Positions 1-64,000 of a DNA stretch of 64,000 nt are shown here, piece after piece; the first letter of the stretch is position 1; each line of letters starts with the position of its first letter. The DNA comes from Candidatus Latescibacterota bacterium (GTDB lineage Bacteria > Latescibacterota > UBA2968 > UBA8231): positions 6,336,001 to 6,400,000 of the forward strand of contig OZ241867.1 of NCBI GenBank assembly GCA_965203175.1, written 5' to 3'. The notes beneath the pieces are model-generated. The model was given only the letters and a program-made list of their open reading frames with translations. It ran no database searches and was not told where the DNA came from. The translations under genes were made by a program, and so were the position numbers.

Positions 1-748
<748 letters not shown>

Positions 749-759
749 TTAAATATCAC

Positions 760-775
760 TAAACTGGCCAGTTTA
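760..775. promoter_or_regulatory. Perfect 16-bp palindrome TAAACTGGCCAGTTTA, candidate operator in the nqrA/bioB divergent region
   Basis: Palindrome seen directly about 40 bp upstream of the nqrA start; regulator unknown. Confidence 0.35.
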
Positions 776-1028
776 AGCCAGCCAGCCACACCTGTCAAGG
801 AAAATAGGACACTGATTCGCCACCGAAGAGTCTTTATGTCTCATAATCGGCCAGATATCAAAGCGCGGGCGCGCTGTCCAGCCTGTTTACCTCCGCAAAC
901 AGCCTAAAAATAAAAGCCAAGAAACGCGATGGAGCAAGACATTTGCGCAGTGGACACGGGCTAGACCTTGCGAAACTGGGTGAAACCTCGGATTTTAGAC
1001 GCTCATCCACCAAACTGATCGAGGAATT

Positions 1029-2033
1029 ATGAGCTTGAATGCGCCCGCAACGCGCGAGGAAATCGTCGCCCTCTACAAAAGCCCCGTACTCGACCTCGTG
1101 TACCGCGCCGCAACCGTTCATCGCGAGCACCACGATCCGCGGCAAGTACAAGTCTGCACCCTGCTTTCGATCAAGACCGGCGGCTGTCCTGAAAATTGCA
1201 GCTATTGCTCGCAGTCGGCCCACTTCGACACGAGCCTCGAACGCCAAGACCTGCTGTCGCTAGAGGCCGTGCGCGAAGCCGCCGAGCGCGCCGCAGCGGC
1301 CGGAAGCACGCGCTTCTGCATGGGCGCGGCCTGGCGCCAAGTACGCGACGGCGCGGAATTCGACCGCGTGTTGGACATGGTGCGCACAGTCGCGGCCACC
1401 GGCATGGAAGTCTGCTGCACGTTGGGCATGCTCACCGCCGACCAAGCCCGCCAGTTGCGGGAAGCCGGCCTCCATGCGTACAACCACAACCTAGACACCG
1501 GGGAAGACTACTATCCCGAAATCGTCTCCACCCGCACCTATCGCGACCGTCTCGAAACCCTAGGCCACGTCGGCCGCGCCGGGATTTCAGTCTGCTGCGG
1601 CGGCATCTTGGGCATGGGCGAAAGCGACGAAGACCGCATCGACCTGCTCTGCGCGCTATTGCAACTACCAACGCCGCCGGAATCCATACCGGTCAACGCC
1701 CTAGTACCCATCGCCGGCACGCCGCTCGGGGACCGCGAAAAAGTGACCGCGTGGGAACTCGTCCGCATGATCGCCTGCGCCCGCATCCTCTTTCCCACGG
1801 CCATGGTGCGCCTCTCGGCTGGCCGCGACCAACTCTCGACAGCCGAACAAGCCCTGTGCTTTCTAGCTGGAGCCAATTCCATTTTCTCGGGCGACCGCCT
1901 GTTGACTACTCCCCACCCTGGCACTGACGCCGATCAAGCCCTCTTCGACCTGCTCGACCTAGAAGCGCGGCCGCCGCAAGGCGCTTCAGAGCGCGTCGAT
2001 CAGCTCGCAGAAGCAGTCGTAGATCGAAGCTAG
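1029..2033 (+). CDS. bioB: Biotin synthase (radical SAM)
   Basis: CPENCSYCSQS radical-SAM motif, YNHNLDT, SVCCGGILGMGE, RLSAGR; GAGGA RBS. Confidence 0.97.
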   Translation: MSLNAPATREEIVALYKSPVLDLVYRAATVHREHHDPRQVQVCTLLSIKTGGCPENCSYCSQSAHFDTSLERQDLLSLEAVREAAERAAAAGSTRFCMGAAWRQVRDGAEFDRVLDMVRTVAATGMEVCCTLGMLTADQARQLREAGLHAYNHNLDTGEDYYPEIVSTRTYRDRLETLGHVGRAGISVCCGGILGMGESDEDRIDLLCALLQLPTPPESIPVNALVPIAGTPLGDREKVTAWELVRMIACARILFPTAMVRLSAGRDQLSTAEQALCFLAGANSIFSGDRLLTTPHPGTDADQALFDLLDLEARPPQGASERVDQLAEAVVDRS

Positions 2034-3272
2034 CTGAAGCTGCTCAATGCAGTAGGGCGGCAGCACGTACACGCTATTACCCAGCGGGCGCAGCAGAAAT
2101 CCCCGCGCCAAAAATTGCTCCCTCAGTAGCGGCCCTACCTCGTGCAGATATCCTTCCTCACCTTCGACAATCACGTCCGCCGCCACAATCGTACCGCACA
2201 CCCGCACCCGCTTGAGCCACTGGTGGTCGCGCAGGCGCACCACTTCCTCGCACTGCCAAGCCGCTAGGCGGCGGAAAGGCTCGCTAGCGAGCAGATCCAG
2301 CGAAGCCAGCGCAGCCGCGCACCCCAAGGGATTGGCCGTATAGGAGTGCCCGTGATAAAAGGCTTTAGCGGGATCGTCGTCATAGAAAGCCGCGAAAACC
2401 CGCTCGCTGCAAACGGTGGCCGCCATGGGCAAAAAGCCGCCGGTCAGCCCCTTGGCCAAGCAGATGATATCCGGTTGGGTCTCGGCTTTCTCACAGGCAA
2501 AGAGCACCCCGGTGCGCCCAAATCCGGTCAGCACCTCGTCGTAGATGGCCAATACGTCGCATTGACGCAAAAGCGCCTGCACGGCCGCGAGAAAGTGCGG
2601 GCGGCACATCCGCATACCTCCAGCACCCTGCACCAGCGGTTCGAGTATCATAGCCGCGTACTGGTCAGGATGGCGTGTCAACAACTCCTCCAGCCGCGCG
2701 AGTGCCTCCGCCTCTTTGGCCTCTACCTCCCCATCGCCTTCCCAAGTGGCCGGAAAGGGCACGGCATCCGTCGGAAAGAGCAAGTCGGCAAAAGGACGCG
2801 TAAAAAGCGAGCGTTCCCCCACCGACATCGCCCCGAGCGTGTCGCCGTGATAAGCCCCCTCGAAACGCAGAAAGCGCGTGCGGTCTCGCTCGCCTTGGTT
2901 GCGCCAAAACTGATAGGCCAGCTTGAGCGCGACCTCCACGGCCGTCGAGCCGTCGTCCGAGTAGAAGACCCACTTCAGCGGCGCGGGCAAGGCATCCACC
3001 AGCCGCTGGGCCAGCTCTTCGGCGGGGCGATGGGTAAATCCGGCCGCTATTACCTGTTCTAACTCTTTGGCCTGCTCAGCCACTGCCGCGGCGATCTCGG
3101 GCTGGCCGTGGCCGTGCAAGGTCACCCACCAGCTCGAAATGCAGTCGAGGATCTGCCGCCCATCCTCTAGTTCTAGCATCGCCCCGCGACCAGCCCGCAC
3201 TTGCTGTATCGGCAGCGCCGCCTTCATCTGGGTAAAAGGCGACCACACGTGGGAAACCGCGCGTTCAGTCAT
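1986..3272 (-). CDS. bioA: Adenosylmethionine-8-amino-7-oxononanoate aminotransferase
   Basis: WSPFTQM, SSWWVTLHGH, GSTAVEVALK, YHGDT, DEVLTGFGRTG, AKGLTGG; start set at the ATG overlapping the bioD stop. Confidence 0.96.
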   Translation of the reverse strand: MTERAVSHVWSPFTQMKAALPIQQVRAGRGAMLELEDGRQILDCISSWWVTLHGHGQPEIAAAVAEQAKELEQVIAAGFTHRPAEELAQRLVDALPAPLKWVFYSDDGSTAVEVALKLAYQFWRNQGERDRTRFLRFEGAYHGDTLGAMSVGERSLFTRPFADLLFPTDAVPFPATWEGDGEVEAKEAEALARLEELLTRHPDQYAAMILEPLVQGAGGMRMCRPHFLAAVQALLRQCDVLAIYDEVLTGFGRTGVLFACEKAETQPDIICLAKGLTGGFLPMAATVCSERVFAAFYDDDPAKAFYHGHSYTANPLGCAAALASLDLLASEPFRRLAAWQCEEVVRLRDHQWLKRVRVCGTIVAADVIVEGEEGYLHEVGPLLREQFLARGFLLRPLGNSVYVLPPYCIEQLQLASIYDCFCELIDAL

Positions 3273-3888
3273 GGCAGCCAAAATAGCGGGCAAAAAGCGC
3301 CCGTACTTTGGTGGGCGACAGCTCTACCCGGCGATCGATTTCAGCCAGCACGGGTACCTCTCCGTAGTGTGCGATAGCTTGGCAATTCGCTGGGTTTGGG
3401 GGACCGTTGACCACCACGCCCAAGAGCGGGCAACCGCGGCGGCGCAACTGGTCTAGCGTCAATAGCGTGTGATTGATGGTGCCCAATTCGCTGCGCGCCA
3501 CCACCAGCACCGGCAGCCCCAGATCGACCATCAGATCAATCATTAAATGCCGATCGTCGAGCGGTACCATAACCCCGCCAGCCCCTTCGACGATCAAGCG
3601 CTTTTGCACGGGCAGCGCAAAGCGGCTCATCTCGATCTGCACGCCCTCGCGCCGGGCCGCCTCGTGCGGCGACAGAGGAGCGCGCAAGCGATAGGTCTCC
3701 GGCAGAACGCGCTTAGCTGATAGGCCCGTGACGCGCCGCACCCAATCGGCGTCCGCATCGGCTCCGCTTTGCACGGGCTTCCAATAGGCGGCTTCTAGAC
3801 CCACGGCCAGCAGAGCCGCCACATAGGACTTGCCAACGCCCGTGTCCGTGCCAGTGACGAACAAGCGCGGGGGAAATTCAGCCGTCAC
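3265..3888 (-). CDS. bioD: Dethiobiotin synthetase
   Basis: FVTGTDTGVGKS, YWKPVQSG, VEGAGG, LGTINHT. Confidence 0.95.
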   Translation of the reverse strand: MTAEFPPRLFVTGTDTGVGKSYVAALLAVGLEAAYWKPVQSGADADADWVRRVTGLSAKRVLPETYRLRAPLSPHEAARREGVQIEMSRFALPVQKRLIVEGAGGVMVPLDDRHLMIDLMVDLGLPVLVVARSELGTINHTLLTLDQLRRRGCPLLGVVVNGPPNPANCQAIAHYGEVPVLAEIDRRVELSPTKVRALFARYFGCHD

Positions 3889-4684
3889 AATCCCTCGCTT
3901 TCTCGACAACTAAATAATGGATAGCGCATGTAATCTCCACGCCGTTGGGACAGTCGCGATCCCAGCCGCGCAAGAGTCGGCGCAATTGCACTGGGCCAAG
4001 GGCACTCAGCCGCGCTGGCGTGTGGGCACCCGTGCGCTTGAAGTGGCGCAAGAAAGCGCGCGCGCTCGGAAAGCGCAGTGCAATCACTTGCTGCCATTGG
4101 CGCACCGCGACCGACTCAGCGGCAAATACGCGAGCAACGGACGCTGAGCCGGGCAAGGCGTTGGCGCTACAGGGGATGCCTTGGCGTGCACATTGGTGGT
4201 GCCATTCGGCGTATGAACCAGCCCCTGGATAGGAGCAGAGCAATCGCCCGCCGGGTTTGAGCGCGGCCAGTAGCTGCTGTAGTCCGGCGCGCAAATCGGC
4301 GAACCAGTGCACTACAAAGCTGGCGCAGATCAAGGCGTAGCGTCCCTCGCTTCCTAACTGCTCCCCATCTAAGACCCGGTAGCAGATGTCTGGATGGGCG
4401 GCCTCGGCGGCCATTTTCTGCCGACAATGCGCGACCATGGCTGGCGCAAGGTCGGTCAACTCCAAGCGACGCCTAGGGAAGAGCGCGGCCAAGGATGCGC
4501 TCAAAAAGCCCGTGCCGCAACCGATTTCGAGCACTGGGCCTTGCACTAAGTTTTCGGCGCACTCGGCAGCACATTTAGCCAAAGTAGCAGCCCCAGCGCG
4601 CTGCTCCTCGGCGTGGCAGTCGTACGTCGAGGCGCTGCGAGAGAAATTCTCCACGACGCGCGCTTTGAAACTCGCTTCCATCAT
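3878..4684 (-). CDS. bioC: Malonyl-ACP O-methyltransferase
   Basis: FSRSASTYD, VLEIGCGTG SAM motif, position in the bio operon. Confidence 0.88.
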   Translation of the reverse strand: MMEASFKARVVENFSRSASTYDCHAEEQRAGAATLAKCAAECAENLVQGPVLEIGCGTGFLSASLAALFPRRRLELTDLAPAMVAHCRQKMAAEAAHPDICYRVLDGEQLGSEGRYALICASFVVHWFADLRAGLQQLLAALKPGGRLLCSYPGAGSYAEWHHQCARQGIPCSANALPGSASVARVFAAESVAVRQWQQVIALRFPSARAFLRHFKRTGAHTPARLSALGPVQLRRLLRGWDRDCPNGVEITCAIHYLVVEKARDCDG

Positions 4685-5343
4685 ACAGAATGCATCCCGC
4701 GCCAAGCCCATTCAACTCGTTCCCAACACGCGCGGGCATGCGTCAGGGGCAGCGCGTGGCCTGCCTCCGCGACGATAGCAAGCGCGCTATTGGGCAGCAG
4801 CTCGCGCAACTCCTCGGCTCGCTCCACCGGCACCACGCGGTCGCGACTGCCGTGCAAAATGAGCACCTGTGCTGCGGCCGGTATCGCGCTTAGTTCCAGC
4901 ACGCTCTCCTGCAACAATTGCAAATCGCGGCACAAACCGTCGGCATCAATAGACTCGGGCCAGCGGCTGTCTGGCGGCGTGCCACAACGAGTGTAAAAAT
5001 CGGCCAACAAGGCCGCTGGTTCGCGCTCCAAGCGCGCGAGCATCTGCTCTACTGTGCGGCGCGAGCGTCGGGCCTGACGGTCGCACGGCGAGTGAAAGCT
5101 GCGAAAGCCGCTGATGACCACGATCAACGCCGCCGTCGCCCATAGCTGCGGTGGCAACAGATGCAAGCCGAGGGAGTGCGCCACGACGATGCGCGGCCGG
5201 GCCGCAACCGCTACGGCTGGGCCAAAGTACCCTCGGTCTGGGCAGTGCAGCGCAAAGCCAGCGGGCAAGACATCTCGCCAGCGATCCCAGAACCAAGCGC
5301 CAAAGCCCCACCCGTGCTGGGCGACCACGTCAACGCCGACCAT
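4681..5343 (-). CDS. bioH: Pimeloyl-ACP methyl ester esterase (BioH-like alpha/beta hydrolase)
   Basis: HGWG, AHSLG nucleophile elbow, HGSRD, GHA; lies between bioF and bioC. Confidence 0.78.
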   Translation of the reverse strand: MVGVDVVAQHGWGFGAWFWDRWRDVLPAGFALHCPDRGYFGPAVAVAARPRIVVAHSLGLHLLPPQLWATAALIVVISGFRSFHSPCDRQARRSRRTVEQMLARLEREPAALLADFYTRCGTPPDSRWPESIDADGLCRDLQLLQESVLELSAIPAAAQVLILHGSRDRVVPVERAEELRELLPNSALAIVAEAGHALPLTHARACWERVEWAWRGMHSV

Positions 5344-6496
5344 CGCGCCACTTCTGTAGCAATTCAATTAGCATATCGAGGTCGCTCTGCTGGTGCAGGG
5401 CGCTGAGCGCCAAGCGAATCCGCGCCCGGCCCGGCTCGACCGTAGGAGGGCGTATGGCCACAGCTAGGACTCCCTTTTCTTCTAGATAGGCGTTCAGAGC
5501 CAGCGCTTCGTCCTCCGCACCCACCATCACCGGCGCGATTTGCGCGGTCGCCGCGCCCGTGTCCCAGCCTTGGGTGCCGAGCGCATCGCGCAAGTAGTTG
5601 GCGTGGCCAAGCAATGCTCGTCGCTGAGCATCCATTTGCGGCACCAACTCTAGCGCCGCATCCACTGCCCCCAAGACACCCGGCGGCAGCGCCGTCGTAT
5701 AGATGAACCCCGGGCAGCAGTTGACCAAGTACTCCCACAGCTTCTCGCCGCAAGCCACGTACGCCCCAAAAGACCCGAGCGCCTTGCCAAACGTGCCGAT
5801 GCATACGTCCACGTCCTTACCGCACGTCAGCCCCATCCCCCGCTCGCCCAAAACGCCCGTGGCGTGCGCTTCGTCGATAACCAGCAGCGCGTCGAATTCT
5901 CCGGCCAACTCGACGAGCGCGTCGATATCGCTGACGTCGCCGTCCATGCTAAACACCGATTCGGTGACAATCACCCGGCGCGAGTGGTCCACCCTCGCGC
6001 TTTCCGCCAGCAGCGCGCGCAGGTGATCCAAGTCGCCGTGGCGGTAGCGCCGCATCCGACAGCGCCCCAGGACCGCCCCTTGGACCAAGCTGTTGTGGCA
6101 GAGTCGATCGAGCAATATGAGCGCGCGCCGATCGACCAGCGTCGGCAGCAGCGAAACGTTGGCCTGATAGCCAGAATTGAGCACCAGCGCCCGCTCGGTC
6201 TGCTTGAGCCTAGCCAAGGTCTGCTCCACTTGGGCAAAGCCCGGCTGCGAGCCACAGATCAAGCGCGCGGCCGTAGCACCGGCCCCGTAGCGCTCGACGA
6301 ATTCAATGGCCCGCGCCTGCAAAAGTGGGTGTGACGCTAAGCCGAGATAGTCGTTGGAGCTAAAATTGACCAATTCGCGGCCGTGGGCGCGAACGCGCGC
6401 GCCGCCACACGGCTCCCAAGTCCGCAACGATCGCATCTGCCCAGCCTGTTGCCGCCGCGCCAATTCGGCGTGAATAAAATCGAATTTCGCCCGCAT
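5330..6496 (-). CDS. bioF: 8-amino-7-oxononanoate synthase
   Basis: NFSSNDYLGL, ESVFSMDGD, DEAHATG, GTFGKALG, AIRPPTV. Confidence 0.96.
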   Translation of the reverse strand: MRAKFDFIHAELARRQQAGQMRSLRTWEPCGGARVRAHGRELVNFSSNDYLGLASHPLLQARAIEFVERYGAGATAARLICGSQPGFAQVEQTLARLKQTERALVLNSGYQANVSLLPTLVDRRALILLDRLCHNSLVQGAVLGRCRMRRYRHGDLDHLRALLAESARVDHSRRVIVTESVFSMDGDVSDIDALVELAGEFDALLVIDEAHATGVLGERGMGLTCGKDVDVCIGTFGKALGSFGAYVACGEKLWEYLVNCCPGFIYTTALPPGVLGAVDAALELVPQMDAQRRALLGHANYLRDALGTQGWDTGAATAQIAPVMVGAEDEALALNAYLEEKGVLAVAIRPPTVEPGRARIRLALSALHQQSDLDMLIELLQKWRDGRR

Positions 6497-6608
6497 AAAG
6501 GTGAAGCTGCGCCAAATGGTCCGCCTAGGCAAGGCAAGCAGCCTATAGGCTTGCCGCATGAGGTGCGCCGCTCTATACTATCGCCTGTAAACTTGCCCCT
6601 CCGCTGCC

Positions 6609-7493
6609 ATGGCGACGACCAATAAAATCACCGTTTCTTCGCTCCAGTCCCAAAAGGAGCGCGGCCAAAAGATCTGCATGTTGACGGCCTACGACTACCC
6701 CACGGCCGCGCTGCAAGACGAAGCTGGCCTCGACGTGATCTTGGTCGGAGACTCCGTGGGCACCAACGTCTTGGGCTATCGCGGCCCGCAGCAGGTGACC
6801 ATGGACGACATCCTCCACCACTTGCGGGCCGTGCGCCGGGCCGTGCGCCGAGCCTTTCTCCTCGCCGACCTGCCCTTCATGTCCTTTCAGCCGTCGGTCG
6901 AGACCGCGGTCAAAAACGCCGGGCACTTGGTACAAGAGGGAGGGGCCGAAGGCGTCAAATTAGAGGGCGGCCTGCCAGTCTTGCCTCAGCTAAAAGCCAT
7001 CGTTGACGCCGGCATACCGGTCGTCGGCCACCTCGGGTTTACCCCGCAGTCCCAGGCCCGCGAATTCTACCTGTTCAGCGACCGGCGCGGCACCGTGCCC
7101 AAGTTTCACGGCAAGGGGCCGAAGGGGGCCAAGGCCCTCGTCGAGCAAGCCCTGCGCTTGGAGGACGCCGGCGTATTCTCCCTAGTTTTGGAGATGGTCA
7201 CTGAAGAAGCCGCCCAAGCCGTCACCGAGCGGCTCAAAATTCCGGTCATCGGCATCGGCGCTGGCCGCTATTGCGACGGCCAAGTGCTGATCATCCACGA
7301 TCTCGTCGGCCTCAACGAAGAAGACCTAATCCTGACCAAAGCCTACGGCCAAACGCGCCAGGATTGGCTCGAAATGTTCAAAACGTACTGTCGAGAAGTC
7401 TCCGAAGGCCACTTCCCCACAGCCGAAAATGCAGCGCACATGGCCCCCGCAAAACGCGCTCAACTGGACCAATTACTCAACAATAACGGATAG
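6609..7493 (+). CDS. panB: 3-methyl-2-oxobutanoate hydroxymethyltransferase
   Basis: MLTAYD, LVGDSVG, ADLPFMS, VKLEGG, GHLGFTPQ, IGIGAG, DGQVL. Confidence 0.95.
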   Translation: MATTNKITVSSLQSQKERGQKICMLTAYDYPTAALQDEAGLDVILVGDSVGTNVLGYRGPQQVTMDDILHHLRAVRRAVRRAFLLADLPFMSFQPSVETAVKNAGHLVQEGGAEGVKLEGGLPVLPQLKAIVDAGIPVVGHLGFTPQSQAREFYLFSDRRGTVPKFHGKGPKGAKALVEQALRLEDAGVFSLVLEMVTEEAAQAVTERLKIPVIGIGAGRYCDGQVLIIHDLVGLNEEDLILTKAYGQTRQDWLEMFKTYCREVSEGHFPTAENAAHMAPAKRAQLDQLLNNNG

Positions 7494-7524
7494 GATCACT
7501 AATCCTTCGAGAGGAAAACTGCCC

Positions 7525-9042
7525 ATGCGCTTACTCTACGCCGCCGCTCTGATTTTGTGGACGACCGCTCCCTCCTTAGCCCAAGACGCCGAACAAAGCT
7601 GGATCCAAGAGAGCATTGCCAACGTGGACGCCGCGTTTAGCTCCATCGTCTCGGCGATGAGCACCGTCCTCTTCGCCAAATTAGGCATGGAAGTTCCCCT
7701 CATCATCTGGGTGCTCGTCCTAGGCGGCATCTACTATTCGTTCTATTTCGGCTGGATCTCCCTGCGCGGCTTCCGACACTCCATCGACGTCATCCGCGGT
7801 CGCTACGACGATCCTAACGATCCGGGCGAGATCTCCCATTTCCAAGCCCTCACCAGTGCCCTGTCGGCTACCATCGGCCTCGGTAACATCGCCGGCGTCG
7901 CCATTGCCGTCAGCTTGGGCGGGCCGGGCGCGGTCTTCTGGATGCTCCTGACTGCCTTATTCGGCATGTCCTCCAAGCTGGCTTCCTGCACCCTAGCCGT
8001 CATGTACCGCAAAATTCACCCCGACGGCCGCATCTCCGGCGGGCCGATGTACTACCTAGAGCACGGGCTTGCCGGTAAAGGACTCAAGTCGTTGGGTCGC
8101 GTCTTCGCCATTTTGTTCGCCATTTTCACTATCGGTGGCTCCCTCGGCGGTGGCAATATGTTCCAAGTTAACCAAACGGTCGAGATCCTCACCACTGTAT
8201 CCCCGGCTGTAGGGGAATACAACTGGGCCTTAGGCATCCTCTTCGCCTTGTTGATCTCCTTGGTCATCATCGGCGGCATCAAGCGGATCGGCCGCGTCAC
8301 TTCGCGGATCGTGCCCTTTATGTGCCTGCTCTACGTGACCGCCTCCCTCATCATCATTCTGTCGCACATCGGCGATGTGCCCGCCATGATCGCGACCATT
8401 TTCCGCGAAGCCTTCTCGCCGCAGGCCCTGTACGGCGGCTTTTTGGGCGTCCTAGTCGTCGGCATCAAGCGGGCGGCCTTTTCCAATGAGGCCGGCCTCG
8501 GCTCGGCGGCTTTTGCCCATGCCGCAGCCCGCACCAACGAGCCAGCGCGCGAAGGCATGGTCGCGATGATCGGCCCCTTCATAGACACGATCGTCATCTG
8601 CTTGATGACCGCTTTGGTCTGCATGATCACCGGGGTGTACACCGATCCTCAGTTCCAAGCAAGTGAAGGCTTTATCGTCGGAGCCAAAATGACTTCGGCG
8701 GCCTTTGATTCGTTCCTGCCCGGTGCCCGCTACGTCCTCGCCATTGGCGTCATGCTCTTTGCCTACTCAACCATGATTTCGTGGTCGTACTATGGGGAAC
8801 GGGCATGGGAATACCTATTTGGCAGTCGCTTCAACCTAATCTACCGGGTCATTTTCGTCGTCTTCGTCGTCTTCGGCTCGGTCGTCACGCTCAAAAACGT
8901 GCTCGACTTCACCGATATGCTCATCTTGAGCATGGCCTTCCCCAACATCATCGGCGGCGTCATTCTCAGCCCGCAGATCAAGGCGTGCTTGCAAGAGTAC
9001 TGGGGCCGGCTGAAAAGCGGCGAGATGAAGCGCTACAAGTAG
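7525..9042 (+). CDS. Alanine/glycine:cation symporter (AGCS/AlsT family)
   Basis: GEISHFQAL, ATIGLGNIAGVA, GGPGAVFWM, GGPMYYL, FSNEAGLGS, FIDTIVIC. Confidence 0.93.
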   Translation: MRLLYAAALILWTTAPSLAQDAEQSWIQESIANVDAAFSSIVSAMSTVLFAKLGMEVPLIIWVLVLGGIYYSFYFGWISLRGFRHSIDVIRGRYDDPNDPGEISHFQALTSALSATIGLGNIAGVAIAVSLGGPGAVFWMLLTALFGMSSKLASCTLAVMYRKIHPDGRISGGPMYYLEHGLAGKGLKSLGRVFAILFAIFTIGGSLGGGNMFQVNQTVEILTTVSPAVGEYNWALGILFALLISLVIIGGIKRIGRVTSRIVPFMCLLYVTASLIIILSHIGDVPAMIATIFREAFSPQALYGGFLGVLVVGIKRAAFSNEAGLGSAAFAHAAARTNEPAREGMVAMIGPFIDTIVICLMTALVCMITGVYTDPQFQASEGFIVGAKMTSAAFDSFLPGARYVLAIGVMLFAYSTMISWSYYGERAWEYLFGSRFNLIYRVIFVVFVVFGSVVTLKNVLDFTDMLILSMAFPNIIGGVILSPQIKACLQEYWGRLKSGEMKRYK

Positions 9043-9073
9043 GCTGGGAAATCGCTGGGAACGCCCCTGACAA

Positions 9074-11008
9074 TCACCAGCTAAAGATGCGGTTGTCGGT
9101 CATGCCAGTACAGGCGTCGATGACCAGCCAGACCCCGGCGCTGGCAAACTGACCGAGGATCGCCCCCATGAAGAACGGGCGAACGGCGCGGAAACCGCGC
9201 GGCCCCCAGTACTTGAGGACGATGGCCTTGCAGAGCCACGCCAAAAAGATCGAAAACCAAGAGTGACTCATCAGCCAGAGGCCGGCGATGGGAAAGCCAA
9301 TGGGATGTAGGGGCCACCACGTCAGATAGTGCCGGGCCAGCATCAGGCCGCCCATAATCGCAGCGCCGACCCCCGTGGAAAACCACCCCTCCCAACTAGG
9401 CCCAGTGGGGTTGAGCAAGAGGCGGGCGACGAAACTCTCAAAAGGGGCGCGGGCACCGCCGCCAAAAAACCAGCGGTTGAGATTGATACCACCGTAGCGG
9501 TAGGACAAATCGAGAATCGCCCACATCGAACTAACCATACTGACCAGCACCGCGAGCATCAGCGCCCAGAAGAAGAGACGGTGGCGTCCCTGCTGGCCGT
9601 CGAGCAGCTTGAGGGCGTGGGCGGCCGAGGCCATTACCACGACGCGCAGTTCAGTGGCCCAAGTAAAAGAGAAACCAAGAGCGGTAATGCCGGTTTCGCC
9701 GACTGCGGTCGTGCCAATCCCCGTGGCGACGAAGCTCTGCGGCATCATCGGCGTGCGCGCCTCGGGCACTCCACTTTCGGCGACAATGCGGGTCAGCGCC
9801 ACGAAGATGGCAAAGGCGCTGAGCAGAAAAAGCAGGGCGACCAGCGGCGGCATGCCGCTCAGATAGAGCCAAACCCCGGCAAAACTCAAGCTCGCCAGCG
9901 CGCCCCAGACCGCGACGCGGTAGGAAAGAATCTCGTCGGAGTCATCGACATCCACAACATTGAAAAACGCCTTGCGGCACACGTCCTTGAGGTGCCCGCG
10001 CCCCACCCACAGCGTAAGAGCGACTAGCGCGATCAGCGCTCCCATTTCCTGGTGGGCAATCGCCGGTGGACTGACGCTAAAAGTGTCTAACGCCTCGCCA
10101 GAGGTGACACCGAGCACGCCGTAGAGTCCCTTTTGCACATTGACCAGCACATTGCAAAACCACAGGCTGAAGGCGATGTCGAGGTTGATCAGGTAGGCAA
10201 AGCCGAGGACCGGGAAGCTGAGCACCACAGGCAGATGTACGGTGTCGCGGAAAAGGCCAATGCTCGCAGAGAGCTGGATCTGCGGAAAGACGTGGAAGTA
10301 ATTGTGAAAGGCGTTAGTCGAAGAGATGAGGCAGGGAATGGCAAAGCCAATCCACAAGCTCGCGCTTTTGAAAAACGGCGGTAGCCGGCTCTCGTCACTT
10401 TGGCGCACCATGTCGAGCGGCAGTTGCGCGAGCGGATAGATGAGCTTTTCGCGCTCTATCCACTGGCGGCGGAGTACCACGGCCACGCAGATCATGGCGA
10501 AGTAAACGGCGACAATGAGAACGCTCCACCCGAGCAAGGGGAGCAGCCAAGCGTCCCAGGGGATGGGCGCGCCCGTGGGTAGGCCCTCGTAGAAGTGTTT
10601 GATAGCGCGCGCGTCGTCGGGGACCAAGAAGTCGCGGATGTAGGGGTGAAACAGGTCGTCCCAGCGGTTTTCCGGCGTGGCGAAGTAGAGCCAGGACCCC
10701 ATAACCGGCAAGAGGTATTCAGAAAGGCCGCAAGTGGTAATCGCCGAGGCGATGAGCATCATGCTGTAGATCAGTAGCAGCTCGGCGCGGGCGAGGCCGC
10801 CGCTGGGGAAGGCGCATTTGTACAGCGCGTTGAATACACCAACTAAGAAGAAAAACAGAAAAAGCGCCCCAGGAGTGGAAAAATCCTGGGTCATATACGA
10901 GCCGCGCAGGACCATGTTGCAATAGGGAGCACCTGCGGCGAGCACAGCGGCGCAGAGCGCGCCCAAGAAGAAGGCCCTGAAAGTGTAACCTGAGCGTGGA
11001 GGGGGCAT
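9074..11008 (-). CDS. Polytopic membrane protein, DUF6785/DUF6784-like (putative transporter)
   Basis: Many TM helices; LRRQWIEREKLIYPL, RIVAESG, WWPLHPIGF, FSIFLAWLCK, PFFMGAILG motifs. Confidence 0.75.
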   Translation of the reverse strand: MPPPRSGYTFRAFFLGALCAAVLAAGAPYCNMVLRGSYMTQDFSTPGALFLFFFLVGVFNALYKCAFPSGGLARAELLLIYSMMLIASAITTCGLSEYLLPVMGSWLYFATPENRWDDLFHPYIRDFLVPDDARAIKHFYEGLPTGAPIPWDAWLLPLLGWSVLIVAVYFAMICVAVVLRRQWIEREKLIYPLAQLPLDMVRQSDESRLPPFFKSASLWIGFAIPCLISSTNAFHNYFHVFPQIQLSASIGLFRDTVHLPVVLSFPVLGFAYLINLDIAFSLWFCNVLVNVQKGLYGVLGVTSGEALDTFSVSPPAIAHQEMGALIALVALTLWVGRGHLKDVCRKAFFNVVDVDDSDEILSYRVAVWGALASLSFAGVWLYLSGMPPLVALLFLLSAFAIFVALTRIVAESGVPEARTPMMPQSFVATGIGTTAVGETGITALGFSFTWATELRVVVMASAAHALKLLDGQQGRHRLFFWALMLAVLVSMVSSMWAILDLSYRYGGINLNRWFFGGGARAPFESFVARLLLNPTGPSWEGWFSTGVGAAIMGGLMLARHYLTWWPLHPIGFPIAGLWLMSHSWFSIFLAWLCKAIVLKYWGPRGFRAVRPFFMGAILGQFASAGVWLVIDACTGMTDNRIFSW

Positions 11009-11025
11009 GGTGCTTTTTTGTTACC

Positions 11026-11052
11026 GAACCTTTCGTGCTCTCCGCGATCTAA
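11026..11052 (+). promoter_or_regulatory. Putative ECF autoregulatory promoter GAACC-N16-ATCTAA (near-leaderless)
   Basis: ECF-like -35/-10 pair directly before ATG 11056; no SD. Confidence 0.5.
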
Positions 11053-11055
11053 CTT

Positions 11056-11988
11056 ATGAATCCCATGACTCAACGTGCCCGCAGCGAGAAACGAGACGAG
11101 GATCTCGTCCGCGCCGTCTTGAACGGAGATGTGGAACAGTATGCCCTGCTTATCCAGCGCTACCAACAGGTCTTATGGGCAATGGCCCTTTCCCGGCTGC
11201 GGGATCATCGTCAGGCCCGAGAAAGCGTCCACGACGCCTTTGTCAATGCGTATCTGTCCCTCCACACTCTCAACCGCAAGGAGCGATTCGGTGCCTGGCT
11301 CAGGACCATCCTCTACAACTGCTGTTTAAAGACGTTAAAAAAGAGAAGCCGCGAAACGGCCCTCCCTGAACAGGCTCTAGACGCCAGCCTCAATCCCCAA
11401 GATCGTCTCGAAAGCCAAGAGGCCGGTGAAAATCTGTGGCAGGCCCTAGCCAGCCTTTCACCGCTCTTCCGCGAACCTGTACTGCTCCACTACTTCTTTG
11501 CGTTTTCCGTAGAAGACACTGCGGCGTGGCTGGATATTCCCACGGGCACAGTAAAACGACGATTACACGACGCCCGCAAACAACTAAAGCAACACCTACT
11601 TCCCCTTTCCTCCAACTTTGACATCCACTTAGAAAAGGAGATTGTCATGGAAATCAAAGATAAGAAAATCCCAGGGGCGGTCCTCGAATACGTGGACATG
11701 AGCGAAGCCGTATTCCGCAACATCGATCTATCGGGTGCTGATTTCGAATATGTCAACATCGACCGCACCCGCTTCCGGAATACCGGTGGAGGGGATCACA
11801 CCCCGGCTAAAAACATCACCTTCGAACACTGCACCATGCAGGAAAGCCATTTTGCCCATGTCGATCTATCGGGTTCCCACTTTCAGCACGTCAATCTGAA
11901 CAATGTTACGTTGGAGAACTGTTCTATCGAGGGTCTAACCATCGACGGCTTCGACATCAAAGCGCTCATAGAAAAAGAGAAGGGGTGA
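11056..11988 (+). CDS. ECF sigma-70 factor with C-terminal pentapeptide-repeat domain
   Basis: sigma2 (FGAWLRTILYN), sigma4 (IPTGTVKRRLHDARKQLK), then MSEAVFRNIDLSGADFEYVNI...LSGSHFQHVNLNNVTLENC...IDGFDI. Confidence 0.88.
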   Translation: MNPMTQRARSEKRDEDLVRAVLNGDVEQYALLIQRYQQVLWAMALSRLRDHRQARESVHDAFVNAYLSLHTLNRKERFGAWLRTILYNCCLKTLKKRSRETALPEQALDASLNPQDRLESQEAGENLWQALASLSPLFREPVLLHYFFAFSVEDTAAWLDIPTGTVKRRLHDARKQLKQHLLPLSSNFDIHLEKEIVMEIKDKKIPGAVLEYVDMSEAVFRNIDLSGADFEYVNIDRTRFRNTGGGDHTPAKNITFEHCTMQESHFAHVDLSGSHFQHVNLNNVTLENCSIEGLTIDGFDIKALIEKEKG

Positions 11989-12003
11989 GAAGCCTAGCCA
12001 GGC

Positions 12004-14139
12004 TCAGAAATTAAACCTATAGCTCAATTTCGTCAGTAGTATCCGCTCTGGCTCTGTGGTGTCGGCCCGATGTTCGTTATAGGCGAGATATAACCGGCTG
12101 TTATTCGGGCCGAAGGTGTAGCTAAAAAGCAGATTGAGATCGACGGTGTCCCGGTGGAAGCTGCGTTGAAAAAAGCAGCGGATGAACAGATCCCGATGCA
12201 AAAAGTACGTCGTCCTCACCAGCATGGTGCGCTTCACCTCGTCCAGCGCGCCGGAGGGAAAGTACTCCCAGACAGACTCCGTGCTAGAGTCCAAAAAGAA
12301 CCCTTCCCACAGGTCGAACCGCAGCGACCCAGATACGCGGCGTATGTCGCCGAAGTAGTCGTCCGCAAAGTCGTACTGGTCCCGAAATTGACCAATAAGG
12401 CTGAGCCGGTACTTGCGTCCGTTGCCGGTGTCAAAACCGGCACTGAAGGAGTCGCCGTTGTACTTTTTTTGTTGCCATCGCAATTGCCAATTATTGTGGC
12501 TGAAAAACGCCCGCGAGTCGTCCAGCCGCCGTACGTTCACATTGACGTTGCTCCATTGCCATTCCCATCCCTCTTCATTGGTCCGCCGCTTAGCAATAAG
12601 ATTCTGTCCCAAATAGATATTTCTAATACCGAGGAAATCGGGGCGCCAACCGTAGCTTCCATAGAGGCCAAATTCTCGCTCGCCGACATCGGCGTCGTGC
12701 GGAATGAAGCCGATTTGATCCACGTTGAACTTAGGCTCGATCCAAGAGCCCCCAACTCCGTAAGAGAAGCGGTCAGAATTGTGCCTAAAGCTACCGCTGT
12801 ACATTTTGTTGCGGTGGTCCGTGTCTTCACCAAAACTCATGGCCGAATTGAGGAAGAGCTTATCGTTATCGTCCAAGCTCAAGACGAGATCGCTGCCCAC
12901 CGCCTGTTGCCCTAGCGGACCATTTTTCCCGACCGCCAAAGCACCAATAGAAGAATTGACTCCTACATCGCGCTTGAGGCGCAGGACGCCGAAATGCGGA
13001 GGGTTCCCGTTCTCGTCCGATGGGCGGTTCCGCGCTGCGATCATGCCGATGCTGTTCTTGCCGATCTTCCCCGTTATTTTAGCGCCGGCATCCGGATCGC
13101 TAATGCGACGACTGTAGAAGAGATCCATCGCCGTAAAGAGCTGTTGGCCTTCGAGAAAGAAGGGCCTTTTCTCCTCCAAGAAGAGTTCGAATCTCGTCAG
13201 ATTTATCTGGTTCTCGTCGGCTTCTATATGGGCGAAATCCGGGTTGAAGGTAGTGTCTAAGGTGAGATTGGAGGCGATGCTGTATTTCAGATCGAGCCCG
13301 AAATCGCTGGACCAGCCCTCTGTGGACCGACTCCCCACATTGCCGTAGCCTCCGGTTGCATAAGGCAATACCTCTAGGTGAAGTCCCGGTTCGATTTCTT
13401 CAAGTCCATGTAGGTGGCCAGCTTTGGACACTTTTAGGAGGTACCGGTCGTCTCTCGATATAAACGCCCAGTTGCTGTTCTCCGTATAGGTCCGCTCAAT
13501 GCGCTGGACGTTTATTCCCCACGTATGCTGGTCCAATTCGGGGAACCGCAGCGTCTTGAATGGGATGGCGATCTCGGCACTCCAGCCTTGGTCGTGGATA
13601 TGGGTTTCAGCCTGCCAAATGCCGTCCCAACTCTGATCGATTCCGCCCCAGCCCCCGGACCCGTCGTTTTCAACGCGAAAATCGTTCTGGACGCCGTAGG
13701 CGTTTATATAGAATCCGTAGGCATTTTGGTGGTCGTGATAGGTGTCTAAGACGAGACCGACGAGATCCAGTGGGGCAAACCGGCCGTCTCGCTGCATGAT
13801 GCGACTCTTTATGTTGCCGGGCTCTGCATCCATCATATTGAGGCCGATGTACAGATAATCGGCGTCGTAGAGCACGTGTATAAAGGTTTGATTAGTCGCA
13901 GCGACGCCTTCTTCAGGTTCAATCAATATGAACCCCGTCGCCGGCGTAGCCCGCTTCCAGTCTTCATCATCTAGGATGCCGTCTATGGTGGGCCGGAGGT
14001 TAGTCCTGAAGGCCGACACTTCCTTTTCGCTGGGCTTTTCGTGGGCCGGGGCAGACGGCGCGACGACGAGTGCAGCCCCTATCATCAAGAGTAGCCATAG
14101 GTGTGTACGAATGCGCCGAGTCGGATATGCCGTGCTCAT
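12004..14139 (-). CDS. CBM9-like / DUF5916 outer-membrane beta-barrel protein
   Basis: Signal peptide, PTIDGILDDEDW, GWSAEIAIPFKTLRF, TFNPDFAHIEAD, EKRPFFLEG, LFYSRRI, terminal Phe; AAGGAG SD before ATG 14139 (the ORF-track start 14343 lies in the sigma remnant). Confidence 0.85.
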   Translation of the reverse strand: MSTAYPTRRIRTHLWLLLMIGAALVVAPSAPAHEKPSEKEVSAFRTNLRPTIDGILDDEDWKRATPATGFILIEPEEGVAATNQTFIHVLYDADYLYIGLNMMDAEPGNIKSRIMQRDGRFAPLDLVGLVLDTYHDHQNAYGFYINAYGVQNDFRVENDGSGGWGGIDQSWDGIWQAETHIHDQGWSAEIAIPFKTLRFPELDQHTWGINVQRIERTYTENSNWAFISRDDRYLLKVSKAGHLHGLEEIEPGLHLEVLPYATGGYGNVGSRSTEGWSSDFGLDLKYSIASNLTLDTTFNPDFAHIEADENQINLTRFELFLEEKRPFFLEGQQLFTAMDLFYSRRISDPDAGAKITGKIGKNSIGMIAARNRPSDENGNPPHFGVLRLKRDVGVNSSIGALAVGKNGPLGQQAVGSDLVLSLDDNDKLFLNSAMSFGEDTDHRNKMYSGSFRHNSDRFSYGVGGSWIEPKFNVDQIGFIPHDADVGEREFGLYGSYGWRPDFLGIRNIYLGQNLIAKRRTNEEGWEWQWSNVNVNVRRLDDSRAFFSHNNWQLRWQQKKYNGDSFSAGFDTGNGRKYRLSLIGQFRDQYDFADDYFGDIRRVSGSLRFDLWEGFFLDSSTESVWEYFPSGALDEVKRTMLVRTTYFLHRDLFIRCFFQRSFHRDTVDLNLLFSYTFGPNNSRLYLAYNEHRADTTEPERILLTKLSYRFNF

Positions 14140-14377
14140 GTATCTCCTTTCAATTGGGCCAAGGTTGCCGAGGGGCTGTCTGTTCCTAGCAGGCAAATTG
14201 CAGAATCCATCTGCCGCCAGACCATGCGATAGGGATTTGTGCCTTCCCAGACTTACAACGGAAGAAATGGTGGTTAACAATGGCAAGCATCTCCCTTTTG
14301 GATCAGCCTGAACACAGTTTTCTCCATTCCGTTCCAAGATCACCCCTATAGTTGCTTCTAGGCGATGAAGGTATCCG
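14140..14377 (-). pseudogene. Decayed ECF sigma remnant with its promoter
   Basis: 14308-14377 matches 48369-48438 (promoter and first codons of the sigma-clamp gene; LERNGENCVQ vs MERNGESCVQ) with ATG changed to TTG. Confidence 0.65.
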
Positions 14378-14452
14378 AATGGGATAAAATAAGGAGACTT
14401 GATGAATTATCAATAAGTATTTATTTATAAACAACTTACATACATACATCCC

Positions 14453-14481
14453 TTGACAAAAGCAAAGACAATCAGTATTTT
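14453..14481 (+). promoter_or_regulatory. sigma70-type promoter TTGACA-N17-TATTTT
   Basis: Consensus -35 with 17-bp spacer in AT-rich intergenic DNA upstream of the CocE gene. Confidence 0.55.
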
Positions 14482-14500
14482 ATTTATGGTAATTACAACG

Positions 14501-14536
14501 AAAGGGGGCCCGATTCGATCGGTAGCTCCCTTTTTG
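14501..14536 (+). terminator. Terminator-like hairpin (AAAGGGGGC...GCTCCCTTTTT)
   Basis: Stem followed by a U-run just downstream of the promoter. Confidence 0.4.
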
Positions 14537-14613
14537 CGGCCTAAAAAAATGTTCAACAGTAAGATGATTTCCGGCGAAGACCTGCTCGGGACCATCGATA
14601 CGGAGCCAATGCA

Positions 14614-16332
14614 ATGAGCGGTGCCCTAGGAATTCTCACCGAACCCAATGTTCAAGTGCCCATGCGCGACGGCGTCCACATGGCAGCGCACGTGTTCCGC
14701 CCCGACGCCGATGGCCGATTTCCCGGAATCCTGCTGCGCACGCCGTACGACCGGCCAAAGTCTGGATTCGAGCGATACGTGCGCGCCGGGTACGCCGTAG
14801 TCTCCATGGACTCGCGCGGCCGCTACGGCTCCGAAGGCGACTGGGTGCCGTTCACCGCAGAGCACACGGGCGACGCCGAGGACGGCTACGACTCCGTGGA
14901 GTGGCTGGCGGCACAGCCCTGGTGCGACGGCAAGGTCGGCACCCTCGGGGCCTCGTATAACGCCTGGATGCAGTGGCAGCTAGCCAAGCTGCGCCCTCCG
15001 CATCTGGTCGCCATGTGCGCGTACACCATCCCACTGGAATTGACCGAAGTCGATTGGCCGGGCGGATTCCGGCCGGGGCGGCGCATCAAGTGGTGGCTCA
15101 CCTCCATGGCACCGGACCTGCGCCGTCGCCACGGACTGCCGCCGCCGCACACGCCAGAGCAAGCGCGGCAGGAGTGGGACAAGCTCGCCGGCGAGGGGCA
15201 CTGGATCGGCTACCTGCCGTGGCTCGACTTCACCCGCCACCTACCGCCGGGACTGGCGGAGTACGCAAAGGATTGGCTCGAGCACCCGAACCGGCGGGCC
15301 TGGAAATTCGACGAGGTACACAAGGAAGTAGCCGTGCCAAACCTCGACTTCAGCGGCTGGTACGATCATTGCAACGGCTCGATGCAGCACCTACAACTCA
15401 TGCAGCGCCACGGTCGCACCGAGAGCGCACGGTCGCAGACGAAGCTCATCGCCGGCCCGTGGAATCACCCGAGCCTCGGTAGCCGCATCGTAGCCGGGTT
15501 CGACTTCGGGCCGCAGGCCGATCTCAACCTGCCAGACCTAATGATCCGCTGGTTCGACCACTGGCTCAAGGGGATCGACAACGGCGTCGATCGCGAGCCA
15601 GCAGTGCGCTACTTCTCAATGGCCGGACGGCAAGGTCAATGGCGCTCGGCCGACACTTGGCCGCCAGCGGACACAACGCCCTGTGAGTACCTGTTGAGCA
15701 GCAATGGCGACGCCAAGTTTGGCGGTTCCGGCCGACTGTCGATCAACGGCGAGTACACCAACGCTGAGGCAGACCACTTCGACTACGATCCCCACAATCC
15801 CGTGCCGACGCTGTGGACGCGGGAGTGGTTCACAGGACCAGCGGACCGACGACGACTGGAGGGGCGCGACGACATCCTCTGCTATCGCTCGGAGCCGCTG
15901 GCTGACGCTGTGGAGATCGCCGGTTATCCAGAAGCCGTGCTCTTCGTCAGTTCGTCGGTACCGGACACGGACTTCTTCGCGCGATTGGTGGACGAGCATC
16001 CGCCCGCAGGCGAGACGGCGAGCGGGCCAGCGCCGGAGATGTGCTACGGCATGGTGCGCGCCCGCCACCGCAACTCCCTCGACGTTGAAGAGCTGCTGAC
16101 GCCCGGAGACGTGGTGGAGCTCCGCATCCGCATGGGACCAACGGCCTGCCGCTTTGAGCCGGGTCACCGCATCCGCCTAGAAATCACGTCTAGCGACTTC
16201 CCCAACCACGACCGCAATCACAACACGGGCAAGAACGACCTAGCCGACACTGAGCTAGTCGTGGCGACCAATGCCGTGCATCACTCGGCAGCGCATCCTT
16301 CGCGGCTCGTGCTACCCGTGTCCGAAGAGTAA
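14614..16332 (+). CDS. CocE/NonD family hydrolase (peptidase S15)
   Basis: VPMRDGV, RTPY, RGRYGSEG, GASY nucleophile, GWYD, GPWNH, SSDFP. Confidence 0.92.
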   Translation: MSGALGILTEPNVQVPMRDGVHMAAHVFRPDADGRFPGILLRTPYDRPKSGFERYVRAGYAVVSMDSRGRYGSEGDWVPFTAEHTGDAEDGYDSVEWLAAQPWCDGKVGTLGASYNAWMQWQLAKLRPPHLVAMCAYTIPLELTEVDWPGGFRPGRRIKWWLTSMAPDLRRRHGLPPPHTPEQARQEWDKLAGEGHWIGYLPWLDFTRHLPPGLAEYAKDWLEHPNRRAWKFDEVHKEVAVPNLDFSGWYDHCNGSMQHLQLMQRHGRTESARSQTKLIAGPWNHPSLGSRIVAGFDFGPQADLNLPDLMIRWFDHWLKGIDNGVDREPAVRYFSMAGRQGQWRSADTWPPADTTPCEYLLSSNGDAKFGGSGRLSINGEYTNAEADHFDYDPHNPVPTLWTREWFTGPADRRRLEGRDDILCYRSEPLADAVEIAGYPEAVLFVSSSVPDTDFFARLVDEHPPAGETASGPAPEMCYGMVRARHRNSLDVEELLTPGDVVELRIRMGPTACRFEPGHRIRLEITSSDFPNHDRNHNTGKNDLADTELVVATNAVHHSAAHPSRLVLPVSEE

Positions 16333-16337
16333 GCTCC

Positions 16338-17441
16338 CTAGGAAGCCTGCAGCCGCCGCACCCGCGCCGGAGTGTGGTCCTGGGCAATCTCCGAAGAGAG
16401 AATGCCCAACGAACGGTCCGCTAGCGGCAAATCCACGCGGACAAAACCGTCGCGGTGCGATTGGCGTAGGGCAATGGCTATTTCGAGAGCGGCCCGGCCA
16501 TCGTCGCCCGAGCAGCGCGGATCCGATCCCGTCTCAATGGCCTGGATCAGATCCTCTACAATGGTCAGACCCATGCCCTGGATGTGCGTTGGATAGGGAA
16601 AGGGCACGTACGCGGGCACGCCGCGTCCCCTATTGCCACCCGAAGCCGTGCGGATGTACTCCATTTGCGTACAATTGGCTATGGATCGGATGCGGCCCTC
16701 AGTGCCAATGACGTCGATTTCCCAAGCTGCAACCCCAGTAGGAGTAGCGCGGATAAAAGCGCGCACCCCATTGTCAAAGACGAGGTAGCCGTTGCCCTGC
16801 GGGTCGGTCTCGCCCTCGGCCGCAGCGTCCGATTCCATTTCGCCAAAAACCCACTCGACCTGTCCACCGGCCATGTAGCGCACAACGTCGAGGAGGTGGC
16901 TGCCATTGTGCGACAAGCCGCACTGGGCATAGCCGGTCACTTGGAGGATTTGCCCTAGCTCGCCTTTGTCGATGAGGTCGCGGGCCTGACTGAAGAACGG
17001 ATTCCAGCGGCGGGCGCAGTTGATGGCCAAGGCCGTGCCGTGTTGGCGGCAGGCTTCGACCATGGCATCGGCTTCCGCCAAGGTCAGAGCGATAGGCTTT
17101 TCGGCCCATACGGCCTTGACGCCAGCACGGGCACAGTCCTCGACGATCTGCGAGCGAATGCGGGCCGTGGTACAGACGCTGACCAAGTCGAGGTTTTCCC
17201 GCTCCAGCATTTGGCGGTAGTCGCCGTAGAGATGGTCTTGCTCCAGACCCCAGCGGTCGCCGAAAATGGCGCGTTGTTCGTCGTGCGGATCGGCTCCAGC
17301 CACCAGTTCCGTATGGGGCGAAGCGCAGTACGAGGGAGCGTGGCAATAGGGCAGAAAAATGGATCCTCCCTCGCTCATTTCATCGTCGAACGTGCTGCCC
17401 ATGCGGCCCAAGCCGATAACGGCGGCGCGATACGTAGTCAT
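16338..17441 (-). CDS. Gfo/Idh/MocA family oxidoreductase
   Basis: IGLGRMG, AEKPIA, HNGSHLLD. Confidence 0.9.
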   Translation of the reverse strand: MTTYRAAVIGLGRMGSTFDDEMSEGGSIFLPYCHAPSYCASPHTELVAGADPHDEQRAIFGDRWGLEQDHLYGDYRQMLERENLDLVSVCTTARIRSQIVEDCARAGVKAVWAEKPIALTLAEADAMVEACRQHGTALAINCARRWNPFFSQARDLIDKGELGQILQVTGYAQCGLSHNGSHLLDVVRYMAGGQVEWVFGEMESDAAAEGETDPQGNGYLVFDNGVRAFIRATPTGVAAWEIDVIGTEGRIRSIANCTQMEYIRTASGGNRGRGVPAYVPFPYPTHIQGMGLTIVEDLIQAIETGSDPRCSGDDGRAALEIAIALRQSHRDGFVRVDLPLADRSLGILSSEIAQDHTPARVRRLQAS

Positions 17442-17460
17442 GGTCTCCTCCAGTGTTTGA

Positions 17461-17497
17461 TAGAAGTGGGATTTTACTATCGCGTACTTAGCTCATA
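17461..17497. repeat. 37-bp direct repeat, copy 1
   Basis: TAGAAGTGGGATTTTACTATCGCGTACTTAGCTCATA, 36/37 identical to 18346-18382. Confidence 0.92.
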
Positions 17498-18339
17498 CCC
17501 CGGGGCGCTAGGGTCACTTCCCGCAGATAGGCACCGATACCCCGCTGGCGGTCCCACTGCTGCGGGTACCCCAGGGACACCTCTCGGAAAGGCACGCCGT
17601 CAAGCCAATGGGTGTCCCGAATGTGGAGGTGGCCGTACACCACTGCACACGCATTGAAGCGGCGGTGCCAACCTCGGGTCCGGCGGGTCCCACACCACGG
17701 AGTGAATCGGGGAACCCGTGGCAGCACGGCGTGTTGTTCTTCGAGCGGAAAGTGATTGATCAGGACCTTGGGAAGATCCGCAGGATACGACGCGAGCCGA
17801 GTGGCGGTATCCTTGCAGCGTGCAGCGCACCACGATTCCCGATCCGGAAACGGGTCGGGATGCAGCATCACTTCGTCGGCACAGGCGGCGCCGGTTTCCC
17901 GGGCCCATCCAACTACCTCGTCACGCCGGACGTGCCGGGGCCGGAAGCTGTAGTCGTAGAGCAGGAACAGCGGCGCGATCAGAACCGGCCCGGCCCGATG
18001 TTCAACCACCGGGTAGGGATCCTCCGGGGTGATAACACCGTGGGAGCGAGCAATCTGGACGAGCTGCTCGTAGAGCGCGACGCCGCGAAGTCCGTGAGTC
18101 GCGCTGGGAACTGTCCAGAGTTCGTGGTTTCCGGGAACCCAGACGATCCGGCGGAACTTCGGAGTCAGTTGCCGAAAGCACCAGTCAAGCCGCCGCGGAC
18201 CGTCGGTAACGTCTCCCGCTAGGATCAGCCAGTCCTCGGAAAAGGCCGGAAAACTCTCCAGCACTTCGCGATTTTCCGGATGGGAGAGATGCATGTCTGA
18301 CAGCGTCCATAAACGCAAAAGATTACCGTCCTGGGACAA
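17488..18339 (-). CDS. Metallophosphoesterase, PptH/Rv2795c-like
   Basis: SDMH, AGDV, VPGNHELWT, TPEDPYP, PLFLLYDYSF, NHFPL, YGHLHI, EVSLGYP. Confidence 0.85.
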   Translation of the reverse strand: MSQDGNLLRLWTLSDMHLSHPENREVLESFPAFSEDWLILAGDVTDGPRRLDWCFRQLTPKFRRIVWVPGNHELWTVPSATHGLRGVALYEQLVQIARSHGVITPEDPYPVVEHRAGPVLIAPLFLLYDYSFRPRHVRRDEVVGWARETGAACADEVMLHPDPFPDRESWCAARCKDTATRLASYPADLPKVLINHFPLEEQHAVLPRVPRFTPWCGTRRTRGWHRRFNACAVVYGHLHIRDTHWLDGVPFREVSLGYPQQWDRQRGIGAYLREVTLAPRGMS

Positions 18340-18345
18340 TTTGTC

Positions 18346-18382
18346 TAGAAGTGAGATTTTACTATCGCGTACTTAGCTCATA
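18346..18382. repeat. 37-bp direct repeat, copy 2 (contains the sulfatase stop codon)
   Basis: TAGAAGTGAGATTTTACTATCGCGTACTTAGCTCATA. Confidence 0.92.
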
Positions 18383-19850
18383 GATAGGGATAAGTCGCTT
18401 CTGGATCGTAGTCCGGCAGCAGCGCGTCATGGGGTTGGCCGGGAATTAAGCGCGCGCCATCCACAAAACCTTCCGGTCTACCCTTGAGGAATTCGCTGAG
18501 GCGATCTCGCCAAGGTTGCATTCTAGTCTCAGCGTCGGATTCACGAGACAAGTCGCGCATTTCCTGGGGATCTTCATCCAAGTCGAAAAGGTGTTCTTGG
18601 CCCGTCTGCGAATACCAGATGTATTTGCAGCGCCCATCAGTGACATAGTGATTGCCGTGGGCGCGGGCGTAACAGCCGGCGTGTTCTCCGTGGAGAAATT
18701 CCCTGACGCCGTCGGCATCGCCCTGCATGACGGGCAGGAGGCTTTTGCCCGTGCAGGTATCGGGAATGTCGATGTCAGCCGCAGCGAGAATGGTGGGCAT
18801 GATGTCCTGGATGCCGACGGGACTTTGACAAACGACTTCTTCGGGATAGTTCCAATTCTTTGGCGCACGCATGAAAAACGGAACTCGCGCCGACGCTTCA
18901 TAGGGCCAGGTTTTGCGAAAGAGGTTGTGGTCGCCCAGCATTTCGCCGTGGTCGGAGGTGAAGATAACTAAGCAGTTGTTGAGACCACCAGTAAACTGGA
19001 TGAGGCGGCCGATCTGGTCGTCTATAAAATTGATCATGCCGTAATAAGCCGCGCGACAACAGCGCAGGTCGTGTTCGTTGAGGCGAATTTCCCACCCATT
19101 GGGATTGAGACCTTTTTCGGCACCATCGAATTCGGGAGCCCAATCGCCGACGAAGGGATCGGGCAGACTGCGGTCGATATAGCGATCGTAATAAGGAGCG
19201 GGTGGCGTGAGCGGAGGATGGGGATCGATAAAGGAAACATTGAGAAAAAACGGTGACGAAGGATCGCGTTTGCGCAAAAAATCCATGGCCCGGTCAACGC
19301 ACCAAAAGGTATGCATCTGTTCTTCGGGCAAATGGTGCGGGCGGCCGATCCAGCCGTTGGAGGAAATGCCGTGGGCCATGCCGGGATCTACTTCATTGCG
19401 GCCGTGGTATTGCCGCAGCCATTCGACGTAGTCGTTGTCCGCGCCCCGAGTGGCATCGGCCAGTTGCATGTGGTCAAAGCCGTAGCGCTTGCGATGGGGG
19501 GTTAAGTGGAGTTTGCCAATCATCTCCGTTTGATAACCAGCCTTGGATAGCTCGCCGGCTAAGGTGTGCGGCGGCTGCCACGGAGCGCTCTTGAAGCCAA
19601 CGGCCCCATTGGCCGCCGGTGCCGTACCGGTCATCAAGCTGCGGCGCGCAGGGATGCAACTGGGACATTCGGAGTAGCCGTGGTGAAAGTGCGTGCCCGT
19701 GCGGGCAAGCCAATCTAAGTTGGGCGTTTGCAGACACGAGGGACTGTGGGGATCGAGCCCCATGCAGTCGCCGCGCTGCTGGTCGGTCATGATGAGCAGG
19801 ATATTGGGACGAGTGTCTGAGCAGTCCGACCTCAGTATTGGGGTCGCCAT
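18378..19850 (-). CDS. Cys-type formylglycine-dependent sulfatase
   Basis: PNILLIMTDQQR, CIPAR, GKLH, DPHPP, SDHGEMLGDH. Confidence 0.93.
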   Translation of the reverse strand: MATPILRSDCSDTRPNILLIMTDQQRGDCMGLDPHSPSCLQTPNLDWLARTGTHFHHGYSECPSCIPARRSLMTGTAPAANGAVGFKSAPWQPPHTLAGELSKAGYQTEMIGKLHLTPHRKRYGFDHMQLADATRGADNDYVEWLRQYHGRNEVDPGMAHGISSNGWIGRPHHLPEEQMHTFWCVDRAMDFLRKRDPSSPFFLNVSFIDPHPPLTPPAPYYDRYIDRSLPDPFVGDWAPEFDGAEKGLNPNGWEIRLNEHDLRCCRAAYYGMINFIDDQIGRLIQFTGGLNNCLVIFTSDHGEMLGDHNLFRKTWPYEASARVPFFMRAPKNWNYPEEVVCQSPVGIQDIMPTILAAADIDIPDTCTGKSLLPVMQGDADGVREFLHGEHAGCYARAHGNHYVTDGRCKYIWYSQTGQEHLFDLDEDPQEMRDLSRESDAETRMQPWRDRLSEFLKGRPEGFVDGARLIPGQPHDALLPDYDPEATYPYL

Positions 19851-19862
19851 ATCATTCTCCGA

Positions 19863-21968
19863 TTAAGAGACTTGGGGCAAATGCAGTGTCACCGCTTGGA
19901 CGTGGTCGTATCCCCCCGGCGCGCGGATCGGCTGCCGCTGGCTTTCGACGTCCACGCTTGCGTCCTGACAAGTAAAGCGGTACGCACCCACTTCGGGCAA
20001 CACAAACCACGACGTACCCGCCAGATCGGCCCGCACGGCATAGGGCAGAACCGCCTGTCCATCCAGCGGAGTCACCACAACACAGGCGCGGGCGACCGGT
20101 TGCCCGTCGCGCACCACCCGCACCAGCACCTCCGGCAATCGCTCGTGCGCCAGCGGTCCCACATTCCGCTCGGCGAGCCGGCGGAACAACTCCTGCGACC
20201 AAGTAGTCGTCGCCGTTGGGCGCGAGACCGGCTGCTGCGGATCGCACCAGTTGAGACACAGCCGGTGCTTGCCCCACGCCGCCGACGTCCCCACACCGAA
20301 AGGATCAATGCGGGCGTCCGCTCCCGACTGCGACGGCCACGTAACTTTCACGTCGAGCGGTCCAACCAACATCCCCGGCACGTGGTCGGTAAAGCCTCGG
20401 TAATCCATGTCGGCGAGGAAAAACGTCTGTAGCCCGTGTACATTGCGCTCCGGCATTGAGGTCAAAAATTCCCACCAGCCTTCCGCCAGCGGCGGCTCTT
20501 CCTGCTCTCCCCAAGAGCCCCCGTCGAAGATGCCCGCCTCACCGACCCGAATCGGCTTCACCGGGAGGCCGCTGCGAATCGCCTCAATGCTCGCCTCGAT
20601 GCTCTCCAAGCTGCTGAACAGCCGGTAGCAATCAATCAGTCCAATCAACTCGTCCGTGGCCACAGACGGGTCAAAAGTAACTTCGGCGATGCGGCTGTCG
20701 TCGAGTTCCTTCACCTTGCGCAGCAGGGGCACGCAGTATTCGGGATCTCGCGCGTCCGTGATGTCCCAGAACAAGATCGACGGATGGTTGCGGACCGAGC
20801 GGATCCAGTAGTCGGCCACTGCTAGCTGATACGCCCTTACCAGTGCCTTCTCCCGCACGTCTATCTCCGGCGTGTACACCTGTCCCGTGCCGACGCAGAA
20901 ATTGGCCCCCACCACGAACACGCCAAGCTCGTCGGCCACGTCGTAAAACACCGGCGGCGGGTCGTAGCGGTGGTGCTCGACAATGCTGACATTGGCGTCG
21001 GCCAAATCGACGAACTTCCGCGTCAACCATTGGCGCTCGTACACGTACGGCACCGTGTGGTCGCCCCAAGGCATTAGCTGAATGCCGTTGAGCAGCAGCC
21101 GATCCTCCTCGGCCCAGACCTCGCGAAAACCAAAGCGAGTCACGACAGTATGCACGGCGCAACCTGCCGAGTGCAGTGAACTTTCGAGGAAGTACAGAAC
21201 CGGCTCGCCGTACGGCGGACGGCCCCAAAGCACGGCGTCTCCCCAAGGCGCTGCGGTCTCTAGACGACGACTCTCCCCTGGTGCCAGATCAAAATTACAA
21301 CCTTCGAGTTCCAACTCAGTCTCACCCGCGCAGCGCACCCGCAGGCGAATGTCGCCGTGGAACGCTTCCTCAGCATCGTTGCAGACCGTCAACCCAACGC
21401 GGATTTCGCGCTCCCGCACCGACGTGACGATCTGCACATCTTCGACCCGCACCCGCGACTCCCAGCTCAGCCACACATCCGACTCCATGCCAATGGTGGC
21501 GGCGCTCGTGTACCAGAAGCGAGTGTCGAGGGCTTTTTCCGCTTCTTCGCTCAGCCGTGGGGCGTCGGGATGCGCATAGCGGCCGCTGCAGTTGTGAGTG
21601 AACACGTCCAGCCGGTGATCGCGCGCCGGACGGATGCTATCAGTCAGATCAATGCGCCAAGGCAAGCGCATGCCGTAGTGCTCGCCGAGCACCTCGCCAT
21701 CGAGATAAGCGCGCCCAAAGTGACGGACCCTCCCCAAGTCGAGAACGATGCGCCCGTCTGCATCCCAGCCGTCGGGCAGGCGCAGTTCCGCGCGGTACCA
21801 ACCGGACTCAGGCGGCTCGTCTTCAAACTCGCGCGAGCGATGCGGCACGCGCACGCGCTCCCAGCCATCGGTCGGCGGATCGCCATCGGGTCCCTCGGCA
21901 AACTCCCACTCGCCGTTCAGCAGCAGGCGAACATCGCCGTTCATCCCCAGCGGCGATTGGCAGAACAT
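19863..21968 (-). CDS. Glycoside hydrolase family 2-like protein
   Basis: LNGEWEF, sugar-binding N-domain, RFGFREV, ADELGVFV, RNHPSILFW; the usual acid/base NE motif is not evident (DITDA). Confidence 0.7.
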   Translation of the reverse strand: MFCQSPLGMNGDVRLLLNGEWEFAEGPDGDPPTDGWERVRVPHRSREFEDEPPESGWYRAELRLPDGWDADGRIVLDLGRVRHFGRAYLDGEVLGEHYGMRLPWRIDLTDSIRPARDHRLDVFTHNCSGRYAHPDAPRLSEEAEKALDTRFWYTSAATIGMESDVWLSWESRVRVEDVQIVTSVREREIRVGLTVCNDAEEAFHGDIRLRVRCAGETELELEGCNFDLAPGESRRLETAAPWGDAVLWGRPPYGEPVLYFLESSLHSAGCAVHTVVTRFGFREVWAEEDRLLLNGIQLMPWGDHTVPYVYERQWLTRKFVDLADANVSIVEHHRYDPPPVFYDVADELGVFVVGANFCVGTGQVYTPEIDVREKALVRAYQLAVADYWIRSVRNHPSILFWDITDARDPEYCVPLLRKVKELDDSRIAEVTFDPSVATDELIGLIDCYRLFSSLESIEASIEAIRSGLPVKPIRVGEAGIFDGGSWGEQEEPPLAEGWWEFLTSMPERNVHGLQTFFLADMDYRGFTDHVPGMLVGPLDVKVTWPSQSGADARIDPFGVGTSAAWGKHRLCLNWCDPQQPVSRPTATTTWSQELFRRLAERNVGPLAHERLPEVLVRVVRDGQPVARACVVVTPLDGQAVLPYAVRADLAGTSWFVLPEVGAYRFTCQDASVDVESQRQPIRAPGGYDHVQAVTLHLPQVS

Positions 21969-22437
21969 GCTATATCCCTCTCTTCTTCTCTTGAGTGGAT
22001 GTATGGGCTAAGGATATGCCAAAATGTTAGTGAATCGACGGCAAAAGCTACGGGGCATTAGTTGGTTGGTCAATTACTGACGGCACGCATCGACCCCTTG
22101 GATAAGGAGAAGCTGGCGTGAACAGCATCCCATACCTGCATAACATCAATAACCCCTACTGTCCAATAGTGAACACTCGCTGTCCGATAGCGCACAGCAC
22201 ACACCCTCCGAGCATTCCGTATCAACTGACATTAGAGCTGCAAAAGGGCCGATAAAAAGAGTTTGAGAGACGAACAAAAAATCGACTTAGTTTTGTAACG
22301 TATTATTTAACAGTAAGTTATAGGTACAAAAAGAAAAAACAACGCGATTGACGACTGCTAACTCCCTCCATTGGCACGATAGTTGCAATAGTGCGTACCG
22401 AAGCAACAACTCGCACTCTTCCACAAAGGAGGGCATC

Positions 22438-23328
22438 ATGCAACCCTTAGCCATTTTCGTCCTGATCGCCGCTTGGTTCACCGCCAGCACGGTCGCTGCC
22501 ATTCCCCATAGTCAGTACCGCGACTTTCCGCCCGATGCCGGCCACCAAGCCCGCCTCGACTACCTCAACGGCCTAGAGATGATCAAGGTTGAGTCTGGCG
22601 ACCAATTGCAGCAGGCCGTTGAAGCCATCCCCGTCGAGGCAGACATTGCCATCACTCCTCAGCAAGAAGCCGACCTGCGCGCTTGGCTCTACGACTTCTT
22701 GGTCGCCTTTTCCGTCTCGGGCAGTGACAGCCTCGCCTCCGAATTTTATCTGCGTGGGAGTATCAATCCCGAAGGAATAGCGGATATAAAAAGGCAATTT
22801 GAAGCCATTAAACTAGGTGGCCCCTTAACCGCCCAGCAGCTACAGGCAATGGGGATACAGATCCCCGAGTTACCCGTCGACGCAACCCCCTTTGACCTCT
22901 TCAAAGCCATGCACCGATTCGGCATCAGCATAAAGAGGGACGATCGCCACATAAACAGACGCGATTACTTCTTTGGCAACGCTTCTTTTTTCGACAGCGC
23001 CTATAGAGTGTTTGAGCTGCAAGGCAACTATTATGAGAGCTATCGGGGCTACGCCCAGACCCACGGTCTGATCCCCATGAGGCCTGCGGAGTGGTCTCCC
23101 AAGCTGAGAGGCGAGATTGAGGAAGGGCTAAAGGCAGGAGGGCAGTGGACAGCGGCCGAGTTCATGTTCATCGCCGAAGAGCCTGAAGAGTTCGCCGGCT
23201 CTGAGGAGCCGAGGTGCTACCCATTCTTCGTGCGACTCGTCTGGAGCCGAGTGCAGGACACATGGCGTCTTGTAGAAGCCTTCGCGCCTAATGATGCGCC
23301 GGTTATGTTTCTATTTAATGCCACGTGA
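22438..23328 (+). CDS. Hypothetical secreted protein
   Basis: AAGGAGG SD, signal peptide MQPLAIFVLIAAWFTASTVAA; no family recognised. Confidence 0.75.
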   Translation: MQPLAIFVLIAAWFTASTVAAIPHSQYRDFPPDAGHQARLDYLNGLEMIKVESGDQLQQAVEAIPVEADIAITPQQEADLRAWLYDFLVAFSVSGSDSLASEFYLRGSINPEGIADIKRQFEAIKLGGPLTAQQLQAMGIQIPELPVDATPFDLFKAMHRFGISIKRDDRHINRRDYFFGNASFFDSAYRVFELQGNYYESYRGYAQTHGLIPMRPAEWSPKLRGEIEEGLKAGGQWTAAEFMFIAEEPEEFAGSEEPRCYPFFVRLVWSRVQDTWRLVEAFAPNDAPVMFLFNAT

Positions 23329-23351
23329 TCCAGCCTGTAAGCAACGCGGAA

Positions 23352-23432
23352 GAAGCGGGCAGTTCACAAACGAACTGCCCGCTTCCGCGGACGCCTGCCC
23401 CGAGCGAAGCGAGGCGGAGTCGCTTCACCTCG
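23352..23432. terminator. Two hairpins between convergent genes
   Basis: GAAGCGGGCAGTTC-N6-GAACTGCCCGCTTC (14-bp stem) and GAAGCGA-N7-TCGCTTC. Confidence 0.6.
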
Positions 23433-23438
23433 ATGGAG

Positions 23439-25229
23439 TCATGGACTGATCGACAGGGGCGCGGATGGCCCTTGTCCACCGGTCGGCTCCAACCGGATAA
23501 AGGTCTTCAACAATTCCCACTGCCAAGAGTGCGGGAACCCGTAGGGGTCTTGCTGGCTCGGCCAGCCAGTCCAGCGGGTAGTGTTACAAGGATAGCGAAT
23601 AATTAGCTGCGCCAAGAAGATGTCGGGCAACTCCCCCACCCAGATTTCCATCGCCTCGACGAACAACTCCAACAGTTCCTCGTCGCCGACCTGCAGGGGC
23701 GCGATGCGCTCGACAATGCGGTCGAACTCCTCGTTGCGCCAGCGCGAGGTGGTCGACCACAGCGGTGCCGGCTGCCCCGTAGGCCGAAAGTACTGCGAGG
23801 TGTAGTAAGACAACATTAGGTAGGGGTCCATGCCGCGCACCCCACTCGGCCCCTTACAGCCGAGGGAAACCTTCTGCTCCCCCGTCTGCACAAGCGAGGT
23901 CAAACCGGGCGAGGTGTCAAAATTCGCATCAAAACCAGCGTCGCGCAGTTGTTGCGTCAGCGGCGGACCGTAGGCCCGCAGCCACTGCGGCACGTACATG
24001 GCGATCTCGACGTGCTCGCCCTCCGCGTTGACCCACAAATCCTCCTCGTCCTTGCGATAGCCTTTCCCCTCCATGATCCGATCCACCTCTTCCAAGTGCG
24101 GCTTGGTGTCGTACCCGTGCCGCGCGAGGATCTCCTGCAGAGCTTCGTCAAAAGGCGCGAACCATTCGTAGGGCGTGAAGGGATGCAGCGCAACCACGCC
24201 CGCCCCCGACTCGGCTAGCTGGACGAGTTTTTCTCGGTCGATGGCCATGCTAATCGCCCGGCGAATCTGCGGATCGTCAAACGGCGGCTCCGAGCAATTC
24301 ATGTTGAGGTCGATGGGACACCAGTCCAAGTAGCCATAGGGCGGCTGCCGATCGGAAAAGGTCACGACCCGTGCATTGCGCTCTAACACGCTTTCGAGGG
24401 TGAGCACCTGCATGATGGGCGCCATGTCGAGCTGATCAGTCAGCAGCAGTTGCGCGGCTTGGCTCTCCTCTTGCTGCGGCACATAGATGATTCGCTGGAT
24501 TCTCGGCAGCCGTTTAAACCCCGCCTTAGCCCCCCACCAGTCCTGGCGCAAATCGTAGATCTTCTGGTGCGGCGAAGCGTAGACTAGACGGTAGGGACCC
24601 GTGCCCAAGGGCAAGCCGCCCTCGATGTCGTGGAAGGTAAACTCTAAAGGATCCTGATCCTTCCAGATATGCTCGGGCAAGACGAAGATACCGTGGTTAC
24701 TACTCAGCGTAGTCGCCCAAAACGCCGGCCCCACCTTTTGCAGCACCAGCCGCACAGTGTGGTCATCAACAACTTCAGTGGAGTCGAAGAACTCAGGCAG
24801 GTCGGCCAGATGCACCATGGACTCGGCGTGATCGCGCAGCATGTCGAAGGTAAAAGCCACGTCGCGCGCGGTGAAGGGGACGCCATCCGCCCATTCGATG
24901 CCCTCGCGAATCTTCACGGTGAGCGCGGTAAAACTGTCGTTGTACTCCCAACTCTCAGCCAGCCAGTTCTCGTATTCCCCGGTGAGCACGTTGTACATAA
25001 TCAGCGGCTCGAACACCGCCGGCAGCGTGCCCATGTGGAATCCCTGATCGGAGCCGGGGATGTAGGGGTTCTGATTGTCGAACAGGGCATACTGATTCGG
25101 CCCACCGTTCATCAAGATCATGGTGCGGTCCCGAGGGACATCGTCTAGCACCACAGCCGGCCCGCAGCTAGCCAAAATTGCCCACGCCGCAAGCAGGAGC
25201 CAGCGACAAGTCCAGCCCATTCTCCACAT
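23439..25229 (-). CDS. ABC transporter substrate-binding lipoprotein (family 5, OppA/DppA-like)
   Basis: LASC lipobox, LAESWEY, WADGVPFTARDVAFTF, GTGPY, RRAISMAIDRE. Confidence 0.9.
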   Translation of the reverse strand: MWRMGWTCRWLLLAAWAILASCGPAVVLDDVPRDRTMILMNGGPNQYALFDNQNPYIPGSDQGFHMGTLPAVFEPLIMYNVLTGEYENWLAESWEYNDSFTALTVKIREGIEWADGVPFTARDVAFTFDMLRDHAESMVHLADLPEFFDSTEVVDDHTVRLVLQKVGPAFWATTLSSNHGIFVLPEHIWKDQDPLEFTFHDIEGGLPLGTGPYRLVYASPHQKIYDLRQDWWGAKAGFKRLPRIQRIIYVPQQEESQAAQLLLTDQLDMAPIMQVLTLESVLERNARVVTFSDRQPPYGYLDWCPIDLNMNCSEPPFDDPQIRRAISMAIDREKLVQLAESGAGVVALHPFTPYEWFAPFDEALQEILARHGYDTKPHLEEVDRIMEGKGYRKDEEDLWVNAEGEHVEIAMYVPQWLRAYGPPLTQQLRDAGFDANFDTSPGLTSLVQTGEQKVSLGCKGPSGVRGMDPYLMLSYYTSQYFRPTGQPAPLWSTTSRWRNEEFDRIVERIAPLQVGDEELLELFVEAMEIWVGELPDIFLAQLIIRYPCNTTRWTGWPSQQDPYGFPHSWQWELLKTFIRLEPTGGQGPSAPLSISP

Positions 25230-25232
25230 CGC

Positions 25233-26279
25233 TCATCCACCTCCGTAGGACAGGCCGGCGACCTGCTCTTCCGACAGCACTGCGGCGTCCTCGTAGAGAT
25301 AGCAAGCCGCAGCGCGGCCAGCATCGGTCTGCACCAGCGGCGGACGTTGCTGCCGGCAGCGCGGCATGACGTGGGGACAGCGCTCGGCAAAGGCGCAGTT
25401 GCCGGTAGCGTTCGCAACCTCTGCGCCCTCCTCCACTGTCGGCCCGCTATGCGTGACCTCAACCGAGCCTTCTCCCCAGCGGCGCTTTGCATCCGGCAGC
25501 GGAATGGAACTCACCAGTAGCTGCGTGTAAGGGTGCGTCGGTGCCTTAATAACCTGCTCCACGTCACCCACCTCGACCACTGCACCTTGGTACATAACGA
25601 GAATGGTGTGGCTCAGTTGGTACGCCGTAGTCAGATCATGCGTGATGTACACGAGACTAATGCCGCGCTCCCGGTGAATGCGAGACAAGGTCTCCAAGAT
25701 GGTAGCGCGCAACGAGGCGTCCACCATCGACACCGGCTCGTCGGCCACAATCACGCGCGGGTCGAGCAACAAGGCCCGCGCCACCATGATGCGCTGGCGC
25801 TGACCGCCGCTTAGCTGATGGGGATAACGCCCGAGGGTTTCCTCCGGACGCAGGCCGACCGCTTGCAGCCCCTCCTCAATCCGCTGCCGCCGCTCGGCAC
25901 GCGACAGTTCCGGAAAGAACTTGGCGATCGGTACCGTCAGGGAATGATCCACCCGGTAAAACGGGTTAAATACCTCAAAGGGATCCTGAAACACAGCTTG
26001 CACTTGCCGGCGAAACGTCTGGCGCGCCTTGGCGTCGAGATCGCGCAATTCCGTGCCCTGATAGCGCACCGATCCGTCAGTCGGAGGTAGGATCCCCAAC
26101 AGCAGACGCGCTAGGGTAGTCTTGCCACTCCCACTTTCCCCAGCAATGGCCACCACCACCGGATCGTCCTCCGGGATTACCAGCGAGGCATCGGCAACCG
26201 CGACGATCCGCTGCCGGTCAAACACACCGCCGCCAAAGGCTCGGCTCGCACCCCGCGCTTCTAATAGTGGCGTATTCAC
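25233..26279 (-). CDS. Oligopeptide-type ABC ATPase (OppF/DppF-like)
   Basis: GESGSGKT, LSGGQRQR, ADEP, HPYT, C-terminal Cys cluster. Confidence 0.93.
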   Translation of the reverse strand: MNTPLLEARGASRAFGGGVFDRQRIVAVADASLVIPEDDPVVVAIAGESGSGKTTLARLLLGILPPTDGSVRYQGTELRDLDAKARQTFRRQVQAVFQDPFEVFNPFYRVDHSLTVPIAKFFPELSRAERRQRIEEGLQAVGLRPEETLGRYPHQLSGGQRQRIMVARALLLDPRVIVADEPVSMVDASLRATILETLSRIHRERGISLVYITHDLTTAYQLSHTILVMYQGAVVEVGDVEQVIKAPTHPYTQLLVSSIPLPDAKRRWGEGSVEVTHSGPTVEEGAEVANATGNCAFAERCPHVMPRCRQQRPPLVQTDAGRAAACYLYEDAAVLSEEQVAGLSYGGG

Positions 26280-27259
26280 GAGACCTCAGTATGCAGGTGA
26301 CAAGCTGCCCAGCGCTCGGCAGCCACCACCTCCAACTCCGGCACGCGATCCGAGCAGCTATCCATCACCTGCGGACAGCGCGGATGGAAGGGACATCCCG
26401 GTGGCGGCTCCAGCAGCGAAGGCGGCAGTCCGGGAATGCCGCGAAACACGCCCTTGCGCTCCAGCGACGGCAGACTTTCTACTAACATCCGCGTGTACGG
26501 ATGCAACGGCTCTTCAAGCAGACTTTGCACCGGCCCAAGCTCGGCCAGCCGGCCGGCGTACATCACGCCGATGCGGTCCACGCATTGAGCCATCAGCCCC
26601 ATGTCGTGACCCACCAAAATCACCGCGGCGTCGAGTTCCTGCTGCACGCGGAACAAGGTGTCCATTACCCGCTTCTGCACGACCACGTCCAAGGCGCTAG
26701 TCGGCTCGTCGGCGATAATCACTTGGGGCCTCAAGGCCACGGCAATGGCCATGCCCACGCGCTGCTTCATGCCGCCGCTGAGTTCGTGGGGGTACATGCG
26801 CGCCGTCGCCGGGTCCAATTCGACCAGTGCCAGCAGACTTCTTACTCGCTCCTGCAGGGCCTCGCGGTCCGGCCACTCCTCGTGCGCCTCAATCGTGTCG
26901 GCGATCTGCGCACCCACCCGCATCACCGGATTGAGCGAGTTCATCACGCCTTGGGGAATCAAAGAGATCCGCGAAAAGCGCACGCCCCGCATCTCCTCCT
27001 CAGACAGCGACAACAACTTCAGTCCGTCGAGATCGACTCGGCCCCCCTCAATCCGCCCAGGCGGCCGAATCAGTTGCATTAGAGCCATGGCCGTCGTCGA
27101 TTTGCCCGAGCCGGATTCCCCCACCAAGCCCAGCCGCTCTCCCGACTGCAACTCAAAGCCAACGCCCTCCACGGCGCGCACCGGCCCCCTCGGAGTGTGG
27201 TAGTGGACGCGCAGATCCTGCACCCGCAGCACGACGCGGCTTTTGCGCTTGGCGTTCAC
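26276..27259 (-). CDS. Oligopeptide-type ABC ATPase (OppD/DppD-like)
   Basis: GESGSGKS, LSGGMKQR, ADEPTSALD, GCPFHPRC; GTG start overlaps the upstream stop. Confidence 0.93.
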   Translation of the reverse strand: MNAKRKSRVVLRVQDLRVHYHTPRGPVRAVEGVGFELQSGERLGLVGESGSGKSTTAMALMQLIRPPGRIEGGRVDLDGLKLLSLSEEEMRGVRFSRISLIPQGVMNSLNPVMRVGAQIADTIEAHEEWPDREALQERVRSLLALVELDPATARMYPHELSGGMKQRVGMAIAVALRPQVIIADEPTSALDVVVQKRVMDTLFRVQQELDAAVILVGHDMGLMAQCVDRIGVMYAGRLAELGPVQSLLEEPLHPYTRMLVESLPSLERKGVFRGIPGLPPSLLEPPPGCPFHPRCPQVMDSCSDRVPELEVVAAERWAACHLHTEVS

Positions 27260-28113
27260 GACGAGACCTTCCATATGCGCGGATTGGCAATGCGGTCCAA
27301 TCCCATGGAGACGAGAAACAAGCCGAGAAAAATCAGCACGATCATCGCAATCGGCGGTGCCCACCACCACCACATTCCCCGCAGCAGCGAAGTGTAGAAC
27401 AAAGCCCAGTAAATGGTCATCCCAAGCGTAGGTTCATTCTGCGGCCCCAAACCCAGCGCCTCTAAACCAATCGAAGCCAACACCGCAGCCCCTACGGCAC
27501 TAACAAAGCTAGCCGCTAGATAGGGCAACAGATTCGGCAGCAGCTCGCGGGCGATGATCTCCAAGTCCCTCATGCCGGAGAGCCGCGCCACCTGCACGTA
27601 CGCGCGCTCGCGCATCGACAGCACCTGTGAGCGGATCGTGCGCGTCGGCAGCATCCACGCCAGCGAGGCCACCACGAGGGCCATCATATCGACCGTGACG
27701 GCTGTGCGCAGCGAAGTGGCCAGCACCACGAGGAACAACAGACCTGGCACAGTCAGCAGCACATCGGCAGCACCCCGAATCAAGGTATCCACTAAGCCAC
27801 CGAAGTACCCAGCGAGAAAGCCAAGGATAATACCGATACCAAGTCCCACGGCACCAGCGAGAAAGCCGACCCTAAGTGTTAGCGGCGTACCCGCCACCAT
27901 CACCGCGAGCAAATCCCGCCCCGCCGCGTCAGTACCGAGAAGGTGCTCCAGCGACGGCGACAGATTCGGTTCAGCAGCACCAACGCGGGACAAATCCGTA
28001 TCGACGAACAGGGTTCCCACAGGACCGAAGGCTAACACGACAAAGACGACGATTAAGCCGGCCGCAAGCTGGGGATGGCGGCGCGCCGCCGCGAAGATCG
28101 GCGAGAGCGTCAT
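27256..28113 (-). CDS. ABC permease (OppC/DppC-like)
   Basis: HLLGTDAAGRD, EAA-loop region, WWWWAPP. Confidence 0.9.
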   Translation of the reverse strand: MTLSPIFAAARRHPQLAAGLIVVFVVLAFGPVGTLFVDTDLSRVGAAEPNLSPSLEHLLGTDAAGRDLLAVMVAGTPLTLRVGFLAGAVGLGIGIILGFLAGYFGGLVDTLIRGAADVLLTVPGLLFLVVLATSLRTAVTVDMMALVVASLAWMLPTRTIRSQVLSMRERAYVQVARLSGMRDLEIIARELLPNLLPYLAASFVSAVGAAVLASIGLEALGLGPQNEPTLGMTIYWALFYTSLLRGMWWWWAPPIAMIVLIFLGLFLVSMGLDRIANPRIWKVSS

Positions 28114-29111
28114 CGGCGGTAGGCAATGCGCGGGTCGAGAAGCGGGTAAACCAAGTCGAGGATCAACGTCACCACAGCGATGGCCAAGATAACCATGAGC
28201 ACGACGCCGTAAATGACAAAGTAGTCAAAAGTCTGCACAGCTCGGTACAGCACCGTGCCCACACCCGGGTACGCAAACACCACCTCCACCAGCACAGCCC
28301 CAGACACGACATAACCCATGGCCAGCGCCAAAGCCGTTGTCTGCGGCAACAGCGCGTTGCGCAAGGCGTAGCGGAAGAAAATCTCGCGGCTCTTCAAGCC
28401 CCGCGCCTCGGCGTAGTTGACGTAGTCCTCGCCCTGGACAGTGACCATCATGCCGCGCATCGACAAAGCCCAAAACCCTACCGACGACAGCACGATCGAC
28501 AGAGCGGGGACGATGGAGTGATAGATCACGTCAATGGCAAAGGCCAAGGTCGGCCCAGGCAGCGTTCCCAAGGTAAAGCCCCCGCCGAGAGGAAAGGCGC
28601 GCAAGGTGAAACCTAGAAGAAAAACGAGAACTAGTCCGAGCAAGTAGTAGGGAATCGCCGACAGCGCCAAGAAAGGCGCGGCAAAGTAGTGCAGGGCACC
28701 GGGTGATCGCGGCCAAGCCAGCAGCGCGCCGAGCACCGTACCGAGGGCAAAGGCGATCAACGTCGCCGTCGTCAGCAGCCCGAGCGTCCACGGCAGGGCG
28801 CGCATGATAATGTCGGAAGCGCGGCTCGGAAAGTTGGCGATGGAGACCCCAAAGTCGAGGCGCGCCACATCGCCGAGATAGCGCAGATACTGCTTCCACA
28901 AAGGTTGGTCGAGACCGAAGCGAGCCTCGTACGTGGCTACCACGGCCTCCATGTCCGTCTTGCCCGCGCCGCCAAAGGAGACCGCCTGCAACAGGCGCTC
29001 GCGGATGGGGTTCACCGGGGCCATCCGGGGCATCAAAAAGTTGATGGTAGCCCCTGCCCACACGATCAGTAGGAACACTCCAAAGCGGCGGAATACGTAA
29101 TTAAGCGACAA
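28110..29111 (-). CDS. ABC permease (OppB/DppB-like)
   Basis: FGLDQPLWKQY, LDFGVS, AEARGL, RNALLP, LDPRI; TTG start estimated. Confidence 0.88.
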   Translation of the reverse strand: MSLNYVFRRFGVFLLIVWAGATINFLMPRMAPVNPIRERLLQAVSFGGAGKTDMEAVVATYEARFGLDQPLWKQYLRYLGDVARLDFGVSIANFPSRASDIIMRALPWTLGLLTTATLIAFALGTVLGALLAWPRSPGALHYFAAPFLALSAIPYYLLGLVLVFLLGFTLRAFPLGGGFTLGTLPGPTLAFAIDVIYHSIVPALSIVLSSVGFWALSMRGMMVTVQGEDYVNYAEARGLKSREIFFRYALRNALLPQTTALALAMGYVVSGAVLVEVVFAYPGVGTVLYRAVQTFDYFVIYGVVLMVILAIAVVTLILDLVYPLLDPRIAYRR

Positions 29112-29118
29112 GTCAGCT

Positions 29119-30255
29119 TTACTCCACGTCGAAGAAACCGAGGTCTTCGCGCGCCGCGCTGCGCGCCACTTCCTCGTCGAGCGCAACTCCAAGACCGGGA
29201 GCCTGCGGCAAGGGAATCCGCCCGTTGACGATCAGGTCGCGCTCCACCGTGAGGCTGTTCCACAACTCGTTGTCGAGATGGTGGAACTCCAACACCTGAA
29301 AGTTCGGCGCAGCAGCGCACGTGTGGCACATGGCCACAGTGCCAATCGGGCTACAGATGTTGTGCGGTGAAATCGGGATGTAATAGATGTCGGCCAGATC
29401 GGCGATGCGCCGTCCCTCGGACAGACCGCCGGCCTTGGCCAGATCGGGCGAGATAATGTCCGTCGCCTGCATCTCGACCAACTCGCGGAACCCGTGGCGC
29501 GTGTACAGGTTTTCGCCGGTGCAAATCGGCGTGCGCGTCGCGTTCTTCACTTCCTTGAGCGCGGCGACGTTTTCAGCCGGAATCGGATCCTCCAACCACA
29601 TCAAATTCAGCGATTCCAAGGCGTAGGCAACCTTGAGGATGTCGTGCGGAGCGTACGCCCAGTGGGCGTCGATGAGCAAATCCGTATTGGGATGCAGCGC
29701 CTCGCGGAGCGCCGTGACCACTTCGATGTGGAAGGCGATGTCGCTATTGCTCATGGTGCGGTTGTAGTGATCGCGTCGGTCGGGACGCGGATCAATGTCA
29801 AACTTGATGGCGTCGAAGCCTCGGGCTTCCACTTCCTTGGCCTTGGCTACCCAAGATTCGGGATTGTCGTCCTCGTCGCCGGCGTGGCAGTCGTTGTACA
29901 CGCGAATCGAGTCGCGGTACGCGCCGCCCAGCAATTGCCAGATCGGCACGCCAATCGCCTGCCCGGTGATATCCCACAGCGCCATCTCAATGCCGCTAAT
30001 CGCGCTCATCACCGCCCCTTGGTAGTACCCCGACGCCGACATCGAGCTTTTCATGTCGCGGAAGAGCTTGTCAACATTGCGCGGGTCTTGGCCGATGAGC
30101 GCGCGTTGGGTGAGGCGCTCGTCCACGGCGATGTGGTGGACGCCAGCCCCGTGATAGGCCTCGCCAATGCCGGTAATCCCCTCGTCGGTGCGCACCTTCA
30201 CCAGCACCCACGGCATGGGTTGCAGCAGCACAGCACCCACGTCAACAATCTTCAT
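29119..30255 (-). CDS. Mandelate racemase/enolase-superfamily sugar-acid dehydratase
   Basis: GITGIGE, SGIEMALWDI, KFD, DAH, WLEDP, TGEN, SPHN. Confidence 0.9.
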   Translation of the reverse strand: MKIVDVGAVLLQPMPWVLVKVRTDEGITGIGEAYHGAGVHHIAVDERLTQRALIGQDPRNVDKLFRDMKSSMSASGYYQGAVMSAISGIEMALWDITGQAIGVPIWQLLGGAYRDSIRVYNDCHAGDEDDNPESWVAKAKEVEARGFDAIKFDIDPRPDRRDHYNRTMSNSDIAFHIEVVTALREALHPNTDLLIDAHWAYAPHDILKVAYALESLNLMWLEDPIPAENVAALKEVKNATRTPICTGENLYTRHGFRELVEMQATDIISPDLAKAGGLSEGRRIADLADIYYIPISPHNICSPIGTVAMCHTCAAAPNFQVLEFHHLDNELWNSLTVERDLIVNGRIPLPQAPGLGVALDEEVARSAAREDLGFFDVE

Positions 30256-30458
30256 CGCTATCCTCTACGCCTGTCGATATACAAATATTGAATGAAGACA
30301 GGCACCTTATTAGATTGAACACGGCGTCCAAAGCGCCGCCAATGTATCGCCTTCCCCACCCTCCGTCAAGCCGCGTCGCCAGCGGCGACGGCCTCCCGCA
30401 GAGCCTCGCCGGGAAACAGCCGTTGGTAGGGGAAATCGACGACAATAAGGGGTACCGA

Positions 30459-31304
30459 GTGATCAAAACCGTAGGCATCTCAAGCCCAGGTGAGATGGGC
30501 CACGCCGTCGCCAAGGTTCTAGTAGATCGCGGCATGCCGGTAATCGCCTGCCTCGCGGGCCGCGGCGAACGCTCGCGCCAACGCGCCAATGCAGCCGGTA
30601 TCGAGGCGGTTCCCACCCTCGCTGAGGTCGCGCAGCGGGCCGACCTCTTTCTGTCGATCCTGCCGCCGGAGCACGCCAGTGCAATGGCGCGTCAGATCGC
30701 CGCCACCGGTGAGTCCCTCACCTACGTCGACTGCAACGCCATCTCTCCGAACACCGCCGTCGCCATCGGCGACCTAGCCGCAGCCGCAGGCCTCACCTTC
30801 GTCGACGCCGGTATCATCGGTCCCCCGCCTCTGAAAGCGGGCATCACCCGATTCTACGCCTCTGGCGAGCAGGCCGATGAATTCGCGGCCCTGTCGCAGT
30901 ACGGCCTCGACATTCGGGTAGTCGGCAGCGAGATCGGCCAGGCTTCCGGCTTCAAGATGTGTTACGCATCGCAGACCAAGGGGCGCTATGCGATCTTCAT
31001 CGAGTCTCTAGTGGCGGCCCAGCGCTTGGGCTTTTACGATCTGCTCGTCGCAGAGCTGAAGTCGAGTCAGGCAGCGACCTACGCCGACATTGAGAAAATG
31101 GTTCCAGGCATTCCTTTAAAGGCGGGCCGCTGGATCGCCGAAATGGAGGAAATCGCCGCGACCTTTGGCGAGGTCGGCATGACGCAGCACATTTTTCGCG
31201 GAGCCGCCGACCTGTATCGAGCCATTGACGGAGCCGATCCCGAGACCCTGGATGGAACTGCGCTCGAGCAACTGATCGCCCGACTCGCCAGCAAAATGGA
31301 GTGA
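30459..31304 (+). CDS. NAD(P)-dependent dehydrogenase, 6PGD-like with DUF1932
   Basis: SPGEMG, YVDCNAISP, FVDAGIIGPPP, KMCYA, RWIAEMEEIA. Confidence 0.85.
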   Translation: MIKTVGISSPGEMGHAVAKVLVDRGMPVIACLAGRGERSRQRANAAGIEAVPTLAEVAQRADLFLSILPPEHASAMARQIAATGESLTYVDCNAISPNTAVAIGDLAAAAGLTFVDAGIIGPPPLKAGITRFYASGEQADEFAALSQYGLDIRVVGSEIGQASGFKMCYASQTKGRYAIFIESLVAAQRLGFYDLLVAELKSSQAATYADIEKMVPGIPLKAGRWIAEMEEIAATFGEVGMTQHIFRGAADLYRAIDGADPETLDGTALEQLIARLASKME

Positions 31305-31336
31305 CCTTTTCTACACTTTCTGCCGGGAGAAACCAC

Positions 31337-32170
31337 ATGATCCGCCTCAACCAACAGCAACTCAACTTTTTCGACACCTTCGGCTACCTCGCGCTGCCGG
31401 GCTTGATGGCCGACTGTATCGACGAAATCATCGACGCCTTCGAGCAAGTCTGGGCCGAGCGCGGCGGGGGCCACTACGGCCAACCGCACGACGGCGAACG
31501 GCGCTCCTGCATTGTGCCCTTCATCGATCAACACGAGCGCCTGTGCGCGCTGCTCGACGATCCGCGCATCGAGGGGTTGCTCGCCAGCCTGCTCGGCGAC
31601 GACTTCAACTACAGCGGTTCCGACGGCAACTACTACGCCGGCGACACCCGGTGGCACTCCGACGGCTACCAGAAGGAAATCCGCCACGTCAAGATCGCCT
31701 TCTACCTCGACCACCTGACCCGCGACACCGGCTGCCTGCGCGTGATCCCGGGCAGCCACCGCCGCGGCGACCAGTACGCCGAGACGCTTGAAGCGAACGT
31801 CAAGCAATCGCAGGAGCAATGGGGCATCTCCGGCGACCAAGTCCCAGCCGTCGCCCTGGAGATCATCCCAGGAGACGTCGTCGTCTTCCAGCACAACCTC
31901 AAACACGCAGCCTTCGGCGGCAGTGGACGTCGCCGCATGTTCACCATCAACTGCATGGTGCGCGTGCCCGACGATCAGATCGATCTTGTCAAACAGGACA
32001 TCGCCGGACTGGCCCGCTTCTGGGCCGAGCGCGCGTACGGCGAGACCATGCTCGCCACGGCGAGCAAACGCCGCATGGTCCACCTCGAACAGCGCATGGC
32101 CAATGACGGCCACCTCAAAGAACTAGCGGCGAAGGCGCGGGCCGAGATGCCCGAGCCATCGCGGGGATAG
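31337..32170 (+). CDS. Phytanoyl-CoA dioxygenase (PhyH) family protein
   Basis: FFDTFGYL, WHSD, GCLRVIPGSH, PGDVVVF, HAA, RRMF. Confidence 0.9.
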   Translation: MIRLNQQQLNFFDTFGYLALPGLMADCIDEIIDAFEQVWAERGGGHYGQPHDGERRSCIVPFIDQHERLCALLDDPRIEGLLASLLGDDFNYSGSDGNYYAGDTRWHSDGYQKEIRHVKIAFYLDHLTRDTGCLRVIPGSHRRGDQYAETLEANVKQSQEQWGISGDQVPAVALEIIPGDVVVFQHNLKHAAFGGSGRRRMFTINCMVRVPDDQIDLVKQDIAGLARFWAERAYGETMLATASKRRMVHLEQRMANDGHLKELAAKARAEMPEPSRG

Positions 32171-32177
32171 GAAAATC

Positions 32178-33104
32178 ATGAGCGACCACTACGAATTCAA
32201 GATGGGGATGTACCTCGGCGAGCTGCAGCAGCCCTTCGAGCAATCGCTGGCCACGGCGCGCGACCTCGGCGCGCACTACGTCTGGTGCGGCACCCACTCC
32301 AACAATCGCAGCCTCTACGAGCTTGCCGACGACGAGATAGACCAAGCCGCTGAACAGGTCGCCGCACACGGTCTCAAGTTTTTCCTGCTCGACGGCGCGG
32401 GGTTGTTCAAGACAGTGCACCTCGCCGAGCTTGAGCCGGGCAAGATGCTCGAACACGCCCAGTTCAAGGAGCACTTCACCAAGCTGGAACGAGCGATGGA
32501 GGTTTCAGCCCGCTTGGGGATCGGTGCAGTCGGCTGCAGTAGCTTCGCCTGGCCAGCCGAGTACACCGGCGGCAAGCCCACTTGGCCGATGCGCTGGGCG
32601 ACGCGCGGCGGCATCATCTCCGATGGCGACATGGAAAAGCTCGTCGAGGCGTTCTCCATGTTCGCCGACATCGCCGAGAAACACAACGTCGATATCGCCT
32701 TCCTGATGATGCAGTGGAACTACGGCAACACCAGCCGCAACTTCCGCCGCATCGTCGAAGCCGTAGGCTCGCGGCGCTTCAAGGCGCTCTGGTGTCCAGC
32801 CGACAACTACAATTGCGGCGAAGTCGATAACGCCACCGCTGGCTTCGAAAACCTGCGCCCCTACCTGTACGGCGTCCACGCCAAGGACCTGCGCACCATA
32901 AACGGTTCAAAGCTCGAATTCGAATACACGCCCATCGGCGAGGGCCACGTCGATTACCCGACGATCCTGCGCAACCTGCGCGACAACCACTGCGACGTCG
33001 TCCTGTCGATCGCCACTCACTTCCTACCGGCAAGCGGCTCACGGCTCGAAGCCATGCAGACGAACTACGCCAACATCCGCAGGCTGATTGGTGAGGTGGC
33101 GTAG
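32178..33104 (+). CDS. Sugar phosphate isomerase/epimerase (AP endonuclease 2 TIM barrel)
   Basis: VHAKD, PIGEGHVDY; several canonical metal ligands appear substituted. Confidence 0.75.
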   Translation: MSDHYEFKMGMYLGELQQPFEQSLATARDLGAHYVWCGTHSNNRSLYELADDEIDQAAEQVAAHGLKFFLLDGAGLFKTVHLAELEPGKMLEHAQFKEHFTKLERAMEVSARLGIGAVGCSSFAWPAEYTGGKPTWPMRWATRGGIISDGDMEKLVEAFSMFADIAEKHNVDIAFLMMQWNYGNTSRNFRRIVEAVGSRRFKALWCPADNYNCGEVDNATAGFENLRPYLYGVHAKDLRTINGSKLEFEYTPIGEGHVDYPTILRNLRDNHCDVVLSIATHFLPASGSRLEAMQTNYANIRRLIGEVA

Positions 33105-33131
33105 CTTCTACTGCTCAACAGGAGAACATCC

Positions 33132-33875
33132 ATGACTAGCTCAGCACAGGGCGACAGCGTCGTCATTCTATTCCGAGGTGGACGCTTACCTCAGTGGCAT
33201 CAACTCGACGACGAGCAGCGGCTCGCCTACGAGCGCCAGCACGTGGACCTAATGCTGTCCGTCTCCGAGCACCACAGCCTGATCGGCATACACGGGTACC
33301 GCCTGCTGACATCCCGCAACAGTTGGGAGCGCTTCTGGACCATTGAATTTCCGAACCTAGCCGGTGCCGAGGCCTGGATGTCGGCGGAGGTGGAGCCTCC
33401 GTACGGACACTACGGCTTCTACGACTACTCCCTCGCCCGCCGCTGGCAACCAGAGAGCCTAGCTTGGCTACCCCGCAAGCCCGAGCCCTCCATAGCCCCC
33501 GACGCGGACCCACACGTAATCCCACCCCTGACCGTCGATCCCTCCTCAATCGTCGTACTCGCCTTCGGCGGCTGGCGTCGCGGCTCCGACCAAGTTGATC
33601 CGCAGACGCGCGGCGACGAGAATCGCCAGCAACGACTGCAGGAGGTGGCCCGAGAGCACGACCTCATCCACGGGGAAGTCTTCCGCCTCCTCGGGACCAA
33701 CACCGAAGGCGAATTCCTCGGGATCTTAGAGTTTCCCCAGCTAGCCGGTGCTGAAGCTTGGATCGAAGCCGAGAAGGCACCACCCGCCGGGTCCTATCAC
33801 AAACGCAACTACCACCTCGCCAGACGCTGGGCACCCGAATACTTCGTCACCTGGCCGCCGAAGACAGGCGACTGA
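33132..33875 (+). CDS. Hypothetical protein with two tandem dimeric alpha/beta-barrel-like repeats
   Basis: IEFPNLAGAEAW...LARRWQPE repeated as LEFPQLAGAEAW...LARRWAPE; AGGAG SD. Confidence 0.7.
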   Translation: MTSSAQGDSVVILFRGGRLPQWHQLDDEQRLAYERQHVDLMLSVSEHHSLIGIHGYRLLTSRNSWERFWTIEFPNLAGAEAWMSAEVEPPYGHYGFYDYSLARRWQPESLAWLPRKPEPSIAPDADPHVIPPLTVDPSSIVVLAFGGWRRGSDQVDPQTRGDENRQQRLQEVAREHDLIHGEVFRLLGTNTEGEFLGILEFPQLAGAEAWIEAEKAPPAGSYHKRNYHLARRWAPEYFVTWPPKTGD

Positions 33876-33881
33876 GGAAAC

Positions 33882-34769
33882 ATGACGCGACTCCAACTCC
33901 TCTGCACCGGCACGCCCGCCCCGCTAGCCCATCGCGGCGGCTCCAGCTATCTAGTCCAGACGGGGGACGAGACCCTAATCTTCGACTGCGGCTCAGGATC
34001 GGTGCGACGCATGCTCGAAGCCGGCCTCGCCTTGCCCTCAATCGACCACCTGTTCCTGACCCACCTGCACTACGACCACTGCGTTGATTTCGCCTACCTA
34101 GTGCTGACGCGTTGGGACCAAGGCGTCGGCCAGATCCCGGAACTGCGGGTGTACGGCCCAGCACCGACGGCACACATGTCGCACCAGTTGTTCTCCGCCG
34201 ATGGCGCCTTCGGCCCGGACTTGGCAGCCCGGACCGAGCACCCGGGCAGCCACTTCGTGTACGAGGCGCGCGGCGGCGTGATGCCCAGGGAAAGACCCAA
34301 CCCCCAAGTGCGCGAGGTCGGGCACGGAGACCGGATCGAGACTGACGGCTGGCAGGTCGATGTGGCCGAGGTGGTACACGTGCAGCCGCAGCTCACCTGC
34401 CTAGCCTACCGCCTGACCACACCCGACGGTACCATCGTGTTCGGCGGCGACACGGCACCAGTGGACCGCCTCACCGAGCTGGCGAGAGGCGCGGACGTGC
34501 TGCTGCACATGTGCCACTTCATCAACGGCGTAGTCACCGACGGACGCCTGACCAACAGCTGCTCCGGCCACCTTGATGCAGCGGCCACGGCGCGGGACGC
34601 CGGCGTGAAGACGCTGGTCCTCGTTCATCTGACGGAGCAGCTAGAGACACCCGGTGTGCAGGAGCGCGTGCTGCACGAAGTGGGAGAGGTGTTCGACGGG
34701 CAGGTGATCCTCAGTCAGGACCTGCTCGAAGTGCCCCTAGGGACCATCGGCACGGAACCGGTGCGATGA
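33882..34769 (+). CDS. MBL-fold hydrolase, RNase Z/AtsA-like
   Basis: LCTGTP, FDCGSG, THLHYDH, GGDT, LVLVH. Confidence 0.88.
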   Translation: MTRLQLLCTGTPAPLAHRGGSSYLVQTGDETLIFDCGSGSVRRMLEAGLALPSIDHLFLTHLHYDHCVDFAYLVLTRWDQGVGQIPELRVYGPAPTAHMSHQLFSADGAFGPDLAARTEHPGSHFVYEARGGVMPRERPNPQVREVGHGDRIETDGWQVDVAEVVHVQPQLTCLAYRLTTPDGTIVFGGDTAPVDRLTELARGADVLLHMCHFINGVVTDGRLTNSCSGHLDAAATARDAGVKTLVLVHLTEQLETPGVQERVLHEVGEVFDGQVILSQDLLEVPLGTIGTEPVR

Positions 34770-34794
34770 GCACCGAAAGCGATGAGCCCCTAGC

Positions 34795-36420
34795 GTGAGC
34801 CCGCGCCCACCAGCGCCCAACTACGGGATCATCTTCAACAACGACGGCGGCTATCTGAAGCACGCCGAGTTCCCGATGTCCGTCGAGGATCTGCTGGAGC
34901 GGATCTACGGGGCCCTAACGGGGACCCAAGTCGGTGCCCTGGCGTGGTGTGTGGGGGTCGAGGAGGCACACTGGCCCTCGGACCGGCTGCCGATGATCGG
35001 CGAGGCAGAGGGCCGCCGGTACTTATCCGTCCGCGACATGCGCCGGGCGGAAAGCCTGCGGGCGATGTTCGATGCCGGCGTCGACCTGTACGGCCAACTC
35101 GTACGCCGCGGCCACCAGATGGGGCTCGGCGTGTACGCCTCGGTGCGCATGAACGACAACCACTTCTGGTCCGATGCTGAGCGCCGAGTCAAGCCGCTGA
35201 GGCCCGAGGAGATGGCAGCGACGGAGCGACCCCATCTCACGGCGTTCCGCAAGCGCCACCCGGAGTGGGTGCTCGGCGAGGGGGCACCGGCTTGGGCGGC
35301 CACGTCGTGGAACATGGCGGTGCCAGAGATCCGCGAGTACACCCTGCAACGCATCGCCGAGGTCTGCGAGCTGGCGGACTGGGACGGCGTCGAGCTCGAC
35401 TGGCAGCGCCATGCCTTCCACCTGCCCGAAGAGGACGCCTACCGCCTGCGCTATACCCTCACCGATCTGCAGCGCGCCGTGCGCCGCCTCACCGACGCGA
35501 TCGCCCAGCGGCGCGGACGGCCCTTCCACGTGATCGTGCGCGTCGGTGCCTCCCGGGAGACGAACCGGCGCGTCGGCTACGACCTAGAGGCCTGGATCGA
35601 GGAGAATCTGTGCGACATCGTCGTCACGGGAGCGAACTCGGGGACCGATCCGGGCGTGGAGGTGGAGGCCTACGTGGAGATGATGCAAGGCAGCCAGGTG
35701 CGACTGTATCCCGGGTTCGACAGCCACGGCGAGTGGGGGCGCGGGCACCTGCTGCCCACCGAGCGGTGGCGGGAGGCTTGGTTCCGCGGCCTGGCCACCG
35801 GCTTCTACGAGCGCGGTGCCACTGGCGTGCATCTGTTCAACTGGCACAACCACGTGCACGCGGTCCGGCCGCTGCTGCAGAGCCTCGGCGCACCCGACAG
35901 CCTGCGGCGCACGACCAAAGTGTACGCCGCGGTCAAGCGCCACATCCGCGACCGGAGCGAGCTGCGCTATGGCGCCGAGCGGGACGACCGACTGCGCGGC
36001 GAGGTACCCGTCGATCTGCTGCGCACGCTGGTGGGGGGCGGTCCGCAGGTCCACATCGGCGTGTACGAAGATGTGTCGGAGGACGCGATGCTGGAACTGC
36101 AGGTCGATCTCGACCACCTGTCGCCCCGGGACCAGATCGCCGTGGAGCTCAATGGGCAGCGGCTGGGGGACCCGGTGCGCCGCAGTCCGGCGGCCGAGGA
36201 TTCGGCGAATCCGGCGGACGTGTCCGAGAACACGTGGCTCGTCTGGCCGCTGGTCCCGGCACAGGTCGGCAAGGGCGTCCACCTCGTCAGCATCGACCTG
36301 CGCGAACGCGACCCGCATCTGCGACCGCCGGTCGTGGTGCAGAACGTGGAGATCCACGTCAGCTATCGCAGCGGTGGGAACACGAGCGCCGAATCACCCA
36401 TGTCGTGTCAAGCACCGTAG
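34795..36420 (+). CDS. Glycoside hydrolase-like TIM-barrel protein (GHL10/DUF187-like)
   Basis: IIFNNDG, SVRMNDNH, HPEW, WNMAVPEIRE, DGVELDW, GVHLFNW. Confidence 0.65.
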   Translation: MSPRPPAPNYGIIFNNDGGYLKHAEFPMSVEDLLERIYGALTGTQVGALAWCVGVEEAHWPSDRLPMIGEAEGRRYLSVRDMRRAESLRAMFDAGVDLYGQLVRRGHQMGLGVYASVRMNDNHFWSDAERRVKPLRPEEMAATERPHLTAFRKRHPEWVLGEGAPAWAATSWNMAVPEIREYTLQRIAEVCELADWDGVELDWQRHAFHLPEEDAYRLRYTLTDLQRAVRRLTDAIAQRRGRPFHVIVRVGASRETNRRVGYDLEAWIEENLCDIVVTGANSGTDPGVEVEAYVEMMQGSQVRLYPGFDSHGEWGRGHLLPTERWREAWFRGLATGFYERGATGVHLFNWHNHVHAVRPLLQSLGAPDSLRRTTKVYAAVKRHIRDRSELRYGAERDDRLRGEVPVDLLRTLVGGGPQVHIGVYEDVSEDAMLELQVDLDHLSPRDQIAVELNGQRLGDPVRRSPAAEDSANPADVSENTWLVWPLVPAQVGKGVHLVSIDLRERDPHLRPPVVVQNVEIHVSYRSGGNTSAESPMSCQAP

Positions 36421-36422
36421 AG

Positions 36423-37307
36423 TTACCGGACGGGCTCCCTAGCCCCACTTTGGACGATGGCGTCTCTCACGATCCTGAATCCCTGGAGAATGTTGTATCC
36501 CGTACTCGGTACAGAGGCCGACCTCGCTGCGGAACGGGCGAACAGGGATGAACTGTTCCTGCTTCCTCCCCGGACGGCTCGGAGATCGCCCCGCCAAGGC
36601 CGGGCAGGACCGACGAAACCGTTGTGCACATATTCGCTTGGTCTGTTCAAGCACCACTCCCGGGCGTTCCCATACATGTCGAACAACCCCCAAGGGTTCG
36701 GTTTCTTCTGGCCAACCGGATGTGGGGGGGCCATTCCGTCAGCGGCCGAATTCGCGAAGACCCAGGCGTGCTCTCCAAGCTCGTCGTCCGAGTCACCGAA
36801 GTACCAGATCGTATCCGTACCTGCGCGACAGGCATACTCCCACTCCTCCTCCGTAGGGAGCCGGTACAGATCGGCATCAAGGGCCCGATTTAGTGTCGCG
36901 ACAAACCCGACCGCCCGGTCCCATGAGATGCAAACCGCCGGCGCATCTGGATCGTACGGAAGGGAATGGCCCCAAGGTGTGGTGCCCATCACCGAGACCC
37001 ACTGTTTCTGAGTTATCTCGTACTGACCCATATAGAAGCCGCTCGTCTGGAAGAGATGCGCGGGTTGCTCTCCTTCGACCTCTGTTTTGTGGGCACCAAG
37101 GACGAGCAGCCGCTTCGCTCTCTCCGGCGTCGTGCCGATCGCGTCACTACCAGATGGAATCCAGCGGAGGATGATGCGCTCACCGCCCGGGAGATAGGCA
37201 GCTATCTCCTCGCCGGGCGACGGCTGGACGACGGTTTGCGCCTGTAACGGCAGAATCGCGGAGATTGCGGCGATCAGCGTTGACCGGAGATACGCCAATA
37301 CTCGCAT
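36423..37307 (-). CDS. FGE-sulfatase (SUMF1) domain protein, secreted
   Basis: MGQYEITQKQW, YRLPTEEEWEYACRAG, KPNPWGLFDMYGNAREW, RGGS, GFRIV; lacks the FGE catalytic Cys pair. Confidence 0.88.
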   Translation of the reverse strand: MRVLAYLRSTLIAAISAILPLQAQTVVQPSPGEEIAAYLPGGERIILRWIPSGSDAIGTTPERAKRLLVLGAHKTEVEGEQPAHLFQTSGFYMGQYEITQKQWVSVMGTTPWGHSLPYDPDAPAVCISWDRAVGFVATLNRALDADLYRLPTEEEWEYACRAGTDTIWYFGDSDDELGEHAWVFANSAADGMAPPHPVGQKKPNPWGLFDMYGNAREWCLNRPSEYVHNGFVGPARPWRGDLRAVRGGSRNSSSLFARSAARSASVPSTGYNILQGFRIVRDAIVQSGAREPVR

Positions 37308-37313
37308 AGGGCT

Positions 37314-39728
37314 TCATCGGGTCGGAATGACGAAATAGGGCGTCTGGATGCGCCAGTCCGGCCAGCGGGTGGCCTGCTCATCGCCGAAGAGGAACTCAAA
37401 GAACACCATCAGATCCCAAGCGGGATCAATGGAATCACCGGGAATCACCGCTCGATGCCCATCGCCGTCGGAGTGCATATCGACGCGGTCGAAGTCCAAG
37501 GCTTGATGGGCGATTCGGTGATAGCAGCGGACGGTGGATGGGGTTGGAGATTCGCACCGGATGCGAAGCTCTAGGTCGCGCCCCGCCGTAGCGCAGTCCG
37601 GAGGAGCGAAGGTCACCGTCAGCGGATCGAGATGGACGTCACCGCCGGGGAAAGGTCCAAAGTCGGCGGACGAAATCTCCGGCTGTTCCGCAATGAGCGC
37701 GTCAATAGCCGCCAAGTCGCGCTCGATCACAACCAAATCGTCCCGCCACTGACCTACGTGGCCCTTCTCGCGAAACCCAAAAACCAAATCGTCGCAGTAA
37801 GCATCCTCAGCCGCCGCAAACAAGGCCGCCCAATGGTCTTGTGCCTGGAGCAAGTGTTGTTGGACGGAGGACAGGCGACGGACCTCACCAGCCTGACGGT
37901 GAAAAGCGAGATGGACGGCTGCCAGTTGGCGGTAGGCATGGTACTCAGCCAAATGGGCGAACAAGGTGAAGTCGAGCAGCGTATGGCGCAGCTCCGGCTC
38001 CGTCGAATCTCCACCGAGGCCGGTTAGCAAGCCGCGCACCTGAGCGGCTAGCTGGCGCAGGTAATGGGCGACATGGGGCGGCGTCCATTTGCCGCAGAGC
38101 CGATTGCCCAACGCGTCTTCCACGTACTCGTCGATGCCGTAAAACCGAGTCGGGTCGCTGGGCTCGACCTGCGCGTCCTCCGCCAAGCTACGACCGGCGA
38201 AGCGCTCGGGCCAGAAGGTCCAAAGGCTAGCCGAATGCTGCAACACCACGGTGAGCAGAGGCAAAATCTGACCGCCGATGCTATAGAGGTCTTCCACGGA
38301 AGCGGCGGCAGTACCAAAGCGATGACTCAACTCCCGCTGCCAGACTTCAGAAGAAGCGTCCGGGTCGTAGCCCAAATGACCAAACAACAAGTAAAACATC
38401 CAGTGCCGCCGATGCTCCTCAGCGTGAGACCGAAAGGCAGGATCGGTGTTAGCTGACCACGGCGGCTGCTCGCCGCGGACCCCTTTGTTCGTCAGCGGTG
38501 CCATCACCTCAAAACCATCGCCGCCAAAGGTGCAGGAGCCAGCGAACCGCCGCACCCATTCGGGATCGGCCCACAGCAGCACGCGCTGGCTTCCCGCGCT
38601 CCACAGACGGTGGATCAGCGCAAAGGAGCGCGGCTTGCGCAGCAAATCCCAAGTGCCGTAGCGGCGGTAGTTTTTCTGGTCGAACTGCTGAATGGCCGGC
38701 ATGGGATAGGGCATGCCCAAATGTTCGCACCAGTGCTTGGTAGAAATCACCATGTCCGGAACGAGCTTCTGGGCGAGTTCGATAGTGTCGTCGGCAAGCC
38801 CCTTGGCGCGCAGGTCTAAGCGAATGGGACGACCGCATTCGGCAATGGCGCGAAACTGCGGCTCGTAGTACTCGGCTTGGCGATCCTCGGCAACGCCGGA
38901 CTCGTAGTTCATGCGAAACTGAACCCCGTCAATCTCTGGACATGAGGCGAGCAAGCGCGCGAGTCCAGCCGCATTGTATTGCGCTCGGATCTCAGGCGTA
39001 AGCCCCTCCACCATAGAATCCCCGTAGTCCTGAGCGTGCTGAGACCAGACTCCAAAGGTGAAGTGCAGACCGCGCTGACGAGTCCACTCGGCGATGCGAA
39101 TCAGCATGTCCAGACGCCGGGCACACTGTTCTGCGGTAAAACCGATGGGACGGACCTGGGGAAATTCGGGGACTTCCAACAGAAAGGGGTACGGTGGAGA
39201 CAAGTAAGCAATCTGGTGGCCGAAAGTGAGACTCAGATTGTTGTAGCGGCAGCGCGCCAGCCGCTCCAAGTACTCGTCCCAAAACTCCTCGTCGTAGAAC
39301 CAAGCCTCTTCGAGCCGACGGTTGCAGAGGAACAGTTGCATGCTGCGCCAAGCCAAGTGCGGCGATTGGATCGCAGGAGCGATTGCCGCGCAAACGTCAA
39401 CTCCTGGCGGGGCCAGTTCGACGGCGCGCGCCGCTTCGAACAATGCGTACATCAGGCCGCGTTCATCCCTGCCGCAAATGAGGAATCCGCCAGCAGCAAG
39501 ATGGTGGAGAACCAAAGATTCGGGTGCGTCGGGACAGCGCGCGCCAGCGCGAGCAAGGGCATCCTCCACGACCGACGACTGACCAGCTAGGCCGATGATG
39601 AAATCGGGATCTGGTCCGGGCGCGGCTGTGACCTCAACGGATTCCCCGCGCGTGCCGAGGGCGCGAGTCAACTCTTCCAACGCCCAGCGGGCGGCGCGGG
39701 GTAGCTCTGTGTCAACGACTAGATTCAT
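37314..39728 (-). CDS. Large hypothetical glycosidase-like protein (GH67/GH115-type N-domain)
   Basis: GRDERGLMYALFE, WRSMQ, TIM-barrel-like centre, C-terminal Ig-like domain. Confidence 0.55.
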   Translation of the reverse strand: MNLVVDTELPRAARWALEELTRALGTRGESVEVTAAPGPDPDFIIGLAGQSSVVEDALARAGARCPDAPESLVLHHLAAGGFLICGRDERGLMYALFEAARAVELAPPGVDVCAAIAPAIQSPHLAWRSMQLFLCNRRLEEAWFYDEEFWDEYLERLARCRYNNLSLTFGHQIAYLSPPYPFLLEVPEFPQVRPIGFTAEQCARRLDMLIRIAEWTRQRGLHFTFGVWSQHAQDYGDSMVEGLTPEIRAQYNAAGLARLLASCPEIDGVQFRMNYESGVAEDRQAEYYEPQFRAIAECGRPIRLDLRAKGLADDTIELAQKLVPDMVISTKHWCEHLGMPYPMPAIQQFDQKNYRRYGTWDLLRKPRSFALIHRLWSAGSQRVLLWADPEWVRRFAGSCTFGGDGFEVMAPLTNKGVRGEQPPWSANTDPAFRSHAEEHRRHWMFYLLFGHLGYDPDASSEVWQRELSHRFGTAAASVEDLYSIGGQILPLLTVVLQHSASLWTFWPERFAGRSLAEDAQVEPSDPTRFYGIDEYVEDALGNRLCGKWTPPHVAHYLRQLAAQVRGLLTGLGGDSTEPELRHTLLDFTLFAHLAEYHAYRQLAAVHLAFHRQAGEVRRLSSVQQHLLQAQDHWAALFAAAEDAYCDDLVFGFREKGHVGQWRDDLVVIERDLAAIDALIAEQPEISSADFGPFPGGDVHLDPLTVTFAPPDCATAGRDLELRIRCESPTPSTVRCYHRIAHQALDFDRVDMHSDGDGHRAVIPGDSIDPAWDLMVFFEFLFGDEQATRWPDWRIQTPYFVIPTR

Positions 39729-39803
39729 ACGCTGGTCATTTCCGCTGGCCCGAGGTCCGTCTCAGCTCTTTCGCGGCCTCGTAATACAGCATCAAACGAC
39801 GCG

Positions 39804-40232
39804 CTAAGCGAGTGGATGGCGCCAGCGCAGGTCGGGAAAGCGGCTGAAGTCGCGGTCGGTAGTGATCCATTCGCTGCCTGACTCAATGGCTAGGGCGGCC
39901 AAATACGCATCCTGTACCAGATTCCCCTTGCACTGCACCTGCCGACAAAGCCGGGTAAATATCTCCCAATGGCGTGCGCCGGGCGCGATGGCTACGCGAT
40001 TGGGACGATCGCGGATTTGGTCTGCGAAAGTCAGCGCTGTGTCCAGCGGGCTGGGCGGATCGAAGATGCGGCTGTGAGTAGCGATGCGGAGAAAGCTAGA
40101 CAACACGAGGTCGGTCAGGCCATAGGCTTGGGGGCCGTGGATCAGTTCTTCCAACCAAGCCCGATAAGCTGGGTGATCGGGGATTTCCTCGCGGTGGGCG
40201 TAGAGCAGGACATTGACGTCAAGCAGGACCAC
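39804..40232 (-). CDS. vapC: PIN-domain toxin
   Basis: LLDVNVLLYAH, GNLVQDAYLAALAIE, TTDRDFSRF. Confidence 0.93.
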   Translation of the reverse strand: MVLLDVNVLLYAHREEIPDHPAYRAWLEELIHGPQAYGLTDLVLSSFLRIATHSRIFDPPSPLDTALTFADQIRDRPNRVAIAPGARHWEIFTRLCRQVQCKGNLVQDAYLAALAIESGSEWITTDRDFSRFPDLRWRHPLA

Positions 40233-40470
40233 TATCCCGCTCCATCAGGTCGAGGAGGGACGAAGTATCGTCCAAATCGACGCCGGGCTGCACGCCTCGC
40301 CCTTTGAAGGTTTTCAAAGGGACGCGAGTCTGTGGCCGAGTAGCCTCCGTGCGCGCCAAGGCTTCGCGCAGCGCATCCTCGATCACCGCCTTGAGTGTGC
40401 GACCCGTCTGCGCAGCGTGTTGCTTGGCCTCTAACAGCAACTGGTCATCCAACTGAATCGTCGTTCTCAT
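40219..40470 (-). CDS. vapB: RHH antitoxin
   Basis: MRTTIQLDDQLL...RTLKAVIEDALRE, PGVDLDD; overlaps vapC. Confidence 0.88.
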   Translation of the reverse strand: MRTTIQLDDQLLLEAKQHAAQTGRTLKAVIEDALREALARTEATRPQTRVPLKTFKGRGVQPGVDLDDTSSLLDLMERDSGPA

Positions 40471-40543
40471 ACATAAAAGCATATGATATATACATAAATA
40501 TGGCAATTGCCCTTTTAAATTACCGGACGTTAGATTGCTCGTC

Positions 40544-42124
40544 ATGGCGGACTCTACGTACGACGGCATCATCCTTGGAACCGGCCACAACAGCCTGATC
40601 CTGCAGGCCTACCTGTGCCGAGCCGGCCTACGCGTCGTCAGCCTAGAGCGAAACGCCGTGCCCGGCGGCGGACTGCGCACCGAAGAGTGGCCAGTCGGCT
40701 CCGGATTCCTGCACAACACTCACTCGTTCTACCACCGAGGCGTGACCCGGATGCCGTGGTACGCCGAACTCGAACTCGAGCGGCACGGTGCCCACTATCT
40801 CGAGCCCGATCTGAACGTGGCCATGCTACTCCCGGAAGGACGCTCCCTGACTTGGTGGACGGACTTCGAGCGCACCGCCGACTCCTTCGCTCAGTTCAGC
40901 CGCCGAGACGCCGCTACCTTGCGCCGCTGGCGCGAAGCGTTCCTGCCCATCGTGACGAAGATTCTGGAACCCGAGGCGCAGGCACCCCCACTACCAGCCC
41001 CAGAGCGCCAGCGCCGCTTGGAAGCCACGACCGAGGGTCGCCTGCTACTAGAAACAAGCGCCTACTCCCCACGCGAGTTTGTGCTGCGCGAGTTCGAGAA
41101 CCCAGCGGTGCAGGCCGGCCTCCTGTTCTTCAATGGCCTGCGCGAAGTCGATCCGCGCACGCCCGGCTTCGGCCACCACATCCCAGCGCTGTTGGCCGCC
41201 CGCGGCAAGGCGCAAATGTGCATCGGCGGGTCGTCACGGCTGGCCAAAGCCCTCGTCTCCGCCGTCGCCGAAGCCGGGGGCGAAGTGCGCACCAACGTCG
41301 AGTTGACGCAGATCGCGGTGCAACCTGTCGCCAACGAGCCAAGCCGGGCCGCCGGAGTCGTCACGACCGCAGGCGAGCGAATCGACGCCCGCCATTTCAT
41401 CGCCTCGGGCCTCAACCCGCAGCAGACCTTCCTCGATCTGATTGATCCTGCGCACTTGCCAGCTTCCTGGCGCGACCAAGCCGCCGCGTTTCGCTACAAC
41501 CTGCTGGCACCCCTGTTCGGCCTCTACCTCAACCTCGACGAAGCCCCGCTCTACTCGGCGGCCGAGGCCAACCCCGAGTTGGACGACGCCTTCATGGTCC
41601 TCCTCGGCTTGCAGTCAGTGACCGACTTCGACGACATAGTACGGGCGCACGAGCAGGGCCAGTTGCCGCCGACGGTAATGTGGGGATCCTGTCCCAGCCG
41701 CTTCGACGCCACCCAAGCACCCGACAATGCCCATACCGCTTTCATGTGGGAAAAGGTGCCCTTCCGCCTGCGCGGCCGCGCCGATCATTGGGACGCAGAG
41801 GCCGCAGCCCACGGCCACCGCATGCTCGACGCTTGGGCCGATTTCGCACCGAACCTGCGGGATGTCGTGCGCGAGCACATGATCCGCCCGGCCCACCACA
41901 TTCCCAAGCGGCTGCCGAACATGCGCAACGGCGACCTACTAGTAGGCTCCCTCGGCCACGGCCAGGTCGGCTACAACCGGCCCTTCCCAGGCGCTGGCCA
42001 CTACCGGGGCTATCTAACAGGTCTATACCTGTGCGGTTCGTGCTGCCACCCGTCGGGGAACATCACTGGGCTGCCGGGTTACAATGCGTGGCAGGTGATC
42101 GCCGCGGATCTAGGGTTGAATTGA
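40544..42124 (+). CDS. Phytoene desaturase-family FAD oxidoreductase
   Basis: GTGHNSL, LERNAVPGG, GLYLCGSCCHPSGNITGLPGYNA. Confidence 0.88.
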   Translation: MADSTYDGIILGTGHNSLILQAYLCRAGLRVVSLERNAVPGGGLRTEEWPVGSGFLHNTHSFYHRGVTRMPWYAELELERHGAHYLEPDLNVAMLLPEGRSLTWWTDFERTADSFAQFSRRDAATLRRWREAFLPIVTKILEPEAQAPPLPAPERQRRLEATTEGRLLLETSAYSPREFVLREFENPAVQAGLLFFNGLREVDPRTPGFGHHIPALLAARGKAQMCIGGSSRLAKALVSAVAEAGGEVRTNVELTQIAVQPVANEPSRAAGVVTTAGERIDARHFIASGLNPQQTFLDLIDPAHLPASWRDQAAAFRYNLLAPLFGLYLNLDEAPLYSAAEANPELDDAFMVLLGLQSVTDFDDIVRAHEQGQLPPTVMWGSCPSRFDATQAPDNAHTAFMWEKVPFRLRGRADHWDAEAAAHGHRMLDAWADFAPNLRDVVREHMIRPAHHIPKRLPNMRNGDLLVGSLGHGQVGYNRPFPGAGHYRGYLTGLYLCGSCCHPSGNITGLPGYNAWQVIAADLGLN

Positions 42125-42152
42125 CGGGACCGGCGGTCTCCACCTGACTCTG

Positions 42153-42707
42153 CTAAAAACCGCAGGCCCTTAAAACCGGATGTTCCAAAACGGACGCGAC
42201 TTCCGTCCAAGCCTGTTGGCTATTCTCTCGCTCAAGGTCTGGGTAAAATCCGAAATCGAGATACACTTTGATGGCGGGAATCCGCCCGCTTGAAGTGCCG
42301 AGAAAACTGCGCTCGTGGAATCGCTTGAGGTATGCCATCGCCACGGACATCATCGGCTTGGCAAGCCCGCGTCCCTGATAGTCCGGGTAAATCGCGACCC
42401 AGTGAATCTGGCCCCAATCCTGGCCGTTTAAATCGGGCTGCCACCACGCCGTAATGGTCCCGATCTCTTCGCCAGCGTCGGTGGTCAAATAAAAACTTCG
42501 CTCCTCCAGCGCCCCAAAATCGCGTTTGAATTCGCGCGCAAAAAGCTGGTCGTCAACGTCGAAGTACGGTTCTGCCGCTCGCTGAATCCGCGTCCAGATA
42601 GCCCCTTCATGCGGCCGGTAATTCCGCATGGCAAACCCTTGGGGGATTGGAAATTGCGGAATATCTTCCATATGCTCGCGAATCATTCTGACACTGTAGT
42701 TTTTCAT
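42153..42707 (-). CDS. GNAT N-acetyltransferase
   Basis: IHWVAIYPDYQGRGLAK, AIKVYLDFGF. Confidence 0.88.
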   Translation of the reverse strand: MKNYSVRMIREHMEDIPQFPIPQGFAMRNYRPHEGAIWTRIQRAAEPYFDVDDQLFAREFKRDFGALEERSFYLTTDAGEEIGTITAWWQPDLNGQDWGQIHWVAIYPDYQGRGLAKPMMSVAMAYLKRFHERSFLGTSSGRIPAIKVYLDFGFYPDLERENSQQAWTEVASVLEHPVLRACGF

Positions 42708-42786
42708 CGGCACCTGCTACCTTTTTTTCATATTATAATCAGATCCTATCGCCAGCCGATATTCTTGCATTTCGAGGGAGGTGAAC

Positions 42787-43422
42787 ATGCAAGCGAATCT
42801 CGTGACGTTGATCCGAATATTCCTAGTGTTCCTAGTAATTGGGTTGTACAAAGTCAACACCATCGCCTGCGGTATAGCGGTTTTGCTGACCATCGCCACC
42901 CTCTACATGGACGCGCTCGACGGCATCATCGCCCGCCGCCTCGGCATCGAATCCGATCTAGGCGCAATGTTCGACATCGCTGGGGATCGCATCGTCGAGA
43001 ACGTCTTCTGGGTCTATTTTGCGTCGATCGGCATGGCCAGCGTCTGGGCTGCGGCCATCGTCGTCGCCCGCAGTTTTCTCATCGACTGGCTGCGGACGCT
43101 CGCCTTTATAGATGCAGGCCAAACTGCCTTCGGCATGCGCAGCCGCTGGGCAAAGGCACTCGTGAGCTCTCGCTTCAGTCGGGCGCTCTACGGCTTTACC
43201 AAGGCGGTCGTGTTTGTCTATCTGGGCGCTGTACTGCTGATTCAGTCCGGCCAAGCCGAGTACGGCTGGTCAATCGGAGTGTCCACAGAATTGCTGCTGC
43301 TGATCGGCCAAGCAATCGTCTGGCTGACAGTGGTGATGTGCCTGGTGCGAGGCGTCCCGGTAATATGGGACAGCCAGGATGTTCTGTTTCGCAAAATGTT
43401 TCCCGGCCTGCTACGAGATTAG
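42787..43422 (+). CDS. CDP-alcohol phosphatidyltransferase (PgsA-like)
   Basis: ANLVTLIR, DALDGIIARR...GAMFDIAGD signature. Confidence 0.9.
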   Translation: MQANLVTLIRIFLVFLVIGLYKVNTIACGIAVLLTIATLYMDALDGIIARRLGIESDLGAMFDIAGDRIVENVFWVYFASIGMASVWAAAIVVARSFLIDWLRTLAFIDAGQTAFGMRSRWAKALVSSRFSRALYGFTKAVVFVYLGAVLLIQSGQAEYGWSIGVSTELLLLIGQAIVWLTVVMCLVRGVPVIWDSQDVLFRKMFPGLLRD

Positions 43423-43430
43423 CCAGTCCC

Positions 43431-44069
43431 GTGAAAGCCGCGCTATTCGATCTAGACGGCACGCTGCTGCCCGGCACCAGCGCCGAAAGGGAGTTCATCC
43501 GCTTCGCGCTGAAGACCGGCAAGCAGACCACTCCAGAGGCGGTTCGCACATTCCTGTCTTGGGCCGTCCGCATCCCTACCCGCGGCGTCCAGTCCAACAA
43601 GACCCACTTCGGCGGCGTCGAGATGGATCTACTCGCAGAAACGGCAGAAACCTTCTGTCAACAGCAACTAACTCACCGCATCCCAGATCAGGCCCAGCGC
43701 CTGATTGCCGCCCATCGCGCTGCTGGAGATTATCTCGGCATTGTGTCGGGAGCGCCGGAGGTCCTGATCGCACCCCTGAAGGATCTTCTCGATCTGGATT
43801 TTGTCGTTGGAACCACGCTAGCCTGCAAGCAGGGACGCTTGACGGGCGACTTGGACGGCCCGCGCGTATCCGGCTCTGAGAAGGTCCGCCAGTCGGAAGA
43901 AGTAGCGCGAGCATACGAATTCGACCTGCGCGAATCCACGGCCTACGGAAACGCCTTTGGCGACCGCTTCTTGCTAGCGGAGGTCGCCCATCCCGTCGTT
44001 GTCAACCCAGACCGCTGGCTAGCGCGTCTGGCCCGCAAGAAGGGCTGGCCGATCTGTACTTTCTCTTGA
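43431..44069 (+). CDS. HAD-IB family phosphatase
   Basis: FDLDGTL, VSG, GSEK, AYGNAFGD, VVNPD; true start is GTG 43431. Confidence 0.87.
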   Translation: MKAALFDLDGTLLPGTSAEREFIRFALKTGKQTTPEAVRTFLSWAVRIPTRGVQSNKTHFGGVEMDLLAETAETFCQQQLTHRIPDQAQRLIAAHRAAGDYLGIVSGAPEVLIAPLKDLLDLDFVVGTTLACKQGRLTGDLDGPRVSGSEKVRQSEEVARAYEFDLRESTAYGNAFGDRFLLAEVAHPVVVNPDRWLARLARKKGWPICTFS

Positions 44070-44104
44070 AAGACAACCTAAAACCTCGATTCCGAAGGAA
44101 TACT

Positions 44105-45007
44105 ATGGCAAACGCAAAAAGCCGATACGTCAACCCCTCCAGAGTCATGCTAGGAGAGTGCACCCGCAAGGAAATTCGCCAAGCGCTACAAAGCGGCAAC
44201 CTGCAAGCCGCCATCATCCCCATCGGCGCAACCGAACAGCACAACGAACACCTGAGCTTGGATCTGGATATTGTCCTGTCCACGTTTATCTCCCAGCAGG
44301 CCGCCTTGCAACTCTACCCACAGGTCACAGTTGCGCCGCCTTGTCCGGTGGGCTATTCCCCGTATCACATGGCGCGCAAGGGAACGCTGACATTGCGCAA
44401 GGAAACGCTGCGAGCCTATATCTTCGACGTAGTGGAGAGCCTGAAAACTCACGGCATTCGCACTATCCTCGTCGTAAACGGTCATGGCGGCAATCACGGC
44501 TTGTTGCAAGGTGTGCTGCCAGCGTGGCGACGAGACCTAGGTATCACGCTGGATGAGGATTCGTACTGGATGGGGCTTACAGACGAGGACCGGGAAACCA
44601 TTCTCCAAGGCTATCGAGATCTTAAAGCGGGCAAGCTGGACACGGTGGCGCGCCAAACCGCGCTAAACCACGCCTCAGAGGACGAGACATCCGTAATGTT
44701 GGCGGCCTGCCCACAACGAGTCCGCGCTTTCACAATGGAAGAGTATGACGCCGCTGGCTTGGACTACGCCCACAACCTATCACCTGAAGTCGAGGCGTAT
44801 CTCGAACCCTTTTCCAAGGAAGGCTGGCCGCAGGGCGGACCGAACCCAGAAAACCCGCGCGACCGCGCCCGTCAAGAAAACGCGTTACTTGCCAGCGTAG
44901 AAAAAGGAGAAGCACTCATCTCCATCCACACCCAATTCATCGCCGACAAGTTGCAGCAAATGATCGACGCCACAGACAAGGGGCATCCCTGGCCCGCGCC
45001 CGAATAA
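44105..45007 (+). CDS. Creatininase family amidohydrolase
   Basis: PIGATEQHNEHL, GYSPYH, VNGHGGN, HASEDETS. Confidence 0.88.
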   Translation: MANAKSRYVNPSRVMLGECTRKEIRQALQSGNLQAAIIPIGATEQHNEHLSLDLDIVLSTFISQQAALQLYPQVTVAPPCPVGYSPYHMARKGTLTLRKETLRAYIFDVVESLKTHGIRTILVVNGHGGNHGLLQGVLPAWRRDLGITLDEDSYWMGLTDEDRETILQGYRDLKAGKLDTVARQTALNHASEDETSVMLAACPQRVRAFTMEEYDAAGLDYAHNLSPEVEAYLEPFSKEGWPQGGPNPENPRDRARQENALLASVEKGEALISIHTQFIADKLQQMIDATDKGHPWPAPE

Positions 45008-45011
45008 AAAC

Positions 45012-45815
45012 TTACGCCGAATTCGCAGAAGATTCGCCCGGCGGCAAGAGGGAAAACTCCACCTCGAGATGCGTCTCAGGCACGTGCAGATTGCTTTCGA
45101 TCAGAGACTGCCAAGCCCACAAAACCTGCCACCGACTGGCGCGCTGGTCGATAATCTGACGCCGCACCAGCCCAACCCGCCATACATCGCCAGCGGCCGG
45201 AGGCAGGCTCTGCGCGTCCGCCAACCTTTTCAACCCCTCCCAAGGGAAGGCCAGTTCCACGCTCCAGCCTTGGTCGATATCATCCCGTTTATTCAGGGTA
45301 CCCGCAACCTGCACTCCGACCTGTAATCCGGGAAAGCGCCAGTGCGAAAAAGCCCAGCGCATGGCGCGATAGTCGGAATTCGACCCTCCGCCCAAGACTT
45401 CGGGCCGATGCACCGCCAGATCAAACTCCGGCACGTCGTAGCGGCCACCGCGCTGATAGGCCTCCTTCCAGATGTGGAACATCTCTGAAGTCGCGCCCAG
45501 CGGATTGACGGCCAGTTCGTAATACGCTCCCCGACCGACGAGGAGCACCCCGACGTTGTTGTCCTGCCGGACTACCAGCGGATCCTCTTCCTCCGCACCG
45601 CACACATCGCGATCTTCCATCCAAAAGCCCACGTAAAAATTCTGGTCGTCCCACAGCATGGCCGCTCGGGTATCGAAAAGCGATCGCCGTCCGCTGTGAT
45701 CCCCAAAGCGCGGAGAGCGCGGTGCCCGAACCCAAGCTTCTTCCTGCAGGTGGCCGTCCACATCAATGGCGTCTTCGGTCCTATGACAAACGTAGCGCAC
45801 GGTCTTGTCACTCAT
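45012..45815 (-). CDS. CBM9-like protein (paralogue of 45812-46636)
   Basis: IDVDGHLQEEAW, TRAAMLWDD, YYELAVNPLG, GWSVELAFPW. Confidence 0.8.
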   Translation of the reverse strand: MSDKTVRYVCHRTEDAIDVDGHLQEEAWVRAPRSPRFGDHSGRRSLFDTRAAMLWDDQNFYVGFWMEDRDVCGAEEEDPLVVRQDNNVGVLLVGRGAYYELAVNPLGATSEMFHIWKEAYQRGGRYDVPEFDLAVHRPEVLGGGSNSDYRAMRWAFSHWRFPGLQVGVQVAGTLNKRDDIDQGWSVELAFPWEGLKRLADAQSLPPAAGDVWRVGLVRRQIIDQRASRWQVLWAWQSLIESNLHVPETHLEVEFSLLPPGESSANSA

Positions 45816-46636
45816 TCCGCACCCACCACCTTTTCGGAAAAATGTATCACACTGAAGCGATCCGGGATGTGCGAATCATAAGTCCCGTGGCTGGTCCAAG
45901 CCCACCCAGGACACACCCGCGTGCCGCCCTCCTCAATCCACTGGAAGCGCGAAAAATCCATCCGCCATATATCCCCTTCCCGAGCCGGCAGCGAGCGCCC
46001 GTCCGCCAAGTGCTTCAACCCCTGCCACGGAAAGGCGATTTCAGCGGTCCAACCCCGGTCGGTGTCGCTGGAATCATTGATGGTGCCGTCCACCTGTACC
46101 GCCCATTGCAACCCCGGCATGTCCCATTCGCGAAAGGCCCAGCGCCGCCCGCGCGGATGCCGATGTCCCGACGGCGGCCCTCCGAGGGTATCCACCAGCC
46201 GGGTACCCAGCAGATCGAATTCGGGCAGCTTGGCGTACCCAGCCTCGATGTAGGCGTCCTGCCACACGTAAAACCGCTCCATGATGGTGCCCAAGGCATT
46301 CAGCTCGAATTCGTAATAGCTATCCTCACCGGCTATGAAGACCTCCACGTCGTTTTCCTCGCAGATCATGGAATCGCGCGTGGTATAGGTCGCCCGCACA
46401 TCCGGGTCTTCCACCCAAAAGCCCACGTAGAGGTACTCGTCATCCCACATCACCGCGGCCCGAGTGTCGAAAAGGGCCGGTCGGCCCGGTTCCTCCAGAT
46501 CCTCGAAACGCGGCGATTTGGGCACCAATTGCCACGATTCCTCGTCGAGGTGCCCGTCCACCACAATCGGACTCTTCGCCCGATAGCTGGTATAGTGCTT
46601 CAAACCCTCTTCCGAATAGCCGTATTTACTCGTCAT
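45812..46636 (-). CDS. CBM9-like protein
   Basis: IVVDGHLDEESW, WDDEYLYVGF, ENDVEVF, YYEFELNALG, GWTAEIAFPW. Confidence 0.82.
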   Translation of the reverse strand: MTSKYGYSEEGLKHYTSYRAKSPIVVDGHLDEESWQLVPKSPRFEDLEEPGRPALFDTRAAVMWDDEYLYVGFWVEDPDVRATYTTRDSMICEENDVEVFIAGEDSYYEFELNALGTIMERFYVWQDAYIEAGYAKLPEFDLLGTRLVDTLGGPPSGHRHPRGRRWAFREWDMPGLQWAVQVDGTINDSSDTDRGWTAEIAFPWQGLKHLADGRSLPAREGDIWRMDFSRFQWIEEGGTRVCPGWAWTSHGTYDSHIPDRFSVIHFSEKVVGAE

Positions 46637-46833
46637 GTACTGGGTCTCTCCGAATGGCCCAACTTGGGTGTCGAAATTGACCAAGAAAAACTATTCAGGT
46701 ATGCTTAGTACGCGATTTCGCTGTTGGAAGATACCCTACTAGTAGTCATGCGTCGGTATTATAACACACCTCTCGAAAAGGGCAACCCATTTGAAATCAC
46801 TGGTTTACAGAATGATTCTTAACGAGGACTGAT

Positions 46834-47054
46834 ATGACCAACAAACTCAAAAATGCTTTCGACAAAATCTCAACTCTGAGCGAAAAAGAGCAGGACGCTA
46901 TCGCGGAAGCTCTCCTAGCGGTAGTAGATGATACTTGGGGGCCAGAGGACGATAAGGACGAAGCCGAATGGGACGCCCTAGTGGGATCAAAAAGATCTCA
47001 TGCTTGGTTGGACAAAATGGTAAAGCAAGTTCGGCAAGATATTCAAGAAGGAAG
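46834..47054 (+). pseudogene. Orphan antitoxin-like gene, 3' end lost (reads into the convergent sigma gene up to 47205)
   Basis: MTNKLKNAF...LSEKEQDAIA...EWD...VRQDIQEG resembles small TA antitoxins; GAGGA SD; no toxin downstream. Confidence 0.5.
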
Positions 47055-48398
47055 TCAGGAAGCCATCCGCAGCGGCATGAGCACGGCAGCGTGGTGTTCC
47101 TCCCCCACCTCAAAGTGCAGGGGTGCCTCACTGTGGTCAAGATATATCCGTATCTCCTCTGCCGAGTCTTTCAGAGCCTCCACAATCGTCTTGAGGAAGT
47201 CGTGATTCAGGTCGACGCGGAATGACCCTCCATCCTCGATATTCGTCACATCAGCAGGGCAACTCACGGAATGTTCCCAGTCTGGGAAGTCGTCACCGTA
47301 CAGGTCGTCCGCATTTTCCTCGGTCCGACTGAACCCCTGATCCCGCGTCGTTCGCAGCGCTAGTCTCCCCTCTGTACTCGACACCCGCATCTGTACGCGG
47401 GACATGTACTCCCAGCCACTCTTCACCAGTTCGTGGCGCTCTCTGAGAAACGGCTCAATCTCCTCCACGCAGGCCATCAGACTCTCGCTGTGCACGACCG
47501 CCAAGATCGGACCGGGGATGCCGACGGCCTCTTGGTACTTGAGGTACGGTCCAGGAGTTGCCGGGAATGTCACCCTACGGCCGTCCGCAGTCTGCAACGT
47601 GGCCGATTCCTCTTCGAGAATCAGCGTCGCCGCGTCGGTATCCGGGATCATTTCAGGGTGCAATGAATCGAGAATCATCGGAGCCGGCAGCGACGCGAGC
47701 CCCTTACTCGACCAGTTGAGTAGCCGCGAGCCGTCTGTTGCGACGACTCTGCCACCAGCGTCGAGACAGACGCAGTGCATAATGGGCCGCTTGGGATCGT
47801 CGCTTGTGAAGCGAGCTACGTGCCGCAGTCCGGCTAGATCGTCCGCGCCGAGTTCAAATGTCTGTGCAGTGCTGGATTCCGCCATCGCCATGATCTCCTT
47901 TTGCAGGCGTTTCCGGGCCTTTTGCAGACGGCTTTTTACCACTCCGGTTTGGAGGTGCAGCAAGGTTGCTGTCTGCTGATATGAATAGCCCTTGAGGTAG
48001 TGGTGGACAATCACGTCTCGGTGGGAGTCACTCAATCGTCCGATCGCCTTCCGCACCAGCGCCCTGATCTCCTGCTTCTCCTGCTCGGGCGGTGCCGCCA
48101 AGTCGAGCTGATCCAGCAGATTGAGTTGCGTGATACGACGCCGCTGCCACATGCGCGCTTTGTTGTCCGCGATCGAGCACAGCCAGGCACCGAACCGCTC
48201 GGGAGCGCGCAACTTCGCTAAATGCTGGTACGCGGCAATGAACGCCTCCTGCAGCACATCCTCTGCCGCCTCTTGCGCACCCAGCCTGCGAGTGAGCCGC
48301 ACCAGCAGCCACGGCGTGTGTTCCTCAACGAGCAAACCAAACGCCGCAGAGTCGCCAGCAGCAGCCTTCTGCACGCAGCTTTCTCCATTCCGTTCCAT
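47055..48398 (-). CDS. ECF sigma-70 factor fused to a DnaN (beta sliding clamp) domain II-III homologue
   Basis: sigma2/4 (AEDVLQEAF, FGAWLCSIA, VKSRLQKARKRL), then clamp motifs KRPIMHCV, VATDGSRL, GPYLKY, DLNHDFL..IVEAL, AVLMPLR. Confidence 0.85.
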   Translation of the reverse strand: MERNGESCVQKAAAGDSAAFGLLVEEHTPWLLVRLTRRLGAQEAAEDVLQEAFIAAYQHLAKLRAPERFGAWLCSIADNKARMWQRRRITQLNLLDQLDLAAPPEQEKQEIRALVRKAIGRLSDSHRDVIVHHYLKGYSYQQTATLLHLQTGVVKSRLQKARKRLQKEIMAMAESSTAQTFELGADDLAGLRHVARFTSDDPKRPIMHCVCLDAGGRVVATDGSRLLNWSSKGLASLPAPMILDSLHPEMIPDTDAATLILEEESATLQTADGRRVTFPATPGPYLKYQEAVGIPGPILAVVHSESLMACVEEIEPFLRERHELVKSGWEYMSRVQMRVSSTEGRLALRTTRDQGFSRTEENADDLYGDDFPDWEHSVSCPADVTNIEDGGSFRVDLNHDFLKTIVEALKDSAEEIRIYLDHSEAPLHFEVGEEHHAAVLMPLRMAS

Positions 48399-48406
48399 GA
48401 TTACCT

Positions 48407-48437
48407 TATAGTTGCTTCCTAGGCGACAAAGGTATCC
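48407..48437 (-). promoter_or_regulatory. Putative ECF promoter GGATACC-N16-CAACTATA
   Basis: Directly upstream of the sigma ATG; conserved copy at 14347-14376. Confidence 0.55.
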
Positions 48438-48462
48438 GCAAAAAGGAACCGTCGGGACAAAC

Positions 48463-48503
48463 TTGACAGGATTTTCACAACATGTACAGTAAATAGGTAC
48501 ATA
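48463..48503 (+). promoter_or_regulatory. yefM-yoeB promoter/operator
   Basis: TTGACA-N16-TACAGT overlapped by TGTACA and GGTACA boxes, like the known YefM operator core. Confidence 0.65.
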
Positions 48504-48518
48504 TCACAGGAGAATCAA

Positions 48519-48809
48519 ATGACCACCATTACGACCTATACCCAAGCCAGAGCCGCACTCGCATCGCTCTGCGACGAAGTCGCCTCCACCCGCGAGCCCG
48601 TGATCATACGGCGGCGCAATGCCGAAGACGTTGCGCTGGTTTCAGCCGACGAATTAGCCAGCCTCCTCGAGACCGCTCATCTCCTCAGATCGCCCCAAAA
48701 CGCCCAACGCCTTCTCACAGCGATCAACCGCGCACAGAGCCGGGAGTTGTCTCCTTCTTCCGTAGAAGAGTTGCGCCGGGAACTCGGTCTTGTCGAAGAA
48801 GAAAAGTAA
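48519..48809 (+). CDS. yefM: Phd/YefM antitoxin
   Basis: TYTQARAALASLCDEV, PVIIRRR, ETAHLLRSPQNAQRL. Confidence 0.93.
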   Translation: MTTITTYTQARAALASLCDEVASTREPVIIRRRNAEDVALVSADELASLLETAHLLRSPQNAQRLLTAINRAQSRELSPSSVEELRRELGLVEEEK

Positions 48810-49092
48810 AAGAAAGGACGCCCCCACCGCTCGCGAATGGGTAGGAGTATTCCATCCTGAATTTGTTGAAGATTTGCGTTACTGGGTACAGACCAACCGC
48901 AAAATAGCGCTGCGCGCCTTTGATCTGATACAGGCCGTGCTCCGCGACCCATTCTCAGGTATCGGCAAACCAGAACCCCTCAAATACCTTCCATCCGGGA
49001 CTTGGTCGCGACGCCTTACAGAAGAGCATCGCCTAGTGTACATGGTAAGCGAAGGACGTATAGATTTCTTGCAGGCGCGCTACCATTATTGA
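48790..49092 (+). CDS. yoeB: Txe/YoeB toxin
   Basis: EDLRYW, PFSGIGKPEPLK, WSRRLTEEHRLVY, ARYHY. Confidence 0.94.
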   Translation: MSKKKSKRKDAPTAREWVGVFHPEFVEDLRYWVQTNRKIALRAFDLIQAVLRDPFSGIGKPEPLKYLPSGTWSRRLTEEHRLVYMVSEGRIDFLQARYHY

Positions 49093-49120
49093 GCTTCGGG
49101 GAACCACCGGCTTTCGACGT

Positions 49121-50713
49121 TCAAGCGCCTGGAGAACTCGTAGTCAATCTCGACTGCGAATCGCCTTTCGCCACCCTCAGAAACAGCGACAAAACCATCG
49201 ACAGCGCTACAACCACCACACCGATCGTGAACACATCTCCCACGGCCTCGGCCAGCGCAGAGTGGAGCGTGTTCAGCAGTGCGTCCGCCATCTGAGTCTC
49301 CGCGAATTCAGCTCTCAGCACGTCCAAGGCGGCCGGATCGATAAGTACCCTCGGGTTGTCCTTGATGGCGTCCAACCGACCCGGGCCAAGTGCAGCCCTG
49401 ACTGTATCGGAAACAGCCTCTTCCACTCGCGCAGAGAATCTATGCGTCATCACAACGCCCAGCACGGCCAGTCCCAGCGTACCGCCCATCAGCCTGTAGA
49501 ACTGAAGCGCCGCAGTAGCAGTGCCCACGAGCCGGAACGGCACCGCGTTCTGAATGGCGAGGTTGAATGTGGCCAGTACGCCGCCAAGCCCAAGCGCCAT
49601 GATCACAACGCATCCCACGGCCATGGAGGAACTGGTATTCGCGTTCATGGTAGAGATGAGGTACATGCCTAGTGCCATCAATCCCGTACTAATCAGCGCC
49701 TGTCGTCGGAAGCGTCCGTCCCTTCTGGCGAGCATTTGCCCCGACACTATCGCGCCAAAGACGATACCAAGTATCAAAGGGGTAAGGAAACCGCCACTGC
49801 TAGTAGGCGAGGCACCCAAGACTCCCTGGAAGAAGAGCGGTAGAAAAACAATAGTTCCATACAGTCCAAAGCCAGCGAGAAACGCAACTGTCGTCGATAC
49901 GGCAACCACTCTGAACTTGTATATCTCGAAAGGCATAATAGGAGAAACCGCTTTCGACTCTACGATTGCGAATATCGCCGTCATAACCAAGCCGAATGCC
50001 AAGAAGCCGATAACCTGCGGCGTATCCCACGCATAGTAAACGCCTACTATGGACAATGCGAGCAGTATGGGTACTACGGAGAGTATCAGAGTTACCATGC
50101 CAAGATAGTCTAAACTTCGGTTCTGGACCTCGGGCCTGATCGGCGGAAAAGTCCGCATGATCAACAGTAGAATCGGAATCCCGATTGGAATATTGATGAA
50201 GAATATCCAGTTCCATGAAAGCACATCCGTAATGATACCTCCCAGAGTCGGTCCGATAACCGAAGCTACCCCGTACACGAGACTTATTAATCCTTGATAC
50301 CTGCCCCGAACTTCAGGCGGAAACAGATCGGCAGTTACCAAAAATCCGTACGCCATAATAGTCCCACCGCCAATCCCCTGTATAGCGCGAAAGGCGATGA
50401 GCTGATTCATGGTCTGACTCATGCCTGCCAGTATAGAGCCGCCGATGAAGACCACTATGCCTAGGACTAAGAAAACCTTGCGCCCGTACAAATCGGTTAG
50501 CCGCCCCACAATCGGGATCGACACCGTGGCCGCGACTAGGTATGCGGTCGCAGCCCACGTATAGCGGTCAAAGCCGCCGAGGTCTGCGATGATGACCGGC
50601 AGCGCAGTGGCGACGACGGTCTGACCCAGCGCAGCCATAAACATCGCCAGCATCACGCCCAACATCGTCAGCATCACCTGTTTTGCGGGAAGTTGTACGA
50701 AGTCTTTTTCCAT
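49121..50713 (-). CDS. DHA2 (EmrB/QacA) MFS efflux pump
   Basis: QTVVATALP, GRLTDLYGRK, RAIQGIGGG, GPTLGG, WIFFINIPIG. Confidence 0.92.
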   Translation of the reverse strand: MEKDFVQLPAKQVMLTMLGVMLAMFMAALGQTVVATALPVIIADLGGFDRYTWAATAYLVAATVSIPIVGRLTDLYGRKVFLVLGIVVFIGGSILAGMSQTMNQLIAFRAIQGIGGGTIMAYGFLVTADLFPPEVRGRYQGLISLVYGVASVIGPTLGGIITDVLSWNWIFFINIPIGIPILLLIMRTFPPIRPEVQNRSLDYLGMVTLILSVVPILLALSIVGVYYAWDTPQVIGFLAFGLVMTAIFAIVESKAVSPIMPFEIYKFRVVAVSTTVAFLAGFGLYGTIVFLPLFFQGVLGASPTSSGGFLTPLILGIVFGAIVSGQMLARRDGRFRRQALISTGLMALGMYLISTMNANTSSSMAVGCVVIMALGLGGVLATFNLAIQNAVPFRLVGTATAALQFYRLMGGTLGLAVLGVVMTHRFSARVEEAVSDTVRAALGPGRLDAIKDNPRVLIDPAALDVLRAEFAETQMADALLNTLHSALAEAVGDVFTIGVVVVALSMVLSLFLRVAKGDSQSRLTTSSPGA

Positions 50714-50840
50714 ACTTATGGATTGTCAATTATATAAAAATTCTCTATATCCATCAGACCCAGTCTCTACTTCTACCGCTAGGTGCCAACAGTAGAGCTG
50801 ATAGACTCTCGCGGAGAGCTAGGTCGAAAGGAGAACGGCG

Positions 50841-52616
50841 ATGCAGCGCTCCCTACTCATCTTGGTCAGCGGCCTCGTCGCCACTGCGTCGGCTCAGGCC
50901 GGCGGGCTGACCGACGTGCGGCTGACCCTGCTCGATGCCGAGGCCACGGGGTACGCCACCTTCCAGTCCCACAACCAGAAGGTGGTCGCCAACGCCCACG
51001 GTATCTTCACCACCCACATCCGATCGCGCAACGAAGCCTTCACAGCCCAGCAGTGGCACCTGTCCCGCAGCCGCGACGGCGGGGCCACCTTCGAGACCCT
51101 GTACGAGTCAGTGGATGCCACCAACGCCCCGGCGATGGAGACCGACGGCGATGGCAACCTCTACCTAGTGCGCTCCGACTTCAGCGACGGCAGCGCCAGC
51201 CTCTATCGCTTTCAAGCCAGCGACGGCTACGCGCACCCTGCCGTGGCCCGCATCCCGGGGGGCAGCGCCGGCAAGTACTGCATGAACCTCGACGAGGCGC
51301 GGAGCCGGCTCTACTACTTCACCTGGGGCCGTTCCCTCTTCGTCCTCGGTCTCGATGGTGCCGTCCTCGAACGCCAGGAGCTGACGGTGGACGGGGCCAA
51401 CGCGGTGCCCCAGTACCCCCTGTCCTTCCTCGACCCTTCCGGCGTGCTGCACTTCGCCTGGACCACGCAAAAGCACGGAGTCTATCTGTACTGGGACATC
51501 CACTACATGGCCTCCGACGACGGAGCGCTAAGCTGGCGGCGCATGGACGGCACGCCGCTGCCGATACCGCTGCCGACTGACGACAGCGGCCCCAGCGACC
51601 GCATCACCCTCGACGACGAGTTCGAGGTGCATTCCTGGCTGTCGAACCTGCTGGTGAAGGACGGCAAAGCGCACTTCGCCTATGCGGCCCTGACCCCCAC
51701 TTGGCGGCAACACTACGTGCGCTACGACCTAACCACAGCGGCGCGGGACATCGACCTGAACCCCATTTTCGAGGGGGAGGAGGTCCGCCTCGCCAGCCTG
51801 GATGGCTTCTTCGCCAGCCGCGCCGATCTGCCGGAGGCCCCCCTCTACTACGTGTCGAGTGCCGGGGGACGCTTGGGATGCCTAGCCAGCGATGACAACG
51901 GCGAGACCTGGTACGACTACGCTCTGTCCGAGGAGAGCTTCAATCCCTACTCCATCGGCGGGTCCCGCGAGCTGACCGCCGACGGCGCGATCGTCGGCAC
52001 CTTCACCGACTTCCGGGTGACGGAGGGCCGCGACCTCTCTCAGGTCCACTTCTTCCGCATCCAAGCTGGCCTGTCGCGGGCTCGGCTCGAGATCGAGAAA
52101 GGCACCGACGGTCGCCTGGTCCTGCGCTTCCACGAGGTGCGGGGCCGACCCGAGGCGGTGCGCTTCCGCGCCGCATCCGGCCAGTGGGGGAAGTGGCAGT
52201 CCTTCGCCGAGGTCATGGAGGCGGACCCCGGCGAGTTCCCGACCCATTTCCAGTTGCGCAGTCACCTCGGGGTCGAGTCGTCGATCTTCGCGGTGGAATT
52301 CGCCACCGCCATAGGAGAGATCGCCGCGGTCTCCGCAGAGTTCGACCTAGCGCAAAACGCTCCCAACCCCTTCAACGCCCGGACCACCATTGGCTTTAGC
52401 CTACCGGAGTCCGCCGCCTGCCATCTGTCCATCTTCGACCTGCGCGGGCGTCGGGTGCGGGATCTGTTAGCCCAGGCAAGCTTGCCTCCGGGACGGCACC
52501 AAGTGGCCTGGAACGGAACGAACGACGCCGGCAGCAAGGTGGCCTCCGGCGTCTATTTTTACCGGCTGCGCGCCGGCTCAGAAAGCCGCATCCGGCGGCT
52601 CGTGCTGGCGAAGTAA
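50841..52616 (+). CDS. Secreted BNR/Asp-box beta-propeller protein with C-terminal FlgD-Ig / T9SS-CTD-like domain
   Basis: Signal peptide; SRDGGATF, SDDGALSW, SDDNGETW; LAQNAPNPFNARTTI...WNGTNDAG..VASGVYFYRL. Confidence 0.85.
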   Translation: MQRSLLILVSGLVATASAQAGGLTDVRLTLLDAEATGYATFQSHNQKVVANAHGIFTTHIRSRNEAFTAQQWHLSRSRDGGATFETLYESVDATNAPAMETDGDGNLYLVRSDFSDGSASLYRFQASDGYAHPAVARIPGGSAGKYCMNLDEARSRLYYFTWGRSLFVLGLDGAVLERQELTVDGANAVPQYPLSFLDPSGVLHFAWTTQKHGVYLYWDIHYMASDDGALSWRRMDGTPLPIPLPTDDSGPSDRITLDDEFEVHSWLSNLLVKDGKAHFAYAALTPTWRQHYVRYDLTTAARDIDLNPIFEGEEVRLASLDGFFASRADLPEAPLYYVSSAGGRLGCLASDDNGETWYDYALSEESFNPYSIGGSRELTADGAIVGTFTDFRVTEGRDLSQVHFFRIQAGLSRARLEIEKGTDGRLVLRFHEVRGRPEAVRFRAASGQWGKWQSFAEVMEADPGEFPTHFQLRSHLGVESSIFAVEFATAIGEIAAVSAEFDLAQNAPNPFNARTTIGFSLPESAACHLSIFDLRGRRVRDLLAQASLPPGRHQVAWNGTNDAGSKVASGVYFYRLRAGSESRIRRLVLAK

Positions 52617-52619
52617 CAC

Positions 52620-53897
52620 CTACACGAACTTCGGCCCGCCGCAGCCGTCGTTGACCACGTGGCTGCGCACTGGAATCGCCGCTTGGTCGGGAATGACTAA
52701 TTCGAGCGGCGAATCATTCTCAATGACAGTGCCAGCCCCCACGCGCACCCCAGCCCCCAATTTAATCGCTCCGGGCCGCGCAGTCCGCGCTATAATCGTA
52801 CCGATAGATACCGACACGCCGATCCGGCAATCTGGGCCAATCGCGACGATGCCGTTGATTTCGGTGTTGGCTCCAATCGCCGTGCGGTCGCCCGCCTGCA
52901 CGGGACCGAAAATCCCGGCATCCGTGCCAATAAACACGTAATCGCCAATGATGGGATGGCGTTGCTGCACCTTGCCGCTGAGGCCGCCCAAAGTACACGG
53001 GTAAATGTGGCACCCGCTGCCGATAATACCCGTCTGTCCAGTAGTTATGCCGCGATGGGGATGGTCGAGGAAGTTGGCATCGCCGATCTGCGTTTCGGGA
53101 TGGATATCCGCCTGATAGTAGCGTCCCCCCAACTCGGAAATGGCCCGTGGCAGCAAGGGCACCGGTCGCCGCGTCAGTTCGGATTCGCCGGCCACCGAGC
53201 CGGAGCGCGTTAGGGCGTGGGCAATGTCGTGGTAGAACAGCACCCGCCACCCTGGATAGGTGCTCATCACGAGCTGCATCTGATAGTCGAAAATGAAGTC
53301 GCACTCCAGCTCACTGAGGAAACGGCGATAGTGGTCGAAGTCGCGGCGGCGAATGGTCTCGTCCAAGGCGGCCCGGAAGTCGATCTTGAGTAGCTGGTCG
53401 TGCGTCAACCCACAATTGTCGAGCAAATAGGCGTCCCAAACGGCCGGATCCCTAAGCGCGGCAAAGCGGTTCCAGTGAGCGCGGACCTTGTAGTCGGGCA
53501 ATTCCCACAGCAAGCAGATGGTGTTCATCAGGGCCTTCTCTTCAACGCCTTCGCTCTCGCCGGCCGCTAGGAGCGACTGCGCGATCATCGCGTAGAGCTG
53601 GTCGGCGATCTCGCCGATGGCCTCGTCGAGCGACGGGTTTTGGTGCCCCGGCCCCAGGGCATTGTGCGAGCCAGGAGCGACGCATTCGAGCAAGTTGCCC
53701 AACACCGTCTCCAGCAGGTCGCGATTGACAAACCCGCGCCCAGAACGCTGCGAGAGAATGTCCCGATCAACCGCGTCGATGCGCAGCGCGGCGACCTCCT
53801 CTGCGGTGTAGATTGGCACCAACCGCTTCAGCAGCCGCTCTAGCAATGCCCACTTGCGGCGCTGATACGAAGTGTCAAAAAGCGTGGAATTGTTCAT
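52620..53897 (-). CDS. Serine O-acetyltransferase-like (CysE) protein with long N-terminal extension
   Basis: STYPG, DIHPETQIG, LDH, TLGG, RHPIIGD, hexapeptide repeats. Confidence 0.7.
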   Translation of the reverse strand: MNNSTLFDTSYQRRKWALLERLLKRLVPIYTAEEVAALRIDAVDRDILSQRSGRGFVNRDLLETVLGNLLECVAPGSHNALGPGHQNPSLDEAIGEIADQLYAMIAQSLLAAGESEGVEEKALMNTICLLWELPDYKVRAHWNRFAALRDPAVWDAYLLDNCGLTHDQLLKIDFRAALDETIRRRDFDHYRRFLSELECDFIFDYQMQLVMSTYPGWRVLFYHDIAHALTRSGSVAGESELTRRPVPLLPRAISELGGRYYQADIHPETQIGDANFLDHPHRGITTGQTGIIGSGCHIYPCTLGGLSGKVQQRHPIIGDYVFIGTDAGIFGPVQAGDRTAIGANTEINGIVAIGPDCRIGVSVSIGTIIARTARPGAIKLGAGVRVGAGTVIENDSPLELVIPDQAAIPVRSHVVNDGCGGPKFV

Positions 53898-53991
53898 CGT
53901 TTGCTCCCCATTCTGCCTCCTTATAACTTTTACCGAAACTTACAGAACACGCGCCGGGTTGCAACCCGGCTTCACTCTTACGGGAGAAACC

Positions 53992-54777
53992 ATGCACCCA
54001 TTTGAATCGCTAGTAGTCTGCGAAGACGCAGTCGGCATCCACTGGTTTGGCCAAAGCACGTTTGGCCTCAAGGACGCGCAGGGAACCATCGTCCAAGTCG
54101 ATCCCTACTACCCCCACGAGCGGCCGGCCGACCGCTTCATCCACGCCCGCCCCCCGCTACACGAAGCATCGCTGCACACGGATTTCGTACTCCTGACCCA
54201 CGACCACGGCGACCACACCTGCACAGAGTCCATTGCGCGCATTGCCGCGGCCTATCCAGAAGTACAAATTGTCGGCCCGGCAGAAAGCATCCAGCGCGTC
54301 CGCGACGCGGGCATTACGGCCGCAGCAACGACGGTTGCCGCTGGTGACGCAGCCAGCCTAGGCATCATGACGGCCCACGCGGTGTACGCCAAGCCCCCAG
54401 AGGGCCTGCCCAGCGACGACATCGCCCCGCCCGATGTAACCCACCTCGGCTACGTGGTGGAGGCCGGCGGCGTGCGCGTGTACATCTCTGGCGACCCGGT
54501 CAACACGTTCGCCGAGCACGAAGCATTGCTCGCGCCCATCCGCGACCTCGCGCCCGACATCGGGCTGCTGACCAATCACCCCAGCGAAGGAGAATTCCCC
54601 TTCTTTGCCGGCTCGGCCAAGATGGCCTCGGCGCTCGGCCTCAAGGCCGCCGTACCGGCCCATTACGCCTGCTTTGTCGCCCGCAACTACGATCCCCAAG
54701 AATGGGCAGCTACGCTCGTCGAAGTCGAGCCGATAATTATTCCGTACAATCAATCCACCGTCTATTCGCCCCGCTAG
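53992..54777 (+). CDS. MBL-fold hydrolase (UlaG-like)
   Basis: HWFGQSTF, VDPY, LTHDHGDH, YISGD, VPAHY. Confidence 0.87.
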   Translation: MHPFESLVVCEDAVGIHWFGQSTFGLKDAQGTIVQVDPYYPHERPADRFIHARPPLHEASLHTDFVLLTHDHGDHTCTESIARIAAAYPEVQIVGPAESIQRVRDAGITAAATTVAAGDAASLGIMTAHAVYAKPPEGLPSDDIAPPDVTHLGYVVEAGGVRVYISGDPVNTFAEHEALLAPIRDLAPDIGLLTNHPSEGEFPFFAGSAKMASALGLKAAVPAHYACFVARNYDPQEWAATLVEVEPIIIPYNQSTVYSPR

Positions 54778-54893
54778 CGCCCATAACAGACGTGTTGATT
54801 TTCTCATCTTTGTTTGTTTATAATTATGAACATCGCCTAACGCGCCAAGGATTTCCACCTAGGCGTTCACTTCAAACGCAAGGAGTATCAAGT

Positions 54894-55841
54894 ATGCGGC
54901 GATTCACAATCGCAGGCGTTTTTAGCCTCGCCCTCGTGGGGATGGCGAATGCCCAATTTTTCGATCCCCCCGCCCTAGCGGATCGCAACGGCAGTCAGGG
55001 GTTTTGGTTTTACATGCTCGAAGTCCCCGATCCCGGTGCTATCACCATTGACGGACATAGTGACGACTGGGCTTGGTTCGACCCTGAGTACACTTTGACC
55101 ATGGACGAGTGGCGCGACGAAGCCGACCGACCGGCTCCCGACCGCGATGACCTGTTCATCACCACCTTCATGGGTTGGAAAGGCGGCGACGACAACCGCT
55201 GGTACTGCTTCTTGGAAGCGGTTGACGATGTGCTGGCGCACGCCGGCACGAACGTCGCACGCTGGGATGGCGACATGCTGCAGGTCGGCCTCGATCCGCA
55301 GGATCACGGGCGCGAGCGCAGCCCGGCCTCGGGCTACACCATGGAGTGGCTGATGGCACCGGGTGACCTCAGCCCGCCGACCAACGTCGCTTTCCGCTAC
55401 ACCGAGCAAGAGGCGTGGGCCGAGTACGGCGAATCGCCGTGGATCGAAATGGTCGTGCGCGTTGATCCACCCGAAGCCTGGGCGGCCGACCTGTGGGCCG
55501 AGGGCGGCACCACGTACTACGAGTGGAGCGTCAAGGTCCTCGCCTTCCAAGAGGACGCTGGTCCGTCGGCGAGCGAGGTGTGGCAGCTAGACGCAGTGGC
55601 CGGCGAAGACGGCTCGGGCCTGCCTTTCGCCATGTGGTACGAAGACGGCGAAGGCCCGGATTCGAGCTTCTCGCCCAACGAAGACGGCACCCCGGGCGGC
55701 CGCAACGACTGGACCACCCGCGGCCCCGAGGCCTCGTCTCGGCAGTACTACTCCATTGCCAAGCTGTTGCGCATCGGCGAGTACTCCAGCCCCACTGCAG
55801 TCGAGTCATCGACTTGGGGCAAGATCAAGGACTCGTTCTAA
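54894..55841 (+). CDS. Secreted CBM9/DOMON-like protein with C-terminal PTAVE..TWGKIK tail
   Basis: AAGGAG SD, signal peptide (ANA-Q), ITIDGHSDDW, ends PTAVESSTWGKIKDSF. Confidence 0.75.
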   Translation: MRRFTIAGVFSLALVGMANAQFFDPPALADRNGSQGFWFYMLEVPDPGAITIDGHSDDWAWFDPEYTLTMDEWRDEADRPAPDRDDLFITTFMGWKGGDDNRWYCFLEAVDDVLAHAGTNVARWDGDMLQVGLDPQDHGRERSPASGYTMEWLMAPGDLSPPTNVAFRYTEQEAWAEYGESPWIEMVVRVDPPEAWAADLWAEGGTTYYEWSVKVLAFQEDAGPSASEVWQLDAVAGEDGSGLPFAMWYEDGEGPDSSFSPNEDGTPGGRNDWTTRGPEASSRQYYSIAKLLRIGEYSSPTAVESSTWGKIKDSF

Positions 55842-55868
55842 ACACAAGGCGACCAACCGGTCGTTAAT

Positions 55869-55898
55869 CGTAGGGGCGACCGACCGGTCGCCCCTACG
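55869..55898. repeat. REP-like palindrome / terminator
   Basis: CGTAGGGGCGACCG-AC-CGGTCGCCCCTACG with GTAG end motif; partial copy GGCGACCAACCGGTCG at 55848-55863; followed by TTTTT. Confidence 0.7.
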
Positions 55899-55918
55899 TC
55901 ATTTTTAGGGGTTGCACT

Positions 55919-56629
55919 GTGCACAAACTCTGGGCTTGGTCCTTATTGTTGATCCTGCTGGCGGGGGCTTGCGGCCGCTACTTTCACACGCCGCTCCAGC
56001 CCGCTAACCTCCAAGCCGAGGGCATGACCGTCAACGACGACGGGTCCATCACCTACGCCCTCGACCGCCTGTCGATTGAGCTCAAGCCCATGACGGACGC
56101 GGAATTAAACCGCCTCGCCCCGGGACCAGATCTGGCCAACAACCCCTATACCTTTGGCGAGTGGACCGCTCCGGGCGACGAGTGGACACCGCCGCGATTT
56201 ACCGTCTTTCGGCTCAGGGTCAACAACTATCAATTTCCCAAGGTCAAGCTCGACCCGCTTAACGCGCATATTACCACGGCCAATACCCGGCAGTACGCGG
56301 CGCTGAGCTACGCCCAGTTATACCAGTATTTTCGCTCGTATTGGATGGGCCGCACCGGCCAAGGGCGCAAGACCTTCCAAGCCCGCACCGACGCGCTCAA
56401 GCGGACGCTGTACAGCGGGGCCATGGTCTTCAGTGGCAGCGAAGAACAGGGATTTTTGGTTTTTCCCGTCCTCGACGACGATGTCCGCACGATCCAGGTG
56501 CACATCGAAAACATCGTCTTGCGCTTCGACTATGCCGATTCCCCCATAGAGGCGATTGACCTGAGCTTCTCCTTCCAGCGCGACACCCTGCAAGGGCATG
56601 ATCCCTCGACCGCAGCGCGGATCAACTGA
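55919..56629 (+). CDS. Hypothetical lipoprotein
   Basis: LAGAC lipobox; stop overlaps the next start (TGATG). Confidence 0.75.
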   Translation: MHKLWAWSLLLILLAGACGRYFHTPLQPANLQAEGMTVNDDGSITYALDRLSIELKPMTDAELNRLAPGPDLANNPYTFGEWTAPGDEWTPPRFTVFRLRVNNYQFPKVKLDPLNAHITTANTRQYAALSYAQLYQYFRSYWMGRTGQGRKTFQARTDALKRTLYSGAMVFSGSEEQGFLVFPVLDDDVRTIQVHIENIVLRFDYADSPIEAIDLSFSFQRDTLQGHDPSTAARIN

Positions 56630-58617
56630 TGACTGCCCGCGCGCCCAGATTCCTCATCGGCGCCGTCCTAGTAGTCCTCGGGGGGCTAGCGCCGAGCGAT
56701 GCGCAAGTCGAGGTATGGCGTATCGGTAAGGGAGGGCTTACGTGGGTCTCGCAGGCCGAGACGCAAATCGGCGCACTAGACGTCGGCGGTGCCCTGCAAC
56801 CCTTAGAGCTTCAAGCCGGGGAAAACCTCATCGAGTTGCTTCGCGCTTCGGGCCAACGCTTTCTCAACGGCCAACCCCGCGACTTCACCCTCGGCGGCCA
56901 GCCACGAGCGTGGTCCAACGACGGCTTCTTCAACCAAGTCTCCGGCCCCCTCGACCTGATTGACGGCGATCCCGCGACCTCATCGTCGGGCGTGTTCAAG
57001 ACCGCACAAAGCCAAGCCGGGGCAAAGTTCTTCTGGGACTTGGGCGCGCCCTTCCCAGTCAACCGCATTCGTTTCTTTCCCACTCCCGGCGATGACGCCT
57101 TTGTCAAAGCCTTTGAACTACTGATCAACGACGGCGAAAACTTCAACAACATCAACCGGCCGCAATACGAGACCTTGCGGCGGATAGAAGTCAACCGCGA
57201 ATCCACCGTAGACATTGAATTTGCGCCCTTGCAGGGTCGCTTCCTCCAGCTACTCGTACTGTCGAAAACAGTGTTCAACATCGCGGAGTTTGAAATCTAC
57301 GGGCAGGGCTTTGTACCAGTCGCCAGCTACGAGTCGGCGCTGCACTCCTTTGGCGGTCCGGTCAACTACGGCCGCTTGCGCGTGCATACTACGCAACTCG
57401 GAACGACCGGAGATGCGACCGCAGCCATCCAAATGCGGACCGGAGCCGACGACAGCCCGCTGGCGTACTTTCGCCGCAATCGCGACACCGGTCGCCAAGA
57501 GGAAGTAAGCGCTGCCGAGTACAACACCAACTTGCCGCGGCGCACCCTGTACCGCCAAGACCCAGACACCGGCGAACTGTTAGAAGAGCTGGACCGGGCC
57601 GACTATCTCAACCTGCCGATCGAGGAGCAAGGGCCGGTGCGCGATTTCGTCAAGGGCGACATCCGCGACGACGTGAACAACTGGAGTGCGTGGTCGCCGA
57701 GCACGAACATCACCGGCACCGGCACAATCGAAGTACCCATAGGGCTGCCCAGCCCGAGGGAATTCATGCAGTTCCGCATCTTCTTCGACGGCGACGCGGA
57801 AAACGCCGTGCGCATCGACACCTTTCAGGTCGAGTTTTCGCCCGGACTGGTCAGCGAGGCCGTCGGCGAGGTGGCTCTCGCCACTGATCCCTTTCCCGCC
57901 AGCGGCCTGCTCGAAGTCGCAGGGGGCATCGACACGACCTTTACCTACGACATCCGCACTGAGTTCGCAGAGGGCGTAGCCGGGTATCACGGCATCCGCA
58001 TCAAGGCGTTTCCGCCGCCGGTATTCGAGAGCCTGCAAATGGGCGATCCCCTCGCGGCCGTAGCAGATTTTGAATGGGAGGCAACCGACAGCGGCTTCGA
58101 CCTGTTCTTCGCGCCCGTCGCCGCCGACAACAACCAGCCCCTGCGGATCACCTTCCGTCTGCGGCTGCTGGCGCACAACACGCCGATCAACGCCTTTCTC
58201 CTCGGCGCGGGAAGCGTCCCGCCGCATCCCATCGCCCCGGGCAATGCCAGCGAATTAGTCGGCACAAACGCGACCAACGCCTTTGTAATTCAAGCACAGC
58301 CCGAGTTACAAGTAGCGCTTTCAACGGCCATCATCTCGCCCAATGGGGACGGACTCAACGATGCCGTCGCCATTGACCTCGTGTTGTCCCAATTCGTCGC
58401 AGACACCTCAGTAGCGGTCGAGGTATTCGACCTCAGCGGACGCCGCGTGCGCCAGCTAGTCTCCCAACCGCGATCGGCTGGCTTTTACTCCGAAAGCTGG
58501 GACGGCCGCGACGAACAGGGCAGCCTAGTGCCACCGGGCCTGTACCTGTGCCGCGTCGGCGTGGAGGCCGACTTCGACGTATTTGCCGCCGTAGAGCCGA
58601 TAGGGGTGGCCTATTGA
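56629..58617 (+). CDS. Secreted discoidin-like + FlgD-Ig protein (paralogue 1)
   Basis: Signal peptide, WDLGAPFPVNRIRF, IAEFEIYG, MRTGADD, WSAWS, SPNGDGLND, WDGRDEQG..VPPGLY, ends GVAY. Confidence 0.8.
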   Translation: MTARAPRFLIGAVLVVLGGLAPSDAQVEVWRIGKGGLTWVSQAETQIGALDVGGALQPLELQAGENLIELLRASGQRFLNGQPRDFTLGGQPRAWSNDGFFNQVSGPLDLIDGDPATSSSGVFKTAQSQAGAKFFWDLGAPFPVNRIRFFPTPGDDAFVKAFELLINDGENFNNINRPQYETLRRIEVNRESTVDIEFAPLQGRFLQLLVLSKTVFNIAEFEIYGQGFVPVASYESALHSFGGPVNYGRLRVHTTQLGTTGDATAAIQMRTGADDSPLAYFRRNRDTGRQEEVSAAEYNTNLPRRTLYRQDPDTGELLEELDRADYLNLPIEEQGPVRDFVKGDIRDDVNNWSAWSPSTNITGTGTIEVPIGLPSPREFMQFRIFFDGDAENAVRIDTFQVEFSPGLVSEAVGEVALATDPFPASGLLEVAGGIDTTFTYDIRTEFAEGVAGYHGIRIKAFPPPVFESLQMGDPLAAVADFEWEATDSGFDLFFAPVAADNNQPLRITFRLRLLAHNTPINAFLLGAGSVPPHPIAPGNASELVGTNATNAFVIQAQPELQVALSTAIISPNGDGLNDAVAIDLVLSQFVADTSVAVEVFDLSGRRVRQLVSQPRSAGFYSESWDGRDEQGSLVPPGLYLCRVGVEADFDVFAAVEPIGVAY

Positions 58618-58631
58618 CCGCTGCGAGCAAC

Positions 58632-60671
58632 ATGCGATGGCTGGTGCTGCTTCTCGCCATCAGCGGCCCACTGGCAGCGCAGATGCCCTCGGCTTGGGTC
58701 GTAGGGGGCACGAGCGGCGAGCCTTGGGCTGCAGCCGCAGAGCGCTGGATTGCCCTCGACGACTCCGCGCGCGTTGGGGCGATTCAGCCAAGGGCCATTC
58801 CCCGAGGCCACACAGTTACGCGCCAACTAGTGCGCACGGGCATTGCCACGACCCAGCGCAACCTCTTTGGCTATCGCTGGAGCTTGCACAAGGGACCGCG
58901 CCAAATCGAGGCCGACACCTTGGAGGTTGGATGGCACCCGCGCCTGTGGCTCTGGGGCGGGACCAATGCCTCCGCCCCAGAGGTCATGCGCGGGCTCGTC
59001 GATGGCGACGAACTAACCGCGGCCTTTGCCCACCGGGCGCGAGCCGATGGCCGCCCCAACAGCGTGCAGTTCATCACGCTCGACTTGGGCGTACCCGTGC
59101 CCGTTGATAGCATCGTGTTCTTTCCGCCGCAAACCGGGCTGACCAGCGACAACCAGCGCCAGCGCGAACTGTTCGCCCGCGCCTATGAAGTCAGCCGGAC
59201 GAATGTGCCGGTCGAATGGCTGATCTTTGAGGACGAGACCACGTCAACCGGATCGTCGGGGTACCACCCCCTCGACGAGATTCTCGCCAGCACCTTTGCC
59301 AACAACATTAGCGTCGTCTCCCTCGCAACAGACCTGCGCTTTACCCGCTTTCTCCGCTTCAAGTTTGGCGAGGTTTCCACCACGACCTTGCTGGCCGAAA
59401 TCGAAATCTTTGGCCGCGGCTACCCCCAAGAGGCCCGCTACATCTCCGCGCCCCATTCCTTCGGCCAAGCCGTGAGCTTGGGACGGGTCACCTGGAAATT
59501 CACCCGCTATCGCCTATTGCCTTCGGGCGCGATCACAGCCGACCCCACCGCACCGGTACAGCTGAACTTGCAAACCCGCGCTGGCTTTGACGACAATCCT
59601 AAGACGTTTTTCATCTTCGACGACCTTGGCCGGCTGGTGGAAGTAGATGAGAAGACGTATTTCGACTCGCCGCGAGTGGTAGAACGGTTTTCCGAGGGCA
59701 TCGCCGGCTTCCGCGCCAAGCGAGGCGACGACATAGAAAACTGGAACAACTGGTCGGTCAATTACCAAGCGTCGGGGGACGAAATCCGCTCCTCGGACGG
59801 GGCCGAGTTCCTCCAGTTTCGCTTTACCATCACCACCGAAGACCCGCTGGCCTTTGGCGTGCTCGACAGCTTGGCTTTTGAGGTCTCGCCGCTGTTGGCC
59901 GACCGCGCGCTGGCGGAAATTGCCCTCGACGGACGCGCTGGTGTGGACGGTGCCGTCGAGGTCCCACTCGGCGTGGCTCAGCGCTTTGCCTATCACATTC
60001 GCACGGAGACTGGCGCAACCGACCGCGCGGGGTTCGACGGTATCGAGTTAGAAGTTCCTCCGGGCACTCGCTTCCTCGATCTGACCATCGACGACCAACC
60101 AGCAACCGAGGGCGAGGATTTTTCCCTAGCTACCGACGACAGGCGGTTGCGCTTGACCTTCCCCACCCCGTTCCAAGAAGACAAGGCGTTTCGCGTGCGC
60201 TTCCAAAGCGCGGTCTTCCAGCCATCGGTCTTTTTGGCCAGCCGCCTATTTAACACCTCGGCGGCTAGCTTGCCGCAGTCCATTGAGGCTGGGGACGCCC
60301 ACGCCGACGTGGCCAGCAACAGCATCCAAGTCGTCTCCAGCGACGAAGCCTTGGGCATTCTCGGAGCAATTGGACTGTCTTCACCCGTGGTCACGCCCAA
60401 CGGCGATGGGACCAACGAGCAAGTCGCCATTGGCTTCGATTTATTCGGCGTCGCTGGAGGCGCGTTGCAGGTGGAGGCGCGCGACCTGAGTGGCCGTCGC
60501 TACGCCGCGATCCTGGACGCTCAGGCCGCAGCCGGGCCGTACGCGCTACAGTGGGATGCGCGGGACGAGCAAGGGAAACTCGTGCCCCCAGGGCTGTATC
60601 TAATCCGCGTCACAGTCGAGGTCGATCGCGGCACGTTCGCCCGCGTGGCAGCGGTCGGGGTCGCGTACTGA
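58632..60671 (+). CDS. Secreted discoidin-like + FlgD-Ig protein (paralogue 2)
   Basis: Signal peptide, LDLGVPVPVDSI, LAEIEIFG, TRAGFDD, WNNWS, TPNGDGTNE, WDARDEQG..VPPGLY, ends GVAY. Confidence 0.8.
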   Translation: MRWLVLLLAISGPLAAQMPSAWVVGGTSGEPWAAAAERWIALDDSARVGAIQPRAIPRGHTVTRQLVRTGIATTQRNLFGYRWSLHKGPRQIEADTLEVGWHPRLWLWGGTNASAPEVMRGLVDGDELTAAFAHRARADGRPNSVQFITLDLGVPVPVDSIVFFPPQTGLTSDNQRQRELFARAYEVSRTNVPVEWLIFEDETTSTGSSGYHPLDEILASTFANNISVVSLATDLRFTRFLRFKFGEVSTTTLLAEIEIFGRGYPQEARYISAPHSFGQAVSLGRVTWKFTRYRLLPSGAITADPTAPVQLNLQTRAGFDDNPKTFFIFDDLGRLVEVDEKTYFDSPRVVERFSEGIAGFRAKRGDDIENWNNWSVNYQASGDEIRSSDGAEFLQFRFTITTEDPLAFGVLDSLAFEVSPLLADRALAEIALDGRAGVDGAVEVPLGVAQRFAYHIRTETGATDRAGFDGIELEVPPGTRFLDLTIDDQPATEGEDFSLATDDRRLRLTFPTPFQEDKAFRVRFQSAVFQPSVFLASRLFNTSAASLPQSIEAGDAHADVASNSIQVVSSDEALGILGAIGLSSPVVTPNGDGTNEQVAIGFDLFGVAGGALQVEARDLSGRRYAAILDAQAAAGPYALQWDARDEQGKLVPPGLYLIRVTVEVDRGTFARVAAVGVAY

Positions 60672-60681
60672 TGGAGGCACT

Positions 60682-63039
60682 ATGAAAACTCTACAACTAG
60701 CGATTGCTTCCCTCTTGCTCGCAGGCGCGGCGAGCGGCCAAAACCTGAGCTTTACCGGGTCCGACTTCGCTTCTTGGGCCCATCCGCAGGGGCTAGTGGA
60801 GGTTCTACCGCAGGGCATTAAAGTGAAGCGCTTTGCGCAGCGGTTCAACGCAGTAGCCAACGCCCGCGAATTTTCCGGCAAGCCCATCGGCGAATACGGA
60901 AAGCGCTTTGCGCGCACGCCGTCCAACCAGCAGCAGGCCGACCTAGCCGGCGACCAAGACCCCAACACGTGGTGGAAGCCCGACCCGGATACCCCAGTGC
61001 AGTTGTGGTGGCTAGAGCTTGACTTGGGGCGCTCCGTGGTCGCTGACAAGGTGCGCGTCCGCTTTCCCAACCGCGAAGGGGCCAAGCCCTTCAACTTTTT
61101 TTCGGTGTACGTCAGCCCGGGCATTCCGGTTTTCGGCGGCCGGGCCAAACGCATCGTCTATCGCCGGTTGGGTAGGCCGATCAACAACAACACCGAATCC
61201 CTAGTCGAGTTCGACCTCAAGACAACTGGCCTCGCCTCGGCCACGGGCGAGCACCTGAGCGCGGACGAGGTCCTCGACTTCGACATCATACGCTTCGTGC
61301 GCTTTGAAGCAGCCGGTGCAACGCCCGATGCCGCGCTCGCCGAAATAGAGGTGGACGGCATTGGCTTCAACCTCGCCTCCATGGTACAGGTCGAGGACCG
61401 CACCGAGCACTGGGGAGGCCGGACGTGGACGTCCAAGCACCGCGACTGCCCAGGGTGCGGCAAGGGTAGCGGGGCCGAGGCCCTCATCGACCAAGACTTG
61501 GGATTTCGCGGGTGGAATATCGAAGCCTCAGACAAGGGCAACTGGCGCGATTCAGGTGCCTGGTCCGTCATCGATTTCGGCAACGTCTTTCGCGTCGATC
61601 GCCTCATTTGGCTGCCGATTGTGTCGGGCCGCGGCCCGTTCCTCTACGGTTTCCAGCGCGACAAGCAAGGCAGTTGGCCCCGTTTCGAATTCTTAGTCTC
61701 CGACGGCACCCCCAGCAACAGTGCCGATCCAGTCGTCGAAGGCCCCTTCCACTACGAGTTGCTGTCGTCCGTGTCCAACTCCGGTCGCTATTTATTCGAT
61801 TTCCAGTTCGAGCCGCGCGCGCTGCGGCTGCTGTTGTGGCGCATAACGCGACCGCCGCAGCACAACCGCGCCTCCCAACTCTTCGTCTTCCACAGCGAGG
61901 GCTATCCCGTGCAAGTCGAACTGGAGTCCGAGGATATTTCCCTCGGCGGCGCTCGCAGCATGCGCTTCGTCGAATGGGACTCCGACCTGCCGCCCGGAAC
62001 GCGCATCGAAGTGGAAACCCAAACCGGCAATGGCTTCCAGACCCTCAAGCGCTACTTCCTCGTCAACGGCAAAGAAGTAACCAAACAAGCCTACGAGTCT
62101 GCCAAGTCCCGCAACCGCGGCGACATCGTCGAGGAACATGTGCGCGATGATACCTGGAGCTCGTATAGCCAACCCCACCGGTTCTCAGGGCAGGCTTTCC
62201 TCTCGCCGTCGCCGCGAAAGTGGCTGCGGGCGCGGGTGCGGCTCATCAGCGACGATCCAACGGTCTTTCCCACCCTGCGATCGCTCACGTTTGTGGCCAA
62301 TGCGCCGGTCATCACAGCCGGGCTGACGGGCCGCGTCTTTCCCCGCGAAGCCGTCATGGATTCCCTGCAGGCGTTTCGCTACACCATCGCGCCGGTGGGC
62401 TTCAGCAGCCGAGACGCTGGGTTCGACCGCGCGCTCATCCTACTCCCGCCCGGCAGCGGCCGCGATGCCGCATTCATCAGCGCCTCCGTGGGGAGAGACG
62501 AGGTTGCAGCCACCGGCCTATTGCAGGGGGATTCGCTCTTAGTGGAACTGCCACCGCCGCTGGTCCGGCGGGATTCGGTCGCCATCGCCTTTTCCGCGCG
62601 CCTGTCCCACAGCCCCACGGTCTTCAACGCGTTCGTCTCCAACTCGGCCGCAGAAGATAATCTCCAAGGCGTCGTGCCCGCCGAGTTCGGCGCCGATATA
62701 GTCTTCGTGCCCGAGGCAGTCGCCGGCGGCTCGTTGATCCGCAACGTCGAGTACACCCGCTCGATATCCCCCAACGGCGATGGCACCAACGACCAATGCG
62801 AACTGAATTTCACCGTCGTCAAGACCGAACAAGCACCGCGAGTACAGGTTTTTACCCTAGACGGCCGGCCCATAGTCGAGCTCGCAAGTCAAGGTGCACC
62901 GGGGCGGCGCGTCCACTATGTCTGGGACGGACGGAGCGCCGACCGCGCGGTGCCGCCCGGTATCTACGTCCTGCGCATTGCCATAGAAGCAGATGCCCGC
63001 GCCGACCGCGTTTACAGGCTTGTACATGTCGTTTATTAA
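60682..63039 (+). CDS. Secreted two-discoidin + FlgD-Ig protein (paralogue 3)
   Basis: GGAGG SD, signal peptide, LDLGRSVV, LAEIEVDG, IDFGNVFRV, WSSYS, SPNGDGTND, WDGR..VPPGIY, ends HVVY. Confidence 0.8.
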   Translation: MKTLQLAIASLLLAGAASGQNLSFTGSDFASWAHPQGLVEVLPQGIKVKRFAQRFNAVANAREFSGKPIGEYGKRFARTPSNQQQADLAGDQDPNTWWKPDPDTPVQLWWLELDLGRSVVADKVRVRFPNREGAKPFNFFSVYVSPGIPVFGGRAKRIVYRRLGRPINNNTESLVEFDLKTTGLASATGEHLSADEVLDFDIIRFVRFEAAGATPDAALAEIEVDGIGFNLASMVQVEDRTEHWGGRTWTSKHRDCPGCGKGSGAEALIDQDLGFRGWNIEASDKGNWRDSGAWSVIDFGNVFRVDRLIWLPIVSGRGPFLYGFQRDKQGSWPRFEFLVSDGTPSNSADPVVEGPFHYELLSSVSNSGRYLFDFQFEPRALRLLLWRITRPPQHNRASQLFVFHSEGYPVQVELESEDISLGGARSMRFVEWDSDLPPGTRIEVETQTGNGFQTLKRYFLVNGKEVTKQAYESAKSRNRGDIVEEHVRDDTWSSYSQPHRFSGQAFLSPSPRKWLRARVRLISDDPTVFPTLRSLTFVANAPVITAGLTGRVFPREAVMDSLQAFRYTIAPVGFSSRDAGFDRALILLPPGSGRDAAFISASVGRDEVAATGLLQGDSLLVELPPPLVRRDSVAIAFSARLSHSPTVFNAFVSNSAAEDNLQGVVPAEFGADIVFVPEAVAGGSLIRNVEYTRSISPNGDGTNDQCELNFTVVKTEQAPRVQVFTLDGRPIVELASQGAPGRRVHYVWDGRSADRAVPPGIYVLRIAIEADARADRVYRLVHVVY

Positions 63040-63052
63040 GAGGGAGCACACT

Positions 63053-64000
63053 GTGAGACGTCAAATCTTCACATTGTTAATTTGTCCATTCGCATGGATG
63101 GTGCCGCAAGAGGCAAGCGCCCAACGCGCCACCGGGTACGACAACCCCTATTACACTACGGGGACAGAAGTCTCTCCGGCGACCCTCGTGCCCTCGGTGC
63201 GCAAGTGGTATCTGCCGCAGCGGCTGTACTCGCTGTACGACTGGCGGCAAGAGCAGTACTCCAACTACGCCCGCGACCACTACGAGCGCTACACCGAGGT
63301 CTTCTTGGAAGGCTCGCCGTTCTACGACGTGTACGGCAATTACATCACGCAGGGCTGGCTAGTGTACGACTGGACCGAAGACTACCCAGAAGACAACGGC
63401 AGCATCATCACCAAAAATCCGCGCTTTCGTTCGTGGTTCAACAACCTGCTCGTGTCGTCGAGCCAGTCCGGGCAGTTCTACTCGGCCCTGATGGTGGGCG
63501 ACGGCATCCGCACGACCCTGACCCCTCTGACATTTTCCAAGCCGCGCTTCGACGGCATTCAGTGGGATCTTACAACCGACAAGTACGCCCTGACCATGCT
63601 GACGTCGAGGGTCAGCAACACCGGAGAAATTTCCTCTAGCGAAGTCGGCGGTGGCGTCCAAGCCAATACCTTCACCGCTCTGATGGCGGCCAGAGGGCGG
63701 GTACAGGTCGGTGATTTTGCCGCCCTCGGCGCGACCTTTGTCAATGCGGCTCATCGCAACTCCAACCTGCCGTTTGGCGACAACTCGCTCAGTGGCCTGC
63801 TCAGCGGCCCGATGAACGCGGACTTTGTCCGCTCCATCGTCGTGCGCATCTCCGACGATTCGCCCGAAGACGGCGAGGGCGGCGCGCTGCTGTCGCGCTG
63901 GCGCATCTTCATCGATGGAGTCGAGCACACTGGAGACATCGTCCCCGTGGTCGAGGGCGGCATTCGCCGCGGCGGCGCGATTGTGGCCAGCGGCACGGAT
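63053..64000 (+). CDS. Large secreted/outer-membrane protein, 5' part (runs off window end)
   Basis: Not in the ORF track. GGGAG SD, GTG 63053; MRRQIFTLLICPFAWMVPQEASAQ...RKWYLPQRLY...YSNYARDHYERY...FYDVYGNYITQGWLVYDW...TPLTFSKPRFDGIQWD; appears open to 64000. Confidence 0.8.
   Translation, partial: MRRQIFTLLICPFAWMVPQEASAQRATGYDNPYYTTGTEVSPATLVPSVRKWYLPQRLYSLYDWRQEQYSNYARDHYERYTEVFLEGSPFYDVYGNYITQGWLVYDWTEDYPEDNGSIITKNPRFRSWFNNLLVSSSQSGQFYSALMVGDGIRTTLTPLTFSKPRFDGIQWDLTTDKYALTMLTSRVSNTGEISSSEVGGGVQANTFTALMAARGRVQVGDFAALGATFVNAAHRNSNLPFGDNSLSGLLSGPMNADFVRSIVVRISDDSPEDGEGGALLSRWRIFIDGVEHTGDIVPVVEGGIRRGGAIVASGTD

What the first reader, a model, noticed from the sequence alone, without database searches (positions are those of the whole stretch)
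47055..48398. ECF sigma factor fused to a two-domain beta sliding clamp (DnaN II-III)
Seen: after a complete ECF sigma2/sigma4 module, the C-terminal ~276 aa align by eye with E. coli DnaN domains II-III: KRPIMHCV vs VRYYLNGM, VATDGSRL vs VATDGHRL, GPYLKYQEAV vs GRFPDYRRVL, LNHDFLKTIVEALK vs FNVSYVLDVLNALK, AVLMPLR vs YVVMPMR. Domain I is absent. Known: the pocket between domains II and III (the ATDGxRL and terminal MPMR regions) binds clamp-binding-motif peptides and griselimycin, and extra DnaN copies (GriR) confer resistance. MerR-DnaN fusions exist, but I do not recall a described ECF-DnaN fusion. Inference: this may be a one-component sigma that senses clamp-targeting ligands or replication stress, or a clamp-tethered sigma analogous to T4 gp55-gp45. 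A two-domain protomer might trimerise like PCNA. The gene is not at a dnaA/dnaN locus but between TA modules.
Basis: partly seen in the sequence, partly recalled or inferred. Interest (0 to 1): 0.88.

Follow-up and report, generated by a model that had tools for sequence, protein, structure and literature searches.

The report
ECF sigma fused to clamp domains
A bacterial transcription-initiation (sigma) factor is permanently fused to two of the three domains of the DNA-replication sliding clamp, a conserved combination I found described nowhere, which probably uses the clamp's protein-docking groove as a built-in switch for the sigma factor.

Summary
Window 47055-48398 (minus strand) is one intact 447-aa gene. 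Residues 1-171 are an ECF sigma factor (sigma2 + sigma4). Residues ~178-445 are a true homolog of DnaN domains II+III. This rests on structure (VIA-align Z ~22 to E. coli beta residues 121-366) and on a family profile (55 PDB hits, all beta clamps, best E 3.7e-17). Pfam misses it.

The fusion is not an artefact. An independent metagenome contig spans it without gaps. It occurs once per genome in 67 of 168 genomes of the phylum (record titles: Candidatus Latescibacterota). Both halves are under purifying selection.

The clamp's peptide-binding cleft residues are conserved. A linker motif (Q91-hydrophobic-x-L/F/W) is specific to the family. A conserved ECF-type promoter (GGATAC-N16/17-CAAC/CATC/CGTC) precedes the gene in nearly all families examined. 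In this genus a second copy precedes a DUF5916/CBM9 gene. No conserved anti-sigma neighbour exists.

Best reading (confidence ~0.5): an autoregulated "one-component" ECF whose clamp-derived extension regulates it through the cleft. A DNA-encircling ring is not excluded. Sensing of clamp-targeting drugs has no support.

Neither ECF review text mentions such an extension; supplements were closed. I rate it a new variant of a known kind.

The parts
47055..48398 (-). Whole gene: ECF sigma factor fused to DnaN II-III-like module (447 aa + stop)
   Evidence: ORF list and translation. An independent contig spans it with no gaps. Orthologous fused ORFs of 417-486 aa occur in 41 loci.
48135..48332 (-). 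Sigma region 2 (residues 23-88)
   Evidence: Pfam PF04542, E 4.8e-13.
48117..48128 (-). Family-specific linker motif Q91-L92-N93-L94 (Q-hydrophobic-x-L/F/W) at the start of the sigma2-sigma4 linker
   Evidence: Q is present in 54 of 55 family sequences but in 3 of 49 ordinary ECFs at the aligned column. Position 94 is L/F/W in 52 of 55. Its function is inferred only.
47898..48059 (-). Sigma region 4 (residues 114-167)
   Evidence: Pfam PF08281 E 3.5e-11 and PF04545 E 9.1e-08. This is the most conserved module of the protein.
47514..47867 (-). Clamp-like domain corresponding to DnaN domain II (about residues 178-295; the boundary is approximate). It carries the R204, T221, G223, R225, L226 cleft positions.
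   Evidence: VIA-align ranges; profile alignment to E. coli 125-266; cleft conservation.
47064..47513 (-). Clamp-like domain corresponding to DnaN domain III (about residues 296-445). It carries the N398, F401, V439, M441, P442, L443, R444 cleft positions and the family-specific H322, Y331, P333, W374.
   Evidence: VIA-align ranges; profile alignment to E. coli 313-366; conservation.
48410..48437 (-). Conserved ECF-type promoter-like element GGATAC-N17-CAACT directly upstream of the gene (putative -35 and -10)
   Evidence: The block is almost invariant within the genus while farther upstream DNA differs. The same bipartite element occurs upstream of distant orthologs. The family-specific patterns hit only this position in 3 of 5 and 5 of 5 distant genomes. 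No sigma70-type promoter is predicted on this strand.
14350..14376 (-). Second copy of the same promoter element. It is part of a ~75-nt duplicated block that also holds remnants of the first ~10 codons of the sigma gene.
   Evidence: Genome scan; pairwise alignment; conserved in relatives.
12004..14139 (-). Candidate target gene: 711-aa DUF5916 + CBM9-like protein with an N-terminal signal-like segment
   Evidence: Pfam PF19313 E 2.2e-27 and PF06452 E 3.7e-06. The promoter copy lies upstream of its 92-95% identical orthologs in 6 of 9 regions fetched from relatives.

Best explanation
The gene encodes a functional, autoregulated ECF sigma factor of the 'one-component' type. Instead of a separate anti-sigma factor, it carries a C-terminal regulatory extension.

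The extension is unusual. It is a two-domain module descended from domains II and III of the replicative beta sliding clamp. It has kept the clamp's hydrophobic protein-binding cleft but has lost domain I.

Proposed mechanism:
1. The cleft binds a short linear peptide. This is either a motif of a partner protein or the sigma factor's own family-specific linker motif (Q91-hydrophobic-x-L/F/W), bound in cis.
2. That binding sets whether sigma2 and sigma4 can engage RNA polymerase. This resembles how the SnoaL-like extension of ECF41 acts on the linker and how the TPR extension of ECF42 is thought to act through a partner protein.
3. When active, the sigma factor transcribes from GGATAC-N16/17-C(A/G)(A/T)C promoters. 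These are its own promoter (positive feedback) and, in this genus, that of a DUF5916/CBM9 gene.

Shown computationally: gene integrity, homology, cleft conservation, purifying selection, promoter conservation, and the lack of a conserved neighbour.

Inferred: autoregulation, the regulatory role of the extension, the peptide ligand, and the regulon.
For: Integrity and conservation:
- Contig piece X7 spans 46900-48600 with 25 substitutions and 0 gaps.
- 55 of 59 word-search relatives carry sigma Pfam domains.
- 67 of 168 genomes of the phylum have exactly one match each. 64 of these lie in open frames of 422-510 aa.

Purifying selection on both halves in 9 pairwise comparisons with the window's gene: dN/dS is 0.05-0.24 for the sigma part and 0.10-0.27 for the clamp part.

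Homology to DnaN II+III.

Cleft positions (the E. coli residue list is recalled) are conserved in 35 diverse family members: R152 in 28/35, T172 in 28/35, G174 in 32/35, R176 in 24/35, L177 in 26/35, N320 in 31/35, M362 in 32/35, P363 in 33/35, R365 in 22/35.

The linker motif is family-specific.

No gene family other than the fusion itself is shared across the 22 loci compared. The next largest clusters reach 8 loci. No anti-sigma domain appears among the annotated neighbours.

A conserved ECF-type bipartite element lies upstream in nearly all families examined. No sigma70-type promoter is predicted on that strand.

A second promoter copy lies upstream of the DUF5916/CBM9 gene here and in 6 of 9 fetched relatives.

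The deep-alignment AlphaFold2 model has pLDDT 87.8 and pTM 0.71. Only residues 98-103 of the linker (and 1-3) fall below 50, and the sigma4-clamp junction block is at 78.

Precedent, from passages of PMC8999054: ECF41 extensions contact a motif in the linker, and the ECF42 extension is predicted to act through a partner protein.
Against: - No contact between the cleft and any peptide was shown.
- The linker stretch 91-110 has low model confidence (block pLDDT 56 and 55) and is drawn as a continuation of the region 2.4 helix, not as a docked peptide.
- Cleft residues are also the most conserved residues of real clamps, so part of their conservation may be structural.
- The promoter pattern is not enriched genome-wide: 3 strict hits against 1-3 in three shuffles.
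- In family f4 the reversed control pattern also hit once per genome. The promoter argument therefore rests on position and phylogenetic conservation, not on counts.
- One f3 locus (L115) lacks the element at the expected position.
- Truncated natural variants keep only ~65-83 residues of the clamp part (G131 and G108; P0055-P0060). The extension is therefore not indispensable for keeping the gene.
- Expression is only hinted at by contigs from two RNA libraries, which may contain DNA.
Confidence: 0.5

Rival explanations
1. DNA-tracking sigma. The two-domain module assembles into a six-domain ring (a PCNA-like trimer) around DNA. The sigma factor is then carried along DNA by its own clamp. This would be a covalent counterpart of phage T4 late transcription, where the gp45 clamp activates the gp55 sigma (T4 system recalled).
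For: - Two clamp domains per protomer is the PCNA/gp45 arrangement (established knowledge).
- Two-domain 'Pol III beta-like processivity factors' of 211-246 aa exist among phage proteins and match the model (TMt 0.62-0.72).
- Family-specific conserved residues (L318, H322, Y331, P333, W374) lie in the first half of domain III. Real clamps have their inter-protomer interface there (location recalled, not mapped here).
Against: - In the family, the segment matching the second channel helix of domain II is 4-6 residues shorter than in DnaN (mean 16.9 against 21-23 residues) and more acidic (mean charge -1.6 against 0 and +1).
- The first helix of domain III is acidic (mean -2.0). This is a crude test, because real DnaN segments are also near neutral.
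- DSSP shows only a 3-residue helix at 248-250.
- No clamp-loader gene is a conserved neighbour.
- A trimeric sigma has no precedent.
Confidence: 0.12
2. Replisome-coupled sigma. The cleft binds clamp-binding motifs of replication or repair proteins (polymerases, clamp-loader delta, Hda-like proteins). Sigma activity would then report the availability of these proteins, or the sigma would be recruited to replication forks.
For: - The cleft residues that bind such motifs in DnaN are conserved.
- The genome's own DnaN has the same cleft residues, so host clamp-binding motifs would plausibly fit.
Against: - The only predicted targets are the gene itself and a DUF5916/CBM9 gene. No replication or repair gene appears among them, nor among the family-level conserved neighbours.
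- No partner was identified.
Confidence: 0.15
3. Sensor or resistance device for clamp-targeting natural products (griselimycin type). The drug would bind the cleft and switch on a protective regulon.
For: The model aligns well with DnaN chains solved with griselimycin and mycoplanecin (8cix, 8ciy, 8ciz; Z 19.4). This only reflects the shared fold.
Against: - The genome has a single PF02768 match and no extra full-length DnaN.
- Predicted targets are unrelated to the clamp.
- No biosynthetic or efflux gene is a conserved neighbour across families. The adjacent MFS transporter in the window is not conserved.
Confidence: 0.05
4. Evolutionary relic. The clamp-derived extension is a passenger without regulatory function, and the protein acts as an ordinary ECF controlled only at the level of its own transcription.
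For: - Truncated variants retaining only ~65-83 residues of the module exist in complete genomes (G131, G108).
- No partner or ligand was found.
Against: - dN/dS is 0.10-0.27 on the module.
- The module is retained in four families of the phylum down to ~30% identity, with cleft residues conserved.
- The sigma linker carries a family-specific motif.
Confidence: 0.08

Closest known systems
[quoted passage not shown]
   Same: - A sigma2+sigma4 core followed by a conserved extension longer than 50 aa.
- No conserved anti-sigma gene nearby.
- A conserved promoter upstream of the gene itself.
- A conserved motif in the sigma2-sigma4 linker. ECF41 extensions contact a linker motif (PMC8999054 passages).
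   Different: - The extension here is a 270-aa DnaN II-III homolog.
- This domain type is not mentioned in the main text of PMC7826278 or in PMC8999054.
- Its presumed ligand site is a peptide-binding cleft, not a small-molecule pocket or metal site.
- The ECF group number could not be assigned with the tools at hand.
Bacterial beta sliding clamp DnaN
   Same: - Fold and sequence homology of domains II and III.
- Conserved protein-binding cleft residues, including the C-terminal M-P-x-R.
   Different: - No domain I.
- Fused to a sigma factor.
- Below all Pfam DnaN thresholds.
- Not at the dnaN-recF locus.
- The second helix of domain II is shortened.
- Family-specific conserved residues in domain III.
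Phage T4 gp45 clamp / gp55 sigma late-transcription system (recalled, not examined here)
   Same: A sigma-type protein is functionally joined to a two-domain-per-protomer clamp.
   Different: - In T4 the clamp is a separate trimer. It is loaded on DNA by a clamp loader and bound through a short motif.
- Here the join is covalent, the clamp part is of the bacterial beta type, and ring formation is not shown.
Two-domain phage 'Pol III beta-like processivity factors' (BFVD entries of 211-246 aa)
   Same: Two beta-type clamp domains without a third (TMt 0.62-0.72).
   Different: They stand alone, are annotated as replication factors, and have no sigma module. Their relationship to this family was not analysed.

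Membership tests
ECF (group IV) sigma-70 family | Only regions sigma2 and sigma4 are present; no region 1.1 or region 3 | tested here: met
   Pfam finds r2 and r4/r4_2 only. TIGR02937 scores 86.5 bits against a cut-off of 42.9.
ECF (group IV) sigma-70 family | Bipartite ECF-type promoter upstream of its own gene (autoregulation) | tested here: met
   A conserved GGATAC-N16/17-C(A/G)(A/T)C element lies upstream in nearly all families examined. Only presence and conservation were tested, not recognition by this sigma.
ECF (group IV) sigma-70 family | Binds core RNA polymerase and initiates transcription | not testable with these tools
   Needs in vitro transcription or a reporter assay.
A named ECF group (ECF classification 2.0) | Assignment by the group-specific models | not testable with these tools
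   No NCBIfam equivalog or subfamily reached its cut-off. The ECF group models and the paper's supplements were not available.
ECFs with C-terminal regulatory extension | Conserved extension longer than 50 aa, and no anti-sigma factor gene in the conserved neighbourhood | tested here: met
   The extension is ~276 aa and conserved. No neighbour is conserved across families. No anti-sigma domain appears among the annotated neighbours.
ECFs with C-terminal regulatory extension | The extension modulates sigma activity | not testable with these tools
   Inferred from analogy and conservation only.
Beta sliding clamp (DnaN) | Three homologous domains I-II-III in one chain | tested here: not met
   Only II and III are present: model 175-445 aligns with E. 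coli 121-366, and the profile aligns with E. coli 125-266 and 313-366.
Beta sliding clamp (DnaN) | Pfam DNA_pol3_beta_2/_3 above the gathering score | tested here: not met
   0 families on residues 172-447 at E<=10. None of the 59 relatives has these Pfam domains precomputed.
Beta sliding clamp (DnaN) | Clamp fold of the individual domains | tested here: met
   Foldseek E 7e-14, probability 1.00. VIA-align Z 19-23.5 over ~230 residues, rmsd 2.4-3.0 A.
Beta sliding clamp (DnaN) | Conserved protein-binding cleft between domains II and III | tested here: met
   Column counts in 35 diverse members. The list of E. coli cleft residues is recalled, not taken from a call.
Beta sliding clamp (DnaN) | Closed ring around DNA, loaded by a clamp loader | not testable with these tools
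   Needs biophysics. See Tried and rejected for the one attempt that gave no answer.
GriR-type extra DnaN (drug-resistance copy) | A second full-length DnaN, usually beside a biosynthetic cluster | tested here: not met
   One PF02768 match in the genome, the canonical dnaN. This protein lacks domain I.
Known anti-phage defence systems | Match to a PADLOC model | tested here: not met
   0 families at E<=0.01 for the whole protein, the module, and the overlapping small ORF.

The most novel reading that the evidence does not exclude
The clamp-derived module closes into a PCNA-like ring (three protomers, six domains) on DNA, or is otherwise loaded onto DNA. The sigma factor would then scan DNA in one dimension from a loading site. 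This would be the first cellular, covalent counterpart of the phage T4 clamp-activated sigma, and it would couple promoter choice to DNA ends, nicks or replication.
Probability: 0.1. Interest if true: 0.92.

Novelty: new variant of a known kind. Interest (0 to 1): 0.66.

Why it matters
ECF sigma factors with fused sensor domains are the simplest known signal-to-transcription devices, and they are sought as orthogonal switches. Here the sensor is a domain pair taken from the replication clamp. The clamp's cleft is one of the best understood peptide-docking sites in bacteria and is also a drug target.

If the cleft gates the sigma factor, three things follow:
- It shows that the clamp fold can be recruited for signalling.
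- It gives a natural peptide-controlled sigma switch with a defined promoter (GGATAC-N16/17-CAAC/CATC/CGTC).
- It offers a testable case of a linker motif acting as a cis-ligand.

If the module instead forms a ring on DNA, it would be a new way of delivering a sigma factor to promoters.

The case also shows that Pfam-based architecture searches miss this fusion entirely. Similar clamp-derived modules may therefore be hidden elsewhere. Clusters and phage proteins of ~210-250 aa with a two-domain beta-like fold were seen in passing.

Tried and rejected
1. **Self-association test.** Complex prediction with three copies of the clamp-like module (alignment A2) returned 'no answer' (score 0.02, mark 0.42, controls not run). 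It says nothing for or against a ring.

2. **Built-in clamp-binding motif.** I first downgraded this idea because the hydrophobic pattern after region 2.4 is generic in 49 ordinary ECFs. I then partly reinstated it: the Q and the L/F/W position are family-specific. Neither AlphaFold2 model places the linker confidently, and no coordinates or contacts were available to me.

3. **Regulon by motif counting.** The strict pattern gives 3 hits against 1-3 in three block shuffles. The medium pattern gives 37 against 30-40. There is no enrichment. Most medium hits lie inside long ORFs. The third strict hit (genome 1939015) lies inside a 319-aa frame on the opposite strand and was set aside as likely chance.

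4. **Family-specific promoter patterns in distant genomes.**
   - f3: hits in 3 of 5 genomes. The other 2 have variant sequences.
   - f4: hits in 5 of 5 genomes, but the reversed control pattern also hit once in each.
   - No second target was found there.

5. **Channel-helix charge comparison**. This is only weakly informative, because real DnaN segments are near neutral by the same measure.

6. **Synteny** gave no conserved partner. The family-level neighbours suggest no common theme. They are PhyH dioxygenases and sulfatases in f4. In f3 they are a UMPH-1 nucleotidase, HU, an ankyrin protein and a DegT aminotransferase.

The four domain-less relatives lie on contigs of 1.1-3.4 kb.

8. **Protein atlas**. 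The best scores were 0.83, below the level at which hits mean much, so they are leads only.

9. **Other phyla.** No match at E<=1e-22 in 0 of 151, 0 of 151 and 0 of 101 sampled genomes. These were the phyla of the genomes holding L018 (titled Planctomycetales), L031 (Acidobacteriota) and L044 (Cloacimonadales). This means 'not found in those searched': in many large genomes only 16 candidates were scored. The most divergent representatives have unknown taxonomy.

10. **Expression.** RNA-library contigs cover parts of the gene (X15, X17). Stretches without cover and the small word shares of the RNA runs are no evidence either way. Contigs cannot show a transcription start.

11. **Literature.**
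    - Searches found no paper.
    - Search 86 found 3 unrelated papers and one search found 1 (listings only).
    - PMC7826278 (find mode, passages) and PMC8999054 (find mode, passages and table text) have 0 occurrences of clamp, DnaN or polymerase III.
    - The supplements of PMC7826278 describe the extension types of groups such as ECF220, ECF237, ECF262 and ECF276. They were closed, so an earlier description under a group number cannot be excluded.
Full report
**What is there**

Window 47055-48398 on the minus strand is a single 447-aa ORF with an ATG start. Residues 23-88 and 114-165 match Pfam Sigma70_r2 and Sigma70_r4_2 (E 4.8e-13 and 3.5e-11). The generic ECF model TIGR02937 is passed (86.5 bits against a cut-off of 42.9), while no NCBIfam equivalog or subfamily reaches its cut-off.

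The remaining 276 residues have no Pfam hit even at E<=10 and no single-sequence match in the PDB. Domain-architecture searches would therefore never flag this protein.

**The C-terminal part is a DnaN II+III homolog**

Four lines of evidence agree:
- PHROGs links it to a phage 'DNA polymerase processivity factor' family. The hit has E 6.9e-11 and covers profile positions 131-274 of 368.
- A profile of 31 family members hits 55 distinct PDB sequences at E<=1e-3. All are beta sliding clamps; the best E is 3.7e-17.
- A second profile of 35 members scores 80 bits on the genome's own DnaN and 62 bits on E. coli DnaN. It aligns to E. coli residues 125-266 and 313-366.
- Two AlphaFold2 models were made. 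The first has mean pLDDT 76.1. The second, built on a deeper 55-sequence alignment, has pLDDT 87.8 and pTM 0.71.

In the PDB, Foldseek's listed top matches are all bacterial beta clamps, from E 7e-14. VIA-align places model residues 175-445 on E. coli beta 121-366 (Z 22.1, rmsd 2.6 A, 233 aligned residues). The best chain is 7evp_A at Z 23.5. By the domain boundaries I recall for E. coli beta, this is domains II and III. Domain I has no counterpart.

The genome is one contig of 6.58 Mb. It has a single PF02768 match, a canonical 387-aa dnaN next to recF about 5.1 Mb away, and a single copy of the fusion.

**The fusion is real and old**

- In an independent run, one contig piece covers 46900-48600 with 25 substitutions and no gaps (X7).
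- Of 59 relatives found by the word-indexed search, 55 carry sigma Pfam domains. The 4 without lie on contigs of 1.1-3.4 kb.
- The exhaustive search of 50%-identity representatives finds 74 relatives at E<=1e-3. Of these, 28 are 403-494 aa long with the match in the C-terminal part.
- The 31 such sequences that I aligned all show the sigma2.4 and sigma4 motifs.
- Within the phylum, 67 of 168 genomes have exactly one match each. The record titles of two full-length matches say Candidatus Latescibacterota.
- The matches fall in 4 of 14 families: f1 31/75, f2 2/3, f3 18/22, f4 15/31, and 0/36 in the others (counts without the window's own genome, which is the 67th; it belongs to f1).
- 64 of the 67 hits lie in open frames of 422-510 aa.
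- All 41 orthologous loci that I read have one fused ORF of 417-486 aa (two of the loci are the same place).
- dN/dS against nine orthologs is 0.05-0.24 for the sigma part and 0.10-0.27 for the clamp part. Both halves are therefore under purifying selection.
- At a threshold above the DnaN background, the module was not found in samples of three other phyla: 0/151, 0/151 and 0/101.

**What is conserved in the module**

I mapped the E. coli cleft residues (a list recalled from the clamp literature) onto 35 diverse members.

| E. coli position | Residue in the family (of 35 rows) |
|---|---|
| R152 | R in 28 |
| L155 | hydrophobic in all 35 |
| T172 | T in 28 |
| G174 | G in 32 |
| R176 | R in 24 |
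| L177 | L in 26 |
| V247 | V in 26 |
| N320 | N in 31 |
| Y323 | Y or F in 28 |
| M362 | M in 32 |
| P363 | P in 33 |
| R365 | R in 22 |

The docking groove between domains II and III is therefore the best-kept surface. The family also has its own conserved residues in the first half of domain III (L318, H322, Y331, P333, W374).

In the sigma part, the start of the sigma2-sigma4 linker carries Q91-hydrophobic-x-L/F/W. Q is present in 54 of 55 family sequences but in only 3 of 49 ordinary ECFs at the aligned column. Position 94 is L/F/W in 52 of 55. The motif loosely resembles a clamp-binding motif (QLxLF type, recalled).

**Surroundings and promoter**

The gene stands alone.
- A PhdYefM/YoeB pair is divergently transcribed upstream.
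- A convergent 123-aa ORF without any family hit overlaps its 3' end.
- No intrinsic terminator and no sigma70-type promoter is predicted on its strand.
- Across 22 loci from different genera, no neighbouring gene family is shared by all. The largest clusters reach 8 loci. None of the annotated neighbours is an anti-sigma factor.

Within the genus, only ~75 nt upstream of the ATG is conserved, while the DNA beyond differs. In nearly all families examined, the upstream region holds a bipartite element:
- GGATAC(C/T)TT...CAACTA in f1;
- GATAC-N16-CATCTT in f3;
- GACAC-N16-CGTCTT in f4.

One f3 locus (L115) lacks it at the expected position. The element has the form of an ECF -35/-10 pair. In this window it lies at 48437-48410.

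The family-specific strict patterns occur only at this position in 3 of 5 f3 genomes and in 5 of 5 f4 genomes. In f4, however, the reversed control pattern also hit once per genome.

In the window's genome the strict pattern has 3 hits against 1-3 in shuffles:
- the gene's own promoter;
- a probable chance hit inside an ORF;
- a second copy at window 14376-14350.

The second copy is part of a ~75-nt duplicate that still contains the first ~10 codons of the sigma gene, with ATG changed to TTG. It lies upstream of a 711-aa DUF5916/CBM9-like protein.

The block occurs in 21 of 31 genomes of the genus, and 13 of them have two or three copies. In 6 of 9 second-copy regions that I fetched, it precedes the 92-95% identical ortholog of the same protein. 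In the other three, my pattern found nothing or an unrelated site.

**How it most likely works**

The anatomy is that of an ECF with a fused regulatory extension:
- a sigma2/sigma4 core;
- a long, selected C-terminal domain;
- no conserved anti-sigma gene;
- a conserved promoter of its own.

According to the passages I read in PMC8999054, such extensions act in cis. ECF41 extensions contact a motif in the sigma2-sigma4 linker. The ECF42 extension is predicted to work through a partner protein.

Here the extension's best-conserved surface is a peptide-docking cleft, and the linker carries a family-specific motif. I therefore propose that peptide binding in the cleft, by the linker in cis or by a partner protein, sets the activity of the sigma factor. 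The active sigma then drives its own promoter and, in this genus, the DUF5916/CBM9 gene. I hold this at about 0.5. The binding step and the direction of regulation are inferred, not shown.

**Rivals**

- A ring-forming, DNA-tracking sigma is not excluded. Two-domain beta-type clamps exist in phages. However, the second helix of domain II is shortened and the helices are more acidic than in DnaN (a weak test).
- A link to replication proteins is possible through the cleft. It has no support from predicted targets or neighbours.
- Drug sensing has no support.
- A functionless relic is unlikely given the selection and conservation, although truncated variants exist (G131, G108).

**Novelty**

- Four literature searches combining ECF or sigma terms with clamp terms found nothing.
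- Two further searches listed only unrelated papers.
- The ECF reclassification paper and the 2022 review of non-canonical ECFs do not contain the words clamp, DnaN or polymerase III.
- The supplements that describe every extension type were closed.

I therefore rate it a new variant of a known kind: an ECF with a fused regulatory domain, where the domain is of a type not reported in the texts I could read.

Noticed in passing
window 14310-14385 (minus strand): A ~75-nt duplicate of the sigma gene's promoter, ribosome-binding site and first ~10 codons (ATG changed to TTG) sits upstream of a DUF5916/CBM9 gene. It looks like regulon growth by promoter duplication. It is conserved in several genomes of the genus.
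   Followed up: yes
window 11056-11985 (plus strand): A second ECF sigma factor with a different C-terminal extension made of pentapeptide repeats (Pfam PF00805 E 1.6e-14). It lies next to the DUF5916 gene.
   Followed up: no
window 46834-47205 (plus strand): A 123-aa ORF converges on the sigma gene and overlaps its last ~150 nt. It has no Pfam or PADLOC hit. In run X2, a contig has 439 other letters between 47051 and 47054, right after the sigma gene's stop. The DNA downstream of the gene therefore varies between strains.
   Followed up: partly
genomes G131 and G108; proteins P0055-P0060: Natural truncated variants: a sigma module followed by only the first ~65-83 residues of the clamp-like module (frames of 248-278 aa), some in complete genomes. 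They could serve as natural deletion controls.
   Followed up: no
window 45012-46684 (minus strand): Two tandem genes of 290 and 267 aa lie just downstream of the sigma gene region. Both open with a similar N-terminal segment, but only the first has a Pfam CBM9 hit. The DUF5916 target gene has the same domain type. No promoter motif was seen in front of them.
   Followed up: partly
BFVD entries A0A6G9L9F1, A0A0A0RQG5, A0A0H3UZL6; atlas clusters of ~245 aa: Stand-alone two-domain beta-type clamp-like proteins (211-246 aa) exist in phages. Atlas clusters of ~245 aa, named 'putative DNA polymerase III subunit beta', may be similar, but their scores of 0.83 make them leads only. They may be relatives or the source of the module.
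   Followed up: no
loci L116-L121 (family f4) and L108-L115 (family f3): In f4 the sigma gene sits among PhyH-type dioxygenase paralogs and sulfatases. In f3 it sits near a UMPH-1 nucleotidase, HU, an ankyrin-repeat protein and a DegT aminotransferase. The context is conserved only within each family.
   Followed up: partly
genomes G072, G073, G080, G081, G087: The reversed control pattern hit once in each of these five related genomes. This is probably one inherited chance site. It shows that single hits in close relatives are not independent.
   Followed up: no
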